Positions 1 through 64,000 of a stretch of 64,000 nucleotides of DNA are shown here, one piece after another. Within the stretch, counting starts at the first letter, position 1, and each line of letters starts with the position of its first letter. Source of the DNA: Patellaria atrata CBS 101060. Lineage: Eukaryota. The notes below the pieces were generated by a model that was not told the origin of the DNA, did no database searches, and worked only from the letters and a program-made list of their open reading frames with translations. Location of the stretch: assembly GCA_010093705.1 (NCBI GenBank), contig MU006098.1, positions 882,666 to 946,665 of the forward strand. The letters run 5' to 3'. A program made the position numbers and the translations under genes.

Positions 1-386
1 AAAGCCACCTGCAAGCCAGCCAAGTTCACTTCATAAATAGTGACCATGGCCCATGGGACGGGGTGACGTGAACCATCAAAACTCCAAACCCTCGGTTGAT
101 GCTTTATTGCAAGTGGATGTGTATGAGGTGAGATGAGCAGACAAACAATGTCAATAATAACTATAATACTGCCTCTTCGAATCGAAACCCGCTCAATGCA
201 CCTTATGCTTTTTCATCAACCGAAATTATTATGAACACCCCCTCTCGCCAATAAATGCCATAAGGTACCCAATAAAATGATTTGATATCTCAATTGTACC
301 TCTCCAGTGCCCGCTAAAAGTACACAATTCGTCAAAAGTAGGTTGAATAGAAAAACACGCAGTTGGGATTTAAGAACTGTGTCCTT

Positions 387-1925
387 TTATCTATTTTCGT
401 ACGAAAACTGCGTCGGAAAATGCATGCTTGCCGATAACCCGAATGGATCTGCGTCTAGCATGGGATCGTAAGGGTCGAAAAGCTGATTTATAGCCCCGAA
501 CGGGCCGGTGCTCCCGTCTTGCGTTGGGGGGATAGCAGGCGATTGCTGCTGCTGCTGCTGCTGCTGTTGTTGTTGTTGTTGTTGTTGTTGTTGTCGGTGG
601 TGATAATGAGGTTGACCCGGTGGGGCCATCGGTGGATGCATGCCTTGCGAAGACATGTGCGGGGGGAACGCTTGCGGGAAGGGACCGGGCCCTGCGGAGG
701 ACGGTTCGGCGGATTCGGATTCGTCGAGCATGTCGACTTGCGCATCGTACTCCTGTTCTGTACTCACGGAATCAATCTAGGACCTAACAAAGCTCTATGC
801 CTAAGCAGGGGGAGGAGGGGGCGGGTCAGCTTGCCGAGTTGATCTATATGATTCTGGAAGGGTGACGGGTAGTAGGTCGAAGGACCACCGCTGATACTAC
901 TGGTCATGCCACTTCCTGCTCCACTAGCTACAGTCGAAGCGCTAGCACTCGAATTCGTGTGTTGGGTAAGAAGGGATGGGCGTTGAGGGGCTGCATGTAT
1001 CGGGTTATATCTAGGCTGCTGCGGACGCAACTGTTGATGGTGCTGAGTCAAAGGACCGGTGTTTGGCGATTGTAGCCCACCTTGAGGAACAAAGTTTGGA
1101 GACTTCGTTGCTGTAGTGGAAGGCGACGATAAGTGAGATGCAGGCGTAGGCTGTGAATGCGGAGATCGCGCTGGGAGTAAGATATCGGTTTGAACATTAG
1201 GCAAACCATGAATACCTTCTGGTTTAGGCTGCATGCCGCCAGATGATAGTCGTGCTTGATGTCGGTTCATCATGGCACGTTGAATAGGTTGCTGAGCCGG
1301 AGATGCCGTCACTGCTGGGGGCATACGAGTGGGTCCTAGATTGGGACTTCCAGTCTTTGCGCGAAGCTCAGCCTGGACATCAATTCCTGCGAAGAGTATC
1401 AGAAGAGAGGTCGACAAAGGGTATGGTCATTACAGATAATAAGACAATTGCTAACCCTTCTCAAGTAAGATTCTCTCCAACAGTGAATTCTTATATCTCA
1501 GCATCAAGCACTCATCAGCGGCACTACGATGGCTTGCCTGAAGGTTCTGCAAATTCTCCTCATGGCGTTTGATCGTACTCTCCAATTGCTTGATATACTC
1601 GGTTCGCCTCTCTCTGAAAGCTGCTTGAGCTTGCCTATTACGCTGTTTGCGCTCTTCAGAAGTAGCATATATCTGCGAACGTTTGGTCAGATTCTTGCGC
1701 GACATTATGGATCGAGCAAAAAGAAGGATGACGGGGTTTGATTGAGTCAAAAGAATTGCTCACAGGTTTACGTCCGCCCTTTCGCTTCTGGGTTTGCGGG
1801 TTTTCCTGTGGGAAAGATTCGGCATCAGGCTCAGGACTGGAGGCGATAGAGCTGGTCGAGCCATTACCAGTATCCTCCATCTTTCCCACGGAGGTCATTT
1901 CAACATTATTATTGTTATCTCCCAT
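387..1925 (-). CDS. bZIP transcription factor (possibly Ada-1/Zif1-like), 4 exons: 1925-1764, 1672-1456, 1386-835, 757-387
   Basis: Spliced product gives KRKGGRKP|IYATSEERKQRNRQAQAAFRERRTEYIKQLE...LLERILLEKG, a basic region plus leucine zipper. A P/Q/S-rich tail follows, ending DPMLDADPFGLSASMHFPTQFSYENR. Introns 1-2 are GT-AG; intron 3 is GC-AG. Confidence 0.9.
543..593 (-). repeat. (CAA)n(CAG)n coding microsatellite, poly-Q17
   Basis: Directly visible trinucleotide run in the last bZIP exon. Confidence 0.95.
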
Positions 1926-2986
1926 TGCTGCAGGTACCCCTCTGTGCCCCTCTATCAGAGGACACAGAAAGTTCGCCAAGGTAGGACACGATAGTCGATA
2001 GACGCGCCCCGAGCCCCCGACTCAGCGGTTGAGCAATCAGATGGGAGGCAGCAAGCGCGGTTGAATGGATCAAACCGAAGTGCCGGGACAGCAGAAGGGG
2101 TTTCTGACAGTAAAGGTTTGTAGGGCCTGTTAGATAATCTTGATAATCGGCTTGATAAAGGTGCAGTTGGAAGTTTTGGAATTGCTGATGGAGTGAGGTA
2201 AGCTGTTGGCTAATGGAAACTTGAAAGTAGCAGAGGTAAACGCGGGTAGTAGGACGGAAAAGGATAATGTAAGAGCGGATTTGACCAAGGGATTAGGTAT
2301 AACGTTTGTTCATTTGGCATGTCAGAGATTTCTTAGTTTGCACTTTTTTCGGTACCGTGATACAGTCAGGTATGTTTGTACGGAGAACTGATGATATGTA
2401 TCGACAAAATTGACGGGACTTTTTTTCTTTCTCTTTTCTGCTGCTGCTCTGTGCTGGCAAACTAAAGGCTGGTCTTTGCTCCTTCTTCAATTCTTCCCAA
2501 GAAGAACGATGATGCACGCATGCTTCAAGCAGACTTTCCTTCTTCCAGCCTTGACACAGCGGGGGAGACGGGTAGGTCGAAGAAATGACTTGGTTTGCGA
2601 CGAATGACATTGGTGTGGAGCCAAGGGCTTTTCACAGTTCTTCCCTCATTGCCCTACCTGTACAGCACGTATGGCCAACGGTTCTCCGCTCCGTCATTCT
2701 TTTTCGCGCTCTGGCTTGCACCGATGGAAAGTTAGTGGAGGAGAAAGGCGACATACAGTTGGACAAGGGGGAGTAAGAGGATGGAGCGGAAGTAGGCAAA
2801 GACCGCAAAGTAACAACGCCAACGCCCCCAGACAGTCGCCGATGCTGCTCACTGGATAAAGTTGCTGGAAGAGGTTAGCATCTGTTCCTCTCACAAAATG
2901 CTTCTCCTCGGAAGCTCTTTTTACAAGTTACCAGTCTTCCAGGTCTCCCCAACACGCCTGTGAAGAATAGTGGGCGCCTGAAGGGC

Positions 2987-3038
2987 CTCGAAGCGGGCTC
3001 TCGAAGCGGGCTCTCGAAGCAGGCCCTCGAAGCGGGGG
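2987..3038. repeat. 13-bp tandem repeat x4 (CTCGAAGCGGGCT-like), intergenic
   Basis: CTCGAAGC starts at 2987, 3000, 3013 and 3026, an exact 13-nt period. Confidence 0.9.
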
Positions 3039-4383
3039 CCTGCGCTCGTGGGTGCTTTCGACCTTGCATGCCCTTGGTCTCGGTGCTTCTGAAATGCCTT
3101 GAACCTAAATCACCACACGATCACCTGGGAGAGACCTCTCAGATACAAAACACGATTAAAGACTCCCGTCAGATTATTGCGTATCATCGTCACCGAGAAT
3201 CACTACCTTAATGCGAACCCTTACGGATGATCGCCCTCTTAGATCCTACCTTATGCGCGGGTCGATGCAACATGTCCCGATGAAGTAAATGATGAACCTC
3301 AAGGAACGCTTCTCAGCCCTTGTAATGAGGTCGTGACAACGAAAAGAGCAATTTTCCAACGTCCAGATCGTCTGCCTTATCCAGGCGAACAGAGATGGAC
3401 AGTGCGAGCCCTAGAGATGGGATGCATGCCCAAAGCGATTGACGATTCTTCCATGTCATGGCTATGGAAGAACCTCCGACCTCGCTCAACTGTAAGTCAG
3501 GACGAGGATTCGCTCTCAAGGGTGCGTATGCCTTGCGACCGTCTTGCATATTGGGGTCTGGAGAGGACGGATCGTACAATACACTTGGTACTTTGTTCAC
3601 CTCACAGATAATAAGGTAGGGGAACAATTCTAGAGCGTTTCACTCAATCTTCGATTTGATTAAGGATCCCATCCATACAGAGTGTAGAAAAAAGATGTCG
3701 AAAATCGAAGAGAAATTTCTAATGTGAGCATTCATAATTAAATCTAACTTGGTGTTTCTATTCTTTCGTTTCTACGTGTCACCTCATTATTGTTTCTCGC
3801 ATTTTCTCGATATTCCCGTACCAGTTATTTCTTTTTTTAAAAGAAAGAATTAAGTGGTCCAAGGTATGGTTCCACCGCAGTTTTATGGCCATGGAAATCA
3901 CACTTGATCCCGTCCCTTCCATCTTCCCATGTCTTCACCATAACAGAGTTCGTACCATTGGGGTAGGAGCGAAGAACAATGGATACTCTACCGAAACCAA
4001 GCTATCCATCAGATGCAATCAACCTATTACGCCTTGAAACCTCACCTCATTGGACCCTAAAGATTCTCTAGCAACCGTGACGACTCCTGAGGAGAGCAGA
4101 AATGGTATGAGACATCAAATTAAACTGATATGGACTACATGCAATCAGTAGCGCAACCTTTTGCCATCAGTTTTCATCCAATCTAACGATTACATTCCAG
4201 TGGGAATCGCTTCCTCTCGTTTCCCAGAAGCAGTCAGAACCTCCCCATAATTATATAGCAGGGCGCGGAGGTAATATTACTGGAGACCCCTAAACCGGGC
4301 TTTTTTGTTAAAGGAACTTAGGATATCCACAGCCACCGCCTGGCAAAGGTCCCCCTCACGTAGACGACTCGGTATCCAAGGAT

Positions 4384-6777
4384 ATGGACCATCCTCCTCT
4401 TGAATTCCAACCGCATTCGACACTATCTCACGTCACGGGGCTATCACGAAGCGAAGACGCGCGTCCGACAGACTCCCACCCTCCAGCGTGGTCAACTGCA
4501 GCTGTTCCGCCATGGTCTACGGCAACACGGCCGTTATCAGACATTCGCGAGATGACAGAACCAAGTTTAATCGATACAGCGAATACTAAACCGATATCTG
4601 GTCACTCCCAAATTCAAAATGACCGGAATTCACGCCACAGATCAAATTCACGAACAAGATCTGTATCTAGGAAAAGTTCACTTCGCCGGCGACTTTCAGG
4701 AAAGACAACACGGGCTACATCTCCTGGGAATAAAGTTGATGGTGAGGCCAGAGGTCGACGGTCACCGGTCTTGTCTCCGGGAAGTCAGAGAAGCCGAGCG
4801 AGTGTGTACAATATACCAGTGGGAGCTATTCCAACACGTTCAGTATCACAAGATAGGCACAGTCCGCCACTTAGAAAACAAAATCTAGTCTTGAACCTGC
4901 CACCTCCCCGGGGATTTGGTTATAGCATACCGAACCGAGGTCAGTCAAATTCCCCAGTGCGGCACATAGCGGAGCGTCTCGATCCGATTGCGTCAAACGG
5001 TCTCCGCCGAGCTCCGTCTCGAACATTTATCCGAACTGTACAACCCAACGACATACTAGACTACCCCACCCATCGCCATCCCCGAGTATCAGCCGAGCTC
5101 CACCTCAGTGCAGGTCTCTTCGTCGGTGGAGGGAGTATGGAAGGCCATGTTCGGCTTGTGATTGATGACATTGATCGATTGCGGCATAAACGAGCTCTTG
5201 CACTAGCTAGAATTTCAGTTGACCTTCTTGGGATTGAAGAACTTTCAGAATCGAAGAGGTCGATATTTCTAAACTTAGCGACGGAGCTAGTGGATTCTGA
5301 AAATCCTCCTCCACATGGCATGGTTGAATCCCTTAAGCAGATATCACCAATCGATCCATTTTGGCTTATGACGCCGTCCAGTTGTGTCTTACCTTTTCTC
5401 CTAAGCTTACCATTGGACGTTGGGCCACCTCCATTCCAATCTAAACATGCAAAGATACGGTACTCACTTTCCGTAACTCTGCTTATTCGCGAAGCTGGGC
5501 GGCAGTATCTTGTAAGGACGTCTCAAGATGTGGCGGTGCTCTCAGTATATGATCCCGAGAAGGCTTTAATGTCATTACCAAGCCCTCTGACTGCTTCGGA
5601 TGAGTGGATCAAACAACGTGATTCCTCACAGGAGACTATCAGGCTTACAGCGGGACTACATCGACAAGTATGGGTCAGCGGTACCTGTATCTTCATTGAC
5701 ATCCATATTGCAAACCACAGTCGAAAGTCAGTCAAGAAACTCGAACTGCAGCTAGAGAGGGATATTCTCACGTACAAGCATGCCGCAGCTTCGACATTGC
5801 AGAAATCTGCGAGTCAAGCACGAATATTTGACAGTAATGAACGATCAATCATCACGAGACAAGTAACGAAATCAGGTACTAATGGATGGAGTGGAGTCTC
5901 ACCTCATTCGAACGATATTCGGACGTGCGACTTGGATCTTCCTCGCGGCCATGCGACGGTCAAATGCGGCAAATACTTTGAAGTTCGTTACTTCATCAAT
6001 ATCATTGCAAGTAGTTCGCGAACGAAACTGGTGACCGTCCAACTACCTATTGTGCTGATCCATATGAATTCACTTGATGTCGTCCCAAACTCTGTCGCTC
6101 AAGTAGCCGCAGCAATCGAAGAGAAGCGTGGCGGTGAGCGGCCGTTCAGATCGTACAGTCGACATTCTGGTACCGGTTCTCCACGGGTATCGAAGAAAAC
6201 ATCAAGATCGGTGCAAGGTCGTGCGTTCGCAGCGCCTCGCATACAATCGCTAGATCGTGCTCGTTCCGTAGCCGATGATTTGAGACAAATCGGGCAAATT
6301 ATACAGCATTCACCTCGAAGATACCAACAGATCAGGCACGTTCGCCATGATTCCGAGTACAAGTATCACACTCCACCGTCCAACCGAAAGGGCAGAGTCC
6401 TCGAGGATGAGGCTGCGTCGCTCATCAAAAGACAGTTGAGACACGTTAGGAGCAATGAGACTAATAAGACAAATAAAACAGGAGTCGCCAGCATGTTGAA
6501 CAGAAGAGGTACGGCGAGCGCGCTAGGGTTTAGAGAGGCGGAAGTTGAAGAGGATATGAAACTTGCTGGTCTGCGGTCTGTGAGCGGGAATGTCACGAAC
6601 TCCAGGTCCTACACTGAGCTGCGGAAACCAAGTTCGGGAGAGTTACGGAAACCAAGTTCAGGAGAGCAGCTTAAGAAAAGAGGTTTCGATAAGTGGAAGG
6701 ACCTTACATGGTGGGAGAAGGACAAAGGAGGAGGAGGAGGAGGAGGAGGAGGAGGAGGAGAAGGTAATTGGTTATGA
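4384..6777 (+). CDS. Arrestin-fold (arrestin N/C domain) protein with disordered termini, 797 aa
   Basis: Long single ORF with a central beta-rich region (LFVGGGSMEGHV, LPFLLSLPLDVGPPPF, AGLHRQVWVSG, TVKCGKYFEVRYFINI) typical of fungal arrestin-like proteins. The C-terminus has a duplicated ELRKPSSG and poly-Gly from a GGA run. Confidence 0.8.
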   Translation: MDHPPLEFQPHSTLSHVTGLSRSEDARPTDSHPPAWSTAAVPPWSTATRPLSDIREMTEPSLIDTANTKPISGHSQIQNDRNSRHRSNSRTRSVSRKSSLRRRLSGKTTRATSPGNKVDGEARGRRSPVLSPGSQRSRASVYNIPVGAIPTRSVSQDRHSPPLRKQNLVLNLPPPRGFGYSIPNRGQSNSPVRHIAERLDPIASNGLRRAPSRTFIRTVQPNDILDYPTHRHPRVSAELHLSAGLFVGGGSMEGHVRLVIDDIDRLRHKRALALARISVDLLGIEELSESKRSIFLNLATELVDSENPPPHGMVESLKQISPIDPFWLMTPSSCVLPFLLSLPLDVGPPPFQSKHAKIRYSLSVTLLIREAGRQYLVRTSQDVAVLSVYDPEKALMSLPSPLTASDEWIKQRDSSQETIRLTAGLHRQVWVSGTCIFIDIHIANHSRKSVKKLELQLERDILTYKHAAASTLQKSASQARIFDSNERSIITRQVTKSGTNGWSGVSPHSNDIRTCDLDLPRGHATVKCGKYFEVRYFINIIASSSRTKLVTVQLPIVLIHMNSLDVVPNSVAQVAAAIEEKRGGERPFRSYSRHSGTGSPRVSKKTSRSVQGRAFAAPRIQSLDRARSVADDLRQIGQIIQHSPRRYQQIRHVRHDSEYKYHTPPSNRKGRVLEDEAASLIKRQLRHVRSNETNKTNKTGVASMLNRRGTASALGFREAEVEEDMKLAGLRSVSGNVTNSRSYTELRKPSSGELRKPSSGEQLKKRGFDKWKDLTWWEKDKGGGGGGGGGGGEGNWL

Positions 6778-8609
6778 CGAACCGTAATGATTAGTGTAGG
6801 AGCTAAAGGTGGGTTCTCACTTGGATACTTGCTGTTTATTTTCTATTTTTATCATGGCATGTGACATATCTTTTGGCGTTGTTGAAGTTAGCGCTTCGAT
6901 TGGATGTCAAAGTTTGGCTTGTTATATACTCATCCATCCCATGAAAGGTTCTGCATAATCAATTATACAAATTCTTTCTCGAACCTCGAAATGTCTTATT
7001 ATTACATGCGCCACGAGTACTCTAATACCCGATTCGCAGAGGTTGTTGAAGTTTTACCCTGATCAAATCCAATTACGAAATATTTATAGTGGGAAGACTT
7101 ATACAAAGCGAGGCGAGAACTCATGATCAGAGAAGAGCATTGAACTACAAAGCTAATGTACCATACATACCAGGAGATATATACCGACTCAAAGCTCCCC
7201 GATTTCTTCGAGCGACCTGAATGACAGGATCTAAGTGCTACCGTACTTTCAGAGAGCAATGCGTAGGCAGAAGTGGTAGGTTAGCCGTTGATTCATTGGT
7301 CAACTTAGTAACATTTCTTTTGAGGCGGAAAGTTAGCTAAGACTAGTATCGAGTCTGATTAGAGTATCAGGTAAAGAGATTTGAAAGAAAGCTGATTAAG
7401 ACTAAGGACTGAAGATGGGAAGTTGGAATATAGCCTCTGTTATGTACAATCAGTCACAGCACGTACAGTGACACAAGAATGCTTGTGCTTCAACACACCC
7501 GTAGATTCCATATTCCTACTAAGGGCTTGTTGCCCTGGTCACATACTTTCTATGTTGGTCATTATCTGGATGGTACCAGCAACCATGATCTCCACTTGAG
7601 AATTTTTGACCTCCGCCGCACACGGAGCAGGGCGTTCTGTTTGACTTTGTATTTGAAGTCCTAGTTTTGTTTTTGAGCCCCAGTGCTTGAGCTTGAGCTT
7701 TTACAAACTGGTCTATGAAGGTAATCTCTTTCGTAAGCACCGTAAAGGGCTTGGGGTCAGTCGATGAGTAGGTATCCAAAATCAGGATATTTGTTGCTGG
7801 TGTGGCTTTTGCAGGACCGGACACAGGCGTCGCACGTAAATACCATTCAGAACCCAATTGGGTAAAGCATAGCCAGGGTCGACTACGCAGAGCTCTTCCC
7901 GAAGACTGGACAGTACCTTTCCAAAATTATCTGCACTGCCGTAGACTTATTGATTCAAGCCTTGTAGCTTTAAAATGATGCTGAAGATGACCCAGCATCA
8001 ATTTGTAGAGGGTCTACTGTCAATTTTGCTGGCCTCCATGGCCTCCAATAGACTTAGATCAGTGATCTAAAGCAGAAACTGTAATGGTTGTGGGAAGATA
8101 CGGTAGGTCAGAAAAAAGACTTTACGCGGGACGTCCACCAGGTAGAGCAAGGGCTCCTTAGGTCGGTATTATGTTCCTAGCTCTTTCTTCTAGACTTATA
8201 TTCAATCGAGTTCTTATAGGTAACGAGAAGGTTGAGGTATTGAATATGCTTTCGAAAGGAAATAGAAAATACAATAGGACAGGAACAACCCCCTGAAACT
8301 ACGTTTGCATAGTTTGTTACCATTTAGAACTAAGGAGTGACTGACGCACGTGGCTGGTGCGTTCCAGCATGTCCAGTTAGGTTCCAGCTCCCTAGTCACT
8401 TCGGTCGACCTCATCACCAAACAAAACATACGTACAGTATATACAGGCAGCATCTGCCACAGCACGCACCGCTACTTCGAGACCTCGAGATTACCGCACA
8501 TCCTAATTCAATATATAATATCGAGCAGAGAGCACTTGGTTAGAACGTAGGTCAACGAGGGCTTCCGTTCCCAACCTACTACATACGAACGATCATAAGA
8601 CTGTCAATC

Positions 8610-9762
8610 ATGTCGCCTAACCTTAGTATATCTATTCCCACAACAACTACCAAGGCTCCCGCGGGATCCAAAGCGTATACTGCATATACAGTTCAACTCG
8701 TTACTCCTCTTCGCACGACTACACTACAGAAGCGGTACTCCGACTTTGTGAACCTAAACTCCGCTCTAGCATCAGAAACTGGGTCCTCACCGCCAACACA
8801 GTTACCGTCCAAAACATGGTCAATATTACCCTTCGCCAGTGGAGGTACAGTAGGCAACCCAGAGAAGGTTGAAGAGCGGAGAGAAGGACTAGAGAAGTAT
8901 CTTAGGGGCATCCTCACAGCTGGTGATAAAAAGTGGAGGAACTCTCTGGCATGGCGCCAGTTTCTCGGTGTAGATGATCCCTTATCTAGCGCAGCCGCAG
9001 GAGCAGCACGCGGTGCTTCTAAGGATATCTCGAGAGAATTGGATCCATCGAGTTGGCTCGATGCACATAGAGAGGTGAAAGCGGAACTACATACGGCGCG
9101 GCAGTTCTTGAACAAGCGTGAGCAGGCGACAAACCCGTCGGCTCAGCACGAAGCTAGCGCGGGGGCCAAAAAGTGTCTTGTGAAGTCTGCAACAATAATC
9201 CAAGGGATGGAACAGGCATTAAGGAAGTTTGAAAGTAAGGACTATTCTGGGGAGAAGCTTGGTGAAAGGGAAATCCGACGTCGGAAGGATTTAGTTGGCG
9301 CAGTACGGAAGGAGAGAGAAGGTCTGGATGGAATCCTTAATGCTATCGCCGTCAAGAGTGCGGTTGCTGCAGCAACGCAGCAGGTTCAAGAAAGGGAATC
9401 TGACAACACTGGCTTTTATGGAAATAGTTCGAAACGTGTGTTAGGTGGCCCTTCAGTTCCAGAAACGGAGCAGACAAGAGAACTGGACAATCAAGGTCTA
9501 TTGATGTTACAGAAAGATATCATGCAGGCACAAGATATGGATGTGGAACTATTGGGTAAGACGGTGCGAAGAATGAAGGAGTTAGGAATAGCGATCAATG
9601 AAGAATTAGCAATGCAGGCAGAGATGTTGGATCTCTTAGACGAGGATGTTGATAGGCAAGTTATTCTACTGCCTCACAATCCGATTCACATGCTAACTCG
9701 GATTTTATAGGGTTGCAACGAAGGTTGATATTGCTAAGAAGAGAATTGGAAAGATTAGATGA
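8610..9762 (+). CDS. VAM7: Vacuolar Qc-SNARE with PX domain (Vam7); exons 8610-9655, 9711-9762
   Basis: N-terminal PX motif (YTAYTV...KRYSDFVNL...LPSK...ERREGLEKYL). C-terminal SNARE motif (QDMDVELLGKTV...INEELAMQAEMLDLLDEDVDR|VATKVDIAKKRIGKIR*) with no TM anchor. The SNARE helix is completed only through a GC-AG intron at 9656-9710. Confidence 0.9.
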
Positions 9763-10578
9763 TTTCTAACGACTAGCATCCCCATGATTTGGTTATTCTG
9801 AAGCGTCTTAAGCGATTATACCTAAATATACTGATATTTCTTTCCCTGCGACGAATTTACTCCGGTACTTTACGCTTACTATACTCTTTTCCGTGGAGAC
9901 TTGAACCTAGACCTCGATAGATATTCTGAAGCATTTATTGTGAAGGCAATATACAAGCCTTTCGTCCGTTGTACAGCTATAGAGTCTAGTCCAGTACGTA
10001 CAGCACAGTCGAAGACCATTTAGAAACAAACCGACGGTAACCCTACTAGTGTGACGGCATGGGAAGGGATGGAGATGATGCACAGTAGGGTCTATTCTTT
10101 CTCTTGACATAATATCTTCATTTATTTACAAACGGCGTGATAGAAGCGTGAATGCCAAGCTAAAATGAATGAAGTCTGTATGAGAAGCACTCAAATTTCC
10201 TGCTACAGTATCCAACAGCAGTACACCCTAGGTCCTATTTTGTATTTTTGCTTCATCCCAATTACATTCACCTAGTCTAGCTACAGAACGTGGGCCGTTG
10301 TACGCCTGATGCAAAATTCACCAGTGGCTGTTCAGAAATTAGTGCACGCGTCACATTTTACAATGTCAATTTTCTTGTATTCACTCAAAGTCACCAATTC
10401 CGCCATGTGCTTTGACACTGCGTGATTCCTCAACCTAAGACCTAACTCAATCTCAATCCACGTAGAGAACACGCTCCAACAACGTCGCCTCCGCATCACA
10501 ATCCAAAATTTCTTTGTACATCCTCCGTACCATTATCACGACATTGGTATTGCGTGACGCCATAATATCAGGTCCGCA

Positions 10579-11364
10579 ATGTATCTGACCCGCAACGAAT
10601 TCATTGCTCGTAACCTCGATCACGCAAGGAAAGCCGCCAAGGAGAGAGGCGTGTTGGAGCCCTACCGCTTGATCTTTCTCAAAGGAAACATCAATGATCT
10701 CGTAAAGCTAGAGGAATTGTTGGTATGTCCAGTGTCGCGATAACCAGCATCATCATTGTAACGATCAATGACTAATGAGAAAAATAGGAGCAAGGTCGGG
10801 AATGGCTCATTGCCCAAAGTTTTAGGGATACCCTCGATGATGCAGTCCCAGATTGGTTCTGGTGCGAAAAGGACAAGGTCTGGCTGCTGATCTGGAGGTT
10901 TCCGTATGCGAGTGTAGTTGTCGATATCGATGACAAGGGTAATATCACGGATGAGTGTACAAGTAAGATACCGAACCTCCTCTCATACCATCCTCCTCAC
11001 TCGAGCTTTCACTTCATTTCAGTTATTAATCATCATTGTTCTCACAGGTATCTTCTTCCCAGAGCCCAGGCTCATCTGGGACCCAAAATTCCAAAAGCCT
11101 ATTGACCGCCAAAAGTTCCGCTCAGAGATCCTCTTGCAGAGGAAGAAGATTGAACAGGAGAACGAGACACTCAAGAATTCTTACCTTGTCGCGCGTAATG
11201 GCAAGATCTATATACGCAGGCCACGAATGGCGCCAGAGAATCAAGCTGAGTCTCCAAAACTGGGCTCCAAGGCTTGTTCATGTGGCACTGAGGTTGACAA
11301 AGACTGGGTGATGCCCAATATGCTGGAAGAAGGATGGGAGAAGGAGTGGGATATGGTGGATTAA
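10579..11364 (+). CDS. Hypothetical protein, 3 exons
   Basis: ATG at 10579 (MYLTRNEFIARNLDH...). Two canonical introns (GTATGT..ACTAAT..TAG; GTAAGA..CAG) join in frame to the 10918-11364 ORF tail. No family recognised. Confidence 0.6.
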
Positions 11365-13329
11365 AAGAGGGCATTTCCGAGTTACTTTCACTGCAATGGC
11401 CTAACCATTGTTGGACAAACCGTGGAAATTGTGGGCATTCTCCAGGATACCCGTAAGTAACGTCTGAACTCTTGGGTGGTGTTGCTGTGCACTTCCACGC
11501 AACCTTTAGGCCGCTTCCAGTAAAACGGACCTTCCCTTAGATAGAAAAAATTGCGGGGTGCTACATATGCTTGCTGCTCCATTCCATATAATTGATAACT
11601 ATTGGAAAGTATATGTGTGTGAAGTGAAGTGTAGAGTTGATGGCACCTCTCTAGGAGAAACTGGAGGAGGACAAGTATATATACCCGACTAAGTGTTTAG
11701 TCAGGTCTGATAATAACTATTCAGAATAATTGTGGCTGTTGTCCGCTCCTTTGACCCCGTTATTCCCAAGATTTCCTAGAACAGTCCTAGCTAAGCTAAA
11801 GCGATTAGTAAGCCCTGCCTTTATTTCCACTCCCCCCCTTGCGCCTTTCATTTCTCCATCTTCTCTAATCTCCTATTGCGCACGAACTCTTCGTAAGAGA
11901 TTCTTGATTTTCTAATGATGTATTTCGTGCATTCAAGGAGCAAGTGGAAGGCTCGAATTTCTTGTATCGGTTTTGGGTTCTACTTTAAATGGTTGACGGT
12001 TACGGAGTTCAAGATTTGAACGAAAAGCAAAGTTTGTAAGATGGTAAAGTATTTCTTCAACCGTTGCGGTCGATATACTTGGGCGCTATATGCTTGCTGA
12101 ACATCCACTGGCGGTCGGTTGCTGAGTATATATCTTCTCCTCTGTACGAGTAAGCTGCTCGTACAATTACTAGTTATTCATACGATTCCTCTCCCTAGTA
12201 TGTTCTGTGACTCGTTTTAGACGCGATGTACGGTAATTCGGGATGCGACGATTGGTGAACATCCATTCTATCGCTATCCTTGGGCTGACGTTGTAATTCA
12301 TCTCATTTCAGATGGGTACCCAATTCCTCAACGGAAGTTATTTGCAATACGGGCCGATGTAGTTCGCTTTCCCTTTTACGTCCGTTTCTTAGTTTAGTCT
12401 ATATCAATGAAGAAAGAGGTATTGAACTTATCACACGTCTCTATTCAGCAATTCTCTCACACTTATGTTCCTTAGATGTGGTGAACTGGTTGCGTATTCG
12501 CGCAAGAAACACGACGGATTCATTCTTGTGCATAAAACAGTTTACATGGAGGATGGAACCGCGCTCCTAGCATTTTAAACAAGGTTGTTCATATATTTTT
12601 CGGTGACGATGATGCCAGTCCCACTGGCTGTCTCTAGAACAGGACTGACTGGAAATTTACTTCCTTAAATGGGACCGGGACATTTTTGAAGGCGCAGTGT
12701 TTGCTCGTAAGACAGCTGATGCGGAAAGTCCAGACCGTAGCGCATGAGCTAGTTAAGTAGTTTCAAATACAATTACTAGATAGGGTGATAATGTGTCGAT
12801 TATCAAAGGCCAAAAATTTAGTCTCTACCACGAATACCAACGGGGTGACGCCGCCAACCGCATCCGTGTCCACTACAACCGGTTCCCCGATCACCTCGAC
12901 TTAAAGGCTGAGTCGAATAAGACGGCTTCCAAATCATGAACGACGTATGCAGAACCAAGCGTCTTAGTGATCTCTATGGTCTCTCCACGTTGTAATTTTT
13001 ACCCTGTGCTCCAGGCTATGCGGATCAATCGCTGAGGATTGCTTTGCCAGTATCCTCATGTAGAACTCTGACGCTAGTTGTACGGAGAGGGGTGGATCGC
13101 TATCTTTACGGACGCATTAGGGATTGGGAGTAGTTCTTATATACAAACTTCCAGCCTTCTCAAGGGGATGTAGAGAGAGATAGAAGCTTTTATCCTCCTG
13201 AGAAATCGATCTTCAAACTCATAATTCCAGAGCTCTTGGTTGGAAGCCGTATAGGTATCATCCCGCACCCACGTGTCTGCCGCACGTTTGCACCTTATAA
13301 GCATCACTTGCTTGAACATTCATCACCTC

Positions 13330-13459
13330 GGGGCCATAACCGAGTAGTAACGTACTTATGTCCCATCCTTTAAATGTATAACCCCGAGGCCCCGGGTTTG
13401 AGCCTCCCCAACGGGGTAAGGGCAGATGTGCTTCCGCTTCGGCGCGGGGGAACTGTTTT
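13330..13459 (+). ncRNA. Putative Pol III transcript: tRNA-derived head plus structured GC-rich 3' part (novel ncRNA, SINE or tRNA pseudogene)
   Basis: GGGGCCA-TA-ACCGAGTAG has tRNA-like T8/A9/A14/G15 spacing (A box). GGTTTGAGCC at 13395-13404 is B-box-like, a cUUCGg hairpin sits at 13435-13444, and several T-tracts follow from 13456. Confidence 0.45.
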
Positions 13460-15623
13460 CAATTTTTAAGTTTTTTTTTCATTATTGTACTTTACCTTTT
13501 TTTTTTTTTTTTGGCACTGCATTTTGACTCCTTGGGTGGTTGTGGTTTACATTCAAGAAGACGGTGAGCCGACGCAGGAACAAATCCGTAATCTTTGCAG
13601 ATATGCATCATCAACCCATCGTCCCCAACAAACACGCCCGTTGGTTTTTGCCCGCTCTTGTTTGCCTTCCAAGTCTCAGGTGCGGGGCAGTCAAAATATG
13701 ACGAAAGCAGAGCTTTTTACAAAGATAGGAACTGTATTTGAATCTGATCTGATAGAGCAAATAGAGTACATAGAGCACCATCTATTCTAGTATGTATTGA
13801 TGCACGCAATGGGCGAACATGAGGATGATGCGACCTGCGCCTACTCGTAGAAGAGGCAAGATTAGAGACAAGATATTGAAGCAGGTCCAGAAACACCAAT
13901 GTGCGTTCGCAAACCACCTTCGGCTCAAGACTTACAGACTCACAGTACGGTTGACTTGAGAGAGTTTTAAGGATTGAGCCGTTTACTTCAGACTCTCCCA
14001 GACCATCCTTGTCTTTGTAAGATGACATTATACTGTGGCTGATGGCATGATACTTGTCTCGCGTCACTTTTGAAGACGGTCATTAGTGTGGAATAACTAG
14101 AAAAACGTCAGCAACGGCCTACCGTTAAAGCGAAGACATTTTCCTTGGAGATTTAACAGCATCCTCTGTACCAACAATGTACCAAGGATATTCGTTTGAG
14201 AAGCGGACGTCAGGGCATTATTAAGGTAGACAACTGGGATAGCTTCTTATAACGTTTGTCGATGGTTAGACGGAACGACTGACCTAAAGATACTACTCAC
14301 ATTCAACGGAAGAAATTGTCTGCTTTATCCACCAAGCGTTGATCTAGGACAGTTCGAAGACGGATCCTTAGTTGGTAGAAGGAAGAAAACGCTCTTTTCA
14401 CACGAAGTCTTGAATCAGACTAGCATGTAAAATTCATTGTTCTTAAAGAGAGGAGAGTAAAGATTCGTGCGTATGGGTTCCTCCCCCTATTGCGTAAACA
14501 AATCCACCACGTAAATATATTTCTTTTACCATTCGTCCGGCCATCACTGATCAAAACTGAGATTAAAGCGATTTCTTCTGCGAGAAGTTCGTCTAATGAC
14601 CAAGATTAGGTAGGTGGTACTTCAAACATTGAAAATGGCGAAAATATTGTCCTTGGTTTGATAACGCCCCATTCTTCACCCCTGAGACTGAGATATCCTC
14701 CCGCTTGTCCGACACCAAAGTATTCTTAACATCCATCTCATAGCACAACATTGCCGCAGATCCGTCCTAAATAGATCATTGAGAAGTGTAAACTCTTATC
14801 AAACGCTGTCTATTACTCCCATATAATCCCAGCTTGGAACTGTCGATACAAGCAATAACATAAATGCTTTGCCGAGTTATCGAAAGCGGTAGTCAATCTA
14901 TAAAAGTAATTCATCAGATCATGTGTGAGCTTATGCTATCTTTCGGACATTAGGGTAAGTCTTGGCCTTTCGAGAAACAAAGCGCATAGGGCTCTTTCAT
15001 ACGCGCTTCCAGTGTAGTAAGCTCTCTCTGTTGACTTGTGAACTCACAGTAACTGGATAGATCATGAGTACTGCAAAGAGATCAATGCGCCCTGAGAGCA
15101 AAGGTTCACCACTCCTGAGGCGCCTTGGTAGCAACAAGTACAATACGCTATTACTCATAGCTTGTTACTTCCTTGTTGTAGAATAAAGAATCAATAACAT
15201 AAGTGGATGAGGACTGTTAAGAGTAGGGAGACTATATTATCAGAAAAAGCACAATGATACCATTAGAATAGCATCGATGCCATCATTGCCGTATACCGAG
15301 CAAGTACCGGCAATTCATACGACGTTAGCAAAAGGTTAGCACAAGCTTCTATTAATCAAAGAATGCGTTGCCAAGCCATCGTCAAAGTTGCAGAGTGGCG
15401 TCTGTTTCCCAAAAACAGAACGATGAATCCCTCCACGTATTTCAAGGCCCGTTTCATAAACAATCAGCCAAGAATTCAGAATTTGAAAATGCATACTAAG
15501 AGGTGGAATTCCCACCAATAGTAACTATAACCGTAACGGTTTCTAGTGTCAAAAGTGCTTTGAATGGTTGGGAGCCTTGTTTTCTGAGAGATTCTGGAGT
15601 TCACATATATAACGGTTAAATTA

Positions 15624-15693
15624 ACCCCAGATCTTGGCAAACTATAGGAGGAGGAACATCCTTGAGGAATTCAATGCACCCCAGATCTTGGCA
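15624..15693. promoter_or_regulatory. Duplicated 16-bp element ACCCCAGATCTTGGCA upstream of the LPMO (CreA-like plus PacC-like sites)
   Basis: Exact copies at 15624-15639 and 15678-15693. The reverse strand of each contains CTGGGG (fits SYGGRG) and GCCAAG (fits GCCARG). TATAAATA lies near 15875. Confidence 0.5.
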
Positions 15694-15983
15694 GTAGAAG
15701 AGATAATGCAAATTCGAAGAGCAGTGAGCAACTGGACACGCTTCTATATGAGTTTTGAGAGACCTGGATGTGATATTAAGAATATATGAAAGCGGAGACA
15801 CTAGGATAACTCAATTTGGACACAACGGACACACGGCTGACAAAAGTAGCAGGTAGAATTGACTAAAAGAGATGTATAAATACTAAAGACGTCTCTAGCT
15901 GTTTGTTGGCTTTTAACCTTCATCCGCGGGTCATTCATTCTTTAGTGTCTTTCTCTAGCTAGTCTCCGTTGACTTTCGACAGA

Positions 15984-16694
15984 ATGAAGTTCTCTTCTTC
16001 TCTTCTCGCCCTATTGGCTGCATCGCTCGCAGAGGGCCACTACATCTTCTCTCATCTGATCGTTAATGGCAAGGCAGTAGGTGGCGAGTATACTTACATT
16101 CGAAAGAACAGCAACACCTACATGCCATCCTTTACCGATGAGATAGTCAACTCTCCAGACCTTCGATGCAACAAAGGCGCCAGACCAGGAGGCTCTACCC
16201 AGACGTATAGCGTGAATGCTGGGGATAAAATCGGATTCAAGCTCGACTATAACGAATTCATCGAGCACCCAGGCCCAGGGTTTGTTTACATGTCGAAGGC
16301 GCCAGGTGCTGTCAGCACCTACGATGGTTCTGGCGACTGGTTCAAGGTGTATGAGACTGGTCTTTGCAACGCCAACTCTCCCGGTCAAGATGGAAGCTGG
16401 TGCTCGTGGCAGAAGGATCGCCTAGAATTCACAATCCCCAAAACGGTCCCACCAGGGGAATATCTCGTCCGCGTAGAACACATTGGTCTACACGAAGCCT
16501 TCAAGGGCAGAGCTCAGTTTTACATGGAGTGTGCACAACTGAAGATCTCGGGCAGCGGTGGGGGGAACCCAAGTCCGCTCGTAAAGATTCCTGGCATCTA
16601 CTCCGCTAATGACCCCGGAATCAAGTTTGATAAGTGGAATAACCCTAAGCCCAACTCTTACGTCATGCCGGGACCCAAGGTCTGGTCCGGTTAG
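15984..16694 (+). CDS. AA9 lytic polysaccharide monooxygenase (GH61), secreted, no CBM1
   Basis: Signal peptide MKFSSSLLALLAASLAEG followed by mature His1 (HYIF). Second His in HPGP; GDWFKV, PGEYLVRVEHIGLH, AQFYMECAQL and PGP..W motifs. The true start is the ATG at 15984. Confidence 0.97.
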   Translation: MKFSSSLLALLAASLAEGHYIFSHLIVNGKAVGGEYTYIRKNSNTYMPSFTDEIVNSPDLRCNKGARPGGSTQTYSVNAGDKIGFKLDYNEFIEHPGPGFVYMSKAPGAVSTYDGSGDWFKVYETGLCNANSPGQDGSWCSWQKDRLEFTIPKTVPPGEYLVRVEHIGLHEAFKGRAQFYMECAQLKISGSGGGNPSPLVKIPGIYSANDPGIKFDKWNNPKPNSYVMPGPKVWSG

Positions 16695-17533
16695 GGGATG
16701 TTCGATTACCGCTTTTCTCATCAATCCTGATCCTTTGGGAATATTGCGACCAGCATAGTGGAAGGACGGAGGGTTCTATCATGAATGATATGTTGAATTA
16801 CACCATAAGATAAAGAATATAATGAGAAACGTGTGCGAAAATGATTGACACTATGTTCTTAAGATCGTTTGACTCGTGAAGTACTCTGAAGAGATGTCCC
16901 CATATGATTCCATAACCTGCCAAACGAAGTGCATTAGACTTATGGTTTGATACTAGACTCCTTGAGTGAATACAGTTCTTGAAAATACTAAACGCTGTAT
17001 CTGTAATCTCAAGCAGATGCAGAGCCTTACCATTTATCGCAGCTTTTACGCATAATAAGGGCCATGGACTAATACGGATGACATGGAAGGACGTCGTATT
17101 TATCCTATGATCGGTGTTCGGAACGTACCGAAGCTTCTATGGTTCTATCTATCGTAGATCGAAACTGTAAACCCGGCTGGATGGAGGTTCTAGAGACTTT
17201 CCTTCAGGGTTCGGCAATGGTTGTTTACGTGGTTAACGGCTCCGCTATTAGAGTATTTCGCACGTACTGTACTCGGCCTCACATCGAGGAGACGTAATCC
17301 TATCAATCTGTAGGCCATTCTCACCAGTAACGGTGATAGATGTTTTGAAAGAGGCAAATGGTGTGAAAGCAAGGAAAGATGAATCCCTTCGGGGTTGCGT
17401 TAATCATCCAATAAAAACATCCATTCCGTCACTAGCTCGAAAATTTTGCCTCCACCATCGGCCTCGGGAAAATACCCCATATGGTTTGTTAAATTCATAA
17501 ATATTTACTATATAAATAACCCTGACCATCATA

Positions 17534-17622
17534 GGTTGTGTGGTGTAGCGGTAGCACCCTGGATTCTGATGTTAAAAAGTCTGGATTTTCCAGTAACCTG
17601 AGTTCGATCCTCAGCACGACCT
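17534..17622 (+). tRNA. tRNA-Gln (anticodon CTG) with ~17-nt intron (17570-17586)
   Basis: Acceptor stem GGTTGTG/CACGACC, D arm GTG..CAC, anticodon stem CTGGA/TCCAG with CTG at 17566-17568, T arm CTGAG-TTCGATC-CTCAG, and a TTTTT terminator just downstream. Confidence 0.95.
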
Positions 17623-17955
17623 ATTTTTGCTGCCTCGACATCTCCCAGGCTCCTAATACAGCAACCCTTTCCTTACTTTTTGAATGAGTCAAAGTGGATG
17701 GGTGGTGCGGGGCTGTAATTTTCAATTTTTTTTTTAAAACCGAAACAGCTGTCGAGGACTCCTTGAACACTCGAGGAGGTAGCCATACGGAGTAGTGAAC
17801 TTGAAAATGTAGTATAGAGGGTTGAGTATAGTTTGATATTATTCCTTTAATGCTTTATTTCTTTAAATCATCTATTTACTATTAACTCCTTACCATGCTA
17901 AAGTGAAATGCGCTATACAGATACAAGACTAGAAAAACTGTTCAAAGCGTTCCAT

Positions 17956-20015
17956 CTAAGTGCCATCAAACAACGGTAAAATATTCGACTTTTTCTTCTT
18001 ACTCATCGGAGTCGTTGTAACCTTGGAACTATTCAAGCTCTGCCGTTTGTCCATACTCCTTCCATTATCCATGTCACTATGTTTCTCTTCCTTCATCTCC
18101 CTCTCCTCTTCCTGATCCTTCTCCCACTTCTTTTGCATCTTCTCAATTGCTTCCTGCGTGAGCTCCTGTCTATTCATCCTCTCAAGAACATCATGCTTTC
18201 TAGTCTTCTTATCTCCAATCCAGATCAGCAAGCCGGCAGTAGCGTTGCAGGTAATGCTACAGCACAGAATGACGGTAGTGAGTGCAAAGGGGCGGACCCG
18301 GTAGTCAATTCCCCATGTAACCGCACCAAGAGATATTTGCAAGAGCGAATGGCAATCTAAAAGAACGACAACAGCAACGAGGAGACGCAGCGGGAAAGCG
18401 TAGTGAGTTTCCGTCTCATGCGGTTTATAGAACGTGTGAGACTTTGCGAATTTACCGGCATGATGATTGAATTTTTGCTGCTGTACTGCGTTCAATACAC
18501 TATACTCTCTTTGTTTTTCCAAATCTTTTTCGTTTGGGTAAATTTTCTTAAAACGGAATCTCTTTCCCATTTTATCCATTGTAGTAGCGAATCGTCCTTG
18601 ACGAATCTTTCGCATTCGTGGTGGCGGCAGCTCTGTCGGGAGATCGTTATGATCTTGGAGTTCAGGCAGTTGACGCTCCTTGCGGATTTTCCAGGTTAGG
18701 TGATGATAATGGGCGATATATATCATGTGATAAGTGTCGACAGCCCTAAAAGGAGCAAGGCCGTCACCGACAACAGCGAATAGCGCAACCAAGACGGAGT
18801 CAATGACGTGAACAACGTATATCTGTTTACCTCCAACATTAATCCAGCCTACAGAAGGTCAGTCAGAATGCTATACTAAAAATAAAGGAGGTTGTAACTC
18901 ACCAATCAAAAACAGAACCCATGCAAGACCGAATAAGGTAATCAACGTTGCGTACAGGGTCACAAGAAATCCAAGTGCTATTACGGTCCCTTAGTGAATC
19001 CTCTTCCGAATGTGTAATATACCATAACTTACGTCTTTGGACATACTGCCAAAACCCTTTCATCGAACGCTTGAACTTGGATCTCCTGGAGTGTAACATG
19101 TGTCTGACATGATCATTAAGCTCAAGACGGTCTTCATGGCTCCAGCCTGCAAGAGAAGCGCCTTGTGGCAGGACGGCATAACGGGAATCACTTAGTCTTG
19201 AGTCAATGGTAGCTAGGGTCGGTCCACGGCGCATCGGTTCCGGCCGTGTTGGTAGTTTGGGTGGAACTTCTTCTTGTGTTCGCTCATCCTCGCTATCGGA
19301 CTTGACTTTTTGAGCGACTTTCTGAGCGACTTCCTTCCCCAAGCTTGAAAGAAAATATGTCGGCCTCCTATTGACGTATTTACCTAGGTTCGGTATAAAG
19401 AGAGAATTTTGCATGTTTGTTAACGACGTCAGAGTTTGAACTTCCGGATCTATCATTTCCAATATTAGATATAATCCTACCAATTGGAACTATGTGAATC
19501 TGACCTATAGTATCTAAGACATCGACCATGTCATCATCGTACTGCTTCCAGATGAGATCATTTGGGGGGTATGGGGGTTTTGTATTCTTGTCCCCGTCTG
19601 ATTTCCAATCTCTCAAAACGTCTCGTGCCCTCTCCAGTAAGTTCCCGGTTCCCCTATTCTGTGTTTCCATCGCTGTATGGGACGACAGAGAAGGCTGAGG
19701 GACTCCACCATAGTCATGTCTTTCAATATCCTTCCCGCTCTGTCCAGACCTATTTCCAGTAGATCGTCGAAGAGAAATACTTGGTATGAATAGACGAGAG
19801 GAATCAGGTGCAAACTCATCGGGTTCAAACATACGTCGTGGTGGGATTGGGAGAGGCTTGTCTAGGTTATGCGGCGATGTTGGTGGTTTTCCAAATGTAT
19901 CCCGTGTTACCGCAGGTCTGGGAAGAGGAACAGATGCACTCTCTGGACCTGACTGGACTGCTTTGTCGTGTTTCCGGGGATAGACATTGTTGATAGCATT
20001 TTTGAAGCGATCCAT
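17956..20015 (-). CDS. Integral membrane protein, DUF2985-like, 4 exons
   Basis: ORFs 19380-20015, 18899-19483 and 17956-18792 join through GT-AG introns. Motifs: VDVLDTI|DPEVQTLTSLTNMQNSLFIP, GFLVTLYATLITLFGLAWVLFLIGWI, GDGLAPFRAVDTYHM, SHTFYKPHETETH. Confidence 0.8.
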
Positions 20016-20751
20016 GTGAAAAATCTAATCGGTGTACTAAATGAGCAGCGCGGTATGAAGCCTAAGACAACGAAAAAGGAATGAGGGACGAATTAAGGAA
20101 GAAATTGATCTATATAGTGTACGTGGAAAGCGAGCCACTATCCTGAATGAATAGTATAATAGAGGTGAACAACGAATGTAACAGCATATCGTGAAGATAA
20201 GTAGGGAAAATGTGAAAGTAGGACATTCCTACCTATATTATTATCGAGGTTACCTTATCGATAATCAATCGGAGCATAAAGTTGGAAAGGGAGAGATTGA
20301 GCTGGGAAGCGAAACCAGCAAAATGATGCACATGGCTGGCTATTGTGGCGTCTTGGATCGTCATGCCAAGAGCCCTATTTATTGATCCTTCCAAACCTCA
20401 CATCACTCATCTTTACAACTCATACGGAGGTACCCTCTGACTCTGTATAGTCCTACGGTATGGCTGAAGTCCTACGAAAGCACTTGCACTATGGAAAACA
20501 CCAGGCAGAACGATTGCTGACACCGAAGAGGTCTGATGTGAATGGCTCGAAGCTAGCCACAAAGACGAAACCGAAAAAGGGGTGACTGGATGCACAAAAG
20601 CAGAGCAATCATGTAAACATATATCAATCTCATAGGAAGTAAGTGAGCAAAAGTATTCAAAACTATACGGAACAACGCAGCACCTACCCCACAGCATCGG
20701 ACGTACAGTACCAGATTGTTCCTAATTTTCCTCCTCTTCGCCGTCCAGCCT

Positions 20752-22893
20752 TTACCAACTGTTGCTATTCCTTTCCATACCTCTCATTTCATATTCAGGC
20801 AAAACCTCCTTTCCAATCCAACGTAAACACACTATCTCATGAACCTGAACCACATCTCCTTTACGTCCATCCTTCTCCTCTTCTCTTTCAAAGTCAGGAA
20901 ACTTCTCTACGACAAATACCTTCATCTCTTTGCGCTCCTTTCTCTTGGCGTTCAAGCAGAAGATAACCCACCAGAAGGCCCCGAAGCCCACCACACTCCA
21001 AGATACAGCCGGTGTGACATACCAAGCTATACGTGCAACTGTAGTTCGCGCATAGGTACCCGTTGGCGGAACCCAAAGTGCGATGATAGGGAAAAGGGAG
21101 CCAAGACCGAAAACAATTGATGAGAGAATTGATAGAAGGGGAAGAAACCCCCTGGATTTCTGGCGCCAGCCCTCACTAGGAGAGAATCGAAGGTAGAGCA
21201 TACCAACCGCTAGGCCGACTCCAAAAAATGCGACGATGGCATACGAGTACAAGGAAACCAAAATACCGTATGCATCGGTCGGAGTCTGCTTGATGGTTGC
21301 AATGATCAATACCACGGTGAACACCCAGTGAAGAAAGAGTGCACCGACGGGTGTCGGTTGCGAGTGTTCGACAGGGTCGAGTATTTTCCGTTTGAGGATG
21401 GAATGGAAAGGCCGCCCAATCAACTCAGTCTTGCGGCACCAAGTCAGAAACCGCCCAACCGAAACATCGGTACTCTGACCAAAGAGTTTTGCCCAAGGAA
21501 TAGCGCCCTCTTTTGCAATCTCTTGCTTTATACGCGATGCCGTAAAAGTGAACGTGATGATATTTCCTAGGCTGGATATCGCCATGAACGCCGCCAGAAT
21601 TCGCTGTGCCTTGTTATCTTTGCTCCCCAGTGTTCCATAAGTGTTTTGAAAGAAGACGGTCGCTATATTCTGCGCAGAATCGATTTGAATTTCGCGTGGT
21701 ACAACAACCATCTGTGTCAACAATTCAGTTTCAAGATCTTCCAGAGTGAGGTCTGAGAAATACTGTACGTACATATACAAGATTGACAGCCATGTATAGA
21801 ACACTAACAAGTACTACTGCAATCGATGTCGCCCATGGATACGCTCGTCGCGGTCGGGCTATTTCCCCTAGAGCCTAAAATCATAGTTTAGCTACGTTCA
21901 AACAAAGGGAGGGACGAGCAAGTACTGACAGAGTTAGGTTGTTCGAAACCGGCATACGCGAATACCACCGCTAAGAATGCCTGAGCATAACCGTACGAAT
22001 CAGTAGCAGCATCAGCAAAAGAACGACTTGGTGGTAGGTTATCAGCTGCGATGTCTTTCACCGAGCGGCCCTCTGTAGGGAAGACACCACCAGCATAGGC
22101 CATAATACCAGTAACGATGATCAAAATCAACATCAAAATTTTGATGATTGCGAAGAAGTTGCTGAGCCAGATCCCGCCGCGTCGGGAGAACGCGTGCACA
22201 AAACAGGCTGCGGAAGCAACGGCGATAGCGATCCCTCTTGCTTTACCATTAGTGACTTCAACGTCAGCTGCCTCTAGCATACGAATGCCAAAGATAAGAC
22301 AATTTCCTGCAGCGTTGCCAAGAATGATATAAGAGATACCATAGACGCAAGCGGAGAAGACAACCGTTTTATGTCGGTAAGCAGGCTGAGGGAAGGCATA
22401 CTGAAGCTAATTTCGGTCAGGGCTAGAAGTTTCAATATTGTTTATCCATTACCCACGTAGTTAAGAGCTCCTCCACTTCGTGGAATGCCTTGTTCCTCTC
22501 CTTCGAATTCATGGCGCGGTGTATTTAGACCAAATTCGATATGAAGATGAGTGCCCGCAAACGCATATAAAGCACCGCAAAACCAGAACATGAGCGTGAT
22601 TCCAACGCTATGGGTCCCACGCATAGCAGTCGAGGTTGTATTGAATATGCCAGTCCCTTCAAGATATTAGCGTGCTATTTAGAGAAAATGACGAGGAACC
22701 TGCCTATCATTCTATTAATGACTAGGCCCATGACAGACCAGTATCCTAACTTGAATCTCCGATCTGGAGCATCAGTAACAATAGTATTAGGCGCTGAGCT
22801 TTCGAATAGCTCGCGTCTATCTCCAACGCTATTTTCGTCACTCATGAACGAGCGACCATCTGCATCCGCAGCAGCAGGCTGAAAGTTTTCCAT
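20752..22893 (-). CDS. APC-superfamily amino acid permease (Mup1-like high-affinity methionine permease family), 5 exons
   Basis: LGYWSVMGLVINRMI|GTGIF, EFGLNTP, PRSGGALNY, FAYAGFEQPN and RIKQEIAKEGAIPW motifs, with many hydrophobic TM segments. The first intron is GC-AG (22703-22657). Confidence 0.88.
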
Positions 22894-23440
22894 GGTGAGA
22901 AGTTCCAACGTCGTACAGAGGAAGGTTCCAAGAAGATTCTTGTGAGTGGAATTCAAGTCAGTAAAATAAGTGCGCAAATGAGGCTGAGGTATACCATTAC
23001 TGGCACATACTAGCACCCTGAAACGCCGTCGCTCAGCGATAACTGGCTCGAGAAGGCTATGAAAACTGCAACAGCTCACATTATTATTCACACTGAACTT
23101 GCTCCGCCTATTTTGGCTTCAGTCGACCTCAGCGTGATTGGCGGCATGCTACACCTTTGGGGGTCTCTCAAAACGTGGCTGCTTCACCTTACCAAATCCG
23201 GCGATTTTTGAGATGTATGCACGACAAGCACCAATAACGCTCAAGGTGCCGAGTAAGAAGGCAATGCAAAGCCTTATTATAGATAATTATTCAGGTTTCC
23301 TCGGGATCTGCTTCAGTCTACATGTGGTGTTGCCGCCTTAGGGTCGGATAGTTATAAGATCGTATATAGCCTGGGACCTCTGGGAACGAACGTCGTGACC
23401 ATCGTCGTACTTAAGTGACAGAGCTTGATGTAGCCTTGTG

Positions 23441-26400
23441 ATGGCTTCCCTCGTATCTGCCAGTGATCTAGTTAAGGCCAGTAAAATAGCGTTTGACATA
23501 TATCAGATGGGATGGTCGAAAGAACTAAACGCAAGTGAGTGATCAGCCTTCTTTAACTTGACCCCTGAGCACAGATCAGAAAGCCTTGTCGAATATGCAA
23601 ATTATCTATGTATATATATCTCGATTGATGACCACTCTCGCGTACTTGGTTTAAATAGACACTTACAAGCAAATTGTAGCTGTCCAATTTAACGAATTCG
23701 GCGAGGACATTAGAGGACTCGGTCAGAACCTCAAGGATGTCGTTACAGTAGTAACCAATGCGACACAACAACAATCGGGTGGAAATAAGTTCTGGGACCT
23801 GTCCTCTCTCGAGGAGATTATCGGGGATTACAACAGAACTTTGGCCGACTGCAGGGCGCTGTTACAGGAGAACCATCAAGTCAGTCAAAGAACAAATCCA
23901 GTGTACAGTGTACAATGGAACGTTCTTGTTCAGCCTCGTATTACTCGATTGCAGACGCGGCTTCAATTCCACAATTCGAAGGTATTCTGTAACTGACCAT
24001 ATCTCTCATCACATAAGCTAACTGGACAGATTGCCATCCTACTCAAACCACTTGAGCTGTAGGTTGGAAGCCATTATGAAATGCGATCTATGATATCCTA
24101 ACAGACTTCAGAAAACTTCTCACCGAAGTACATGATGATCTAGCTTCAAGGATCAATGCTGTACACAGGGAAGTACTCAACCTTAAGTCGTTGATTGTCC
24201 CGAATATCAATGAAGCGATCAGGCAAAGAGGACAACAACAGACGTACAATTTAGATGTTCCATCGTCTATAAGTACGCAGTTTGTTGATGTAGCTGAGAA
24301 GGATTACCCGGACATAAGAGCATTGGGGAAGTTCCCTTTGAAGGCAGGGGCCGACGCTTTTGTGTTTCATTTTAACAAGGTAAGGTATATTTCAGCGGGA
24401 GAGTATACGGACATTTCAAAACGTACTTTTGGACCCGTGCTAACTGTAGAACTACTGTATGCCCCAGAGGAGCTATCTAGTAGGAATCCCCATACGGATA
24501 ATACATTATTCCATACTAGAATACTATATTTCTTTACTTAACGCGATATTAGATTTTGTTGTAGAACACGTAAGGTATTATCCGTATGGAGATTCTTGCC
24601 ATAGATAGCTCCTCTGGGGCATACAATAGTCCTACAGTTAGCTCGGGTCTAAAATTACGCTTTAAAGTGTCCGTATACTTTCCCTATATCATCTTTCCTA
24701 ACCCTAAAGAATCTCAGGACAATTCGAGCTAATTGATTTTCGATAGAGCACTAGGAATTTTACGCCAGGTCGTTTCGTCCAGCAGAGGACGCCGTGTGCG
24801 CTTCAATACTTGAGCTTACTAAAATGTATCTGGATAATGAGTTATCTGAAAACAAGCAATGAACTTGTGATTGCTGGGTCGGAGTCCCACTGGCCCGACT
24901 ATATCAAGCAACTAGAAGAAGTAAGCAACGTTGAAGCTCAGAAGCACACGTATAATTCATAACTCATTCGTACATTTAGAACTTAGCCCTAGAATGTCAA
25001 CGATTTGAACCAGGTCGATATGATCAATTGATGGCTCCCCCGCTGGATGAAGTTTCGTCCGAAGACTTCAGTATATGGTTAGCAGATGAGCTTCAAAGTC
25101 TCCTGTCGCCTTTCCAGGAGACGGAAATGAGGGAGCAAATACTTCGAGTGTAAGACACCCTGCATGGTTACTTGTCCTTTGAACTATTTTTCTGACATAT
25201 CTTTAGCCGTTTACCAAGCTCTTCATCCTCCGTAAAGCACGAGCTGTCTTTATTCAAGACAGGTCCTTACAAGATGACGGTAGCTGAAAAAGTAGTAGAC
25301 ACTTCTTCACAGACTTCGAGGTCCGCAGGTAAGGTTCCGCTTTGACTTTCAAAGAAAGTCTTGATTCTGATGTAACAATTATTATAGATAGAGAGCTCGA
25401 CTTCGATCTTAGGACTGTAAAGTTGATCCCCATGTATGCGATGCCGAGTTCTTTATCGTCACGAAATCTCATCATCATCGCTGAAAATAAAACGTCCACG
25501 TTTACATTCTCAGAGACGAGACACATATTAAAATTCCAGCATGCGATAACAGGTTATAAAGTATATGAGGGTTATGATCAGTACGTGAATTCAAGGCTTC
25601 GTCCTAGCTTAACTAACTCTAGCAAGATCAGAAGTACGTGCATCGTTCGTTCTCTCCGGTTCGCGAGAGATAAAGGCGGATGTTCGAATTCAACTCTGGT
25701 TGCCGAAATCAATGCATTCGAGTACAATGTCAGCAAACGAGTCCAATGCAAGTGTCCAGACTACTATTCCTATTCCTTTGAGTAGTCCCAACTTCGGGAG
25801 CTATACAAGTGTCAACGCGAGCAACAGAATGGCGAGTCCGACACCCTTAGGCAGCAGACGTTTGTTACCCTTGAATACCATCAACCAGCCTAACGGAAGT
25901 ACGTCAGGGTTTTTAGATATCCCAAGTCCGATAAGTCCAAGTCGACTGTCTAGAAGAACCTCAACCATCTATTCAGCTTCAAGCTCAATGTCAACAGGTT
26001 CAAGCAGTATCTCAGCTATAAGTACTGGTTCGGGAAAGGGGAGGTTACATACAAAACCTCCAAAACCGATGATGGTACTCTTCGTTAAGGAGAGAGAGCA
26101 AGGAAGTAAGCTGTCGTTGGTCACCATCGAAATCGATGACCAAAGCTATATCAACCGAGATAACTGCCGCTGCAATCGTGCAAAGAGTGATTGCCATTAC
26201 AGTGCAATCGAGAGAAAGGGGAACCTTATTGCTCACCGATATGTTGCCGATGACGGTCTCAATGGCTGGGATGCTGCGGTACTAGCGATTACTCGCCAAA
26301 GAGACTCTAGAACAGCATGGGAAGGCTTGAAACGTGTCAATCTAAAGTTCAAAGAACTCAAAGGTATACTTATTATTGGCGTTCGCTTGAGTTTGCACTC

Positions 26401-26611
26401 ACCGCATCTAGATCGAGAACACTTCGCCGGCCAGATGTGCAACTGTAATATAAAAATGACCAACGATATGAAGCGCTGCATTCTTGAAGGTCACCGTGGT
26501 TTCTATGGTGAAATCCAACACATCGGTAACCAACGCCTTCAAAATTACCACGCAGACTGGTCTAGTAGCTGGAAACAGAACTTTTCGGAAAGACCAGATG
26601 CTTGGTCATAA
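23441..26611 (+). CDS. Multi-exon hypothetical protein (~9 exons) with an N-terminal helical domain
   Basis: MASLVSASDLVKASKIAFDIYQMGWSKELNA|TVQFNEFGEDIRGL... is joined by canonical introns through ORFs 24191, 25342 and 25700 (FQHAITGYKVY, VRIQLWLPK, PKPMMVLF, Cys-containing C-terminus). Function unknown. Confidence 0.7.
24397..24684. mobile_element. Non-autonomous fold-back element / MITE, Mutator-like, inside intron 24380-24746
   Basis: Imperfect ~110-bp terminal inverted repeats (24397-24504 vs 24575-24684) start GGGA and end TCCC. The flanks TATTTCAGC / TATATCATC match at 7 of 9 positions, like a degenerate 9-bp TSD. Confidence 0.85.
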
Positions 26612-27236
26612 CATACCAAGGCTGTATTCAAAAACTTTCGTGTGCATTGTGATGCATTATTCCGAGATGGCGTTGACGTTAGTAGCTTGGGGTAAAGGGT
26701 TGCTTTGGCATTGGTCCATGATACGGGATAGTCCGATATAGATTCTGAAACACAGTGGAATTATCCTTGGTATACGACACTTGTTGTTTTTGATCCCTAT
26801 TTCATTATAGCATTAGATGAGGTTCATTGGTCCTCTGTGAATAGATATGTCCTGATCTGAAAACGAGGGCAAAAGCCCGTTGACTGGAATCATGGCTGAA
26901 GTTAACGAGTGATGTGAAAGAAGAGATAACCGTCAAGCTCGGTAGAGTCAGAAGTCGATTGCGATGTGTAGACACTGATGAGTATAGTATGGGATAGTTT
27001 TCCTCCTGTATATGAAGGAGTTGGGACTGGATGTGAAAGCGGATTAAATGCCTCGGTTCTATTCTCTGAAGAAATTGTCCGACGGGAGCTATCTACCGCA
27101 GCTCTAACCTTGACGCTTGTGTGAATGACGCAGGAGTCGAGCATCAACTATTTACATTCTTTCTATATATTATCAAAGGTTTTTTCTCCTATCTAAAGTT
27201 CCTAAACGCTCTTTTGTTCTCTTCTCTTCTTGTAGG

Positions 27237-28321
27237 ATGTCAACCGAAGAAGGGTGGCACACCGTCGATGATGGAGCTAAGTTATACACCAAAACATGGA
27301 AGGTGAGTTAAGTCCCCAAAGACATCCTCAAATATCGTAGAATGACTTAGGGATTAGGCAAGCGATGAGAAAGCTAGACTCGTCTTCGTTCATGGTTTCA
27401 GCGATCACTGTATGTAACTGCTATGTCTCTTCTCCGACGCGCAGTACGCTCATCCGATTGGACAGGCAACGCCTACTACAATTTCTTCCCAACCCTTTCC
27501 GCTAAAGGTATTACCGTATATGCTTTTGACCAACGAGGTTGGGGCCGCAGCGTTATCAAGTCTTCCCAAAAGGGCCTCACAGGTCCAACGACGCGGGTCC
27601 TCGCGGACATCACATCCCTAATCAGGCCGCTGACACCTTCACCTGTACCGTTGTTTCTGATGGGACACTCTATGGGCGGAGCAGAGGTTCTGACTTGGAT
27701 GTCTCAGGGCCCGGCCGATGTGAAGAAACATATTCGGGGATATCTAGCAGAAACTCCCTTCATCGCGATTCACCCTTCGACACGTCCTCTGAAAATGACT
27801 GTTGTATTAGGTAGACTAGCAGGGAAAGTATTACCGCGTAAACAAATGGTCCAAGTCATCGACGCAAAATTTGTATCCCGAGATTCAGCGGTTCAGAAAG
27901 CGTTCGCGGAAGATAGGCTCTGCCATGATACAGGAACACTAGAAGGGCTGGCTGGGATGCTCGATCGAGCAGCAGATCTGGAGAACGGGAAAGTTAAAAT
28001 CAGTGAGGGTGCTGGTGAAGGGGGAATCACAAGATTGTGGGTCGGCCACGGGACGGAAGATAAGGTTTGCAGCTATGGCGCCGCAAAGGAATTCTTTGAT
28101 ACTGTAACGGTGAAGGACAAAGAATTCAAAACGTACCCAGGATGGTATCACAAACGTAAGCAATCCTTTAATCCGACTGCATGGAAGAATCAAACTGATT
28201 TGACGTAGTACATGCGGAACCTGGAGAAGATAGCATCACATTCGCAAATGATATTGCGAAATGGATTCTTGATCGCAGTGGCGCAACCGGAGAACCTAAC
28301 GAATCGAAGTCGAAGCTATGA
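27237..28321 (+). CDS. Alpha/beta hydrolase, Yju3/monoglyceride lipase-like, C-terminal SKL; 4 exons
   Basis: LYTKTWK, VFVHGFSDH, FDQRGWGRS, nucleophile GHSMGG, HGTEDKVC and YPGWYHK|LHAEP motifs. The last exon ends ESKSKL*. Confidence 0.9.
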
Positions 28322-28759
28322 TATTGAGAAGGTACGGAGGATTTTGCAAAGCTGGATCTTCGAATTCAATCGGATTAGCATGGCGCATGGAGGAAGTCCA
28401 TAGAGGATAACTCAAAAGTTCGGTGTATGTCAGCATGAATTTTAGCCACGGCGTTCCATAGGAAATCCTTTCGAAATTGTGTTTTTGAGGAGAATCATTG
28501 CCTCTCTATCTTATTACTGAGTGGTGCACGTGACCGGTTTACGATAAAAAATTCCGCGCACCTCGCTCCGGCAACGTCCCCAGAATGCAGAATAGAAGCT
28601 GCAGGGCAATGCACCCCAAGGCTCTAAAGCACGAGCTTGGATTATCCAGAACTCAAGTTCGATACCACCTTTAGCTGACGGGAGGTGTGTTTCGGTTTCT
28701 TCCCTCCACTATCCTCCCAGTCAGTTCGGTGTCTCCTCTTGCCCTCCATTATTGGGACT

Positions 28760-29523
28760 ATGAGTGGCACGGGTGAGAATACACGGTACGTATACTCTCA
28801 TCTTTCGTCTCAATATTCTAGATCTATCTTCTAACCTACGATTTCCGATCAGTGCCTGGCGCCGCGGCTCCAATGCTCCCTCCAACGCACAACGTCAAAA
28901 TACGGGTCCATCCCGTGACCGCTCAGGTGCCAACACGCCCAACCGACAGGACAGCGGACGTACATCTTTAGGTGGTTCGCAAGCTGGAAATGCTTGGGGA
29001 CGGGATAAGAACGCTGGCGGTGCCTCTGTTGGCTCTGGGGGTGCGGTCGGAGGAGCCTTCGCCGATGAATCGCATGTTGAGGTTGGTGGGTTCAATGGTG
29101 CTGCGGTGCGGGAGAATTTGAGGAAGGGTATGTCTATTGATTAGTTTAAAACTAGATGGAACATCTGCGACTCCATACAAGGAACGGCCCATAGCAGACT
29201 GCAAGTCAGAGAGCTAATTGGTTATGATAGGATATAAAGATGCGATTGCCGCAAGTGGAGGTTGGTGCAATGGAACACTCATCCCGCCTCGTATTCCAGA
29301 TGATCATGAAAGCTAACACCATATAGCTGATGAGAAGTCATTGCTCTTTAAATCGCAAGCAGATGCTCCGGCCAAATCAGGCGGTGTTTGGGGCACTAAA
29401 CGTGAGTCTCTTCTTTGTTCAGTGTATTGGTAAATCGCTGATATCGTGACAGCGAGTCAAATGGCCAACGGACAAGACTTCTTTATTCAACTTCGTAAGC
29501 AACTTGCGAACCTTGAAAAGTAG
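28760..29523 (+). CDS. Small G/S/N-rich hypothetical protein, 5 exons
   Basis: MSGTGENTR|AWRRG...HVEVGGFNGAAVRENLRK|GYKDAIAASG|ADEKSLLFKS...VWGTK|PSQMANGQDFFIQLRKQLANLEK*. All four introns are GT-AG and frame-consistent. Confidence 0.75.
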
Positions 29524-30184
29524 AAGCCCTTGAATACACTTGCTTACTATCTTGTCTTTGCGAACATATTTCCATAGAACGGGCGTCGTTAAGCGGCATT
29601 GGGCATTAATGGCGTATGGAGAATATCCCGGCATGAATCAATACTGTAGTTAAACCTTCGCTATATACTTCGATCCTTAGAAGTATCCTTTTTTGGCCCA
29701 AGGATTAGTCTCAGTATGAGTCTCAGGCTCACCAGCTTGTAACTTTTGCTTTACAAAATTCTTTGTGCCAACATAATTCGTCAGAAATATTTGTACCTAG
29801 GAATAAGAACATATTTGGTATAAACCATTAGACTGACACTAGGACTATTGGATTGATCTTATTCTACTGTACATATATATGATTGCCAGAACCTTGAACC
29901 GCGGGATATTTGACAACTCAACTTTAACAGGAAACAACTGACGATTAAATCAGGCCCAGAATCATTTGACAAGCTCAAATCATTGTCCGTTGAATGGTTT
30001 TAGGCAAGAGTGAAAAAGCAAACTAACTTGGTTCTTGGTGGAAGGCTTTCCGTCCTGTTGACCTGGATACGTACTAGAACTATGCCCACACGTCGCTCGC
30101 GGTACTGTACTGTACAATAACTTTCTCCTCAACCTCCACAGTTCCACCAGCTCGGACAATAAAGCATTTTACTACGCTAGACTA

Positions 30185-31460
30185 ATGTCTTCACCACCAC
30201 AAACACCCCACCGTCCCCCCACCTCACACCGGCGACACCCGTCTAGCCTTGACCTTCGCACAACTCCATCACGATACTCAGTGAGCCGGCGCTCATCCGC
30301 AGCAGGCTACTCACCTATCACACCCCGGTCTAGCCATGGTATAGGCAACAGTCTTGCAAACGAACTTGACGATCTCGGCGATGGCGTTGTGGGTGGAGAT
30401 TTCGGGACACTGGCGGATGAGCTTGCTGAGGCATGGGATGAAGAAGAGGAAGAGACGGAAGAGGATGTGCACAACGGGTTTGAGGACGAATTGGAGCGTT
30501 TGCGAAGTAATAGCAATAGCAATAGCATTGGTGACCTCGGACGTGACAGCGGAATCGCGATTGATTCACCCGTAGGTCACAGCAATTTGGCACCGTCTGT
30601 AACTCAAAGAAGCGCGAGATATCATAGAAGGAAAACGTCACGGTATGATGGTTCGGATTATGGGTCAGATAGCGAACTGGAGGCTCCAGACGGTATCTCA
30701 GCAGGGCTCGAAGCACGTATCGCAGCTGTAGAAGGACTGGTGAAGAGAGGGTTGGAAGAGAACGGTAGCTCTGCAGATACCGTGGTTGCAAGGTTGACAG
30801 GGCAACTAAGAGATTTGGGGAGCCAAGCTGCTGCTGAAGGGGGTGCGACGCGGTGAGTTATCTCTTTTCCTTTCTACGTAATGTAGAAAGAGGACGAAGC
30901 TACCTGCTTTTGATTTGAGCACCTTTGGGCACAAAAAGCACCTTACTAATTGGCTGAATAGTCTCACAACCGCAAACACTTCCATAACTACCCACCTCAC
31001 ACACCAAACCCGCGTCATAAACTCCTTAACATCTTCCCTCCTCGGACCGTTTGCCGTACTGCCATCGCTAGAACTCATCGACGAACTCCTTCCCCTCCTC
31101 GTCGACACTCTCGAATCACTTCCCCAACCTCCAACCGCGCCCATATTCGCGCTTCATGCCCTCACCAATAGCACACGTGAACTACTAGCCTCGCTGTCCT
31201 ACCTTTCCGATTCATTGCAAATCTCTCGAGAAACAACAACGACCGCGACGAGGCGGCTAAAGACCGTGACGGAGGCGATGGGCGAGTGGAAACGTGAACG
31301 GGAACTAGAGGAAGAAGGTCGACGGTGGATAGAAAAGGGAGAGTGGGAGCGGAGACTTAGGGAGAGAGAGGCAAAAAAGGTATGTGGGGAGGTTGTCGGA
31401 GGGTTCGAAGAAGTGTGTGATGGGTGGCGGAGACGGTTTGTTGAAGGGCTTGGGGCGTAA
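30185..31460 (+). CDS. Hypothetical protein (acidic N-terminus, helical/coiled-coil C-terminus), 2 exons
   Basis: ORFs 30185-30856 and 30915-31460 are joined by a GTGAGT..CTAAT..TAG intron (EGGATR|LTTANTS). Motifs GTLADELAEAW and VCGEVVGGFEEVCDGWRRR. Confidence 0.8.
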
Positions 31461-32191
31461 GACGTTGAAGTACTGGCTGCCAGGACGGACCATATTACTC
31501 TTACCCTCAGAGTCAGGATGTAATGGGCTAACAAAGGCGATTCAAGGACATTGACATATGGGATACGGGCGTAAGGGGGCGGCTTTGATTGACATTACCT
31601 TACGTATGTGGGAGAAATGGCCGATGCGGTTGGAGTTGGAAGACTAATTTATTTCCAAAACGAGACTTGTGCAACTGTCTCGATATCCACGGCCGCTTGG
31701 AGAGAGCAATAATTAAAGATGGAATAATAGTACCATGCTTCGCGGGTGATAGCGCTCGTATTTCATAGAGACGAAGGTTTTACCCACGAGATCAATAGGA
31801 TGGGTTACTATCCGAAGAATATCACGGTACGAATAAGCCCAATGCACTTATTGATGGATTTGTTACCTAGAATTCTAAAAGAAAATTGTAAAGCGTACTT
31901 CGAATACATACCTAAAAGAATCCGAACAATAAAGCATAACAGTTCATATCTCTATCCCCATCTGGACTCTGATTACATTTGCCGGTCAAGCTTACTTGAT
32001 TCTACTCTTGATGTACGTTCATTGATAAAGGGTATAAAAGATCAAGAATGTCCAGCATGTGCCCGTAAATCACGCCGCCGATGCACAGCTATTCAGTATG
32101 CAGAACCATTACACATTATAGTAAGAATAGTCTTCACGGCGCGGGATTAGAAAGCTACATTGAATGATTACAGGCAATTACCCTACATCAA

Positions 32192-33580
32192 TCAAAATGC
32201 TGTCGCTATGAAATAAGCCTCTCTATAGCCTGCAGGAATCTCCCCAGTGCTCATCGCCATCCTATAGCCCATCGTAGTGCTGTACTCCTCTGTAGTTAAG
32301 ACCCTAACATAGTCCCCATTCGCCCTACATTCCAAAACCATCCCATTTACAGTGCCGCCTCTGTTCGAAGTCACCAAGCATTGGAGCGTTCGTGGTCCTC
32401 GCGCGAAATTCGATTGCACCCAAGCCGGATCGCTGCCATCGTAGAGTTGAAACTTACGGCCGAAGCAGTAGAGCGTCGAGTCCTCGCGTTCTAAGCCGCA
32501 AGCTAACCAGTTCCAATTCGACGGTGCCTTTGCACTGATGAAGTTGTTCGCGGTATTGTCACGTTTCACTTCTTCGCGCTCGTAGAGGCCTGGACTCGTT
32601 GCCGCCAGGCCGAAGGGTCTGATCTTGATTGCGGATATGACGACGTAGGATTGTGTAAAGGGACCATTGAAGTTCGCTGGCATGAGATAGCAGGTCCCTT
32701 GATCTCCCTCGGATGTAGGGGGCCTCCAAGACGCGGCGGTGCAGTCCACCCACCTCTCATCGCAGGTTTGGAGACATTCGGTGAGACTTGTTGTGGATAT
32801 GCTATCTGAACCAGCGCCCGAGAAATCCATGCCGCACTGGATCTGGTATGAAGTGGATGGAGTATCGTAGATTGTTTCATGCGCTGTAGGACATTCGAAG
32901 TCACTGAATTTCCAAGGATCGCTGGGGGTTGGTGTAGAAACTGCAGTGGTAGTTGGTGTCCCAGAGGAATCACTAATTACCTTTGCACCGATGATACCCG
33001 GGTGCCGTTTCCCTTTGGTTAATCTCGGTGGTCGGATTGTATCTTTCAGGGTACAATGGCGGGTGTCTTCGACGAACCTCAAAGCAACGCATCGTAAGTC
33101 ATTTCCACACGCAGTCAAACATGCTGAAAAGGTGATTCCAAAAAGATCCTGATAGTCGCCGTCCCGATGATCGACTCCGCACTCTACTTTCAACCGCCTA
33201 TTATTCACAGAGTGGACCACTCCGTCTTCTCGAGGACACCACGTCTGGTCATCTTCCTGCCGGGCTACCAGTCCCCTTTCCTCTAACGAGTTACGGAGTT
33301 CGAGTGCAGCATGCGGTTTGAGGTATACTCCACCCGTGGGCTCTGGGAGACAGCTGCAGGCGGAGCTGACGCGAGCGGCACGATGTCCACAATTCGACAG
33401 GTAGGCCGGTGTGGGTTGTGGAAGACGTGTAGAGTACACAGCGGTGAACTGATGACAGTAGTTATGAGCGAGTGAAGAATTTCCGAGTCTTTCTAAACAT
33501 GAATCTTGCACACAGGATCCTGATGCACTAACAGACAAAACGAGTGACAAGATAACGACAAATAACGAACGGAAGTCCAT
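32192..33580 (-). CDS. Secreted Cys-rich multidomain protein with two PAN/apple-like modules, 462 aa
   Basis: Signal peptide; N-terminal C..D.C...SSACSC module; two repeats of C-x-ECG(V/M)D...CL..C....C......C.L; T/P linkers. Confidence 0.8.
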   Translation of the reverse strand: MDFRSLFVVILSLVLSVSASGSCVQDSCLERLGNSSLAHNYCHQFTAVYSTRLPQPTPAYLSNCGHRAARVSSACSCLPEPTGGVYLKPHAALELRNSLEERGLVARQEDDQTWCPREDGVVHSVNNRRLKVECGVDHRDGDYQDLFGITFSACLTACGNDLRCVALRFVEDTRHCTLKDTIRPPRLTKGKRHPGIIGAKVISDSSGTPTTTAVSTPTPSDPWKFSDFECPTAHETIYDTPSTSYQIQCGMDFSGAGSDSISTTSLTECLQTCDERWVDCTAASWRPPTSEGDQGTCYLMPANFNGPFTQSYVVISAIKIRPFGLAATSPGLYEREEVKRDNTANNFISAKAPSNWNWLACGLEREDSTLYCFGRKFQLYDGSDPAWVQSNFARGPRTLQCLVTSNRGGTVNGMVLECRANGDYVRVLTTEEYSTTMGYRMAMSTGEIPAGYREAYFIATAF

Positions 33581-34825
33581 CTTTCACGAAAAGAAGAAGA
33601 GGACGAGCAAAGGTAGGGAAAAAAGAGCGAAAGGTGAAGGAAACGGGGGGGTTAACTTTAGTTTTAGGTCAACATACTACATGTTTTTCTGGATAGACTA
33701 AAAGCTCTAGAGCGTGTTGATCGGAAGGTCAGCTCAGCCACGGCTTTCAGAGTGAGAAATTAGAAAAGAGCATTAAATCTGCGGGTCCGAAACAATCGAA
33801 AGCAAAGTAGCTTTTGCCAGCGAATTTGAGCCTCTTACACCGGACAAGTTAAGCTCCCAGCCACGATCTATCACCGTAACGAAGATGGCGTCTTGGACAT
33901 GAAGTGATTCGAGGGGAGGGCTATCCTACGCTTCGGAAACAGCACCTTGCACGCAATTGAAAACGCCACAGGCGCCTTATGAAAAGGGGTTAATAGTATT
34001 GGTCTGTAGAGGTAAGACTATGCCTTGTTACGGCCTGATGATGATAATGAGGGAATGAACACTGAATAAAAGCATTGTAGGGAAGCCATCATGTTGTTAC
34101 TCTCAATAACAGAAATTCTCGTAAAGGATGTTGATGGTAATAATGATGGGTTTGGATTTGTACCTGTACGGTGTCGTTCAGTCCCAGTTGTCGATCCGGT
34201 TAAATTTAGTGTCCCTTTGTCGATCATTCTAACTCCTAAGACGTCGAAAAACAACACCAGGTGCTATGGATGAATTCCTAGATATCAATGTCGAGTACGC
34301 ATCCTAAGTTTCCTACTCTTTACATCTCTGTTTAAGCGACCGGCACTTCCCAATAGATCATCACCTATAGAACTGCACAAGATATCTCGATAGAACGAAT
34401 TGGAGACGGCAACAGTTCTCTATTCGCAATCTCCCCTCTGCTGGACGACTCAAAGTCATGAAATCAATATCTGGCTCAATGAAGATTGCAAGCAGTGTAT
34501 TGTGGAACCTATCGGCCCTAAGTCATATTAATCTGCAGCAAGCTTTTGATGACCGATTGTGAACTCATCATCCATTTTCAAGACCATAACCATGCCATTG
34601 TAGAAAGAGACCATGCCTTACACCGAAATAAAGGACCATCAACTCCATCGCGAGACCATGAAGGGCGGAAACTAGAACCAACCACCGAAATCGATTAATC
34701 AGAACCACCGGGAGCTTGCTTTTGGTTTCCTGGAGTGATGTTGACTCAATATCGCGTAGACAACTGCCTAGAAATCATTGACACGTTGATCCGAATTTAG
34801 AGCGGTGTTGTCCTCGTGTGGAGAC

Positions 34826-35200
34826 TTAGATGCGGTCAATAGGAAGATCTTCGCCAACGGCCTCACGCTGGTGGCAACGGCCCCAGCACTTATTGCACTA
34901 TAAGTAATATGGTCAGTCAGATCCGATCTGAAAAGTTTAGGAGACATACGGCAGCGCCTTTGCATATTCGATCTTCACATGGCTTAATGCAGTAGAATTG
35001 GGCGCCACAAGCATATGAAGCGTTAGTATGGTCCTAAAACACGCGCACATCGAGCTTACAAAGTAGCACTTCTGGAACTCGGCGTCACAGTCACCAGCGC
35101 AGTCCATGGCACGGCAAGACTCGGGAGTGGGCTCAGGGATACCCTGAGGAAAAGCAGACGCAAGGGCGAGGCCAGAGGCAAGAACAAGGAGGAGACGCAT
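34826..35200 (-). CDS. Small secreted Cys-rich protein (~91 aa, effector-like); exons 35200-35060, 35012-34950, 34897-34826; first acceptor reads AT instead of AG
   Basis: Signal peptide MRLLLVLASGLALASA, then CRAMDCAGDCDAEFQKCYF|ACGAQFYCIKPCEDRICKGAA|CNKCWGRCHQREAVGEDLPIDRI*. Donors GTAAGC and GTATGT; branch sites CTAAC and CTGAC. Confidence 0.75.
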
Positions 35201-36347
35201 CTTGAATTGTAGGGAGAAGTGTGGAAGTGTTGATTATTTGAGAAGATCTTTGTTGTAGAGGTAGGCATTGATGTAGAGCTTGGTAAGTTGTATGGTGAGC
35301 TGGGGAAGGGAAACTTTATAGGCGATCGAGATTCCCTTTCCAAATCGAACTCGTGAGGCCGTGCAGATATCTCGAGGATAACTGTTTGTTGCCTTAGAAG
35401 TGTGTCAACAAAAGAGGCGGGTGAGAGGGTCAGCAGCGTTGCTGCGTGTGGCGAAACTCTGAAGAAATGCAGATATAGACATGTCAGTTACATTAAACAC
35501 TAACTACCGAGTCTGCATGACGCCCACGGCGTTTGGTTTCTGTGAAGAGCAAATTGTGGTTGGCTCACTTCAAGGGCCGTTCTTGAAAGACACAGGTCCA
35601 ATAACTCCATTGTTGCCTCACAAAATTATGCAATATCGTTTCAGCTTTAAAGTACAGCAGCTAAGTATGACCACTAACTGCGGCATACCCTCAGTGCAAA
35701 TAACTTCACAAGATCGAAGGACGCTAATGATAAAAGTCAGATGCGTAACCGTTCTTATGTCACCACTCATCCAGTAGCCGTAGTATGGTCAGTACGAACC
35801 GGATGGAAGGATACTATTCTGAGACGAATAGGAGATAGAAGACCACCGCATGAATTGAGAGTGAGCAACGGACGAAGACGAAGCTGCGACAAGAGTAGAG
35901 AGGCTCGAGTAGATTCAGCCGCAGGTTCATAAATACCACGGGTGCTACACAGTAAAAATATATCTTGAAGTCTGGTAAACTAGAAACAGTTCTGATGTTC
36001 ATAAAGCTTTGTACGGGCATAAACCTGATTTCGCGTAAAGGAACGGTGGAAGTCGTTGGAGACTCAATAAGAGGAGTATGCGAATGAACAGATATGGTGT
36101 ATGGAAAGAGCGTCCTCTAACCACCTCTTACCAAGAAGTGTTGCAAAGGTAATACATTTTGTACATATACGTTATAATCGAACATACCAATCCCGAAGCG
36201 TTTTTACCTAGATATAGCCCGTCCGATGTTCAGCTTTACCTTCAAGTGATTACAATTGTACTTGTACAGTGTCGAAACACCATGAAAACTCCGGACTCGC
36301 TACATAGATTGTAGTCATAGTGTACATGTTTGCGATGGATCAAATCT

Positions 36348-37159
36348 TCAGTAAAAGCCGCGTGGTATATTTCTATCTTCCGCAGGACGAGGTGTACTTC
36401 GTATATCCTTGAATCTCATATCTTTTTCCATAACGGATATTTTCGTTTCATCTCCATCCAGAATCTGACCCTCTTTGACCCCTAGATCGTTAACTACCTC
36501 GTTACGTTTCGGCCTTTCTCGCGCTCGCCAAAGCGCATCTTCTTCCTCAATCTCACGGAGCACTAGAGAACTCAAGTCAGCAAAATCCCAGAACTTTAAA
36601 AGTATTCTTATTATGCAATATACAAACTCTTATCACAAGAACTCATAGTAATTGAAGAAGCGCCAACAGCTGTAGATTGTACGAAAAAACAAAACCCACC
36701 TTCCTCCCACTCTTTCTCTTCCTCCTGAAGCCCCGTACCCAGCAGTCCCCTAACATCCACCTCCTCTCCCTTCTGTACCCTCTCAACGACCTCTCTTAAC
36801 AGTGCTAACTTCGCCTCCGCTTTCCGGCTCATCTTCATGTTCGCATCTTTCACTGCAATCGTATTGATGGCCTGCGAGCCAATTAACAGACCGTAGATAA
36901 TCCACACGGTAGCCGGATTCCAGGGTCGTTTAGCGGATGCGGACTTGGAGATTCGAGAGGGTATTTTGCGTAGGGGGCGTGGTATTATGGCTTGCCATGT
37001 TGCGGGTTGCAGGATTCGCGGTAGTGAGGACGCGGTTTCGAGGGTGCGCGGGGAAGTCGCAAGGGTACGGTAGGAGCTATACGTGAGAAGAGGATAGATG
37101 GGGTGAACACACGATTTGGGTGCTTGTAGTAGGCATTTGATTGGAACGCGTAGTTTCAT
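36348..37159 (-). CDS. DUF5321-like, probably mitochondrial, single-TM protein; 2 exons
   Basis: Basic presequence-like N-terminus (MKLRVPIKCLL...), WNPATVWIIYGLLIGSQAI, KLALLREVVERVQKGEEVDVRGLLGTG..EEKEWEE|VLREIEEED. Confidence 0.78.
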
Positions 37160-37543
37160 GGCGGTACGAAGAGATGGAAATATTAGTGATGGATGCTCCC
37201 GCAGGTTTGAGGTGATAATTTTACGCCACAAGTTGAAAAGAGCACTGCCACAAACCCTCAATTTTAGTTAAGGTTCTAGGTTCAATTTTCTACCTCACGG
37301 AAACTTCGAGCCCTTAGAGGTCTGATCCTGAACAAACAAATGCATTAAATACTACTAATACTACGAGAAGACTACAGGACATCTTCCCTTAAAATGACCG
37401 TTCCAAATTGTGATGACAACCTTGTCGAAATGACACCCTGTAGCGAAAAACCTTCTCTTGGTGCCTCCTGGGCAACTATATACCAAAAAAAAAACAATCA
37501 AATGAAATCAAAATATCAACAGTTGAAAATAGTGCAATTGCGT

Positions 37544-38875
37544 CTACGGCCCACCAACATAGATGGTTAATCTGTCCGGATTCGGAGAAGCGACAAGACC
37601 AGCTGCATTCTCACCGTCAGGGTTGACATCGTCATAAGGGAAAGCATACCCTCTACCCCCGGTCAAGTAGTTGTGTACGATTCGGCTGTAATGGTTGGTC
37701 GGACTCTGTGTGTAATACCTCTCAGAACGGAGACCTGGTTGAACGTTTCCACCTTCGACGAGGAGTGTAGAGCGGACAAAGGCAGCGCAGAGACGAGGAA
37801 CGACCGCACGATGGACGTCATTGTCTCCTCCAGCGATGGCGAAGGGACCCGCATTGCAGCCCCAAATATCTATGGGTTGGGGTTTGGAGTACCCACGGTT
37901 ATCACCATTGCAGTACAGCATGTCCCCAGATGTTCTGCATTCGACGTGACCCGCGGCTGCCTGGGTATTGATAGTCAAAGCTTCATACTGGCATTTATTC
38001 CACACTTGGTCAACATAGCCCTGCCAGTACCCGTCGAACCCATGAGGGTCAATATCGTGGTAGTTTGAGGGAGCAAGAGCACGGATCGGGACACCATTGC
38101 TGTTCGCAAAGCACATCTTACGCCAAGGCCGGCCATCGATGTTGGACTGGGCACTTAGATCGTTGCAAATAGATCGGAGAGAATTTGCGGCTAGTCCAGG
38201 TACATCTTGTATCGACCCGTCTCTTACCCTGAGCTTCATTCCGAGGACCAAGCCAACGAAGTCAACATAACTGATATTGGCCCAAAGTCCACCTTGAGCA
38301 ATATTTGTGAGCTCGACGAAGCCCCAGTTGACACCAGCGCTCGGATCTTGTGGGTTGACATGAGAGGGAGTGACCAGTGTTTCTCCCCAAGAACTAGAAA
38401 CCATGAAGAATTTAAGGTCTCCTTCGGCAAACCAGATACGGCTGGACGAGATGTAATCCGGCAGGTTGATATTGAGCGTACCACCTCGGCCCGTGAGAGG
38501 AATGCTGACGTCTTCGGCTACGGGTATCGGAACTTGAGAACCACGAGCACTAGGGTAAATCCAATTTCCGTTACGGGAAAGGAAAACGACACGGCCGCTG
38601 ACATCGAGACCCGTCACGTAGGCTTTGACGGCGCCACCGCTGAAATTGTTGACGAATGATAGGGGGAGTTGGGCTCCCCTTGCCGCTTTGGGAGGGTTAT
38701 TGATGCCATGGCTGGTGCCGTTGACAAAGGTACCATTGAGAGTATTCTCCTCGGTGATTACGATATCATCGATACCTCCAGGCTGAACAGGGGTCCATTC
38801 TGGATCGGCACGAATCACCAGGGGGCGAGCTATAACAGATCCAACCAGGGCCGCAAGGAATAGAAGCGAACGCAT
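37544..38875 (-). CDS. Glycoside hydrolase family 64 beta-1,3-glucanase, secreted, 443 aa
   Basis: Signal peptide; AYVTG, SSRIWF, NWGFVELT, ANISYVDFVG, PTNHYSRIVH and GYAFPYDDV motifs. Confidence 0.93.
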   Translation of the reverse strand: MRSLLFLAALVGSVIARPLVIRADPEWTPVQPGGIDDIVITEENTLNGTFVNGTSHGINNPPKAARGAQLPLSFVNNFSGGAVKAYVTGLDVSGRVVFLSRNGNWIYPSARGSQVPIPVAEDVSIPLTGRGGTLNINLPDYISSSRIWFAEGDLKFFMVSSSWGETLVTPSHVNPQDPSAGVNWGFVELTNIAQGGLWANISYVDFVGLVLGMKLRVRDGSIQDVPGLAANSLRSICNDLSAQSNIDGRPWRKMCFANSNGVPIRALAPSNYHDIDPHGFDGYWQGYVDQVWNKCQYEALTINTQAAAGHVECRTSGDMLYCNGDNRGYSKPQPIDIWGCNAGPFAIAGGDNDVHRAVVPRLCAAFVRSTLLVEGGNVQPGLRSERYYTQSPTNHYSRIVHNYLTGGRGYAFPYDDVNPDGENAAGLVASPNPDRLTIYVGGP

Positions 38876-41269
38876 ACTGAAAGATAGTAAATAGTAGCTA
38901 GCTGTTTTGAACTAAATGTTGAAAATAAAGGGTGGCAGTATGTGAAAGAATGTATGGCCGGGGCTCACGTTGACACTCAAATCCTAAGTAAAGAATGACA
39001 AAAGACTAATGAGGGACTGAAAAGAAAGGAACGTCTCTATCTTTGAGACTATTACATGGAAAGAAAGTCTATCTGTAGGAGGAAATGAAGGTATTTTTAT
39101 AGCTGGCCCAGACGACAGTCATTCTCATCCTCGACCATCCTCGGAACACGAGCAAAATCAGGTGTGGTTTCAGTTGCATCGTAATGTCTAGGGGCGCGTG
39201 CATATTTGATGCGGGAAGAATTGATACCTATAGGTGAGTTACCCAAGTGGATTGGGTTATGGGGAACAGCTCATTCCAGCGCTACGTTGTGGAGAGAAGG
39301 TATCATCCTCGTACAGTACCTGGAATTTCCAATCGTGACTCCTGGCAGGGTATCTTAAGTAGCAGTACTCTTTCGGCAACCGGATATCGTCTTTGGGACC
39401 AAGGACCAGGCACCGAGCCACCATCATACATACAATATAATTCGATCGTAAGTGATCGCATACGTAAAGAACAACGAGGACTACATGTTTATCTTCTACT
39501 TCCTCGTAGAGATCAAGATTATGTGTCCAGAGCTAAAGTACTCTACATCATGAATGAAAAACCCTCAACAGTAACGCAGCTAAGAGAGAGTAAATTTGCT
39601 GTGAGAAAGAGTAAGGTATTCTTCTTTTCTGATATTATTGCGCACGTGGAGATGGATGTATTCGGTTTCGGTTTTAATCGGCTTCGGTTGGTATTAATAT
39701 TAAAGGATCCCTTTGGTGCCTGGTTAATTCGTGGAGTTACTACCTGTTCCAGTTTAGCGCGTGTTTTCTACCTTCTCCTTTCTTTCCCTCACCCTGTTAC
39801 TTTTGTATCTTTCCGTTTCATCAGCCTTCAAAATCACAAACACATCGTAGAATGAGCCCAAATATGCCACCGTAACACTAGATGCTGCAGCTAATTATCG
39901 AATGCGGGGTAGAATAGCGCTTACAGACGTTAACATATCTTGTTGCAATATCGATCGAAGTTGTTCGATTAGGGAAATGATTGTCGTCATACACCGGGGT
40001 AAATCGACATTCCACTGAATAGATTTGATGTGATGGAAGACACCCGATAGATTGCGGCCCCTTTGATCCGAGGTAATGACGGAACTCAGGGTTAAATGGG
40101 AGTTACATTGGTAGTGTACGAGGGCATATCGCGAACAGTTTGGTTGGCCATTTTGAACTGTCAACCATCAAACATGACAGTATGCGAACCGAGCATTACC
40201 GTGTCGTGTGTGTTATAGACCTATGGTATGAAAGGAATTCAGTTACGCCTGTTATTAATACCTCATAGACGTAAGAGTATGCCGGCAGGTATAGAAGCAC
40301 TGAAGAAGTTAACAATTGCAATGTTAACTGTTGTTCTGACCCAGAGCTTGATATACCTTCCATGTTCCGTTAGAAACTTTCATTTTAGGTGTGGTAGGAG
40401 CTCGTATAGCCACCAACGATTATTCCCCAGACTGCGGAGATATAACCGCCTCGATGCACCAAACGCCACAGTAACCACAGGACCGCAATAATGCAGGAAC
40501 CAGGAACCGTACAGGTACTCGAAGGACCATGTTACATTTGACATTTTATACCCCTGTTTCTCCGCATGTCGGTGCTGCATTGCGGTCCATATTGTAGATT
40601 TTTGTACCTATGAGCACAGAAGTCATAATCCATCCCACAGGTGACTGGAATTAGAATGGGACATGTACGCCCAAACTCACATGTTGTCAGGTGGGCCGAT
40701 CCTACACATTACGGCCTGGTTGCAATCCTGTAGCCGAGGGCGGGAAGGGTGATATAACTGTCTGGGAATTCTTTGACTTGCGGATATGGCGTATCTTGCT
40801 CATTAGGGGCGACCGGTTCTGTGCGAATACTACACAGATAAGTTCACATGCGGGATGCAGCAGAAGGCGGGTTGACAGGGCTTAGAGTGTTGGCGCCCTA
40901 CAGCGTTGTATTGGGGAGAGTGCGATGACTATGTGATAGAAGTACTGGACGGGTTCTTCAGATGCGGTGGTCGGTAAGAACTCGCTTTCAGCTTCCATTT
41001 TTACTCTTTTTATTGGATTCGGAATTAGCTTCAGAGGAATTCGTTCCTCTAAACTTGACAAAAGCGCTGCCTGGCTACAAATATGTCAGTCCTAGGCTCA
41101 AACCAAAGTTTCGGAAGCATATACTGTCAGCACGAAGAGACTACTGAATTGACCCACTTTCAGGCGAAAGTTCTCTATATTACTTTACCGTCACTACCAT
41201 ATTGTTGATATTATCAGGGTGTATGCTTTCTCAATATGTTTGTTCTCTCTTAATATTATTTGGACTTGG

Positions 41270-42014
41270 TCAATACGCCCAAACTGGTGGCACCGGTCCA
41301 GTATAGTTATGTGTACCCAATCCCACAAGCTCAACACAACCAGTCTTATTAAACGCAGGCGTAACAGCGTACAAGGCGGTACTGTTGGAGTTATAAGGAT
41401 TCTCGCAAACCATAATTCCTCCCTTTGTACTATCTCCCGTCGCAAGTCTCCAATTGATAAATCCAGTCGGCGGCTCACAATTATACTTCGGATTATCGGT
41501 GGGGCAGTCAATAAAAGGTTCTTGGTTCACCGGTAAGGCGGTCCAGGCGAAGCCTTGGTATCCCCAGTATGCGTCGTGGGGAATTGAGTGTGAGTGCTGC
41601 ACTGTGATTGAAATCAAACCATCAGCGTGGACGAAGGTATCCTGCCCACCAGGCACGAGAGACGACTGGTAAAGTCCACCATCAGTACCAACAATTCCAC
41701 TAGAATAAAAGGGTAAGGCGCATTCTACATACCGGACGCATTGCGCCGTACCACGCCGTTTGTGTTCCATTGGGACAGCCGCCTTGCTGCCGTACAGACT
41801 CTGGGCAGTAGCCGTACACTCTTTCCCCAAATGCAAGTATTCCTCCTCCTTGAACTTTGAGGCCATTATACAAGCAGCTTCCTGGTGCATAGGCCGTAAC
41901 TGTATTGATATTTGGAAGAGTGTTGTTTGCGTCTTGTCGAATGCTGAGGGGAACAGTATAAGTGACAGCAGACTGTAGTAGGGATGCAAAAGCGAGTGAC
42001 AGCAAAAAAGACAT
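41270..42014 (-). CDS. Secreted cell-wall-type protein (IgE-binding-protein-like), 2 exons
   Basis: Signal peptide; YCPESV..GGCPNGTQT, MRP|SSLVPGGQDTFVHADG..TVQHSHSIP and C-terminal PVWAY. Intron GTATGT..TACTGAT..CAG. Confidence 0.78.
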
Positions 42015-43199
42015 TTTGATACAATACTTCTTGAATAGCGAATGTTGAGGATATAAACGAGCAATTGTTCAAACCTCAAAGTTGTCGCGAACACATCGAG
42101 AGAATAGCAAATTTATAAATCTTGTCCCGCTAATTGAAAGTTGTTCAACGGACATCGTCATCGATAGTGTCCTCGTATCGCATCCTAGCTCCTCACGTTT
42201 GTGCATCCAAATACGGCTTGTAAACATGGGGAATCCAGGAAAACTGTCGTAATCCTGTCCAACGAGGCGAGTGGAATTTCTTGCAAAACCAGCGTGGTCT
42301 GTCGATCGTGATGATCCCTGTTCTATATTTGGTATCAGATTCATTGCGGAGCTCACGAGATACTCATTCCATGTCCATCTTGGAGAGTAGGAGTCCTTGG
42401 TGTGTGGATACGGGTATGTTTCCAATGCGATTAGTCCGATAGGTCTAGTTTGCGAGAAGTGTGATGGAGCAAGAGATGTCAACTACCAAAAACGTCTGTC
42501 AGTACTGCTTGGAAACAGACATAATGTTCCTAGATAGACCCTCTAAAATCATCTCTATGAAGCAGAATACTAGGAACAGTCGAGAACCACAGAGATCGTT
42601 ATTAATGATAAGGTAATTGTACGTATAGTGCAATACGGTAAGGCGTTCACTGCCAGGATCGGTCCTCCTGAGCCTCGACACGCAGACAGACTATCATCCG
42701 GCTTCGGCATTCCATGGAAAGAATGAATTGGAAGAGAGTTCATGTTCATAGTGAAGGGATTTTCCTTTGCCCTTGGCCTTCTCCAGTTCAACGCTGAACC
42801 GAAAGATAGTTATTAGGCTCTAACGGACTCCCGTTATCGATACTGTACTGTATTTCAACCTCACTCCATACCAAGTTTCCCTCCTTCCCTTACCATTTCA
42901 CTTAAAATGCTACCAATAGTATTAATATTGTAGTTACCATCCTCTACACGGTTCAAATCATCGTGTCGATGAATTCTCGCACAGATTTACGCCATGAGGT
43001 CAATGTTGTCTAGAGTCACTCTTCTCCCAATATTTTCCTGTGTCACGGTCTTCGTAGATTGATTGTATGCTGTTGGATGATCCAATCACTAGGATAACCT
43101 CTAATCTGAAGTACTGATAGCTGTATAAGATTATGTACGGCTTGGGTCCTATATAACTTATTTGTAGTTTGTAATCATATCTTGCTACCATATTCAACA

Positions 43200-44979
43200 G
43201 CGGGATCGACGCCCATTTGGAAGAGTAAACGGTACGCATTAGCAAGTTGGCTATGAGCTACTGTGTTTGATCATTTTAAAGTAATATGTGCGCTCTGCTC
43301 ATTACGTCCAGCGGAGTCGTCTCTTTCTAAGAACAACGATAGCGAATGGGATAACAGCTGACATGCGTTTGTATAGATGAGCTTATCTGTAGTCTGATTA
43401 TTGCGTATATCAAAATCGGAGCCCTTTTTTAAAAGCATACATACAGTGGTCTGTAAACAAGGAAAGAATAACCCCTTTCTGGCTTAGGGTCAGCATACAC
43501 TTCACTGCATCTTCCATTCCACAGCAATAGCGGGTATTTTATCCTTCTTGTATGCCATCTTCCTGCGTGAGTAATTGTTTGCAATGCACATCCATCGCTC
43601 GTACAAGGCATCCGGCCGTAGGGAAGGCCCCAATCTATAACTGCCTAAGACGTTATGATCAACTATGAATAGCGTGTAAGAAAGTCTGTCTTCTGAATCA
43701 AAACAGCTGTAGCAATCCCAATACATCTGATTTTTGTCGAAATGAAGAACTTTTCGGGATAAAGATATCTCCTGTAGGGTCCACGCACGATTGTGCAAAG
43801 GTCGATCCTTATCAGGTACTGTACTAGCATTTGTTATGCTATAAGATCTATGGTCCCTGTACCGATCGTATAGGAGTTGTTTGTTTCGCATAAGAGTCTT
43901 CCTGTGTTTGATTTCAAACTGATATGCTGGACTAGGCCCGTAGAAAATACCACCATCGCAGTGAGAAGAACTTGTAGCGGCTATGGACAGATATGAATTC
44001 GCATAGATTGAAGCTATCTGCACCGACTCGTTCTCCCAATCATCTTTATCATCCGGAGAATATCATTAATAACAATTACGAAAGCAACTTGGGTAAACGA
44101 ACATACCTGGACAATGCAAACAGCGTCGACCCATAAGTACTGAATTTCTAGTCGGCGTGAAAGGGAGATCGCATCGGAGATGGTTTTCGGTAGGAGGTCT
44201 ACATCGATCCTTTCCATTTTTTCATATATATTTTCCTTTAACGTCACAGAGCGAATAGTATCACCTCAACAATAACTCAATGTCGTATATCTCCCTTCTT
44301 GTCCATTTGTAACATGGAGCAACGGCGGTGTACTAGCATCTCCAACATCTATTACCCGTGAGGGGAGTCTCGTTCTGCGGGAATCTAGTCTTGCGCAGGA
44401 TGAGTGGTCATTGTCACAACACTTGACCCACTGAAATACTAACCTAAATCGCTCGTCATAAGTGACTTTACTCTGATCTTTTGCCCAAATGGGTCCGTTG
44501 GAGAGCTCATCTGGATATCTATCAATCATCAAAACCCGAAAATTTGTAAGCTTCTGGAGCCTAATTACATGCCGCGTTCTTTGACCCTGTAAAGAAATAT
44601 TGCATCGTTGTAAGCAGAGCTATGGTCGAATCGATGACTTCGATAACGAATATCTCATTCCGATGATGAAGGTGCGCTTGAGTTAATCCATCGGCTGTAT
44701 CCTTCTGTAAGGGTAAACACTGTATATCAGCTGTCTATCCTCGGGTATAGGGTCGATGTTGAGAATTGAATGTAAGATAGCTATGCAAAAGTTGCAGCCT
44801 TCTGCAGAAGAACGCTAAACCTCGTGTAATTGCCTGGATACTAGACTCCCCACAATCTCTGGTGAACTGCTGCAGAAGCCGCATAAAATGGACAATGAGC
44901 ATGTATCATTAAGATCAGGTAGGCATTGACGCTGGTCCAGGAAAGCATTATTCAGTAGATGCTGAGTATGCTTTTGCAT
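43200..44979 (-). pseudogene. Heterokaryon incompatibility (HET-domain) gene, disrupted
   Basis: HET motifs WVKCCDNDH..C, LPSRVIDV, YTTLSYC*G, LPKTISDAI..RRLEIQYLWVDAVCIVQ, IYANSYLSIAA and PLHNRAWTLQE. In-frame stops at 44815-44817 (TAG) and 44266-44268 (TGA replacing the conserved W). The frame is lost after DKIPAIA. The 3' limit is approximate. Confidence 0.85.
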
Positions 44980-45465
44980 CTTCAGGTTAGCGTGACCGTT
45001 GTCGACGTAGAGACGTTAACTAAGAGGTTCCGATATCTGGTCACATAATACGAAAAGATATTGTAAAGGTACTTTTGTACGATAGTGTCGCAGTTGAGGT
45101 CGCTGAAGTTTAATGGTGCGTTAAACCGGATTGGAGCCCTAATTTTATAGCTGCTAACCGAAGAGTTAAAAAACAGCCACCAGCGTACGTTCGTTCACAG
45201 TTCTAGTTCTGAGATGGCTTTAAATATACACTGGTACGGCCGGTCAACATAACGCGTATCAAGCACAAGAGGAGAGGTTCATGCATTTACAGAACCATAG
45301 TGAGATAAAGAACAGTACGAGAAGCGCATAACAAGGAGTGGGGTTAGCAAGGATACAGATGTGATCGTTGTAATGTACCTGTACATACTTATACTTCATG
45401 TGTGCAGTAACTGGATAAGATTTAGACATGAATGTAGTGCAAAACTTCTACATTTTCACGAGCCG

Positions 45466-46911
45466 TCAATATCCCAGCTCTTTATTCACCACGTTGATCA
45501 AGTTCTTGCCTTCACTCAGCCGAGCTAGATTCTGTTCAAACAAGGCCAGTACCCGCTCATTATGATGATTGGAATTCCCGCTAGTGTGAGGTGTAATCAT
45601 CAAATTCTTCGCTTTCCACAATGCATGGTCTTTGGGTAACGGCTCCGGGTCCGTGACATCGATTGCAGCGCCTCTGATCACCTCTTCATTCAAGGCATTT
45701 ATTAGTTCATCAGTATTCACCAATTTACCGCGACCAATATTGACTAGAAATGTCTTTTTGCTGCCTAGGATCTGGAACTGGGGACCTGAAATCATATTTG
45801 TCGTGGTAGGGGTGAGAGGAGTGGCCAGGACAAGGACATCGAGATCTTGGGCTAGAAACTCGTTGATCGCTTCCTTACTGCTACCAGAGAACCATTTGCT
45901 TGGAAGGATTCCGCTAGGGTCACCTATTCCTGATTGCGTGAATGACTCGTCGTGACGTGACTCTGGAGTTGGTCGCGGATGTAGGGTGTAGGCATAGATG
46001 TCCATTGATAGAGCTTTTGCGACACGGGCAATCTGTCGACCGATACAGCCGTAACCCATGATTCCACTAAGATATTTAGAATGACATTCCACTGAAGGTA
46101 TATCGCCCTCCACGTACACCACACTTTTAAATTTTCATTCGCTTACGAACAATGATAAAGTAGCAGCTGGAAATTGCTACTCATCGAGATAATATGCCGT
46201 ACTGAGCTGAGCTTTTACAGTAATAGTATATTGGAAAGATAGCAGTCCATGCAATTGTAATACATCGACAAAGCAACGAAGAAAATGCTAAGAGAGGTAT
46301 TGAAACGGGAGGGATGAAAGATGACTGCTCACATGCGTAAACCGACAGCGTCTTCCACATCTTCGTCTGTCTCAGACCCAATCCAATTGCCAGTTTTCAT
46401 TTGCTCGGTGTAGAAAGGGACTAAGCATGTATGAGCACACTCAGCCTAGCAACGAAAGGAATGAGCTCTTACAATGATGTTGGAATGACAAGAAAGCTGC
46501 TATGACATATTCCGCAATTTGGGGTCTATGAGGGTTAGCAACGCTCTGTATCCGTGGAGAAAAATCATACGCATGTACGCCATTGCTCGTACAGAAGGTA
46601 ATACCCGACTCCTGGAACAGTGGATGACCGACTACATGGTTACAGCCTGCGCTTATAACCTGTACATATGATAATAAGGGAGCTTGTTCTCTAGATGGAA
46701 ATACATTCCAGGTTATTAGAGTCGTGACAATCTTCCATGTCTCTACGGGAAAGTTCTTCTGGGTGTCGATACCACCGAATTCCACTAGGCCTGGTACGAT
46801 AATATTCAAGTCCGGGTGCGCGTCTTGCAATCTACGGCAGTAGGCCACTGATGGTAACCAATCTAGGGTGAAGAGGACGGTTAGGCCCTTCAATGTGGGA
46901 TTGGCAGCCAT
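45466..46911 (-). CDS. D-isomer-specific 2-hydroxyacid dehydrogenase, 4 exons
   Basis: SAGCNH, SNGVHA|PQIAEY, Rossmann GIMGYGCIGRQ, NIGRG, IDVTDPEPLP and catalytic ITPH motifs. Confidence 0.92.
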
Positions 46912-47579
46912 ACGAGCTATCTACAGGTCTGCAATTAGATGGATGCTACGACGCAACCTCATCCAAGTAGTAGGACAATAGGATAGTCTCCAACAGATGT
47001 TGCACTGTTTTTGAAGATGACACCCGCCGCATAGACGTCTTGCACTATAGTAATTAAACCTAAGGTACACAAAGTAGATGTACCGCTTCGTCTGACAAGT
47101 TACTTGAGCATTTCATGATGTAAAGTAAGTGCTTCAATGGACACAGTCGCAACCTCGATGACAAATCTACCTTTTCATTTAAAGTGGCTGTCATGTGATC
47201 ACGCGAAATCTGACTAAAAGGCGCGTCTCCCCACCCATCGTGTTAGCCTGCATCTCCTTCCCATCTCAACTCACCTCATCTCCACAACCGTACGAAGTTT
47301 TTAGTTTCCATCGTTGCACCCAGTTCCACTTCGATGCTTCCTCAATTCAACCTCGACTTCCAAATCCCATTCTACGGCTTGAATCTACAATTTCAGCACT
47401 TCCCCCTTCCCGCCGTTCAACCCGTCCCACCGTTTCTACTACCTATTTCGGCATCTACATCTCCTGCTCCCTCACTATCAAACTCTACCACCAACCGCTC
47501 TTCCTTCCCGTCATCGACATAATCTGTCTACATGAGCTCAACCAATTCTTCCCTCTCCCCTACAACAACCACTTCAACA

Positions 47580-48093
47580 ATGTCCTCCACCAAAGTATCC
47601 GAGTACCAAGCCCGAGTCTACACCCTCCTCCAACAGATCCCAGAAGGACGTATCACATCTTACGCCGCCTTAGCACGGGCGTTGAAGTCTTCTCCTCGAG
47701 CAGTCGGTGGAGCATTGCGACGGAACCCGTTTTGGCCGGAAATACCATGCCATCGATGTATTGCTAGTACCGGGGTAAGGTCTTTCTTTCCTTTTCATCC
47801 CTACTGCCTTGTTTGGCCTCTCCTTTGTCATTTTACTTTCTCCCCTTTTCATTTGTATCTCGTTCTATATTGCATGCTATTCTCTCTTTATCAAAAGGAC
47901 GTAGATCGGGCGTGAATTTCCCGAGCTGACTTTCTTCCAGTACATCGGCGGGTTCATGGGCGATTGGAAAAAAGCTCCAAGCGGAGTTAACGTCGAGAAG
48001 AAACGCAAGCAGTTAGAAGCGGAAGGTGTCCTATTCGACGAGAAAGGCCATCTCGTTGAAAAAGGTAGGTGGTGGGATGATTTCAAACTATAA
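47580..48093 (+). CDS. O6-alkylguanine-DNA alkyltransferase (MGMT C-terminal domain only); exons 47580-47774, 47941-48093
   Basis: IPEGRITSYAALA, SPRAVGGALRRNP and active-site PCHR, then |YIGGF...KRKQLEAEGV.F. An in-frame upstream ATG at 47532 is an alternative start. Confidence 0.9.
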
Positions 48094-48249
48094 GGCCTAA
48101 TCCCTTAGCATAAGGGTTTAGTTGAGCGCGAAGATTGAGATATAAAAAGTAAATAAAAAATTGGACAATAACGATATCAAAGATTCAAAAATACTTAGGT
48201 TATAGCTTACTTTTCATTTAACACCTTGGAGATCGAATTCTTCAGTCAT

Positions 48250-50581
48250 CTAATCACTAACCCCCAACCTCCTGAATATCCCCATTCCTTCCTCCTTCCC
48301 CAAAAACCCTTCCTCCACCATCTCTCCGACCAATCCTCTAAAACCCTCTGCCCCTCCCTTTTTCAGCACCTCAACCCTCTCGCCCTTCCCATCCTCCATT
48401 CCCACCAAAACACCCACAACCTCCGCCTTAACCGCTGCCTCCAACAACAACTCCTCCTCCGTGATCCTCATAACCCCCCTATTCTGATTACTCTGCTGCA
48501 CAGCAAACCTAAACGCACCCCGATACCACACCCCCGCATTCTTGATCAAGACGTCACCATGCTTCCTGTAACCCTCGGAAGCAGTGGGGGACGAAGCGAT
48601 ACGCCAGCGTAGTACCTCAACGTCGCCGCGGGTCAGATATAACGTCACCATATCCGTCGAGCCTTTATCTTGCGCCTTAGCAGCGGCGGTGAGGAGCTCT
48701 TGGGACTTGGAGAGTGCTTTCCAGCGGACTACTGCGGACTGGCCCTGCGCGTCGGGGGTCGGGTCTGAGACATCGGCTACCGCAGCGGCAAATGCGATAA
48801 GGGCGTCTGCGTGGGCGCAGAGTACGTCTGTTTTTGGGGGCGTTGAAGACGAGGGTGAGGAGTTAGTGGTGAGTGATTCGAACGCCTCTGCGATACTGGA
48901 CTGGTACGTCGGGATGTCTGTGAAGCCGCTCCTGAATTCTGCCTCAGCCATCGTGGACATGAAAGTCGCGATGGCGAGGCTGGTCTCTTGTTCTGCTTCC
49001 TGCCGGGGAGAGAGTGGGGGCGCCGTGCCTCCGGACTTAATGGGAGGAGCACTTAAGGAGAGGGAAAGAGAGGGCGTCATCTCTCTTGGTTCGGGTTCAG
49101 GGGGGACAGAGGATAGAAGGGAGATGTAATATGGTATTTTCTGCTTGATCAGTGGCGTTGCTATTTCGAATAGGGTTGCTAGACTATTGTCATGAGCAGG
49201 CATCATAAGAGAGACGAGTGTCGTTAGCGCTGAGAGCGCTGCGATGACTGTTTCCAGCAAGGTAGATGCTGAGACTGGTTCGAGGACTGTGGCCCATTCG
49301 ACCGGTGCCGACGTCTCGGATGAGGTGTCCATGTCTTCGTTGGTGGAAACCTGCTCGGTGCTCTTTGCATCGGGCACGTCGCGGGCTTCCCTTGAGAGCT
49401 CATGCGCATTCATGGCATCCGTCTGCGCTTGGTACTCTGAGAAATCTAGCTCTTGGTGCGCTAGACAAGCAGAGAATAATTCGCCTGCTTCTTGTAAGAG
49501 ACGTATAGCGTTTACTTTCGCGTTTTCATTGGAACGCTTCTCCGTAATTGCTTCGGCGAGAGAGGTGAGGACTTGCCCGGTGTTAAAGAGGATGTCCGCG
49601 TTGTTTTGATCGAGAGAGAGGGCAAAACGGTGCGCACGTAGTGTTTCTTGAAGTAGCTCTTGAGGATTTCCAAGTTGATGAGAGATACGATGATCCTGTG
49701 TGATTTGGTATTGAAGTAGGGCTCTGAGAATTTTGAGCGTTAGAAGAATTGAGTCAGAATGGAGCGAGAATGGAGCCAGAATGGAGCTAGTAAAAGTATG
49801 AAATGACGAATAGAATTAATATCCACTTTAGGACTATTCGAAAGATATCGATACGCTGAGTCGGAATGTTCAAACGTGTATAAACAGCAATAGAAAGGGA
49901 TATGAGATGAAGTTTGCTTTTTTCCTTGTATTTTGATGAAGTGAATATGGCTCTACTTACTTGTTATAAGCCAAATCAAAGCTGACTCCCCATTTCTGCA
50001 ATCCAGCATCATAGATTTCAATAGCTTTCTGAAAGAACCTCATGGCCTTCACAGGATCCCTACGGTTATAGTTAGCTCTGATTATTGAACAAAACCATAA
50101 TGTCCCCTTCACAGCCACCCTTATTATCATCATAGCCCTTTCAGTTTGCTGAACGAATAGATACTGACCCTGCTCTCCACTTCCCACCCGCCTTCTCCAG
50201 TTCATCCGCCGCCTCCAGGAACTCATTCTCGGTCTCCGGTTCCTACTTATCGTCAGCTTAATATGAAGTGTAAACCGAATGTTTAATCTCCTCTGGGTCC
50301 TGGTAGGACAGTAGTAATCGAGTTTTACGCATATTGAACTGGATAAATAGACACTAATTCTTCAAGAGCTTCGTACGAGTGTCCTCATCCAGCTCTTGGA
50401 TTCAGCTGTAAAACATTTCATGGCAATCTCACAGAATTAAAGCTGTCCAAAGCATTTCAAACAAAAAGAAAATAGATAAAAGTGTAATATGACTATTAGG
50501 AGAAAGAAACATAAAAACACTCACCACGCTCTTCTTCTGACCCTTCTTCTTTGGCTTCGGAAACGGATTCGGCTTCGGCAT
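48250..50581 (-). CDS. TPR-like helical repeat protein (UPF0656-like), 4 exons
   Basis: MPKPNPFPKPKKK..|EPETENEFLEAADELEKAGGKWRAG|DPVKAMRFF..SFDLAYNK|ALLQY...NADILFNTGQVLTSLAE joins the 48250-49413 ORF. Confidence 0.8.
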
Positions 50582-51209
50582 ACTTAACACTTCTACTTCT
50601 AGTCTCACCTATTTCGTGCTTGACGAAATTAGAGCGAGCCGTTGTTATTTGTTCCTCGGGAATGAAATAGAGGGATGACTATTGATGCATGATTAATGGA
50701 AAGGTAATGTAAGTGCGTTTCCGGGTAGAACTAGAGCGGGTTTTTGCAGTTGAGGACTGTATACGTACTCCGTACCTCTGTAGATCCAGGAACAGGTTAA
50801 CAAGTTATCTACGACAAATACTCTTGTATATGGGATATTTGAAGTATGTCGTAGTTCTTGCTCAAATGCCCGAAGATTACATGGTAGGCCGAAGAACTCC
50901 GCTCCAGACGAGAGTGTCTTACCAGTAATCAAATAGTCAGTTAAGAAACATCAACGATCACCATACCGTAACATGAAAACACACGTAGTAAATTTAACAT
51001 TTATTTCTTTTAGCTGATGAACTATCTAAACCGAAGTTCGCGCATTAGAACCCGTACAGGAAGTTTTATTTCCACTCTTCACCATCATGTTCCATCCCAA
51101 TTCAGTGATGCCACAAAGACGCCATGAATCTAATGCAAGAAAAGAAAGCCATGACACATTAAGGGGAATCATTAAACAGAACCATTACCCACGTCAATAC
51201 GCTTCTCGC

Positions 51210-53364
51210 CTAGTCAACCTCTTCCATGGCACTCTCACCGGCCGCCTCTGCTGGTGCGTCCGCGGCCTTCTCCTCTGCGGTCTCAACCTCCTCGTCGACG
51301 TTCAGACCGAGAGATACGAGCTTGTGGATGCGCTCAGCAAAGGCAACGGGTTCGTCAATGGTGAAGCCAGAGACGAGAAGAGAAGTCTCGTAGAGAAGTT
51401 GGGTGATAGACTTAACGGTGCGGTCATCCTCACCATCGGCCTCAACCTTGCGCTTGAGCTCCTTGATGATGGGAGACTTGGGGGAGATTTCGAAGGTCTT
51501 CTTCGAGGACATGTAAGATGACATAGAGGTGTCACGAAGTGCTTGAGCCTTCATAATACGCTCCATGTTGGCAGACCAACCGAATTGGCCTGTACGGATG
51601 GCACAAGGAGAGCCGACAAGCTTGTGGCTGACGACAACCTTCTCAACCTTGTCGCCCAGAACGTTCTTCAAGCTCTTAGCAAGGCTCTCAAACTCCTTCT
51701 CCTCGGCCTCGCGAGCCTTCTTCTCCTCTTCGGTCTCCTCGAGTTCGAAATCCTTAGTGATGTCGACGAGCTTCTTGCCATCGAACTCCTTGAGTTGAGT
51801 GAAGGCATACTCATCAATAGGATCAACAAGGAAAAGGACTTCGAAGCCCTTCTCCTTCAAGGTGTCTAGGAATGGTGACTTCGCAACAGCCTTGAGTGAT
51901 TCACCAGTGATGTAGTACATCTGCTTCTGGTGCTCCGGCATACGAGTAATATAGTCGGTAAGAGAGGTGGTTTCGTCACCAGACTTGGTGGAGCTGAAGC
52001 GGAGCAGCTTAGCAAGAGACTGGCGGTTCTGAGAGTCCTCGTGGATGCCAAGCTTGATGTTCTTGCTGAAGGCGGTGTAGAACTTGTCGAACTGTTCGCG
52101 GTCCTCGGCAATCTCATTGAATAGTTCCAAGGTCTTCTTGACAATGTTCTTGCGGATGACCTTCATGATCTTGTTCTGCTGAAGGGTCTCACGAGACAAG
52201 TTCAATGGAAGATCCTCAGAATCTACAACGCCCTTGACGAAGCTAAGCCACTCAGGAATGAGGTCGGTAGCATCATCAGTAATGAAAACACGACGGACGT
52301 AAAGCTTGATGTTGTTCTTGGTCTTCTTAGTCTCAAAGAGATCGAATGGGGCGCGCTTAGGAACGAAAAGGATCGCACGGAATTCAAGCTGACCTTCAAC
52401 GGAGAAGTGCTTGACGGCAAGGTGGTCTTCCCAGTCGTTTGACAGAGACTTGTAAAATGCGGCGTACTCCTCCTGATTGATATCTTGAGGATTCCTTGTC
52501 CAGATTGGCTTGGTCTTGTTGAGCTCTTCCTCCTCGATTGAGCTCTCCTTGACCTTCTTAGTCTTCTTCTTCTTTTCTTCCTCCTCGTCATCTACCTCCT
52601 CGACCTTTGGCTTCTTCTCGTCGCCCTCCTCGACCTCTTCGGCGTCCTCGTCAGGGACTTCCTTCTCAGTCTCTTTGACGACATGAAGGTAGATGGGGTA
52701 GGAGATGAATTCGGAGTGCTTCTTGACAACCTCCTTGATCTTGCTCTCGTTGAGGTAGTCAGTCTGCTCGTCCTTGAGGTGGAGGATCATCTTAGTGCCA
52801 CGACCGAGTTGCTCGCCCTCGGTATCCTGAGTGAGGGTAAAAGTACCGCCAGCGCTCGACTCCCAGACGTATTGCTCATCATCGTTGTGCTTTGAGATAA
52901 CGGTGACTTTGTCTGCAACGAGGTATGCGGAGTAGAAACCGACACCGAATTGACCAATCATGGAAATATCAGCACCAGCAGTCAACGCCTCCATAAACTG
53001 CTTAGTACCTGAACGGGCAATTGTACCAAGGTTGTTGACCAAATCCTGAATTAATTTTAGTATAACTCGTCAAGTTAATATGATTTCATGCAGAGTCACT
53101 TACAGCCTTGGTCATACCAATACCGGTATCCCGGATGATGAGTGTCTTCGCCTCCTTGTTGGGGATGATGTCAATACGAAGGTCTTTTCCCGAATCTAGG
53201 ACGCTTGGGTCCGAAAGGGACATGTAGCGGATCTTGTCCAATGCATCGGAGGCGTTGGAGATCAATTCTCTCAAGAAGATCTCCTTATTCGAGTAGACGG
53301 TGTTGATGATGAGAGAAAGGAGCTGAGAGATCTCAGCTTGAAACTCGAATGTCTCGCTCGCCAT
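51210..53364 (-). CDS. HSP90: Heat shock protein 90; one coding intron (53103-53047) and a probable 5'UTR intron (~53514-53390)
   Basis: [44 protein letters not shown] and terminal MEEVD; strong codon bias. Confidence 0.99.
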
Positions 53365-53702
53365 TTTGATAGAGGATGTGATGAGAGAACTGTAGGAAGG
53401 ACAAGTTAGCAAATGGGTTTCAAGTTGTATATATGGACCTTGACAGCGGAAGTGACAGTCCTTCTAGTCAACTGTCATATGCTTCATACTCAAGGTGCAG
53501 GCTGTGTTGCTTACCTTTTGAAGATGTAGGATTGTTCAAGCTTCCCGTATTCCAAGAAAACCCTTAAGGTGCAGGTGGTGGAGTCAAGAGTGAGATTATT
53601 GAAAATTGGAGAAGAGGAAAGAAAATTTGTGAGGGAGAGGGTTTTTATTTCTCAATGGAGGCTGGAGCATCCATGGAGGCACCGACTGCAGCAGAGAGCA
53701 AA

Positions 53703-53727
53703 CGAACTTTCTACGACTTTCTGCGAC
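53703..53727. promoter_or_regulatory. Heat-shock-element-like array upstream of HSP90
   Basis: cGAActTTCtaCGActTTCtgCGAc has 5-nt-phased nGAAn/nTTCn units, ~60 bp upstream of an ATAAAAA TATA-like box (minus strand, ~53642-53648). Confidence 0.6.
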
Positions 53728-54470
53728 TTGGTCAAAGCTCCCACAGCCTCGCTAAATTTTGTTTGAACTACATGGAAACTCCATAAGGCTGTACATTCTT
53801 ACTTATTCTTTTATTTTCTCTGCTTTTTTCGATAATTTTCTTTTATTCCGAGCTACCAAATGAATAGCTACTGTACGGAGTACTGTGCACTACAAAATGG
53901 TTCTTTGTCTGGGTTGAGGAGTAAACAGTGATGATAAGGTACGGAGTACATCCTTTACGGTACTTACCGTATAATTGTCTTTGGAAAACGCGCTTGACTC
54001 TGCAGTATGCAAACCGAGTAGTTTGTACAAAATGATTGTAAGCTATACGGACGCTTGAACCATGTATCGTCCGCTTTACTGTATGAGTCCTGCTGGAAGG
54101 CGTCTTAAGACGCCATAGACAGTGCCTCAGTTTCAATATCCACCTTAAGTAGTATGTTCCAAGTACCACCAACCCATTGCCCACTTAAGTTTCTTCTGAA
54201 ATGGTCAAAATCTTACTCTTGATAATTGTATCTCTTTAGACATGCAAATCCTAGTGTATTACTTCCTTCAGTACTATCCAGAATTCAACAACATCTCTTA
54301 TCCACTACCAGCTTATTCCAATGCCAAGCTTCCAGTATAGTACAAACCCATGCACGAGACCAACCTTCATAGCTACAGCATCTCTCAACTATCTCTTCAA
54401 CCCGTCTCGTCAACTACATAGCTCATGTAGTCGCACCATGGTATTCAGTCACTCCTTCCTTCACACTGGT

Positions 54471-56282
54471 TTACTCCTCCATGTTGACATCTTCTTCCTC
54501 GTCGTTCTCACCTTGCATACTTTCTATCGCGGGGCTATCAGCTGGAGAAGTTCCAGCCAGTGTACCTTCCAACGCAGTATCCCCGACGGAAACACTCCTT
54601 ACCAATGGACTCTCCCTCTTGGGCCTCCCTCTCCTCCTTCCACCCACGCTCCCATCCCTGTTTGTCCCCAGCGTAGTCTTTCGCGGGGATTTTCGGGGAG
54701 CACTAATTCTCGGGCTACCTCCGAGCTCACTCCCCCCTCTCAGCCTCGCAATTCTCCCACTAATCCTCCTCGACGGCGTTCTCCCATCCTCAGTCTTCAG
54801 CTCTGTGAACCTCTTTCCGAGGTTCCTCCAGCCCGCACCTGGTTGAGCAGCTTCGCGCTCCTCGCGATCCCAGAATTCGTCCCAGAACTCGGTTGTTATG
54901 AGGGGTGAGCCGCGAGGTCTGGGTCCCGCGCCCGGTGTCTCTAATGTTCCTGGGGAAAGTGGGGAAGGGACGGAGGTTGCGAGAGGAAGGGACTTACCGT
55001 GGGTTAGTGGCATGGTGGTGGGTGATGGGGGCGCTGAAGCTTCATCGTGGTGCGAATCTTCAATGTCGTCATTGCTGTCGCTGGCATTTTCACCGCCATC
55101 ATCCTTCTTGTTGTCTTCCGCCAAGTCATCCGATTCCAGAGCTGGTCGTTGCGGGTTCTCCCAAAGCGGACCCACACCGTCCCTCATAACCTTTCTCATC
55201 AACCAGCCCAATCCACCTTCAGGGCCACTCGTACAAATCGGCCTCCTCGTCTTCAAATCCTCAACTGATTTCTTCCTCTCGTTTGCCTTACGCCTGTTCC
55301 AGAGTTTAGCCAAAGCGTTATGGCGGGGGACCATTGTGTTGTACGCTGGTGTTTCGGCGTTATACGCTGTGATGGCTGCACGGATGATGTTCAGTCTAGC
55401 GCTGACAAGATCAAGGGGACCTTGGGGATTGAGCACTGAAGGGGCGATGGTAGTAGGATTATCATCGGCAGGATTACGCGTTGCGGTTACGGTTTCGGTG
55501 GTGAGATTGATTATGGGGTTTGTGGACGTAGAGGACTCCCCAATGTGAGAGTACGCACCCTGAATCGCAAGATCCGGGCCGGTAGTCCTACAAGAGCCAA
55601 TATCCTCGACATCCTCATCTTCGATCTCAATGTCTTTACCCTGTTGAAGCCCAAGGGTAAGGTAGGGTGTAAGCGACATGCTGGTATCTACCCTATTTCC
55701 ACCGGCCTTCGGAGATGGATCTTGGGTACGTCGCTGAGGGACACCTCCTTCTATAACTGTATTTTGGTTTAAGGCGTAAGTAGGCCCTTTACGCGGCATC
55801 ACGCCAACAGTCTTCCGCCCGTAGGAATCAACAGCCACTCGCCCGTAAGCGTACGGTTGCCAACCCCGAGATGCGATACCAGAACCATGTAACGGTGCAT
55901 GAGGAGGTGGATCTGCCCTTATGCTTGCGTTAGTCGGTGTGGTATCCACGGTTAAAAATGGTGCCTGAGCTTTCTGTCTACCGATTCTAAGGCCAGAGTT
56001 CGAAAGGGGAGGCGGGTAAGGATACACGCTCACGCGTAACGCAGACACGGTGGCGTCCGCGTTGGCTGATGTAGGTTGGCCGTTGAGGTTGCGGTTGGAG
56101 TTTGAAGATAAAAAGGTGGGCATGTTAACGGTTCGTCCGTCGTACGCGTAGGGTCTTTGAACATAGGTTCCGAGTGCTGAAGATAGCGTTGCTCGAGGGC
56201 TTCCGTCTAGGTTTGGGGTTGACGCTGAATTGTGGTTCGGGTTTAGAGGAGAGGGTTTGTGAGTCCGTCGTGTCGGTGGCAT
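54471..56282 (-). CDS. Hypothetical low-complexity protein, 603 aa, with an AT-hook-like RRRGRPKR motif
   Basis: Long ATG-initiated intronless ORF, P/S/T-rich with basic and acidic patches; no family recognised. Confidence 0.7.
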   Translation of the reverse strand: MPPTRRTHKPSPLNPNHNSASTPNLDGSPRATLSSALGTYVQRPYAYDGRTVNMPTFLSSNSNRNLNGQPTSANADATVSALRVSVYPYPPPLSNSGLRIGRQKAQAPFLTVDTTPTNASIRADPPPHAPLHGSGIASRGWQPYAYGRVAVDSYGRKTVGVMPRKGPTYALNQNTVIEGGVPQRRTQDPSPKAGGNRVDTSMSLTPYLTLGLQQGKDIEIEDEDVEDIGSCRTTGPDLAIQGAYSHIGESSTSTNPIINLTTETVTATRNPADDNPTTIAPSVLNPQGPLDLVSARLNIIRAAITAYNAETPAYNTMVPRHNALAKLWNRRKANERKKSVEDLKTRRPICTSGPEGGLGWLMRKVMRDGVGPLWENPQRPALESDDLAEDNKKDDGGENASDSNDDIEDSHHDEASAPPSPTTMPLTHGKSLPLATSVPSPLSPGTLETPGAGPRPRGSPLITTEFWDEFWDREEREAAQPGAGWRNLGKRFTELKTEDGRTPSRRISGRIARLRGGSELGGSPRISAPRKSPRKTTLGTNRDGSVGGRRRGRPKRESPLVRSVSVGDTALEGTLAGTSPADSPAIESMQGENDEEEDVNMEE

Positions 56283-57542
56283 GATTGAAGCTTGGGTGTA
56301 TCTGATGGTTCTTGAGGTGTCTTGTCGTTATAGTTATGTGTGTTGTGGTGGTCGAGACGATGACTGACGTTGAGGCTCGCGAATGGAAAGAGGATGGAGG
56401 TGGCGGCTCCATCGCGTTTGTGTTTGTTTGTTTTGTAGTTTGGAGCATGTGAAGGTGTTATTCTGAATGTGAAGTAAGGTAGTGAATGTCAAGTGTTGTT
56501 ACTTGGAAATGTGATGACGTCGCAGGAGTGTGACTTTTGGTGTCGGGTCATCATGTGATTATCGACATAGTGAATGTCAAGGGAATAAGAATGGTGTACT
56601 ATAGACGACATCAGAAGGAGGACAGTATTATGGACCTCATAGTCTGGGATGGAAAGAGGAGACAGATTACCAACCTCGACTGTCACTTTACACGAGCCTT
56701 ACGCGGCAAATGACTCCAAGAGGAACGAGGGTATGAATTCAATAATATTCGGTATCATGACTATAAATCCCTTAGGTGGGACACCAACCCGCCAACCCTC
56801 CAGGCCACGAGTTCCACTCTTTTACGCCAGCCAGCCATCCATCCATATTTGTTCACCGTTAAGGTTTCTCTTCGGCAAGGAAATCCATAGTTGTTACAAC
56901 AATGCTTGATAACGCTCCGTCCTCATTCTCCTTAAGCAAGGACTCTATCCGCCATCGTAGAAGAGTTAAAAGAATTTATCCATACAGCGACGCGTGACTC
57001 CTTATCAAAACAGACAAAGTGCAACATCTTTCAAGAGTCCATGTCAACAGGAAGAATAAGGGGGCCAAAAATACATTTCCTTCGTAAGTCAATGCAGGAT
57101 CATAGTCACCGCACGAGAGTGCGCAAAGGAAAATAGAGAACGCACTGACAGGAGATCGAGGAGATAAGAAGTGAAGAGGATATATGCAACCTATCGCCCA
57201 TGATCATACGTGATGAATTTTGCTTGAGAACTGAACGCGGCCAATGCGTAAAGAGGTGAGGTATGGAGAGAACTCTCAAAGCGCCAGACACCAGTATAGA
57301 AAATGGACAGAGAGACCTTTTGAGACGCCGAACTCGCCTTAAGAGGAAAGATATGAAAACGATAAGAATTGAGACGATGCCTTGGACCATTTAAGGTTTG
57401 AAGGGGTAGGATAAGGCTATGATACTGGTATGGAGAATATCGTGAAAGCGACGATGCGTAAGAAACCTATCCCGCCATGGCGAAGCATCGGAAAATGTTG
57501 CAACGGTATTGAGAAGTGGAGTTGCGTCCTCGTTATTACTGT

Positions 57543-60500
57543 TTATTTTTCCATGGACCTTGCTTCTTGTTGTTCAACGCTCGCATCGCTCTCTTTCGAA
57601 CTGCTGGTTAATGTCTGCGCTCGATTATCGCTTTTCCACCTTCGCTTCCAGAATTGCCGAAATCTACTCGATCGGCTTTTTGCATCCGGTATGTCATCAC
57701 TAGTAGCATTTCCCACAACTGCAGTCACATAATCTGTTCTCTCGCCAGTTTTAGCTTGTCTTTTCTCTTTACGCCATCCCGACATGCGCTTGTCCAAAGG
57801 CAGAACCTTTCCTGGCGGTAAGCGGTCTGATGTGGTATCTGAATGTAGAGCCCAACCACGGCCTTCATTACGAGCAGTATGAGGCCGGAGATCTGTTCCG
57901 GCTAGTGAATCTACATGGTGTGCGCCAGTTGTTCCATTCATGTACTGGTTGGATAATTCGACATCTGACTTGCTCTTATCTAAACTGGGCGACGAATAAG
58001 TCCCATCAAAAGTCTCAATGGGGCGGGACTTCGTACTACGTTCCGGTGAATGAGTACCACTCACTGGATGATTTTTCTCCTTTTTCTTCTTGTCTGAAGG
58101 TCCCGAATTTCGAGTAACCAGAATCGCCGTTATCGATGCGTCTGCACTGCCGCGACGGGACTGGTTGTTGCCATCGACACTGCCGCGTTTCGCAGCTGCT
58201 GAAGAACGACGCGAGGTCATGTCAGTCGACGTCGGTTGACCAAGGGATGACCGTCGTGATGAAGATGCGGCTGGGTGGAACTGTGCGGGCGATCCCAGAG
58301 AAGATCTGCGAGAAGATTGCTCTGAGCCAGCGACCTGGGAGAGTGGGTGGATGGGTACTTCGATTACAGGCATGGGGTCCGAATGTGACTTCCCAGCATC
58401 TCGCTTGGTCAAGTCGGGCTGACTAGACATTGGAGAAGGTTGTCCGTCGTGGTGAAAGTCAGTACCAAGGAAATGCCCTAGCATTTTTGACTTCCTTTCT
58501 TTCTCCGTGTCAATCTTACTCTCCCAGATATTCTTGTTCCTTATAATTTCCTCTATGCTAAAATGCATCGCCGGTAGTATTTGCGTTATCGCTTCGAAAA
58601 GTGGGCGCGCGAAGATGTTCATGAAACCAATCTGTGATTCACCCATCTTAATGATGTTATCACGAATGGGTGGACCACCGAAGAGACAGGATTTCATGTT
58701 GAGCGCTTCCTCCATTGCACCCTGGTTCGAGAACTCATCTGTGAGTATGGAAGCCCATTGCGCAGCAGTATCGAATTTGCGAGCCTGTAGATAATTAGTG
58801 ATGTTCACCCACGTGGGATCGTCTGACTTACCACATTGCAAATATCGGCGCATTTGATGAGAAGACCACAGGTAAGGTCTTTGTATTCTTCTAGCTGCTT
58901 TAAGTTAAAACCATCCAAAACATTACCATTATGCGCAAGTTTTGACTGCAGATTGCCTAGGTCCGTCATATACTTGAAGTGTAGGCCCATATCCGTGGCA
59001 AGAATAGAGTTAATCATGAGTTTCCTCATATCAGCGTCAGCGAAGACACTGGGCCAATACCTCCTCAGTATTTGAGAATATGCGGCGCAATGGAAGGATT
59101 CTAGCACGGATCGGTCGTTATAAAGTTGAGCTAATGGTGAGTTGAGAGCGACCAAGAAGGCATTGTTGACTCCTGGATGGCCAACATCATGACCGATAGC
59201 GGATATGAGTAATGTTAGAGCTTCGAAGGGTTTTAGTAGAGTTGCAATAGCAGACGAAGAACGTTTTACGGGTGAGCTGCCGTCCGGATAGGGCGGTAAG
59301 CTCCCAATCGACACTAGAAAGAAGAATAGCGCTTGTAAGACATCAGTGACGTGACGAAAGTTGTGATACAGGACGAATTCGTTGTATGCCATGCGGCTAG
59401 ACATGAGAAAAATTATAAGGTCGCCTGCAGTTTCACGTTAGTTAAGGAAGATGCCGTGGAAAGATAGGCGGTCTTACCTTCACCCAACCTCCATTTCTCG
59501 AGCTCTGGCATTCGAAGAGCATGTTGAAGCATGAGAAGCGCGCCATACAGCAATTCATCGTCTGTGTAATCATGGGCCGAGAATTCCCACGTTCCCACTG
59601 CGCGGGCAACAGCTGCTTTCCGTTCAGGGGTAACCTCAATGTCGCTTTTAACTAATCAGTAATAAAATCATAAAGCGCATTCAGCTGGAACCTACTTTGG
59701 ATCCAGTGACTCTCCAACAGTTTCTGGGTTGCATATTCCCGTCATCAAATTCGAGACCATCGCTTCTCTCAGATACGCATACGGCTTACTGTCATCGACA
59801 CCAACCCATGACAGCTTTCTCTTGCGTTTCGTAGCGAGGAAGCTTGAATCTTCTCGTGAGGCCTCCTTCCAGACTCTATACGCGTGCACGGCCAGCCCTT
59901 GGACATGGTCTTTGGACAACGGGCTAGTCAACACATCTACGGCTCCAGCATCTAAATAGCGCACGATTCTAACAGTATCACCTGAAGCTTGAGATCCATA
60001 AAGGCCAGGTGAAGGTGAAGTAGGTATTGCCCAACCTCGGTCGAAACCGCTAAGGATAACGATTGGAACGACCAGTTTAGATAAATTCCGTTGCTGAATT
60101 TCGGACGAAACATGAAGGAGAAGATGTAAGCCGTAGAGGTCGTCAAGCTCACCTGAATCGGTCAAGGTTGGTTTTCTGGAGGATACAGGGGAATGGGTTC
60201 GGGGCTCTCTGGATAGGCGCTTTAAACGTTGTTCTTCGTCATATGGTACATCGATAAGCACGATGGTCGGGGTGAGATCGCTCGCGGTATCATGTAGTTG
60301 AGTGATTTTTGATAGACATGATGAGCCCGATCCGAAAACGTGCACTAAACAATGAGTTAAATATGACTAGCAAAAGACAAAGGAAAAGGAACGGTCATAC
60401 CTTCGTTGAACAACGATAATATCATATCTATATTTGACTGCAACTCCTCGGATTGCGTTTTCCCAGAATTGAAATATCCAGAACCCTCTAGGGTGCTGCT

Positions 60501-60605
60501 CTGGGGTGAGCCGGACACTAAAGTGGAAGCTGAATCTTTCCGGACAAGTGCTTCCTTCGCACGCTTATCGAGATAGATGACATTGCAAGCTCCATGATCC
60601 ATCAT
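57543..60605 (-). CDS. PDE2: High-affinity class I cAMP phosphodiesterase (Pde2/PdeH type), 5 exons
   Basis: YHNFRHVTDV, HDVGHPGVNN, SVLESFH, ILATDM, LIKCADI and EFSNQG..E motifs; N-terminal receiver-like region (YLDAGAVDVLTSPLS); Ser-rich tail. Confidence 0.95.
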
Positions 60606-60706
60606 CTTCTCTCGAAATATACAGAAGATGCCGATATCGGTGCCGCAAAAGACCTCCTCGACGAGGCCAATTTGATTGTTCCCACAGCCAGAGTGTGATA
60701 TCGCAT
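60602..60706 (-). other. Candidate 34-codon uORF whose TGA overlaps the PDE start (ATGATG)
   Basis: MRYHTLAVGTIKLASSRRSFAAPISASSVYFERR*; the only minus-strand ATG between 60606 and ~61376. Confidence 0.5.
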
Positions 60707-63700
60707 CGGTCGCGCGATCGCGAAGTAAAGGAAGAATTTTCAGAGGTCAAGGTCCGAGGATGAGTAAGGTAGAACTGGAGGGAGTATGAATTGTTGGGGA
60801 GGAAAGCGCAATAGAGTCGAATGTCGAGGGTTGTGGTTCGGAGAGAAAGCGTATGGACCCTCGAGATGCAAGCGTCTGGCACGCAATGGCAACGCGAGTC
60901 GTGCAATTTTGCGAGGAATATATGCGGTCGCAAGCGTCTGCTTGGAGAAAGGAATAATAGGTAGACGAATGTAAAGATCGTTTTGGTGTGGTAACTTAAG
61001 TTTTGGTTGGCGTGGACGAGGTGAGGTTCGAATGGAAGTGTTCGGTGGAGGCTTATGTCACGACGGGAACGGTAACAAGACGGAATGGAAGGTTGCAGCG
61101 AGGCAACGAAGGTTAAAGCGCGAATCCGGAGGAGGTGCAATGGGTGAAAGAGGTATGTTTTGGTGTGGTTTCCTCCACTACTTTGCAAAAGGTTATTATT
61201 GGTGAGGGTAAGGTAGAACAAAGCAGAAGCCGATCTGCTGTACTGTATGCACTGTACAGTGCAGAACAGTACCACAAGCACTGAGGTGTACAGTACCTAC
61301 CTACACTTTGCTGGGGCGCCGCAAAGGCAGCACAAAACTGGTAGGTAGTTCAACGACGTCTCAGATCAAGAGGCAACATCATTCAGATGGTAGAAGGAGA
61401 TGAATCCCCAGTAAAGGTGATTGTTATTATTATCTTCTCAGTCGCCAATGGACATGGGAGGGTGAGAAAGAGGAATGACGAGGAGCGAGCAACGGGGGAG
61501 AGAATGGGAAGCAGCCCAGAGGCGTGAGAGGGTGTGAGAGGCGTGCACGGTTGGGAAGTGGAGGGATTCTTTGCAGAATAATGCAGCTGATGCACGAGAT
61601 CGGGGAAGGAATGGTAAGGGTAAAATAAGTGGTAAGGGTAAGTTACCAGTTAGTTTGGAGACGACTGTAGACTGCGAATAATAATAATGAAATTATTGTC
61701 GTCTTTTCCTCCGAAAGATGTTCTAGCAGATATAGCTATATACACCAAAAGCCAGATATACTTTTTGAAGACATCCGCACACTGTCCAGTATGAAAAAGC
61801 TTTGGAACAAGAACGACAACCTCGTCCATAAGGTACCTTACGCTCCAGCTCTTATACTACAAGTATGTTTTAATAAGATGATTAATAAGGTAATCCCATC
61901 TTCGTTTTCCTCTTCGCTCACATGGGGATGGAGAATATCTACTTGTACGGTACTTTACCCCAGCTTTGACTTTGCTCTGCTCTTTATTCACCTTCATACA
62001 CCATGACGTGTTCTTGTATTTTTATAAAAAAAAAACACACATGAAGTACTTTGGTCAGTTAAGTGCAGGAACGTAAGGTAGCAGATACCATCGGGTAGCC
62101 TTCATATCAGGTTAGTAGTAAGAGCCTCCACTGTGAGGTTGTAAGGTATACTCATCCTTAAAACTACAAGTCCCCGCATTTTTCTTTCAGTGTTTTACTG
62201 TACTGTCAAGGTTGAATTACGCCTTTACGGTAGTTCTTATGGATTATTTCAGTTCGCTTCTAATTACGTGCAACCTGTCCTCTTTCGCTCCGTAAGGTAC
62301 CTTACGCCATTATTCCCACAAAGTTTACCTTATTATTCCTCACATTCCTCATACTGAAGTCAAGGACGGCACCCATTTTAAACGGTGGAAACATGTTCGG
62401 GCTGACATCTGAAACGTCTAGTAGGATCCCGTTGTGCTCTCGGCACCAATCTGCGTATGTGTCTCGAGAAAATTATGAGTAAGGTGTGGTCCCCTCCTCG
62501 CTGATCTCTCCCAGCAAAAGCTTTGGTTTTTGGTTTTTAATATGGGTGACGCCCGCAGCGCAGAAGTAGTGGCTTGACCTGCTCAAGATCAATATAATCG
62601 AAGCTGCACCTCACTCTGTTCGACAATTCCAGACTGCTTTAGTTTCCTCTTGCTGGTGAATCATTCCTGGCTTGTGGCTGGACGAAAAGTCATCTGCCAT
62701 GGAAGAAAAGTCAGATCAGTTTGTGTTATACCGTAAAGCCTTGAAACTACTCCCGTAGTCCCGTATCCCGGCCTGGTTTGAAACCTGGGAAGTCGTACGA
62801 AGATCTTCAACTGTATGACTTACGAGTAAAATAATAATACGGAGCAAGAAAAGACCTGACCTTGGGGGTAGTTCTGTTCTACGGGAAACATTATTACCTT
62901 GGTCGTGTGTGGTAGATACCTGACCTACCCGTGGGGAAGAAGGGGAGGGGGGGAGGGGGGGGAGGGGTGGGGGTGTAAATCTCACCACAAGGTACAGTAC
63001 CTCGCAGTAGGAGCTTAGATCCAAGGTAGGGCGTCGTCAACATCACAAAGATCTATTCGGCACTTTTCTTAATCTTTGCCTGCACTCCGCAGAGTATCCC
63101 TTGATTTCCTGTTACCTGCTTCTGGTTTGTCTCTTGGGGTAAATTCGGCAACTGGATCGGGGTGTCGATACCGCCAATAGAATTCCATCAGACTGAGGGT
63201 GAAGATGCTGGTGATGCGACAGACGAGCCATGAATCCATCGTTATTGCCATCTCCATACTGCAAGGCCATAACGCTTGTTAAACGTTAAGGAAGTAAAAG
63301 GCGTAGCGAGACGGAGATCGTCTCGTCAATCGCGGCGATCTTAGCCATGAAGCATAACAGAAGAGAGGGATGTACAGCCGATCTCCCTCCGGATACATAG
63401 ACAGGTACGAGAGTTGGCTGTCGTCGTAACTCGTAAGATGTTAATCTTTTACTGCTGATAATCAAGATCGTGCATTGCCTATCCCATTCGCTTCCGACTC
63501 GATCATCGTTCATCGGCTGTCTACGATTAATCAGGTCCGAGTTCCAGACCTCATTCGGCGGCTTTCCGTCTCCTAACATCATATCTCCTCCTGCTCGTCC
63601 AAGAAGGTTTTCGTCGACTACCGGTATGATACTTGCAGAGGACTGGAACAATCGTTACAAAGAACTCATCTGAATTCTACCGCCTGGCAGGGCTGGACCT

Positions 63701-64000
63701 CAGAATTGGCCCTAAGGATCTGGAGGTGCCCACTCCGTTTGGCTAGGGATATGTGATGGACTTGGTTTAATTCCCTCTAACGGTAGTGCGTCGTGCTCAT
63801 GTTCTGGATTATCAAATGGTGACGCTCGAAACGGAAGCGGACGGTTCATCTTCGATTCTCAGCTTGGGATGAAATAGAGTTACTGCGACACCAGGTAGCA
63901 AAATGTGGTTACTATAGTTCCACGTCGACGGCGGAAAACTTCAGACTGTGCTGTAGGGAACGACTTGGTGACGTACAACTGATCCAGATTGTGCTGACGC

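Follow-up and report, generated by a model that had tools for sequence, protein, structure and literature searches.

The element at 13326-13512 of the window (the whole 64-kb stretch of Patellaria atrata CBS 101060 DNA that was analysed) is very probably a copy of a dispersed repeat and not a unique structured ncRNA gene. It would comprise the core and tail of one copy, located at about 13253-13480, of a short interspersed repeat in this Pezizomycotina genome. A sequence-only reading of this region had left two options, namely an undescribed structured Pol III ncRNA of ~130 nt or a repeat; at least six decaying copies without conserved structure favour the second option and weaken the first. 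The same reading had proposed copy number as the decisive check, many copies indicating a SINE and a single syntenic copy with covariation an ncRNA, and the search returned at least six copies.

Copies were sought at a likeness of at least 80% in the Logan contigs of two public runs (X1 and X2) of the same organism, which stem from one sample of one study and are probably DNA and probably the source of the assembly. Besides the window's own contig, which showed 0 differences, five further contigs align to ~13253-13480 with an identity of ~88-90%, giving at least six dispersed copies of a ~228-bp unit when the window copy is included; this number rests on distinct contigs, as depths summed over contigs do not give a copy number. 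The mean depth of the other contigs (310-347 in X1 and 458-492 in X2) is at the single-copy level, the corresponding values of the window contig being 323 and 479. The loose ends of each further contig are unlike the window on both sides, so that each copy has its own flanks, and three of the five contigs carry 20-21 differing letters over ~170-205 nt. A hand check revealed that the "other depth" sums of every variant row listed split uniquely into five contigs, and identically in both runs. The repeat unit (13253-13480, plus strand; ~228 bp, common to five other loci), whose ends are uncertain by several bases, is delimited by alignments that start at 13260, 13282 or 13283 and end at 13449 or 13464. 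By eye, the 30-letter loose ends stay window-like back to ~13253 and forward through a T9 run (13471-13479) before they diverge, and the T-rich tail up to ~13480 is common to at least one other copy (loose end behind 13449, likeness again judged by eye).

Within the 64-kb window no further copies were detected: a 28-nt core with up to three mismatches matched only itself, and blastn (word size 7) and nhmmer returned only self matches plus chance matches of 11-19 nt. A 27-nt match of 74% at 17704-17730, downstream of the tRNA gene described below, rests on a low-complexity 12-mer and was taken as chance. Metagenome contigs contained 0 exact occurrences of a 24-nt pattern taken from the unit's most conserved block, and eight metagenome loci from a degenerate scan (66-aa stop-free minus-strand reading) matched only the ~23 nt of the pattern and were likewise attributed to chance. 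A second repeated patch is present at ~13702-13906, only ~250 nt from the unit.

All letters listed in the sequence-only reading were found where it had placed them. The motif TTATAA is located on the plus strand at 13295-13300, 30-35 nt upstream of G13330, and belongs to the repeat unit itself rather than to unique flanking DNA; it is retained in three of the four other copies spanning the site, and one copy has an A at 13295. The A-box-like motif TAACCGAGTAG (13337-13347, plus strand) matches seven of nine specified consensus positions and occupies tRNA positions 8-18 when counted from G13330. It is followed at a spacing of ~58 nt by the B-box-like motif GGTTTGAGCC (13395-13405, plus strand), which carries a T at 13399 and also matches seven of nine specified positions. 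A repeat search yielded the 8-bp inverted repeat 13326-33/13382-89, designated helix 1, and the T-rich tail (13456-13512, plus strand, 12% G+C) contains runs of T4, T5, T9, and T16. Within 13382-13445 (plus strand), a segment that other copies can dispense with, lie the B-box-like motif and the CCCC/GGGG hairpin together with one arm each of helix 1 (the 3' arm) and of the terminal stem (the 5' arm). The presence of a GC-rich island is confirmed, with 68.4% G+C at 13380-13455, a value reached by only 111 of 63,924 windows of 76 nt. The interval 9711-15962 lacks an ORF longer than 148 aa, and the Pfam cut-off was reached by 0 of 29 ORFs.

Although all of these motifs are present, their combination is near chance with respect to A/B pairs, hairpins, and fold energy. 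At equal laxity, 23 A/B-box-like pairs were counted in the 64-kb window, whereas 30 first-order Markov simulations averaged 14.3 (range 9-21), and GC-rich inverted repeats (perfect 8 bp, at least 6 G/C, loop of 3-60 nt) were observed twice in the window versus 3.8 expected. Folding of 13326-13460 was no better than that of shuffled sequences (z of +0.70 on the plus strand and -0.38 on the minus strand), and sub-hairpins gave z-scores of -1.62, -1.27 (terminal stem), and -0.94 (block 13328-13373). The extra-stable cUUCGg loop that had been thought to cap the terminal stem is replaced in the minimum-energy fold by a 6-nt loop, the stem having the z of -1.27 just given. For the whole unit, folding is slightly more stable than in shuffled sequences (z -1.89, reached by 8 of 200). 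A long-range pairing of its 5' and 3' parts was considered and rejected, as this z is marginal and the copies show mismatching changes and loss of the 3' arm: the changes 13417 T>G and 13430 G>A, facing A and C, occur in three copies, and the 3' arm is missing in two. The motif combination in 13326-13512 is thus not beyond chance.

A search of the region 12800-14000 with Rfam 15 (4227 models) gave no match at the gathering score and nothing relevant up to E 10. The sub-threshold matches were confined to mir-4650, CrcZ, and FsrA at 14-16 bits versus gathering scores of 80-95, and the tRNA model RF00005 (gathering score 29 bits) was silent. ARAGORN reported 0 genes on the element at the default and 95% thresholds with introns allowed, in agreement with the earlier verdict that no cloverleaf can be formed; candidates appeared only at thresholds of 70-80% and with "introns" of 86-114 nt. 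As a control, the tRNA-Gln(CTG) gene at 17534-17622 was detected by both programs, and it could not be aligned to the element. Identification of the element as a tRNA gene or as a plain tRNA pseudogene is consequently far-fetched: the A-box-like motif at tRNA positions 8-18 and the B-box-like motif ~58 nt downstream speak for it, but RF00005 found no match up to E 10, ARAGORN was negative at the default and 95% thresholds, and an alignment to tRNA-Gln is lacking. The element shares with tRNA genes (RF00005; the window's tRNA-Gln(CTG)) a TATA-like motif ~30 nt upstream, A/B-box-like motifs, and a downstream T run, whereas it differs from them in having no cloverleaf, no covariance-model score, and an 8-bp helix and other helices that are incompatible with a tRNA. 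Its D-arm region may loosely resemble the D arm of class II tRNAs.

Two further ideas about the gene-free interval were discarded. A telomerase RNA was rejected as no telomere-template 9-mer occurs within 9711-15962, and a RIP-affected transposon graveyard was rejected as the same interval is ordinary in its TpA/ApT ratio (0.87) and its (CpA+TpG)/(ApC+GpT) ratio (1.12), the window medians being 0.835 and 1.115. The best non-self matches of the AA9 protein share no more than 80% identity with it and belong to different taxonomic classes.

Over most of their length the copies of the repeat appear to decay neutrally, by point changes and by internal deletions of 14, 32, and 64 nt. In the rows listed, losses of these sizes affect the supposedly structured 3' half in three of the five other copies, one copy each: 14 nt at 13386, 13414-13445 (32 nt), and 13382-13445 (64 nt). 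Helix 1 is lost in two of the five other copies and has one-sided changes in two more (13327 C>T and 13382 C>T). In the terminal stem, 13432 is changed (T>C or T>G) in three copies and 13433 (T>C) in one, each facing an A, and the 5' arm is missing from two copies; in the CCCC/GGGG hairpin, two copies show 13416 G>A opposite a C. Hand reading of the variant rows listed for the six copies disclosed 0 compensated pairs, i.e. pairs changed on both sides. Because the copies decay, the helices are to be regarded as properties of one copy and not as selected RNA structure. The helices described in the sequence-only reading are present in the letters, but they are not kept among the other copies and their fold energy resembles that of shuffles. 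The main proposal of that reading, a structured ~130-nt Pol III ncRNA that is unique and single-copy and can adopt alternative folds, now seems very improbable. It could account for the described motifs and helices, for a GC island unusual for the window, and for an element unexplained by known families; it is contradicted by the existence of at least six copies instead of a single one, by helices that are unconserved among the copies and partly deleted in three of five, by a fold energy no better than that of shuffles, and by a motif combination near chance.

Comparison of the copies is also informative with regard to the two box-like motifs. Three contigs have 13399 T>C, which corresponds to all three other copies retaining the B-box site among the variant rows listed, and the resulting form GGTTCGAGCC matches eight of nine specified B-box positions versus seven of nine in the window copy. 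Because the other copies keeping the site read GGTTCGAGCC, the B-box-like motif of the window copy is, to judge from this comparison, a decayed form, and the window copy itself is apparently worn, its B-box change being absent from all other copies that keep the site. The most conserved block of the unit is 13328-13373 (plus strand), which includes the A-box-like motif at 13337-13347. By hand count of the rows listed it has 2 variable sites in 46 nt versus 22 in 105 nt of flanking sequence (Fisher p 0.008), where the copies are related and the site counts not independent. In the same rows, differing cells amount to ~8 of 230 in the block versus 28 of 214 downstream and 18 of 180 upstream, and the identity is ~96.5% in the block versus 87-90% around it. 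This better conservation could mean some constraint.

Such a constraint would be expected if the copies were a small multigene family of functional Pol III RNAs or TFIIIC-bound sites with 13328-13373 as the core and a dispensable, variable 3' part, an explanation that we consider unlikely. It can invoke the low variability of the 46-nt block, the upstream TTATAA retained in most copies, the good B box in three copies, and the oligo-T runs directly 3' of the unit. On the other side, the fold of the block is within chance (z -0.94), the relatedness of the copies deprives the site counts of independence, deletions 3' of the block occur in three of the five other copies, one of them removing the B box, the B box of the window copy is degraded, and the metagenome contigs yielded no relative beyond this genome. 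In its more specific form, the six loci would be a family of Pol III-type units in a little-sampled Pezizomycotina lineage in which the 46-nt block is selected, acting either as a short transcript or on chromatin, as an element bound by TFIIIC/Pol III and maintained at several genome sites, and in which the GC-rich 3' half is free to decay; this we rate as quite unlikely.

Within the preferred reading as a decaying dispersed repeat, the element would most likely be SINE-like, and RNA polymerase III would most likely have transcribed the family as it spread in this manner. The features suggesting this are the internal A/B-like pair with a spacing of ~58 nt, a 3' part unrelated to tRNA, and an oligo-T terminator or tail forming part of the repeat itself. 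As a mechanism for the spread we favour it only tentatively and at somewhat less than an even chance, the remainder falling to another transposon class or to DNA-level duplication. Against it stands the homology between the copies, which covers ~77 nt upstream of the supposed start including TTATAA; this shared upstream part is not expected in retroposed copies of a transcript starting at 13330. The "exact tRNA spacing" noted earlier likewise fails relative to the unit's own 5' end, as the inter-copy homology begins ~77 nt upstream of the proposed +1. An A-rich tail is absent from the unit on both strands, and a target-site duplication around 13253/13480 of the window copy was not seen by eye, the unit ends being uncertain by several bases. 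From the earlier suggestion of a tRNA-derived SINE there remain the dispersed copies in differing flanks, whereas the tRNA derivation finds no tRNA similarity and a head that is not at the 5' end of the unit.

The unit might instead stem from another transposon class, as a piece or non-autonomous descendant (for instance a MITE, a solo LTR, a Helitron end or a LINE 3' end), or be a dispersed duplication at the DNA level, the Pol III-like motifs being coincidental in either case; this is possible, if rather doubtful, and it competes with the SINE-like mechanism and not with the reading as a repeat. The ~77 shared nt upstream of the supposed Pol III start fit DNA-level copying of the whole unit, A/B-like pairs occur near chance frequency, and the repeated patch at ~13702-13906 suggests that several repeat relics may be patched together in this interval. 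A MITE is disfavoured by the lack of a terminal inverted repeat in 13200-13560 (repeat search, seed 6) and by a local-alignment score of 15 for the 5' part versus the reverse-complemented 3' part, which was reached by 110 of 500 shuffles. Neither the TG...CA termini of an LTR nor the TC...CTRR termini of a Helitron were seen by eye in the unit, neither strand has the A-rich tail that a LINE end would show, and the 29 flanking ORFs gave no transposase or reverse-transcriptase signal.

Foxy and EGH24 are classical fungal SINEs, and elements of this type typically carry A-rich or simple-repeat tails. The present repeat, in its SINE-like reading, resembles classical fungal SINEs such as MgSINE in being a short non-autonomous interspersed element with internal Pol III promoter motifs, and differs from them in lacking a recognisable tRNA-like head and an A-rich or simple-repeat tail and in ending in T runs. 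According to a study on Aspergillus fumigatus Af293 (Kanhayuwa & Coutts 2016, PMC5063351), MgSINE of Magnaporthe can be folded into a cloverleaf, and AfuSINE2 comprises low-copy, tRNA-related SINE-like families of 140-493 bp whose A/B boxes are degenerate, whose 5' part forms no cloverleaf, and in which an oligo-T tract follows a part unrelated to tRNA. The filamentous ascomycete host, length range, low copy number, degenerate A/B boxes, absence of a cloverleaf, and tRNA-unrelated 3' part before oligo-T are shared with AfuSINE2 as described there (PMC5063351). In contrast to AfuSINE2, for which the study gives an assigned parent tRNA and target-site duplications of 4-14 bp (PMC5063351), the unit has no detectable parent tRNA and no duplication that was seen, the two being compared by description only; also unlike AfuSINE2 as described there, the shared unit starts ~77 nt upstream of the A-box-bearing "head".

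As it stands, the finding is of low significance, since filamentous fungi are already known to contain short repeats of low copy number whose Pol III-like motifs are degenerate, and the window copy looks worn. It illustrates how a repeat relic can give rise to "Pol III hallmarks" recognised by eye and to hairpins within a GC island, and how quickly counting the copies settles such a question. If it were true that the 46-nt core is bound or transcribed, the repeat would offer a compact fungal example of a SINE-like unit that has been kept for its function.

The element at 13326-13512 was compared with contigs of two public sequencing runs, X1 and X2, which represent the same organism and contain 97-99% of the words sampled from 8500-17500; both derive from a single sample, probably of DNA, and the assembly was probably built from them. 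When their contigs were aligned to 12800-14000 at a likeness of at least 80%, below which more diverged copies would fall, the window's own contig spanned the alignment with 0 differences, and at least five further contigs matched ~13260-13464. Three of the five carry 20-21 differing letters across ~170-205 nt each, the remaining two have joints skipping 13382-13445 (64 nt) and 13414-13445 (32 nt), and in all five the loose end on either side differs from the window's sequence. Their mean depth was 310-347 versus 323 for the window contig in X1, and 458-492 versus 479 in X2. Copies were counted from contigs, as summed contig depth is no copy number; decomposed by hand, the depth of the other contigs at each listed variant splits uniquely into these five, identically in both runs. 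The element is therefore one of at least six dispersed copies in the genome. No further copy was found within the window, and metagenome contigs scanned for an exact 24-nt pattern gave no match. Eight metagenome loci from a degenerate scan were rejected, their likeness being confined to ~23 nt picked by the pattern itself.

Judged by eye, three contigs have loose ends that resemble the window back to ~13253 and are unlike it beyond, and the loose end of one contig past 13449 is T-rich and tracks the window through its T9 run; thus the repeat unit covers about 13253-13480 (~228 bp). It takes in TTATAA (13295-13300, plus strand) and ~77 nt upstream of G13330, the proposed +1, and the upstream flanks are A-rich in two copies. 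Its 5' part also contains a CACGTG palindrome (E-box-like, 13270-13275) within an imperfect palindrome at 13265-13280, and a similar ACGTG was seen by eye in the loose end of one other copy. A second repeated patch lies ~250 nt downstream of the element at ~13702-13906: alongside an exact contig, 13730-13862 is covered by a 136-nt contig that departs from it by 13 differences and 7 gaps, summed contig depth at 13825-13865 reaches up to ~4x the single-copy level, and a loose end follows 13903.

In Rfam 15 and ARAGORN searches, the kind of check that the sequence-only reading had proposed, the element matched no known family or tRNA. At gathering score, the sole Rfam 15 match was a tRNA at 17534-17622, and up to E 10 over 12800-14000 there was nothing relevant, the three matches scoring 14-16 bits against cut-offs of 80-95. 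With introns allowed, neither the default nor the 95% threshold of ARAGORN yielded a tRNA in 13150-13600, and candidates with 86-114-nt 'introns' appeared only at 70-80% thresholds. The control, a true tRNA-Gln(CTG) gene with an 18-nt intron (17534-17622, plus strand; RF00005, 49.5 bits), was recovered under every setting; without the intron option, it is called 'tRNA-???' with a 4-base anticodon. TATAAATA precedes this gene by ~25 nt, and a T5 terminator lies immediately downstream.

All motifs that had been listed for the element, smaller helices included, are present in the window sequence: on the plus strand an A-box-like TAACCGAGTAG (13337-13347; T8, A9, A14 and G15 when numbered from G13330), a B-box-like GGTTTGAGCC from 13395 and T runs of 4, 5, 9 and 16 between 13456 and 13512, as well as the 8-bp inverted repeat CCTCGGGG/CCCCGAGG of helix 1 (13326-33/13382-89). 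The GC-rich island is equally real, with 68.4% G+C at 13380-13455, equalled by only 111 of 63,924 76-nt windows. The combination of motifs and hairpins, in turn, is not beyond chance. With two mismatches allowed per box and 30-75 nt between boxes, the window holds 23 A/B-box-like pairs, a count that includes the true tRNA twice, versus a mean of 14.3 (range 9-21) in 30 first-order Markov simulations, and perfect 8-bp inverted repeats (at least 6 G/C, loop 3-60 nt) number 2 versus 3.8 expected. The stretch 13326-13460 folds no better than its dinucleotide shuffles (z +0.70 on the plus and -0.38 on the minus strand); z-scores were -1.62 for helix 1, -1.27 for the terminal stem and -0.94 for the conserved core 13328-13373. 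The letters of the terminal stem are present, but its minimum-energy fold has a six-base loop in place of the claimed cUUCGg tetraloop. Long-range pairing of the whole unit (z -1.89) was not above chance at the DNA level.

The proposed helices were read by hand against the listed variants and indels of the five other copies. In helix 1, the entire 3' arm is missing in one copy, another combines 13383 C>A with a 14-nt deletion at 13386, and one-sided changes in two copies (13327 C>T, 13382 C>T) leave G-U pairs. The CCCC/GGGG hairpin has 13416 G>A opposite C in two copies and lacks its 3' arm in one. In the terminal stem, three copies have 13432 T>C or T>G and one has 13433 T>C, each change lying opposite A, and the 5' arm is missing in two copies; 13417 T>G and 13430 G>A disrupt the whole-unit pairing in three. 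Changes on both sides of a pair were absent among the variants listed for the six copies. This pattern is neutral decay and not selection for a fold. At 13308, 13399, 13417, 13418 and 13430, all other copies covering the site differ from the window among the listed variants, so the window copy has its own derived changes; that at 13399 converts GGTTCGAGCC (8/9 B-box positions) to GGTTTGAGCC.

The 46-nt block 13328-13373, within which the A-box-like motif sits, has 2 variable sites versus 22 in 105 nt flanking it (Fisher p 0.008), and differing cells amount to ~8/230 in the block, 28/214 downstream and 18/180 upstream. Because the copies are related and the counts come from listed variants, this conservation is a hint only of possible constraint.

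The surrounding interval 9711-15962 (6.2 kb) is gene-free, with no stop-free frame above 148 aa, and none of the 29 ORFs scanned around the element reached the Pfam cut-off. It is flanked by a 388-aa stop-free frame (8544-9710, plus strand), which may resemble a PX-domain SNARE and whose C-terminal end is apparently intron-interrupted. The flanking gene on the other side encodes an AA9 lytic polysaccharide monooxygenase (PF03443; 15984-16691, plus strand, intronless), which places the window in a Pezizomycotina fungus; its best non-self matches are just 80% identical and come from several ascomycete classes. Elsewhere in the window, a nested inverted repeat at 24397-24707, with arms at 24397-24479/24602-24684 (83 nt, 89% complementary) and an inner pair at 24484-24508/24571-24595 (25 nt, 92%), is possibly of foldback or MITE-like type; the telomere-repeat-like 11-mer CCTAACCCTAA follows directly at 24697-24707.

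A unique structured Pol III ncRNA, the favoured proposal, is not supported, given at least six copies, decaying helices and no fold beyond shuffles; the original observation is accurate, its significance over-read. As to the class of the repeat, neither repeat search nor local alignment found terminal inverted repeats in the unit, and inspection by eye showed neither a target-site duplication flanking the window copy nor LTR (TG...CA) or Helitron (TC...CTRR) termini. An A-rich tail on either strand, a transposon protein signal among the 29 ORFs scanned near the element and a RIP signature were likewise absent. The fallback, a tRNA-derived SINE, is supported in part: the A-/B-box-like pair, a tRNA-unrelated 3' part and an oligo-T tail shared with at least one other copy resemble AfuSINE2, the low-copy, cloverleaf-less elements of Aspergillus fumigatus (PMC5063351), whereas the 77 nt shared upstream and the absence of a detectable parent tRNA are at odds with a classical tRNA-derived SINE. 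Weighing this likeness against these two differences, we would therefore label the element an interspersed repeat, most likely SINE-like.
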